Assembly: GCA_044358425.1 (NCBI GenBank)
Contig: CP054849.1
Span: 293,101 to 306,814 of the forward strand
Reading direction: 5' to 3'
Length of the DNA stretch: 13,714 nucleotides
From: Marine Group I thaumarchaeote
GTDB taxonomy: Archaea > Thermoproteota > Nitrososphaeria > Nitrososphaerales > Nitrosopumilaceae
This document shows positions 1 through 13,714 of this stretch, piece by piece (position 1 is the first letter of the stretch; the number at the start of each line of letters is the position of its first letter). The notes under the pieces are model-generated. The model had not been told where the DNA came from and did no database searches. It saw only the letters and a list, made by a program, of their open reading frames with translations. The position numbers and the translations under genes are program-made.

Positions 1-182
1 CCTTCTCTTCTACCACCTTCTCTTCTTCTATCATCAAATCTACCACCTTCTCTTCTTCTATCATCAAATCTACCACCTTCTCTTCTTCTATCATCAAATC
101 TACCACCTTCTCTTCTACCACCTTCTCTTCTACCACCTTCTCTTCTACCACCTTCTCTTCTACCACCTTCTCTTCTACCACC
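1..182 (-). repeat. Coding tandem repeat in the Nop5 C-terminus: 5 x 15 bp (GGRRE) followed by 3 x 30 bp (GGRFDDRRRE)
   Basis: The + strand unit taccaccttctcttc occurs 5 times at 101-175. The unit taccaccttctcttcttctatcatcaaatc occurs 3 times at 11-100. Both are multiples of 3 and in frame with nop5. Confidence 0.95.
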
Positions 183-1349
183 AAAGTTTCCATCTCCACG
201 ACTAAATTGTTGAGGTTTTCTGATGTCTTTTTCAGTTGGATTTTCATATTTTTTACCTATTTCATCTACTCTGATATTGAGTTTTTCTAGTAAAGTTTGA
301 TTCAATCCTTCACCATACACATCCACTCTTGCAGCAATTACTGCTTTTGCAGCAACTGCTCTTGCAATCTTACCTCTTTGCCAACGTGGAGCTGCATGAA
401 CCATTGCATGTTGGAATAATAATCCGTGCTTTGGTGGTTGAGAACCTGTCTTTAATGATCTAAACAGTGCTTTTTCAGCACCTAATACTTGTATTGTACT
501 TGCAGGAAGTGATGCCATTCTTTTTAAACTTCCAGCTCTTCCTAAAATTCTTGCACCCACTGCAGTACCTAGAATAGCAGAAAGGTTAGGTGCAATTTCT
601 TGCATTTCTGATTCTACATGTTCTTCAAGTTTTTTACGTAATTCATAGAAATCTAAAATTTGTTTTGCAATCGATTGAACAATTGATAAATTAATATCTG
701 AAATATCTCCTCCTCTACTTTTTGATAAGATCAATGATAACATCTCTACTTTTGATTCTGGAAAACCAGCTTCTTCAAAAACTTGTTTTGATAATGATTC
801 TCGTTTACCTGCCATTACAATTTGTGCATATCCATTAATGCTATCTATCATATTATCTAATTCAGGAAAATGTAATCCATACCATTCTCTAAGTCTTGAA
901 CTTAATCCATTTGCAATTTTATCAATTTCATCCAATGAATTAATTGCTTGAATAATATGAAGATCTGGACTTTGTGATACTTCTGTAACTTTTGAAGATG
1001 AAAACCCTAAAGCAAATTCTCTTAATTTGCCCAATGTATCTTGAAGATTTGATGCAAATCCTGAATCTACAATAATTTGCGGTTTTGTAGATTGTACTTT
1101 TTCTAATTCTTCTAAATCCATTATATGACAATCAATTGAAAATTTTTTCAAAATTGCAAGTAATGACTCGTCACTAACTGAAACTCCTCTTTGAATCTTA
1201 GCTAAATAATTAATTAATTCATTTAATTTTGCTTCTTTATTTTTTATTGCAAGATATTCTTTAACTGGATTTGAAAATGGAAATGATTCATCTACTTGTC
1301 CATCATTAAAAACTGATATTCCCAATTCGGTTAAAATTACTGAATACAT
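1..1349 (-). CDS. nop5: Box C/D sRNP scaffold protein Nop5 (Nop56/58 homolog); 3' end runs off the window
   Basis: Translated by hand from ATG at 1349 (MYSVILTELGIS...) and open to the window edge. Contains the Nop-family motifs DLHIIQAINSLDEIDK..RLREWYGLHFPEL, APNLSAILG, LPASTIQVLGAEKALF, PKHGLLFQH and QRGKIARAVAAKAVIAARVD. Absent from the ORF track because its stop lies outside the window. Confidence 0.96.
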   Translation of the reverse strand, partial: MYSVILTELGISVFNDGQVDESFPFSNPVKEYLAIKNKEAKLNELINYLAKIQRGVSVSDESLLAILKKFSIDCHIMDLEELEKVQSTKPQIIVDSGFASNLQDTLGKLREFALGFSSSKVTEVSQSPDLHIIQAINSLDEIDKIANGLSSRLREWYGLHFPELDNMIDSINGYAQIVMAGKRESLSKQVFEEAGFPESKVEMLSLILSKSRGGDISDINLSIVQSIAKQILDFYELRKKLEEHVESEMQEIAPNLSAILGTAVGARILGRAGSLKRMASLPASTIQVLGAEKALFRSLKTGSQPPKHGLLFQHAMVHAAPRWQRGKIARAVAAKAVIAARVDVYGEGLNQTLLEKLNIRVDEIGKKYENPTEKDIRKPQQFSRGDGNFGGRREGGRREGGRREGGRREGGRREGGRFDDRRREGGRFDDRRREGGRFDDRRREGGRRE

Positions 1350-1434
1350 GAATAGTTGAACCTAGATCACCTTTAAAAAATGTACTAGATCATTAAATCA
1401 ACTATTATATTCGAAACTAGATTTATCTATCCTG
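1350..1434. promoter_or_regulatory. Divergent nop5/pyrD promoter region
   Basis: TTTTTAAA on the - strand (within 1372-1380) lies about 25-30 nt before the nop5 ATG. TTATAT (1405-1410) lies about 25-30 nt before the pyrD ATG. Both spacings fit archaeal TATA boxes of leaderless transcripts. Confidence 0.6.
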
Positions 1435-2346
1435 ATGGGACCCAGTCTTGCAACTTCTATAGGTAAAATGCAATTAGATAAACCTGCTATGCTTGCATCT
1501 GGAATTCTAGGAATTTCTTTGGATGTATTTAATCGATTATATCGTTCAGGTGCTGGAGCAGTTGTCACAAAATCCCTTAGTAGCGAGCCATGGGAAGGTT
1601 ATCCAAATCCTACAATTTTTAGTGTAAATGGTGGTGGTTGGATGAATGCCGTTGGTCTTTCAAATCCAGGCGCTTCAAATTTTGCTAAAATGATTGAACC
1701 CAATCAGGATGTTCCAATAATCGTAAGTTTAGTTGGTTCTATTCCTAAAGATTTTGAAATGATGATCAATGAATTTAAAAATTGTAATGTTACTGCATTT
1801 GAACTAAATTTGTCTTGTCCACATGTTGCAAAAGTTGGTTTAGAAGTTGGAGATGATCCTGAGTTAGTGAAGAAAATAGTAACTACTGTAAAAAATTCTA
1901 CTACTGCTCCTGTAATTGCAAAAGTTGGTTTGGGCACTACTAATTATCTTAATACTGTTAAAACTGCAATCGATTCAGGAATTGATGCTATAACTGCAAT
2001 TAATACTGTTAGAGCAATGGCAATTGATGTTGAAACTCAAAGACCAATTCTCAGTAACAAATATGGTGGCTTGTCTGGTACGCCAATCAAACCAATTGCA
2101 TTAAGATGTGTTTATGAAATTTCTTCTAAATATGATATTCCAATTATTGGGTGTGGTGGAATTTCTACTTGGGAAGATGCAATAGAGTTTTTCTTAGCTG
2201 GTGCTTCTGCTATTCAACTTGGTAGTGCAATAGGTGATAATTGGATTAATGTTTTTGATGATATCAACAAAGGTGTATTGCAATACATGAAACAGAAAAA
2301 TTATTCTACAATACAGGAGATGGTGGGACTTGCAAAGAAATTCTAA
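1435..2346 (+). CDS. pyrD: Dihydroorotate dehydrogenase family 1B, catalytic subunit
   Basis: GAVVTKS, NAVGLSNPG, ELNLSCPH (catalytic Cys), AINT, GGLSG and PIIGCGGI motifs; followed directly by pyrK. Confidence 0.96.
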   Translation: MGPSLATSIGKMQLDKPAMLASGILGISLDVFNRLYRSGAGAVVTKSLSSEPWEGYPNPTIFSVNGGGWMNAVGLSNPGASNFAKMIEPNQDVPIIVSLVGSIPKDFEMMINEFKNCNVTAFELNLSCPHVAKVGLEVGDDPELVKKIVTTVKNSTTAPVIAKVGLGTTNYLNTVKTAIDSGIDAITAINTVRAMAIDVETQRPILSNKYGGLSGTPIKPIALRCVYEISSKYDIPIIGCGGISTWEDAIEFFLAGASAIQLGSAIGDNWINVFDDINKGVLQYMKQKNYSTIQEMVGLAKKF

Positions 2347-3142
2347 TCATACTACTATTGTTACAATTGAAAAAGTAGTTGATGAAACTCCTACTGTTAG
2401 AACTTTATATTTTTCAGATGATGTGATGTCTAATGTTTTACCTGGACAATTTGCAATGGTTTGGATTCCTGGAATTAATGAATTACCCATGAGTGTAATG
2501 ATTTCTAATGAATCTGGAAAGGCAGCATTCACTGTAAGAAAACATGGTTTAGCATCAACTGGATTATTCAATATTAAAACCGGAGAAAAAATTGGAGTTC
2601 GTGGACCTTACGGAAATGCTTTTGATATTAAACAAGGAAAACTTTTGCTAGTTGGGGGAGGAACTGGACTTGTTCCAATGATGCGATTATTAACTCATGT
2701 AAAACCCACTGATGATGTCACTGTTTTAATTGGTGCAAAATCAAAAGATGAAGTTTTCTTTGAGAATTTGGCAAATGAACTTTTAAAAAATAATTCTCAT
2801 AATGTGATTGTTTGTACTGATGATGGAAGTTATGGTGAAAAAGGATTTGTAACTGATGTTGTTGAAAAATTGGTTACTGAATCTAATTTTGATGGTGTGT
2901 ATACATGTGGCCCAGAAAAAATGATGTACAAAACTGTTCAATCTGCTCATTCTAGAGGTATTTTCGTTCAGGCCAGTTTAGAGCGTATGATGAAATGTGG
3001 TGTTGGAATTTGTGGAAGTTGTTGTGTCGGAGAAGATCTTGCATGTAAAGATGGGACTATTTTTGATGGAAATCATCTGTCTCAAAACAAAGAATTTGGC
3101 TATACGCACAGAAATAAGGCTGGAATTCTTGAAGATTATTGA
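2330..3142 (+). CDS. pyrK: Dihydroorotate dehydrogenase electron-transfer subunit (FAD, [2Fe-2S])
   Basis: PGQFAMVW, RGPYG, GGGTG, TDDGSYG, CGP and ERMMKCGVGICGSC-x7-C motifs. The TTG start overlaps the pyrD 3' end, with GGAG/GGTG upstream. Confidence 0.95.
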   Translation: MQRNSNHTTIVTIEKVVDETPTVRTLYFSDDVMSNVLPGQFAMVWIPGINELPMSVMISNESGKAAFTVRKHGLASTGLFNIKTGEKIGVRGPYGNAFDIKQGKLLLVGGGTGLVPMMRLLTHVKPTDDVTVLIGAKSKDEVFFENLANELLKNNSHNVIVCTDDGSYGEKGFVTDVVEKLVTESNFDGVYTCGPEKMMYKTVQSAHSRGIFVQASLERMMKCGVGICGSCCVGEDLACKDGTIFDGNHLSQNKEFGYTHRNKAGILEDY

Positions 3143-3184
3143 CTTTTTCGAGTAAGGTTTAAAATCAATCATAAAATATTTTGC

Positions 3185-4918
3185 GTGAAGGGAATGGGAA
3201 CTCCAAAAATCGTTTTAACTGCTGACAGAACTTTGATGTCTCCGTATAGGGGATTGTCTTTGGCAACATTTTTTGGATGTGCACCTGCATTAGACCCTCA
3301 CAGAGATCCTAAGAGCTTTTGGTACAAAATACTGGGAAAACAAGTAACTCCTAAAGTTCTATTTGATTTCATTTGTAATTGGTCTCCTGACATCAATGGT
3401 GCAGCAAAATATGCTCCATATGGATTGAGAAAATTAGAAGCTGGTTTGTTACGTGATGGTTTCGCACGAAGTGATGTAGTTGTTGCTCATCCAAATCACA
3501 TTGAAAAATTTATTGGCCCTGAAACTGAAGTTATTGGAACTTATGAAATGGATCCACTTGGAATGGGTCCTGTAACTATGACATTTACTTATGGAAGAAA
3601 ACAAACATCTTACGATGAGTTTTACAATGCTGAATTACATCATAGAATTAAAGCTGCTAAAGCAAGAACTGGAAGTAAAGCTAAAGTAATTTCTGGCGCA
3701 TCTGGTACTTGGCAATATAATTATGATCCTGAAAAAATTGAAGAGTTTGGAATTTATGCAATTTTAGAAGGAGAGCTTGGTGGTATTGCACCTGAAATTG
3801 ATGGACATGCTGGAAGATTCTTTAATTATTTGATTAACGGTGACTTTGAAAATATGGATCCATTTAGAAAAAGAAGTGACTTTAAAGTTAACATTAAAGA
3901 ATTTGAAAGAAATAATAAAAAAATCCATGGACGATTTGTAAATTTCTGGGATAGACCTGATTTAGAAGAAATTCCAGATATTGTAGAACCTAGTATGCAC
4001 GGAATGGTAGAAGTAATGCGTGGTTGTGGAAGAGGCTGTAAGTTTTGTGATGTCACTTTAAGATCTTTGAGATATTATTCTCCGGAAAAAGTGAAAAAAG
4101 AAATTGAAGTTAACATCAAAAAAGGTGGTTCAAAATCTGCATGGATTCACAGTGATGATATTTTTGTTTATGGTATGGATCCAAGAACTGCAAAGGGAAT
4201 GGAACCAAATAGAGAAGCATTAGAAGAATTATTCACCGCAATTATGTCTACTGGAGTAGAACATACAAATCCAACACACGGAACATTGGCAGGTGCAATT
4301 GCTGATGAAAAACTTCTTCCTAATTTATCTAGAATCATGAAAGCTGGTCCTGATAATATGATTGGAGTCCAAGCAGGATTTGAAACTGGAAGTCTTAGAT
4401 TAATAGGTAAATACGCTGATAGAAAACTTGCTCCATATGATCCATCTGAATGGCACTGGGTTGTAAAAGAAGGTGTAAAATCAATGAATGAAAATTATTG
4501 GATTCCTGCATTTACTCTTATTATGGGTCTTGATAACGATGAAACTCCTGAGGATTCATGGGATACTATTAGACTTCTTAGTGAATTAGAACATGAACAA
4601 CCTGATTCTATGTTTACTGCTACTGCTCTAACCTTTGTTCCAATTGGCTTACTTGAAACTTCTAATTTCTTTAATATTGGAAACGAAATGACTCCTGCAC
4701 AATTGGGAGTTCTTTACAAGACATGGCAACATAATTTCAAATATGCTATTCAAAAATTCATGACTAAAACTGGTGCAAAAGGACCACAAAGATACTTCTT
4801 CAACGCTATTGCAAGATCTCTTGGTGGAGTTCCTCTTGGTGCTATGGAAAAATATGCCCGTAGAAAGAGTCCAGAACATGAAAAAGTTATTGAAACTATC
4901 AAGGCAAAATACTGGTAA
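3185..4918 (+). CDS. Cobalamin-binding (class B-like) radical SAM enzyme, probable GDGT ring synthase (GrsA/GrsB-like family)
   Basis: CxxxCxxC motif (RGCGRGCKFC). The N-terminal IVLTADR...APYGLRKLEAGLL...MDPLGMGP pattern, and SDDIFVYG and GFETGS, match my recollection of the archaeal Grs/Gms-type family. GTG start about 25 nt after TTTAAAA (3158-3164); alternative ATG at 3194. The radical SAM call is secure; the Grs call is moderate. Confidence 0.75.
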   Translation: MKGMGTPKIVLTADRTLMSPYRGLSLATFFGCAPALDPHRDPKSFWYKILGKQVTPKVLFDFICNWSPDINGAAKYAPYGLRKLEAGLLRDGFARSDVVVAHPNHIEKFIGPETEVIGTYEMDPLGMGPVTMTFTYGRKQTSYDEFYNAELHHRIKAAKARTGSKAKVISGASGTWQYNYDPEKIEEFGIYAILEGELGGIAPEIDGHAGRFFNYLINGDFENMDPFRKRSDFKVNIKEFERNNKKIHGRFVNFWDRPDLEEIPDIVEPSMHGMVEVMRGCGRGCKFCDVTLRSLRYYSPEKVKKEIEVNIKKGGSKSAWIHSDDIFVYGMDPRTAKGMEPNREALEELFTAIMSTGVEHTNPTHGTLAGAIADEKLLPNLSRIMKAGPDNMIGVQAGFETGSLRLIGKYADRKLAPYDPSEWHWVVKEGVKSMNENYWIPAFTLIMGLDNDETPEDSWDTIRLLSELEHEQPDSMFTATALTFVPIGLLETSNFFNIGNEMTPAQLGVLYKTWQHNFKYAIQKFMTKTGAKGPQRYFFNAIARSLGGVPLGAMEKYARRKSPEHEKVIETIKAKYW

Positions 4919-4961
4919 TTATTATCCAAATACATAAATTCACTAATTCTAACTGTAAGAT

Positions 4962-5144
4962 ATGGCAACACACGGTTCATTAACTAAAGCAGGTAAAGTA
5001 AGAGGACAAACCCCTAAAGTTGAAGGTAGAAAAATTGTAGGAACAAGTTCTAGTGTAGCTAATAAAAGTAATTTCAAAAAACGATTTGCTTTAGGTAGAT
5101 TCCCAGGTCAAAATAAACCTGGTCAAAGAAGAAAGAAACGTTAG
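4962..5144 (+). CDS. rps30e: 30S ribosomal protein S30e
   Basis: HGSLTKAGKVRGQTPKV signature in a 60-aa basic protein. Confidence 0.96.
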   Translation: MATHGSLTKAGKVRGQTPKVEGRKIVGTSSSVANKSNFKKRFALGRFPGQNKPGQRRKKR

Positions 5145-5198
5145 AGTATTTTTCGTCTGTATTTTTGTCATTTATCGATCAAATTTTTAAACAATACC

Positions 5199-5230
5199 CT
5201 TATAAAGTACAGGTACCGTACTATACGGTA
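5199..5230 (+). promoter_or_regulatory. radA TATA box with overlapping palindromes (candidate operator)
   Basis: CTTATAAA at 5199-5206; AGTAC-A-GGTACC-GTACT at 5206-5222; TACCGTA-cta-TACGGTA at 5214-5230, ending on the A of the start ATG. Confidence 0.6.
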
Positions 5231-6354
5231 TGGTTGAAGATTTAAGATTAGATAGTTTAGAGGGCGTAGGTCCTGTAACTACAAGAAAATTATCCGATGC
5301 AGGTGTCCACAACGTCATGGACCTCATCGTTAGAGGTCCTGTTGATATTTCAGAAATCACTGGAATGGAAAAAGACACAGCTGAAAAAATTGTCAATAAA
5401 GCAAGAAAACATCTAGTTGAAGGTGGTCTACTTGCTAAAGATTTCATTAGTGCAAGTGAATTGTATAAAACTCGACAAAGTATTGGTAAAATTAGTACTG
5501 GTACTAATTGTCTTGATACTCTATTTGATGGTGGTATTGAAACTAGAGCTCTAACAGAAGTTTATGGAGAATTTGGTTGTGGTAAAACACAATTTGCTCA
5601 TACCATGTCTGTAATGGTTCAAAAAAGTAAAGAGGAAGGGGGACTTGAAGGTGGTGTTTTGTATATAGATACAGAAGGTACATTTAGACCTGAAAGAATT
5701 GTTCAAATTGCTCAAGCACATGAAATGGATCCTGAAAAAGTTTTGGATAATATCATTGTTGCACGTGCATACAACAGTGCTCATCAAACATTAATTCTTG
5801 AAGAAGCTGGTGCTATAATTGAAGAAAACAATGTAAAGTTAATCGTTGCAGATTCTGCAGTTGGATTATTCCGTTCTGAATATCTTGGAAGGGGAACATT
5901 GTCTGTTAGACAACAAAAACTAAATCATTTTGTTCATTTGTTGGTTAGAATTGCTGAAACATATGATTGTGCTGCAATTGCCACAAATCAGGTCATGGCA
6001 TCCCCTGATGTTTTCTTTGGAGATCCAACTAGACCTATTGGTGGAAATGTAGTTGCACATACAAGTACCTACAGAATCTACTTTAAGAAATCTGGTAAAA
6101 AACGAATTGCTAGAATGGTGGATAGTCCTCATCATCCAGAAGAAGAAGTAATCTTTGCTTTGGGTCAAGCAGGAATTATTGATCCTGAGGAAGCAGAGAA
6201 AAAAACAAAAAAGACTGCCAAGAAAGCAACTACGAAAAAAACTAAAGAAACTAAAACAAAAACTACTGTAGAACCTGAAGTAGAGGCTACTGTAGAACCT
6301 GAAGTAGATGTAGTTGAAGATCACGGTGCAGATATCACATCTGATGATTTCTAG
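5230..6354 (+). CDS. radA: DNA repair and recombination protein RadA
   Basis: N-terminal HhH (LEGVGPVTTRKL), FxxA polymerisation motif (FISA), Walker A GEFGCGKT, YIDTEGTFRPER, Walker B LIVADS and GGNVVAHTST; no intein. Confidence 0.98.
   Translation: MVEDLRLDSLEGVGPVTTRKLSDAGVHNVMDLIVRGPVDISEITGMEKDTAEKIVNKARKHLVEGGLLAKDFISASELYKTRQSIGKISTGTNCLDTLFDGGIETRALTEVYGEFGCGKTQFAHTMSVMVQKSKEEGGLEGGVLYIDTEGTFRPERIVQIAQAHEMDPEKVLDNIIVARAYNSAHQTLILEEAGAIIEENNVKLIVADSAVGLFRSEYLGRGTLSVRQQKLNHFVHLLVRIAETYDCAAIATNQVMASPDVFFGDPTRPIGGNVVAHTSTYRIYFKKSGKKRIARMVDSPHHPEEEVIFALGQAGIIDPEEAEKKTKKTAKKATTKKTKETKTKTTVEPEVEATVEPEVDVVEDHGADITSDDF
6263..6308 (+). repeat. 22-bp direct repeat (24-bp period) in the RadA C-terminal tail
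   Basis: ctactgtagaacctgaagtaga at 6263-6284 and 6287-6308, encoding TVEPEVE/TVEPEVD. Confidence 0.9.
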
Positions 6355-6365
6355 TCACTAGAAGA

Positions 6366-6398
6366 TTTTTTTCTACTCTTTTTCTTATTTTATTTTTT
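6366..6398 (+). terminator. Probable oligo-T terminator after radA
   Basis: Several T-runs (T7, T5, T4, T6) begin 12 nt after the stop, typical of archaeal intrinsic terminators. Confidence 0.5.
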
Positions 6399-6445
6399 AA
6401 TTATTCATTAAATTCTAATATTATCTGACAATGTGATATTGTATT

Positions 6446-7501
6446 ATGGTAGACCTTTATCGATTTCTTCCTGAAGAAATGGAAAAATTAGTTATTGACA
6501 TGGGTTATCCACGTTATAGGGCAGATCAGATTTTACTTCCTTTGTATTACAAATTTCCAAAAAAAATTTCAGATATTAAACAACTACCAAAAAAATTGAT
6601 TGAAGAATTAAATGATGCTGGTTATACAATAGGTTCTGCACAGGAAACTCATAGAGTTGTAAGTGAAGATGGTGATACTACAAAATTATTACTCAATTTA
6701 ACAAATGAAAAGTCAGTTGAAACTGTTTTAATGCAATATGAACCAACCAAAATTGGAGGTCATCCAAGATCAACTATTTGTGTTTCAACTCAAATTGGAT
6801 GTGCCATGGGTTGTGTATTTTGTGCAACAGGACAAATGGGTTTTGAAACAAATCTAAAAGCAGAACAAATTATTTCACAAGTAATTCATTTTGAAGAAAT
6901 TTTAAGACAAAGAGGAGAACATGTGACAAATTTAGTTTTCATGGGAATGGGTGAACCTATGGCAAATTATGATGAAATGATTCGAGCTGTAAAGATTTTA
7001 ACTCATCCTAGAGGATTTGGACTAGGTCAACGTCACATAACTATTTCAACAATTGGAATTAAGTCTGGAATTGAAAGATTAGCTGATGAAAATTTACAAA
7101 TTGGTTTGGCAATATCGTTACATGCTCCTACAAATGATTTAAGAAAAAAATTAGTTCCTACTGCTACTCCTAATTCTGTAGAAGAAATTATTGAATCTGG
7201 TCATGATTATTTTAAAAGAACAGGTAGACGTGTTACTTTTGAATATGCATTAATGGATGGAATTAATGATTCTCCAGACATTGCTAATAATCTGGCCAAA
7301 TTATTAAAAGGAAATGGCTCTCATGTGAATTTAATTCCAATTAATCCAACTGCTGGTGATTTTAAACGCCCATCAAACAATCGTGTTCATGAGTTTGAAC
7401 GAATTTTATCCAAAGCAGGAATTAACTGTACAATTAGAATTGAGAAAGGAACTGAGATCTCAGCTGCATGTGGACAACTCAGAACTGATATGATTGGGTA
7501 A
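6446..7501 (+). CDS. rlmN: RlmN-type radical SAM RNA methyltransferase (23S rRNA m2A2503)
   Basis: VETV, CVSTQIGCAMGCVFCATG, VFMGMGEP, ISTIG, ISLHAP, VTFEY, VNLIP and C-terminal AACGQL; both catalytic Cys are present. Confidence 0.93.
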   Translation: MVDLYRFLPEEMEKLVIDMGYPRYRADQILLPLYYKFPKKISDIKQLPKKLIEELNDAGYTIGSAQETHRVVSEDGDTTKLLLNLTNEKSVETVLMQYEPTKIGGHPRSTICVSTQIGCAMGCVFCATGQMGFETNLKAEQIISQVIHFEEILRQRGEHVTNLVFMGMGEPMANYDEMIRAVKILTHPRGFGLGQRHITISTIGIKSGIERLADENLQIGLAISLHAPTNDLRKKLVPTATPNSVEEIIESGHDYFKRTGRRVTFEYALMDGINDSPDIANNLAKLLKGNGSHVNLIPINPTAGDFKRPSNNRVHEFERILSKAGINCTIRIEKGTEISAACGQLRTDMIG

Positions 7502-7556
7502 TTTTCTAAAAAATTGTCCTAAGTGTTAAAATAGGGCTTTTCAAGGTTTTACACTC

Positions 7557-7856
7557 ATGGCAACTAAGAAGTCTCATGGCCGTTCACATGGATTTAAACA
7601 TAAATCTAGATCTGTTATGACAAAAAAATCTCCTAGAGGAGTATCATTTTTGTTACGTGAATACCAAGAAGGCCAACAAGCACTTGTCATTATTGATCCT
7701 AGACAGCATAAAGGATTGCCACATAGAAGATATCATGGAAAAGTCGGTGTTATCACAAATGTAGGCAGACGTGCTATAACATTAAGTGTAAAATTGGGAG
7801 ATAAACCAAAAACCTTAATCACTAGGTTAGATCACATAAAACCATTCGGTGTATAA
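7557..7856 (+). CDS. rpl21e: 50S ribosomal protein L21e
   Basis: SHG..KSR, HKGLPHRRYHGKVGVI and K.LI.R.DHIKP motifs; first gene of the conserved L21e-RpoF-DUF655-KsgA cluster. Confidence 0.96.
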   Translation: MATKKSHGRSHGFKHKSRSVMTKKSPRGVSFLLREYQEGQQALVIIDPRQHKGLPHRRYHGKVGVITNVGRRAITLSVKLGDKPKTLITRLDHIKPFGV

Positions 7857-7858
7857 TT

Positions 7859-8185
7859 ATGGAAGAAATACAAAAAAAACAAGCAATTTCACTTTCTGAA
7901 GTAAAAGAAATTTTGGGTAAGGTTGATGTTGAAGAAATGGATCAAATACAACGTTGGACATATGATTATGTTTCAAAGTTTGTAACAATTGATTCAAAAA
8001 ATGCAAAAGACATGAAAAAGAAGCTTATCAAAGATTGTGAATTGACAGAAGATGAAGCAGTTGAAATTGTAAATATCCGACCAACAAGTATGGCCGAATT
8101 ACGTTCATTTACTTTCGGTTGGAAAAAACTAATCCTTGCCGAAACCCTGGAAAAAATGCTCAAAATAATCCAGGAGCATTCTTAA
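7859..8185 (+). CDS. rpoF: RNA polymerase subunit Rpo4 (RpoF)
   Basis: ISLSEVKEIL..Q.WTYDYVSKF..AVEIVNIRPTS.AELRS HRDC-like pattern; synteny after rpl21e. Confidence 0.9.
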   Translation: MEEIQKKQAISLSEVKEILGKVDVEEMDQIQRWTYDYVSKFVTIDSKNAKDMKKKLIKDCELTEDEAVEIVNIRPTSMAELRSFTFGWKKLILAETLEKMLKIIQEHS

Positions 8186-8205
8186 TTTTTCCGGAGCAAT
8201 AAATT

Positions 8206-8772
8206 TTGTATCGGGCACAACCCACTTCTAGAAAGTATGAAGAATACGCATATGTTTTAGATTTTAATCCTAGAGGTAAATCTACAACTGTTCGCGGTAG
8301 GGAGGGAATAATTATCACGGCCATTGGCGAAGACCGTTTAACACTTTTAGAAGTATTAGGTATTCAAAATTCTACTTTTGAAGTTGGAGAAAAAATTTAC
8401 ATCGGTAAGGATGGTAGAACAAAAATTTCATCTGTATTGGGTAAAATGGATTATGAAAAAATTTCAAGTTCTGCTCAAAGTGAATTATCTAACGTAATAG
8501 AAAAAATTGTAACTGAAAATGAAGTTAAATTTGTAAAATATCTTAATAATGCACAACCATTGACTCCAAGAATTCATGCACTAGAATTAATTCCAGGAAT
8601 TGGGAAAACATACATGAAAACAATGTTAGAAGAAAGAGAAAAACAAAAATTTGAAAGTTATTTAGATTTACAGGATAGAGTTGGATTTAAAGATCCGATT
8701 AAACATATTTCTGAACGGATAATGGATGAAATTTCTGGTGAAAGTAGAATGAATCTCTTTGTTAAGAGATGA
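8206..8772 (+). CDS. DUF655 family putative RNA-binding protein
   Basis: EEYAYVLDF, AIGE..LTLLE, NNAQPLTPRIHALELIPGIGK (HhH) and FESY.DL..RV motifs; TTG start; synteny. Confidence 0.9.
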   Translation: MYRAQPTSRKYEEYAYVLDFNPRGKSTTVRGREGIIITAIGEDRLTLLEVLGIQNSTFEVGEKIYIGKDGRTKISSVLGKMDYEKISSSAQSELSNVIEKIVTENEVKFVKYLNNAQPLTPRIHALELIPGIGKTYMKTMLEEREKQKFESYLDLQDRVGFKDPIKHISERIMDEISGESRMNLFVKR

Positions 8773-9473
8773 TAAAACGTAAATTATTGGGACAACACTT
8801 TCTTAATTCAAAATCTATTGCAGAATTCATTGTAAAAGAAGCTGAAATTTCTAAAAGTGATGTAGTTTTTGAAATTGGAACAGGCCCTGGAATTTTAATT
8901 CCTCTGCTGTGTGAAAATGCTCAAAAAGTCATATCTATTGATGCTGATGAAAAATTAATTAAAAAAGCAAGATTAAATTTTTCTCAATTTGATAATCTTA
9001 TACTCAAATCTGGTGATGGATTTAAGCAAAAAGATGCTTTCTCAATTTTTGTTTCTAATTTACCCTACTCAAAAAGTAAAGATGCAATTGAATGGTTGGC
9101 ACAAAATTATTTTTCACATGGGGTAATTATGGTTCAAAAAGAATTTGCAGAAAAATTACTTGCAACAACAAAAAATCGTAGGGCTGTTAGTATTATTGCA
9201 ACATACACACTAGATATTAAAAAAATTTCTGTAGTTGGAAAGAATAATTTTTCTCCACCACCTAAGGTTGATTCTGTAATCCTGAAAATATCGAAAAAAA
9301 CTACTTTAGATAAAAAATTAATTTCTTTAATCAATGATTTATTTTCTTATAGGAGAAAAACTGTAAAAAATATTCTAAAACAATTCAATAAACAAAGTAC
9401 AATAGAGAAACGTATTGATGATCTTTCAGGAGATGAAATAGTTAATCTTGCCAAACAAATTCTTAAAAAATGA
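8769..9473 (+). CDS. rsmA: 16S rRNA m6,2A dimethyltransferase KsgA/RsmA
   Basis: LGQHFL, EIGTGPGIL, VSNLPYS, MVQKEFAEKL, FSPPPKVDS and FSYRRKT motifs; ATGA overlap with the DUF655 stop. Confidence 0.95.
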   Translation: MIKRKLLGQHFLNSKSIAEFIVKEAEISKSDVVFEIGTGPGILIPLLCENAQKVISIDADEKLIKKARLNFSQFDNLILKSGDGFKQKDAFSIFVSNLPYSKSKDAIEWLAQNYFSHGVIMVQKEFAEKLLATTKNRRAVSIIATYTLDIKKISVVGKNNFSPPPKVDSVILKISKKTTLDKKLISLINDLFSYRRKTVKNILKQFNKQSTIEKRIDDLSGDEIVNLAKQILKK

Positions 9474-9984
9474 TGAATATCCTCCCTCTGAGGATACCTT
9501 TTTTGTTGCTAATAATATTGAAAATGAAAAAGGTGCATGTGCTTTAGATATTGGAAGTGGCTCTGGATATTTAACAAAATTACTTTGTAAAAATTTTTCA
9601 TTTGTGATTGGAACTGATATTAATTATAAAGTACTACAAAATCAAAGTTCTTACAAAACAGATAATTTGATTTGTTGTAATAGTTCTGATGCCTTAAAAA
9701 TAAAATTTGATCTTATTGTTTGTAATTTACCTTATCTGGCCACAGATGAAATTTTAGATATTGCCACTGATGGTGGTTCAGAAGGATTTGAAATTCCTAA
9801 AAAAATATTTGATTCTGCCATACCTAATCTTAAACAAAATGGAAAATTTATTTTTGTAACTTCTTCATTATCTAATTATTCAAAATTAATAGACTATAGT
9901 AAAAAATTAGGCTTAACCACAAAAATTATTGCTCAAAAGAAACTTTTTTTTGAAGAATTAATTCTTGTAGAGGCAAGAAATTAA
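9448..9984 (+). CDS. HemK2/Mtq2-like SAM-dependent methyltransferase (probable release-factor glutamine methyltransferase)
   Basis: YPPSEDTFF, LDIGSGSG, GTDIN, CNLPYL (NPPY-like), DGGSEG and LFFEEL motifs; follows ksgA as in many archaea; the TTG start overlaps rsmA. Confidence 0.8.
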   Translation: MPNKFLKNDEYPPSEDTFFVANNIENEKGACALDIGSGSGYLTKLLCKNFSFVIGTDINYKVLQNQSSYKTDNLICCNSSDALKIKFDLIVCNLPYLATDEILDIATDGGSEGFEIPKKIFDSAIPNLKQNGKFIFVTSSLSNYSKLIDYSKKLGLTTKIIAQKKLFFEELILVEARN

Positions 9985-10134
9985 CTCCTCTTTCGATATT
10001 TGTAAAATATTGGTTATTTGATAAAATTCTATTCAAAAATAATTTTTAAAATAAACATTTGATCAACTTTTTCAAATCATATTTTTATTCAATTAACTTC
10101 TATTGATTTTTGATAGCAATCGAATAATTCCAAA

Positions 10135-10193
10135 CATTACATGTTAGGGTGTTAGAATATGTAATGGAGTTACCCGTCGGTAACCATGTGGTT
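10135..10193. other. Cluster of short inverted repeats between convergent genes
   Basis: CATTACAT (10135-10142)/ATGTAATG (10159-10166); GTTACC-cgtc-GGTAAC (10169-10184); AACC-atgt-GGTT (10182-10193). Function unknown. Confidence 0.45.
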
Positions 10194-10204
10194 TTGATTA
10201 CTAT

Positions 10205-11236
10205 CTATTTTCTTAAATTATTTTTTGCATATGCAATAATTGCGTCTGTCATTTGAGTTGTAGTTGCATTTCCACCAATATCCCATGTAACTGTTTTACC
10301 TTCGTTAATTACTTGTTCAGTTGCGGAAAATATTGCATCTCTTACTTCTCTTTCACCTAAATAATCTGCCATCCATGCACCTGACAATACTGTAGCTGTT
10401 GGATTTACTTTATTTTGCCCTGCAAATTGGGGTGCACTTCCATGTGCAGCTTCAAACATTGCATAATTATTTCCAATGTTGGCTGAATAAATCAATCCAA
10501 TAGAACCTACTAATGCTGATGCAAGTTCTGAAATAATATCCATAAATAAATTGGTACTAACTAAAACTGAACCATTAAACTGTTCAGTTGCAATTACCAT
10601 TTGCTGTGCCATGTTGTCTATGTATATTTCAGATAATTCAATTCCTGTACCTTCTACTGCTTTTTGGGTTTCATCCCAAAATATTCCGTCAGTTTGTTTT
10701 AAGATATTTCTTTTTGTAATTGCTACCATTTTTTTCATTTCAAATTTATTTGCCCAATCCACTGCAGATTCAATTAATCTTCTGCTCCCTTGTCTGGTGA
10801 TTTTTCTTATTGCAATTGCTGCGTCATCTGTAATTTTTGCTTCTACACCTGTATAGAGACCTTCAGTTGCTTCTCTAAAACATACACAATCAAGTTTTCT
10901 ATCTGGTGTTAATCTATCGTAAGTTTTTGTTGGTCTGATGTTTGCATAAAGATCAAATTTTTGCCTTAATGTGACTGCAACACTTCTAGGTGCACCTGGA
11001 ATAGGTATTGTTGTGGTTGGTCCTTTAAAACAACAGTCTGCTTCTTCTAATGTTTTCATTGTTGAATCTGGGATATATGATGCATCTTTTCTACCGTTTT
11101 TTTCCCACTGTTCTGAACCTGCTTCACATAAAATTAATTCTGATTGGAAATTACATTCTTTTAGAACTCTTAACATTGAATCAACTACTTCTGGTCCAAT
11201 TCCATCTCCTTTCATTACAGCAGCTTTTTTACTCAT
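10205..11236 (-). CDS. Isocitrate/isopropylmalate (beta-decarboxylating) dehydrogenase family, probably isocitrate dehydrogenase
   Basis: GDGIGPEV, LRQKFDLYANIRP, FREATEGLY, KRNILKQTDG, NLFMDIISE, FEAAHGSAP and TWDIGG motifs. ATG at 11236 (MSKKAAVMKGDG) is preferred over the track start at 11257 because TTAATTA lies about 25-30 nt upstream. Confidence 0.9.
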   Translation of the reverse strand: MSKKAAVMKGDGIGPEVVDSMLRVLKECNFQSELILCEAGSEQWEKNGRKDASYIPDSTMKTLEEADCCFKGPTTTIPIPGAPRSVAVTLRQKFDLYANIRPTKTYDRLTPDRKLDCVCFREATEGLYTGVEAKITDDAAIAIRKITRQGSRRLIESAVDWANKFEMKKMVAITKRNILKQTDGIFWDETQKAVEGTGIELSEIYIDNMAQQMVIATEQFNGSVLVSTNLFMDIISELASALVGSIGLIYSANIGNNYAMFEAAHGSAPQFAGQNKVNPTATVLSGAWMADYLGEREVRDAIFSATEQVINEGKTVTWDIGGNATTTQMTDAIIAYAKNNLRK

Positions 11237-11299
11237 TATTGCAAGATTTGAAATCACTTCTAATTAATTCTACTACTGTGTAATTTGATAACGAATGAA

Positions 11300-11307
11300 T
11301 TTATTTA
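11300..11307 (+). promoter_or_regulatory. TATA box of tRNA-Ser
   Basis: TTTATTTA 24-31 nt upstream of the tRNA 5' end. Confidence 0.5.
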
Positions 11308-11330
11308 CAGATACATCTAGGTCTAATTAT

Positions 11331-11417
11331 GCGGGGGTCGCCTAGCCTGGTAGGGCGTAGGATTGCTAATCCTATGTTCGCAAGAACTCGTGGGTTCAAA
11401 TCCCTCTCCCCGCGCCA
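11331..11417 (+). tRNA. tRNA-Ser(GCT), intron-less, CCA encoded
   Basis: Acceptor stem GCGGGGG/TCCCCGC, G73 and CCA; D-loop AGCCTGGTA; anticodon arm TAGGA-TTGCTAA-TCCTA; long variable arm GTTC-GCAA-GAAC; T-loop TTCAAAT. Confidence 0.97.
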
Positions 11418-11452
11418 TTAAAACTTAATAGACCGGATAAGTCAGTTTTTTC

Positions 11453-11614
11453 ATGGGACGTAGAAAAAGTCAAAAAATTATTCGCACAGGCCCAAAAAAT
11501 GCTACAACTGGTATGTGCCCTTTATGTCAAACAATTGGAAAAATCTTCCTTTTAGGTTCACCTGGTGAAGAAAGAGCAAAATGTGAAAAATGCCGCCAAG
11601 AATTTGAATTATAG
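11453..11614 (+). CDS. 53-aa zinc-ribbon protein resembling transcription elongation factor Elf1/ELOF1
   Basis: Hand translation: MGRRKSQKIIRTGPKNATTGMCPLCQTIGKIFLLGSPGEERAKCEKCRQEFEL*. CPxC-x18-CxxC with a basic N-tail; TATA-like CTTAATA at 11424-11430. Below the ORF-track cutoff. Confidence 0.75.
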   Translation: MGRRKSQKIIRTGPKNATTGMCPLCQTIGKIFLLGSPGEERAKCEKCRQEFEL

Positions 11615-11663
11615 TTAAAGCTGTCAAATACACCTATTATCTTTAATTTTCTGACTATTCATA

Positions 11664-11783
11664 ATGTTGAAGGTTTACCAAGTTCTCAAGAAATTTGATT
11701 CAAAGAAAGATTATGGATTTGATATTCGTCCACAATATGCAAAATGTCTTGCAGTAATGAAAAAGGGCGAGAAGATTGATTAA
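11664..11783 (+). CDS. Possible 39-aa hypothetical protein
   Basis: MLKVYQVLKKFDSKKDYGFDIRPQYAKCLAVMKKGEKID* fills the gap between two same-strand genes; AT-rich TATA-like sequence at about 11635-11648. No motif recognised. Confidence 0.35.
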   Translation: MLKVYQVLKKFDSKKDYGFDIRPQYAKCLAVMKKGEKID

Positions 11784-11811
11784 CTAGAACGACTCATATG
11801 GTATGTACCTT

Positions 11812-12090
11812 ATGTCAAATGCGCTTATAGAATTATTAAATGAAATTAATAATGAACTGACCAATCAGATTTCTTTGGTCAAAAATGCAGATGCAAAAAT
11901 AGATACGAGAAAACTTTTTCAGCTATCAAAGACTCTAAATGATATCATTCTTACATCTGAGATTACCCCAGAAAACAAGTCAATGCTGCAAAAATTCTCC
12001 CTGACTCTACAGGATAGTTCAACTGCCAAGAGTCTGAGATATGAAAAGCAAGACCTTGAAAGGGTAATTTCCAACCTGAAAGACATCTAA
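11812..12090 (+). CDS. Hypothetical alpha-helical protein (92 aa; alternative start 11803)
   Basis: Open frame with amphipathic Leu/Ile periodicity; no recognised motif. Confidence 0.65.
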   Translation: MSNALIELLNEINNELTNQISLVKNADAKIDTRKLFQLSKTLNDIILTSEITPENKSMLQKFSLTLQDSSTAKSLRYEKQDLERVISNLKDI

Positions 12091-12168
12091 AATATTCTGT
12101 CCTGTTGCTTGATCCGATGTATGCCACTTACAAAAATCACATTTTGTTAGTGTTTTACAATAATCTTT

Positions 12169-12336
12169 CTAGTCGTCTTCCCAACTATTCTCCAAATATT
12201 GGGGTGCTGCATGATCAATCTCTTTCGATTTAATCATAGGGATGAATTTGTGACATCTGGTACACTCGTACATGTCCTTGTATCCTGCCATCTTGACTTT
12301 TGCATCATGAGGACATGTATCTTGGGTTACTGTCAT
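12169..12336 (-). CDS. 55-aa hypothetical metal-finger protein (CPH-x14-CxxC)
   Basis: MTVTQDTCPHDAKVKMAGYKDMYECTRCHKFIPMIKSKEIDHAAPQYLENSWEDD. ATG at 12336 is preferred because an SD-like AGGTGAGG, overlapping the upstream peptide's stop, lies 11 nt before it. Confidence 0.65.
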   Translation of the reverse strand: MTVTQDTCPHDAKVKMAGYKDMYECTRCHKFIPMIKSKEIDHAAPQYLENSWEDD

Positions 12337-12349
12337 GAATGACAAAACC

Positions 12350-12454
12350 TCACCTGTACCGATCCCAGTGACAATCGCAGTTGCACCCATTCTGGCAGTT
12401 CATTCTCTTGCAGTCTGAACATATTTTTTGTCCCCAAGAAATAGCAGCATACAT
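12350..12454 (-). CDS. 34-aa Cys-rich metallothionein-like peptide (CxxC-x4-C-x3-CxCxCH)
   Basis: Hand translation: MYAAISWGQKICSDCKRMNCQNGCNCDCHWDRYR*. Six Cys plus His within 18 residues; in-frame TAG shortly upstream of the ATG; tightly coupled to the next gene. Confidence 0.65.
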   Translation of the reverse strand: MYAAISWGQKICSDCKRMNCQNGCNCDCHWDRYR

Positions 12455-12692
12455 GGTATCATTGGAGCTTTCAGCCTAATTGACCCAACCAACATGAATC
12501 ATTATAGGCAACGTTGGTGTAATGTCAGTAACGTAGTGGTGTGAGTTTGCATATCTGTAAGGAAGGACTGAATTAACTACTCAGCTACGTAAAACTGGGG
12601 ATTCTAAAATTTTGTATCTTAAATACTAGTACGCTATAATTATGTATGTTAAAAAATCTATTATCAAAACAAAACTTTCAATCAACAACTGA

Positions 12693-12884
12693 TTGTCATA
12701 CATGGAGAAACTAAATTTGTATTGTGCAAATTGTGGAAATCAAGCCAGTTGGAGAGATCCTAAATGTAACAAATGTAAAAAATTATTGCACCAAACAAAT
12801 TGCAAGGCAAAGGCATCTGATTGCAAATGTCATGAAATTAATGAACAAGTGTGGATGAAAAAAAAGACTCCTAGTACTGTCTAA
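12693..12884 (+). CDS. Cys-rich small protein: CxxC-x10-CxxC ribbon plus H-x3-C-x6-CxCH (alternative ATG start 12702)
   Basis: YCANCG..WRDPKCNKCKKLLHQTNCKAKASDCKCHE: 7 Cys and 2 His in spacings typical of metal-binding proteins. Confidence 0.75.
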   Translation: MSYMEKLNLYCANCGNQASWRDPKCNKCKKLLHQTNCKAKASDCKCHEINEQVWMKKKTPSTV

Positions 12885-13165
12885 ACTTTATTTTTATTAG
12901 ATTCTTTTTCTAGACATGATTTACATAATTTTTCATTAATCATGCTGTTTTTTGGAATAAATTCATTTTCACAATTTATACATACATTAAGTAACCTTAA
13001 CCCCTTAACTGTACTTTGATTATTTTTGGAATTTGTTTTTAGTTCATTTGGTTTTTCAATTGATTTGGAACCATCACTCATTCCTTTGATCACATCATCT
13101 AATTTGTTAATGTCTTCTGCTGATAGTTGTATCTTGAACTCATTATCTCTAGACATATTATTCAT
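12881..13165 (-). CDS. Hypothetical protein with a C-terminal C4 zinc finger (CxxC-x16-CxxC)
   Basis: CINCENEF...LCKSCLEK. Starts 7 nt after the tfb stop on the same strand; its stop overlaps the convergent gene's stop at 12881-12884. Confidence 0.75.
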   Translation of the reverse strand: MNNMSRDNEFKIQLSAEDINKLDDVIKGMSDGSKSIEKPNELKTNSKNNQSTVKGLRLLNVCINCENEFIPKNSMINEKLCKSCLEKESNKNKV

Positions 13166-13172
13166 TTTCTTC

Positions 13173-13714
13173 TCATTTGAATTTACTTGATATGGAATAC
13201 AAATTCAATTTTATTTTAAATTCATGAAATCTGTGTCTTATTGAGACTGAACTGGTTCCTGCAGCTTCTGCTATTAAAACTTGAGATTTTGACTCCCCTG
13301 TAATCACACATGCTGCATAAATTGCAGTTGCAGCAATGATTTCTGGATTTTTACCAGATACAATTCCTGCATCATGGGCTGCATCTAAGATTTGAATTGC
13401 TTTACGAACTGTTTTTTCAGGTATGTTGATTTTACTTGCAATTTTACTAATTGATTTTATAGGATCAACTACAGACACTGTAAATCGTAATTCTCTAAAC
13501 AGTATACGATATGCCCTTGTCAATTCTTTTCTTTGTGTTACAAATTGTTTTGCAATTTCATTTAGACTTCTGATGCAGTCCAGGTCCCTACATGATGCAT
13601 ATAGGCATGCTGCGGCAATTGATTTTACAGTTCTTCCACGAATAAGGTTTCTTTCTATTGCTTTTCTGTAAAAAAGAGATGCTCTTTCTATTACTGGATC
13701 TGGAAGGCCTAATT
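13173..13714 (-). CDS. tfb: Transcription initiation factor IIB (TFB) paralog, C-terminal cyclin repeats; 5' end outside the window
   Basis: The frame is open to the window edge: LGLPDPVIERASLFYRKAIERNLIRGRTVKSIAAACLYASCR..RSLNEIAK..KELTRAYRILFREL..DPIKSISKIAS..GKNPEIIAATAIYAAC..SQVLIAEAAGTSSVSIRHRFHE. The track ORF 13173..13523 covers only the distal part. Confidence 0.93.
   Translation of the reverse strand, partial: LGLPDPVIERASLFYRKAIERNLIRGRTVKSIAAACLYASCRDLDCIRSLNEIAKQFVTQRKELTRAYRILFRELRFTVSVVDPIKSISKIASKINIPEKTVRKAIQILDAAHDAGIVSGKNPEIIAATAIYAACVITGESKSQVLIAEAAGTSSVSIRHRFHEFKIKLNLYSISSKFK

Follow-up and report, generated by a model that had tools for sequence, protein, structure and literature searches.

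Elf1/ELOF1 is among the few elongation factors common to archaea and eukaryotes, and the ammonia oxidisers are among the most abundant archaea. The accessible text of the papers concerned presents Elf1 as a C4 finger whose N-terminus carries a basic run (PMC2732611), or as a zinc-ribbon domain preceded by a basic N-terminal tail that possibly contacts the downstream DNA (PMC7289017). Its binding site on RNA polymerase lies between the Rpb2/Rpo2 lobe and the Rpb1/Rpo1 clamp head (PMC8136819), and it moves along with the elongating polymerase. It has been recorded for Cren-, Kor-, Aig-, Bathy- and Asgard archaea (PMC7289017); the accessible part of an earlier account states that neither N. maritimus nor C. 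symbiosum yielded it (PMC2732611). Within the class analyzed here, canonical archaeal Elf1 (PF05129, Zn_ribbon_Elf1; ≈78-86 aa) is present in non-ammonia-oxidising Nitrososphaeria, and is represented below by an alignment of 13 sequences (A3). These proteins begin with MG and a run of Arg/Lys, carry a CPxC and a CxxC motif separated by 17-19 residues in most of A3, and then continue for ≈30 residues after the ribbon in a strand-plus-helix segment with an invariant I-D motif (helix H70-84 in the model of a canonical member).

The window, being the whole stretch of 13,714 nucleotides that was analyzed, contains an ORF at 11453..11614 (+ strand, stop included), with an ATG start and a TAG stop, that specifies a protein of 53 aa (hereafter the mini protein). 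The first-pass annotation had described this ORF as MGRRKS followed by a basic tail, CPLC-x18-CEKC and RQEFEL, placed behind a tRNA-Ser and preceded by its own TATA-like box, and each of these elements was recovered. The protein has an N-terminal basic tail starting MGRRK (residues 1-21; 11453..11515, +), which contains six Arg/Lys and no Asp/Glu, such that no acidic residue precedes Cys22. The tail is followed by a putative first zinc knuckle CPLC (Cys22 and Cys25; 11516..11527, +), 18 intervening residues, a putative second knuckle CEKC (Cys44 and Cys47; 11582..11593, +) and the C-terminal end RQEFEL, the TAG stop (11612..11614, +) being located six residues past the last cysteine at a position which is the same in 30/30 same-genus loci. 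The start, the two cysteine pairs at a compatible spacing (18 residues here), and the presence of one copy per genome are shared with canonical Elf1. Unlike canonical Elf1, the mini protein carries no helix segment with the I-D motif; since it ends six residues after Cys47, it lacks the helix by which the Elf1 fold is completed. Among all ATG frames of at least 30 aa in the genome, this ORF is the only one that starts with M-G-[RK]x3.

The upstream neighbour, given here for context, is a tRNA-Ser(GCT) (11331..11417, +; identified by ARAGORN), which is separated from the ORF by 35 bases. Between the two lies the TATA-like promoter element AAACTTAATAG (11421..11431, +), recognized by sequence reading, with 29 bases from its C to the ATG and its centre ≈27 bases before the ATG, a position from which a leaderless or near-leaderless mRNA would be expected. 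Within the genus it is unaltered in 29/30 loci and differs by one change in the other, at 29-31 bases from the ATG, and the listed homologues from Nitrososphaeraceae display, by eye, boxes of the type TTTATAAA/TTTATTAA about equally far from the ATG.

The 53-aa ORF is a real gene under purifying selection. Across 30 same-genus coding sequences, every one of which is distinct as DNA and which together specify 15 distinct proteins, mean pN was 0.034 and mean pS 0.476, corresponding to a pN/pS of 0.07 over 435 pairs, these pairs being non-independent, and the start, stop and length of the gene are kept in 30/30 loci. In addition, the four cysteines are invariant across the 35 sequences from three families that constitute the alignment of the mini-protein family (A5). 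An ORF that had arisen by chance behind a tRNA in AT-rich sequence would be in keeping with the short length, with a genome G+C content of only 26.6% and with RNA support consisting of contigs only, but this explanation is already refuted by the conservation of the frame, of the cysteines and of the promoter element. Contigs from RNA libraries cover the ORF in four runs from three studies, and one of them, of 174 bases, spans 11461-11634 with zero mismatches; as these contigs show neither transcript ends nor absence of DNA carry-over, they are not taken as proof of expression. Read-through of the TAG was considered and rejected, given that the frame beyond the stop lacks conservation and is interrupted by many stops in the 30 same-genus loci; for the same reason the match of the Pfam Elf1 model, which overran the TAG in several genomes (profile positions 1-71, including one TAG), is regarded as a local-alignment artefact.

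The mini protein and canonical Elf1 are complementary in their distribution. Homologues of the mini protein fall into 44 clusters; the protein is present as a single copy in 112 of the 114 other Nitrosopumilaceae genomes searched (a count that includes the unpublished genome G132), with homologues of 56-57 aa in Nitrososphaeraceae and of 53 aa in part of a third AmoA-bearing family (f5). In a sample of the order comprising 81 genomes, AmoA was present in 30, which are exactly the members of families f1, f2, f3 and f5. Canonical Elf1 (E<=1e-20) was detected in 35 of the 51 genomes without AmoA and in 0/30 with AmoA, while the mini protein (E<=1e-15) was detected in 18 of the 30 AmoA-bearing genomes (f1 8/8, f3 7/7, f5 3/8, f2 0/7) and in 0/51 others, and the two proteins do not occur together in any genome searched. 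In the class sample the Pfam Elf1 cut-off was passed by 49 of 201 genomes, with 0 in f1 (114 plus the window's own), f3 (14), f2 (5) and f5 (2), and the window's own genome was found to contain no other Elf1 candidate. In family f2, which bears AmoA, neither protein was detected in 7/7 genomes, and a DNA pattern M-G/A-[basic]x3 ... CPxxC gave zero matches in three f2 genomes; in two f5 genomes the matches to the same pattern include two radical-SAM-like genes (by motif reading). Family f2 therefore indicates that loss of Elf1 without replacement happens, so that the complementary pattern could also be the product of loss combined with an unrelated gain.

The relationship between the two proteins was assessed by hhalign, in which A5 aligned with A3 from Met1 to column 54 at 96.8% (P 2.7e-10, score 51.6); this score was reached by 0/150 tail-shuffled versions (maximum 45.2) and by 0/150 versions shuffled in full with fixed Cys knuckles (maximum 44.6). 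The tail of the mini protein taken by itself scored 25.5 (93%) against the canonical Elf1 tail, compared with 7.7-11.5 for the tails of S27e, L37ae and L37e, which align neither with the mini tail nor with the Elf1 tail (scores 7.0-11.5). By BLASTP, the window protein was identical at 17/54 positions (31%) to an Elf1 of another order (residues 1-52 versus 1-54, E 4e-6), and a Nitrososphaeraceae member at 13/25 positions to another Elf1, ungapped from Met1 (E 2e-7), both pairs being the best picked from many; identity to Elf1 is as high as 31-33% when the proteins are aligned pairwise from end to end. When members of the family were compared with a decoy set of 184 sequences of small ribbons (13 of them Elf1), an Elf1 was the top match for 30 of 35 members, from all three lineages. 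A profile of the family retrieved canonical Elf1 as the best match in 4 of 35 Elf1-holding genomes, aligned from residue 1 or 2 (E 2.9e-4 in G237, 0.008 in G230, 0.010 in G214 and 0.023 in G235). The similarity is weak, but the mini protein probably shares common descent with Elf1 and would then represent a truncated, relocated Elf1 derivative, a sequence-based reading to which we assign a probability of about 0.58.

Part of the evidence points in another direction, namely to a lineage-specific nucleic-acid-binding zinc ribbon that does not originate from Elf1 (for example an unrecognised ribosomal, RNA- or DNA-binding protein), in which the MGRR tail and the four cysteines would be convergent; we consider this credible, though at well below even odds. 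The ribbon itself shows no likeness that is peculiar to Elf1, as in ribbon-only comparisons with Elf1 the mini protein scored 26.3 and the control ribbons of S27e, L37e and L37ae 25.9-33.0; because the mini ribbon is no closer to Elf1 than these controls, the specific signal consists of ≈15 low-complexity tail columns. The Elf1 profile is also promiscuous, aligning with S27e at 92-94% (score 38.8-42.2), with L37ae at 86-89%, with L37e at 75-90%, and with another small ribbon family of the window's genome at 95.8% (score 46.2). Generic Pfam ribbon families do equally well or better: PF05129 assigned the window protein 13.3 bits (E 0.091), below its gathering threshold of 29.8 bits, and other ribbon families score this protein equal to or above PF05129. 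At E<=1, PF05129 matched 10 of 33 family members (best E 0.0034), Cas12f_TNB being matched by 24; it matched 1/9 Nitrososphaeraceae-side sequences, and for the f5 homologue (E 0.009) other ribbon families were better. The genomic site of the gene is unlike that of Elf1, family f2 is without either form, and several ribosomal proteins (S27e, L37e and L37ae) likewise combine a basic tail with a C4 ribbon. Against a non-Elf1 origin stand the specificity of the tail, the end-to-end alignments and decoy ranking described above, the absence of any searched genome holding both proteins, and the position of the first cysteine, which is residue 22 in the window protein and in 8/13 A3 Elf1 sequences and residue 23 in the other five.

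Searches in the reverse direction, starting from Elf1, for the most part missed the mini protein. The mini ORF obtained 14 bits with PF05129 in the genome search, was ranked 6th in its own genome by a canonical-Elf1 HMM (12.2 bits), and was unmatched at E<=1 in a profile search of the window's genome with canonical Elf1. BLASTP with the 13 canonical Elf1 sequences placed it first for one of them, second or third for three, fifth and twelfth for two, and left it unmatched for seven. A profile search of 1.84 billion representatives at E<=0.001 returned 21 matches, all of them from the mini family itself; a search of PDB sequences with alignment A1 gave zero matches at E<=10, and the ESM Atlas yielded nothing beyond generic zinc proteins and clusters of the family itself.

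The four-cysteine layout and the small size of the mini protein also resemble those of established ribbons, and JGI/IMG calls nine listed members of Nitrososphaeraceae-type clusters 'ribosomal protein L37AE/L43A', its name for the majority of Nitrososphaeraceae copies, which raises the question of a divergent copy of L37ae/L43e, S27e, S27ae, L37e, L40e, Spt4 or Rpo12. This reading is very improbable and close to refuted: the same genome contains separate genes for S27e, L37ae, L37e, S27ae (70.2 bits) and Spt4 (48.4 bits) above the Pfam cut-off, a weak L40e candidate is a different ORF, and Rpo12-like matches in relatives correspond to different ORFs of 59-73 aa. In hhalign the family furthermore attained only 26% with L37ae (score 21.9), 1.2% with L37e (score 12.9) and 63.5% with S27e (score 27.4; 63.5-70% over the comparisons made).

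The AF2 model of the mini protein (mean pLDDT 80.6) contains four strands (E17-21, E28-34, E41-44 and E50-52), and its best fold matches are generic ribbons (TFS4, Rpb9, L44e and the ATCase regulatory chain) at Z<=4.3. Among these are the ribbons of the TFS/TFIIS C-terminal domain, of Rpb9/RPA12/RPC10 and of TFS4, which are likewise four-stranded and C4 and bind RNA polymerase, and fold matches of the model include 7oqy_Y (Z 4.1) and 8qsz_I (Z 4.3, rmsd 2.6 over 41 residues). Foldseek ranked 5m5w_I first (E 0.33), with no match in the PDB at E<=0.001. The likeness to the TFS/TFIIS-type ribbons is at the level of a generic match and is without sequence signal; unlike the mini protein, these ribbons are C-terminal in two-domain proteins and have no N-terminal basic tail, and the acidic hairpin described for them in the accessible text of PMC7289017 has no counterpart in the mini protein. 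The ribosomal proteins S27e (eS27), L37ae, L37e and L44e share with the mini protein a small size and a C4 ribbon placed after a basic N-terminal stretch, and L44e chains matched the model at Z 3.7-4.3; their occurrence beside RNA polymerase and TFS ribbons among the best folds is a further point for a non-Elf1 ribbon. Chains of Elf1 were matched amid generic ribbons (6ir9_M Z 3.0, rmsd 1.9 over 39 residues; 1wii Z 2.5; 9er2_O Z 2.3), and a second structure comparison contained no Elf1 chain among the 50 matches listed. One canonical Elf1 of the class, modelled likewise, matched Elf1/ELOF1 at Z 7.0-8.2, well ahead of any other fold (4.8 at most).

The first-pass annotation had proposed a miniature Elf1 lacking the C-terminal helix. 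This proposal is the reading with the best support and finds backing in the end-to-end alignment with the first 54 residues of Elf1, the specific tail, the decoy ranking and the complementary distribution, but is weakened by the missed PF05129 threshold and by a ribbon no more Elf1-like than those of S27e, L37e and L37ae. Three outcomes had been named as speaking against it, i.e. best profile and structure matches to unrelated ribbons, lack of conservation in relatives, and a full-length Elf1 elsewhere without similarity to it, and each of them came about in part. The best Pfam and fold matches are indeed generic ribbons, and conservation of the gene beside tRNA-Ser(GCT), its immediate upstream neighbour in 26/30 loci of the genus, does not extend to Nitrososphaeraceae (0/11) or to the third family f5 (0/2).

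Relocation is suggested by the gene neighbourhoods. Among six annotated canonical Elf1 loci, PcrB is the next gene in four and DP2 in the fifth, the sixth being located among ribosomal genes. The window's genome keeps PcrB-DP2 together with the divergent upstream neighbour (BLASTP E 3e-6), and the ancestral Elf1 slot before PcrB/PolD-DP2 contains 2-68 bases between the neighbours and no Elf1; the mini gene does not occupy the position that is characteristic of the class, before PcrB and/or the PolD large-subunit gene. If the mini protein is derived from Elf1, the factor would in the ammonia-oxidising Nitrososphaerales lineages most likely have taken the form of a 21-residue tail and a four-stranded Cys4 ribbon, presumably binding zinc, specified by an independently transcribed gene at a new genome site, with the old slot before PcrB and the PolD large-subunit gene left empty. 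If it behaves as Elf1 does, its ribbon would be seated on RNA polymerase where the downstream DNA enters, flanked by the Rpo2 lobe and the Rpo1 clamp head, with the basic tail extending to the incoming DNA and the protein cooperating with Spt4/5 in elongation. The more extensive scenario, in which canonical Elf1 was lost beside PcrB/PolD at the origin of ammonia-oxidising archaea and a relocated mini-Elf1 of 53-56 residues took over its work on RNA polymerase in most lineages, is put forward tentatively, its chances falling slightly short of even.

Should the mini protein be an Elf1 derivative, ammonia oxidisers would have an Elf1-type factor after all, and the gap in its distribution would be a detection artefact. 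It would be the smallest version in nature of an elongation factor that archaea and eukaryotes share, and a natural deletion experiment, consisting of tail and ribbon core without the conserved C-terminal helix, which would accordingly be dispensable; such a helix-less core could separate the polymerase-binding from the DNA-acting parts of Elf1. With a different origin, it would nonetheless be a small and uncharacterised protein that is strongly constrained and near-universal in Nitrosopumilaceae and Nitrososphaeraceae. Proteins of ≈50 residues are poorly seen by family libraries, as is also illustrated by the Pfam Rpo12 model, which exceeded its cut-off in 0/31 genomes of the class.

As to the suggestion that such a protein may have been overlooked, literature on Elf1 in Thaumarchaeota, Nitrososphaerota or ammonia-oxidizing archaea describes no such protein in its accessible text. 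In public records the protein is usually a 'hypothetical protein', but in the accessible JGI/IMG records some copies already carry the name 'transcription elongation factor Elf1', and the gene has for this reason not been overlooked everywhere.

Other ORFs were set aside. Those matched by Elf1 profiles comprise an 836-aa DEAD-box helicase with a zinc ribbon, ORFs of ≈140 aa that are aIF2-beta by sequence reading, without a family search, two ORFs of 54-55 aa that read as LysW-like, and one further ORF that reads as S27e. Also among these matches, a family of tail-less ribbons of 71 aa (G000, 268604-268816) is located elsewhere than beside PcrB and has conserved neighbours of its own.

The mini gene (11453..11614, + strand; ATG start, TAG stop) encodes 53 residues and lies behind tRNA-Ser(GCT) (11331..11417), with the TATA-like word AAACTTAATAG at 11421-11431, approximately 27 bases ahead of its ATG. 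The mini protein begins with MGRRKS, carries a tail of 21 residues that includes six Arg/Lys but lacks acidic residues, and contains the Cys pairs CPLC (22-25) and CEKC (44-47), separated by 18 residues, with its C-terminus located six residues past the second pair. The ORF, the MGRRKS start with basic tail, the CPLC-x18-CEKC layout, the adjoining tRNA-Ser and the TATA-like box are thus all present in the window as listed in the first-pass annotation.

The mini ORF is a genuine gene. Its homologues, retrieved by a word-indexed protein search, form 44 clusters of 66-96% identity, nearly all of 53 residues. The coding sequences from 30 same-genus loci are all distinct as DNA, yet specify only 15 distinct proteins (mean pS 0.476, mean pN 0.034, ratio 0.07, over 435 non-independent pairs), with start, length and TAG stop being constant in all 30. 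The TATA-like word is unchanged in 29 of the 30, at 29-31 bases from the ATG, a position that would fit a leaderless or near-leaderless mRNA. RNA-library contigs from three studies overlap the ORF, one of which (174 bases) corresponds to 11461-11634 without mismatch; such contigs cannot prove transcription and were given no weight. The 3' flank (window 11615-11900 and the corresponding DNA of the congeneric loci L033-L062) is variable, at least two unrelated sequences recurring among congeners, in contrast to the mini gene and its promoter, which are fixed. The genome itself is a single contig of 1,357,507 bases (completeness 91%, only 26.6% G+C).

The description of this gene as unannotated holds in part: public databases contain the protein, mostly as 'hypothetical protein', and some JGI/IMG copies bear the automatic name 'transcription elongation factor Elf1', so that 'unannotated' does not describe the gene in general, and the link to Elf1 has, for those copies, already been made by a pipeline. 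Most Nitrososphaeraceae copies are named 'ribosomal protein L37AE/L43A' by JGI/IMG. In a passage of Daniels et al. 2009 (PMC2732611), Elf1 is reported as not found in N. maritimus or C. symbiosum by profile and tBLASTn searches, and a section of a 2018 review (PMC7289017) places Elf1 in Cren-, Kor-, Aig-, Bathy- and Asgard archaea. Our search of article text retrieved nothing relevant on Elf1 in Nitrososphaerota or ammonia-oxidizing archaea.

Standard tests of kinship between the mini protein and Elf1 are inconclusive or negative. In Pfam, residues 2-52 align to positions 1-57 of the Elf1 profile PF05129 at 13.3 bits (E 0.091), a match that exists but falls below the cut-off of 29.8 and is slightly outscored by Cas12f_TNB and IBR. 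Among family members, PF05129 matched 10 of 33 at E<=1 and Cas12f_TNB 24 of 33; one of nine Nitrososphaeraceae-side sequences matched PF05129. Profile searches with the mini family gave zero matches among PDB sequences, and nothing beyond the family itself among 1.84 billion representatives. The AlphaFold2 model based on A5 (an alignment of 35 mini proteins from Nitrosopumilaceae (f1), Nitrososphaeraceae (f3) and a further family, f5) shows four strands behind a disordered tail (mean pLDDT 80.6), and its fold matches are generic zinc ribbons (TFS4, Z 4.1; Rpb9-type, Z 4.3; ATCase regulatory chain, Z 3.7-4.0; L44e, Z 3.7-4.3). Elf1 chains do appear, at lower scores: 6ir9_M at Z 3.0 (rmsd 1.9 over 39 residues), 1wii at Z 2.5 and 9er2_O at Z 2.3. 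For calibration, identical modelling of a canonical Elf1 from this order yielded three strands and a long C-terminal helix (H70-84) and retrieved ELOF1/Elf1 at Z 8.2, 7.8, 7.1 and 7.0, the next fold scoring 4.8. This result argues that the Elf1 fold owes its recognisability to the helix, absent from the mini protein; judging from these models, the bare mini ribbon cannot be assigned by structure.

Profile-to-profile comparison was performed with A3, an alignment of 13 canonical Elf1 sequences of 78-86 aa drawn from other families of the class. Alignment of A5 with A3 by hhalign starts at Met1 on either side and covers the whole mini protein (96.8%, P 2.7e-10, score 51.6). In BLASTP, the window protein and one canonical Elf1 share 17/54 identities (residues 1-52 against 1-54, two one-residue gaps), with an E of 4e-6 that holds for this single comparison, the best of 13; a Nitrososphaeraceae protein and another Elf1, the best of many pairs, share 13/25 identities (E 2e-7) in an ungapped stretch that begins at Met1 and reaches the first knuckle. 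Against 184 small ribbon sequences (13 Elf1, 30 S27e, 11 L37ae, 11 L37e, 7 of a tail-less family and 112 ORFs, the last being all other small ORFs of the window's genome with two CxxC motifs), 30 of the 35 mini proteins had an Elf1 as their top match, all three families being represented, and the remaining five preferred a genome ORF (4) or S27e (1). On Elf1-bearing genomes, the best A5 match was the canonical Elf1 in four, G237 (2.9e-4), G230 (0.008), G214 (0.010) and G235 (0.023), with alignments beginning at Elf1 residue 1 or 2; the other 31 gave nothing under E 0.05, or ribbon-only matches. The mini ORF is the sole ATG frame of at least 30 residues in its genome with an M-G-[RK][RK][RK] start.

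The high hhalign values obtained with controls against A3 (S27e 92-94%, score 38.8-42.2; L37ae 86-89%; L37e 75-90%; the 71-aa tail-less family 95.8%, score 46.2) indicate that the Elf1 ribbon profile is promiscuous. From the side of the mini family, Elf1 scores 51.6 against 27.4 for S27e, 21.9 for L37ae and 12.9 for L37e. When the alignment is split, the mini ribbon scores no better against Elf1 (26.3) than do the control ribbons (25.9-33.0), and the mini tail scores 25.5 (93%, 15 columns) with the Elf1 tail, compared with 7.7-11.5 for three control tails. Shuffling of the tail columns (n=150; mean 33.4, maximum 45.2) or of all columns except the Cys knuckles (n=150; mean 27.2, maximum 44.6) never reached 51.6. 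These controls locate the Elf1-specific signal in the N-terminal tail in register with the ribbon. The main rival, which we consider somewhat unlikely, is a small nucleic-acid-binding ribbon specific to these lineages and unrelated to Elf1, with a tail that acquired its MG-Arg/Lys start by convergence; its case is that the ribbon part is not specifically Elf1-like, that the tail is a short, low-complexity stretch, and that Elf1 loss without this replacement occurs in one AmoA-bearing family (f2). Reverse searches from Elf1 to the mini protein are poor: the A3 HMM ranks the mini ORF sixth of 7933 ORFs (12.2 bits, E 0.056), a model built on the Elf1 N-terminal part alone leaves it absent from the best 12 matches, and BLASTP with 13 canonical Elf1 sequences ranks it first for one query, second or third for three, fifth for one and twelfth for one, missing it with the other seven, with no E-value under 0.018.

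The mini gene occurs, in one copy each, in 112 of 114 other Nitrosopumilaceae genomes (f1; profile A1 of that family's mini proteins; count including the unpublished G132), and a weaker A1 match is found in all 14 Nitrososphaeraceae (f3) genomes, where the proteins have 56-57 residues, start with MGSRKRK, have their first Cys at residue 22 or 23, retain the 18-residue spacing and end three residues later. Versions of 53 residues starting MARRRR or MARKRR are present in three of eight f5 genomes, and one f5 genome (G251) has two copies. Among 81 genomes of the order, archaeal AmoA is present in 30, which are exactly families f1, f2, f3 and f5. Canonical Elf1 (A3, E<=1e-20) was called in 35/51 AmoA-less genomes versus 0/30 AmoA-bearing ones, and the mini protein (A5, E<=1e-15) in 18/30 AmoA-bearing genomes (f1 8/8, f3 7/7, f5 3/8, f2 0/7) versus 0/51; none of the genomes searched contained both. 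In a class-wide sample, 49 of 201 genomes passed the Pfam Elf1 cut-off, none belonging to these four families. A second, tail-less paralogue of 45-71 aa exists in six of seven Nitrososphaeraceae genomes (A5 profile E 1e-6 to 9e-10 across positions 10-52; e.g. L075:2995-3138 (+), G120:C1:706908-707024 and G159:C1:1116887-1117006).

At six annotated canonical Elf1 loci, a PcrB-family gene directly follows Elf1 in four, the PolD large-subunit gene being next in two of these (L014, L004); at the fifth the PolD gene directly follows Elf1, and the sixth is surrounded by genes for ribosomal proteins. PcrB and PolD are still adjacent in the window's genome, and the divergent neighbour upstream of PcrB is retained (BLASTP E 3e-6 to a counterpart beside a canonical Elf1), separated from PcrB by just 2-68 bases and no Elf1: the ancestral slot is empty. 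This PcrB/PolD pair lies at the extreme end of the contig (G000:C1:1354915-1357507, L187) and the divergent neighbour runs off it, so that the contig break probably falls within this conserved arrangement. The mini gene has a different site, where it follows tRNA-Ser(GCT) and a gene of the isocitrate/isopropylmalate dehydrogenase family. Its position beside the tRNA is conserved within the genus (26/30 loci) and not in f3 (0/11) or f5 (0/2), and no neighbour common to f3 or f5 mini genes and PcrB was found. Elsewhere in the window, a one-strand run (7557-9984, +) comprises ribosomal L21e, Rpo4 (Rpb4 family), DUF655, a KsgA-type rRNA dimethylase and a small methyltransferase. The window end clips a TFB gene (13173-13712, -; TFIIB cyclin repeats, E 5.7e-32) that lies 1.5 kb downstream of the mini gene, with intervening ORFs of 39, 95, 73 and 94 aa, the last three without Pfam match.

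We favour, at a probability of roughly 0.6, the reading that ammonia oxidisers lost canonical Elf1 from its old place and that a shortened tail-and-ribbon derivative sits at new places in f1, f3 and part of f5, such loss with a relocated derivative being the most economical account of the mini protein. The proposal of a truncated Elf1 finds support in the resemblance of tail and ribbon in register and in the decoy matches; the protein was not placed in PF05129, because it scores below the threshold, lacks the C-terminal helix and does not share the gene position. By analogy with Elf1, the mini protein may act on RNA polymerase. Part of PMC8136819 describes Elf1 in Pol II complexes between the Rpb2 lobe and the Rpb1 clamp head, helping to form the DNA entry tunnel, and a passage of PMC7289017 states that its basic tail may contact downstream DNA. 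The partners that would be contacted exist in the window's genome: Rpo2 (1116 aa; lobe at residues 170-343) and Rpo1 (1264 aa).

Identity with S27e, L37ae, L37e, S27ae or Spt4 was rejected, each having a separate gene over its Pfam cut-off in this genome, as was identity with L40e or Rpo12, whose weak candidates are other ORFs. An Elf1 match running past the TAG stop is an artefact, the downstream frame being unconserved and full of stops. The Rpo12/RPAB4 model PF03604 exceeds its cut-off in 0/31 Nitrososphaeria genomes and, at E<=0.001, matches only ORFs of 59-73 aa in six of the 31; in this class, family libraries under-detect zinc-ribbon subunits that are very small. Another conserved family of small C4 ribbons, the tail-less one among the controls above, is found outside the window (G000:C1:268604-268816, -; 71 aa) and at f2 loci L085-L089 (53-55 aa); it is without basic tail and has a conserved C-terminal part that looks helical on reading the sequence. 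It is not beside PcrB and retains a neighbourhood of its own, with a ~200-aa membrane protein and a gene that by eye resembles Sua5/YrdC.
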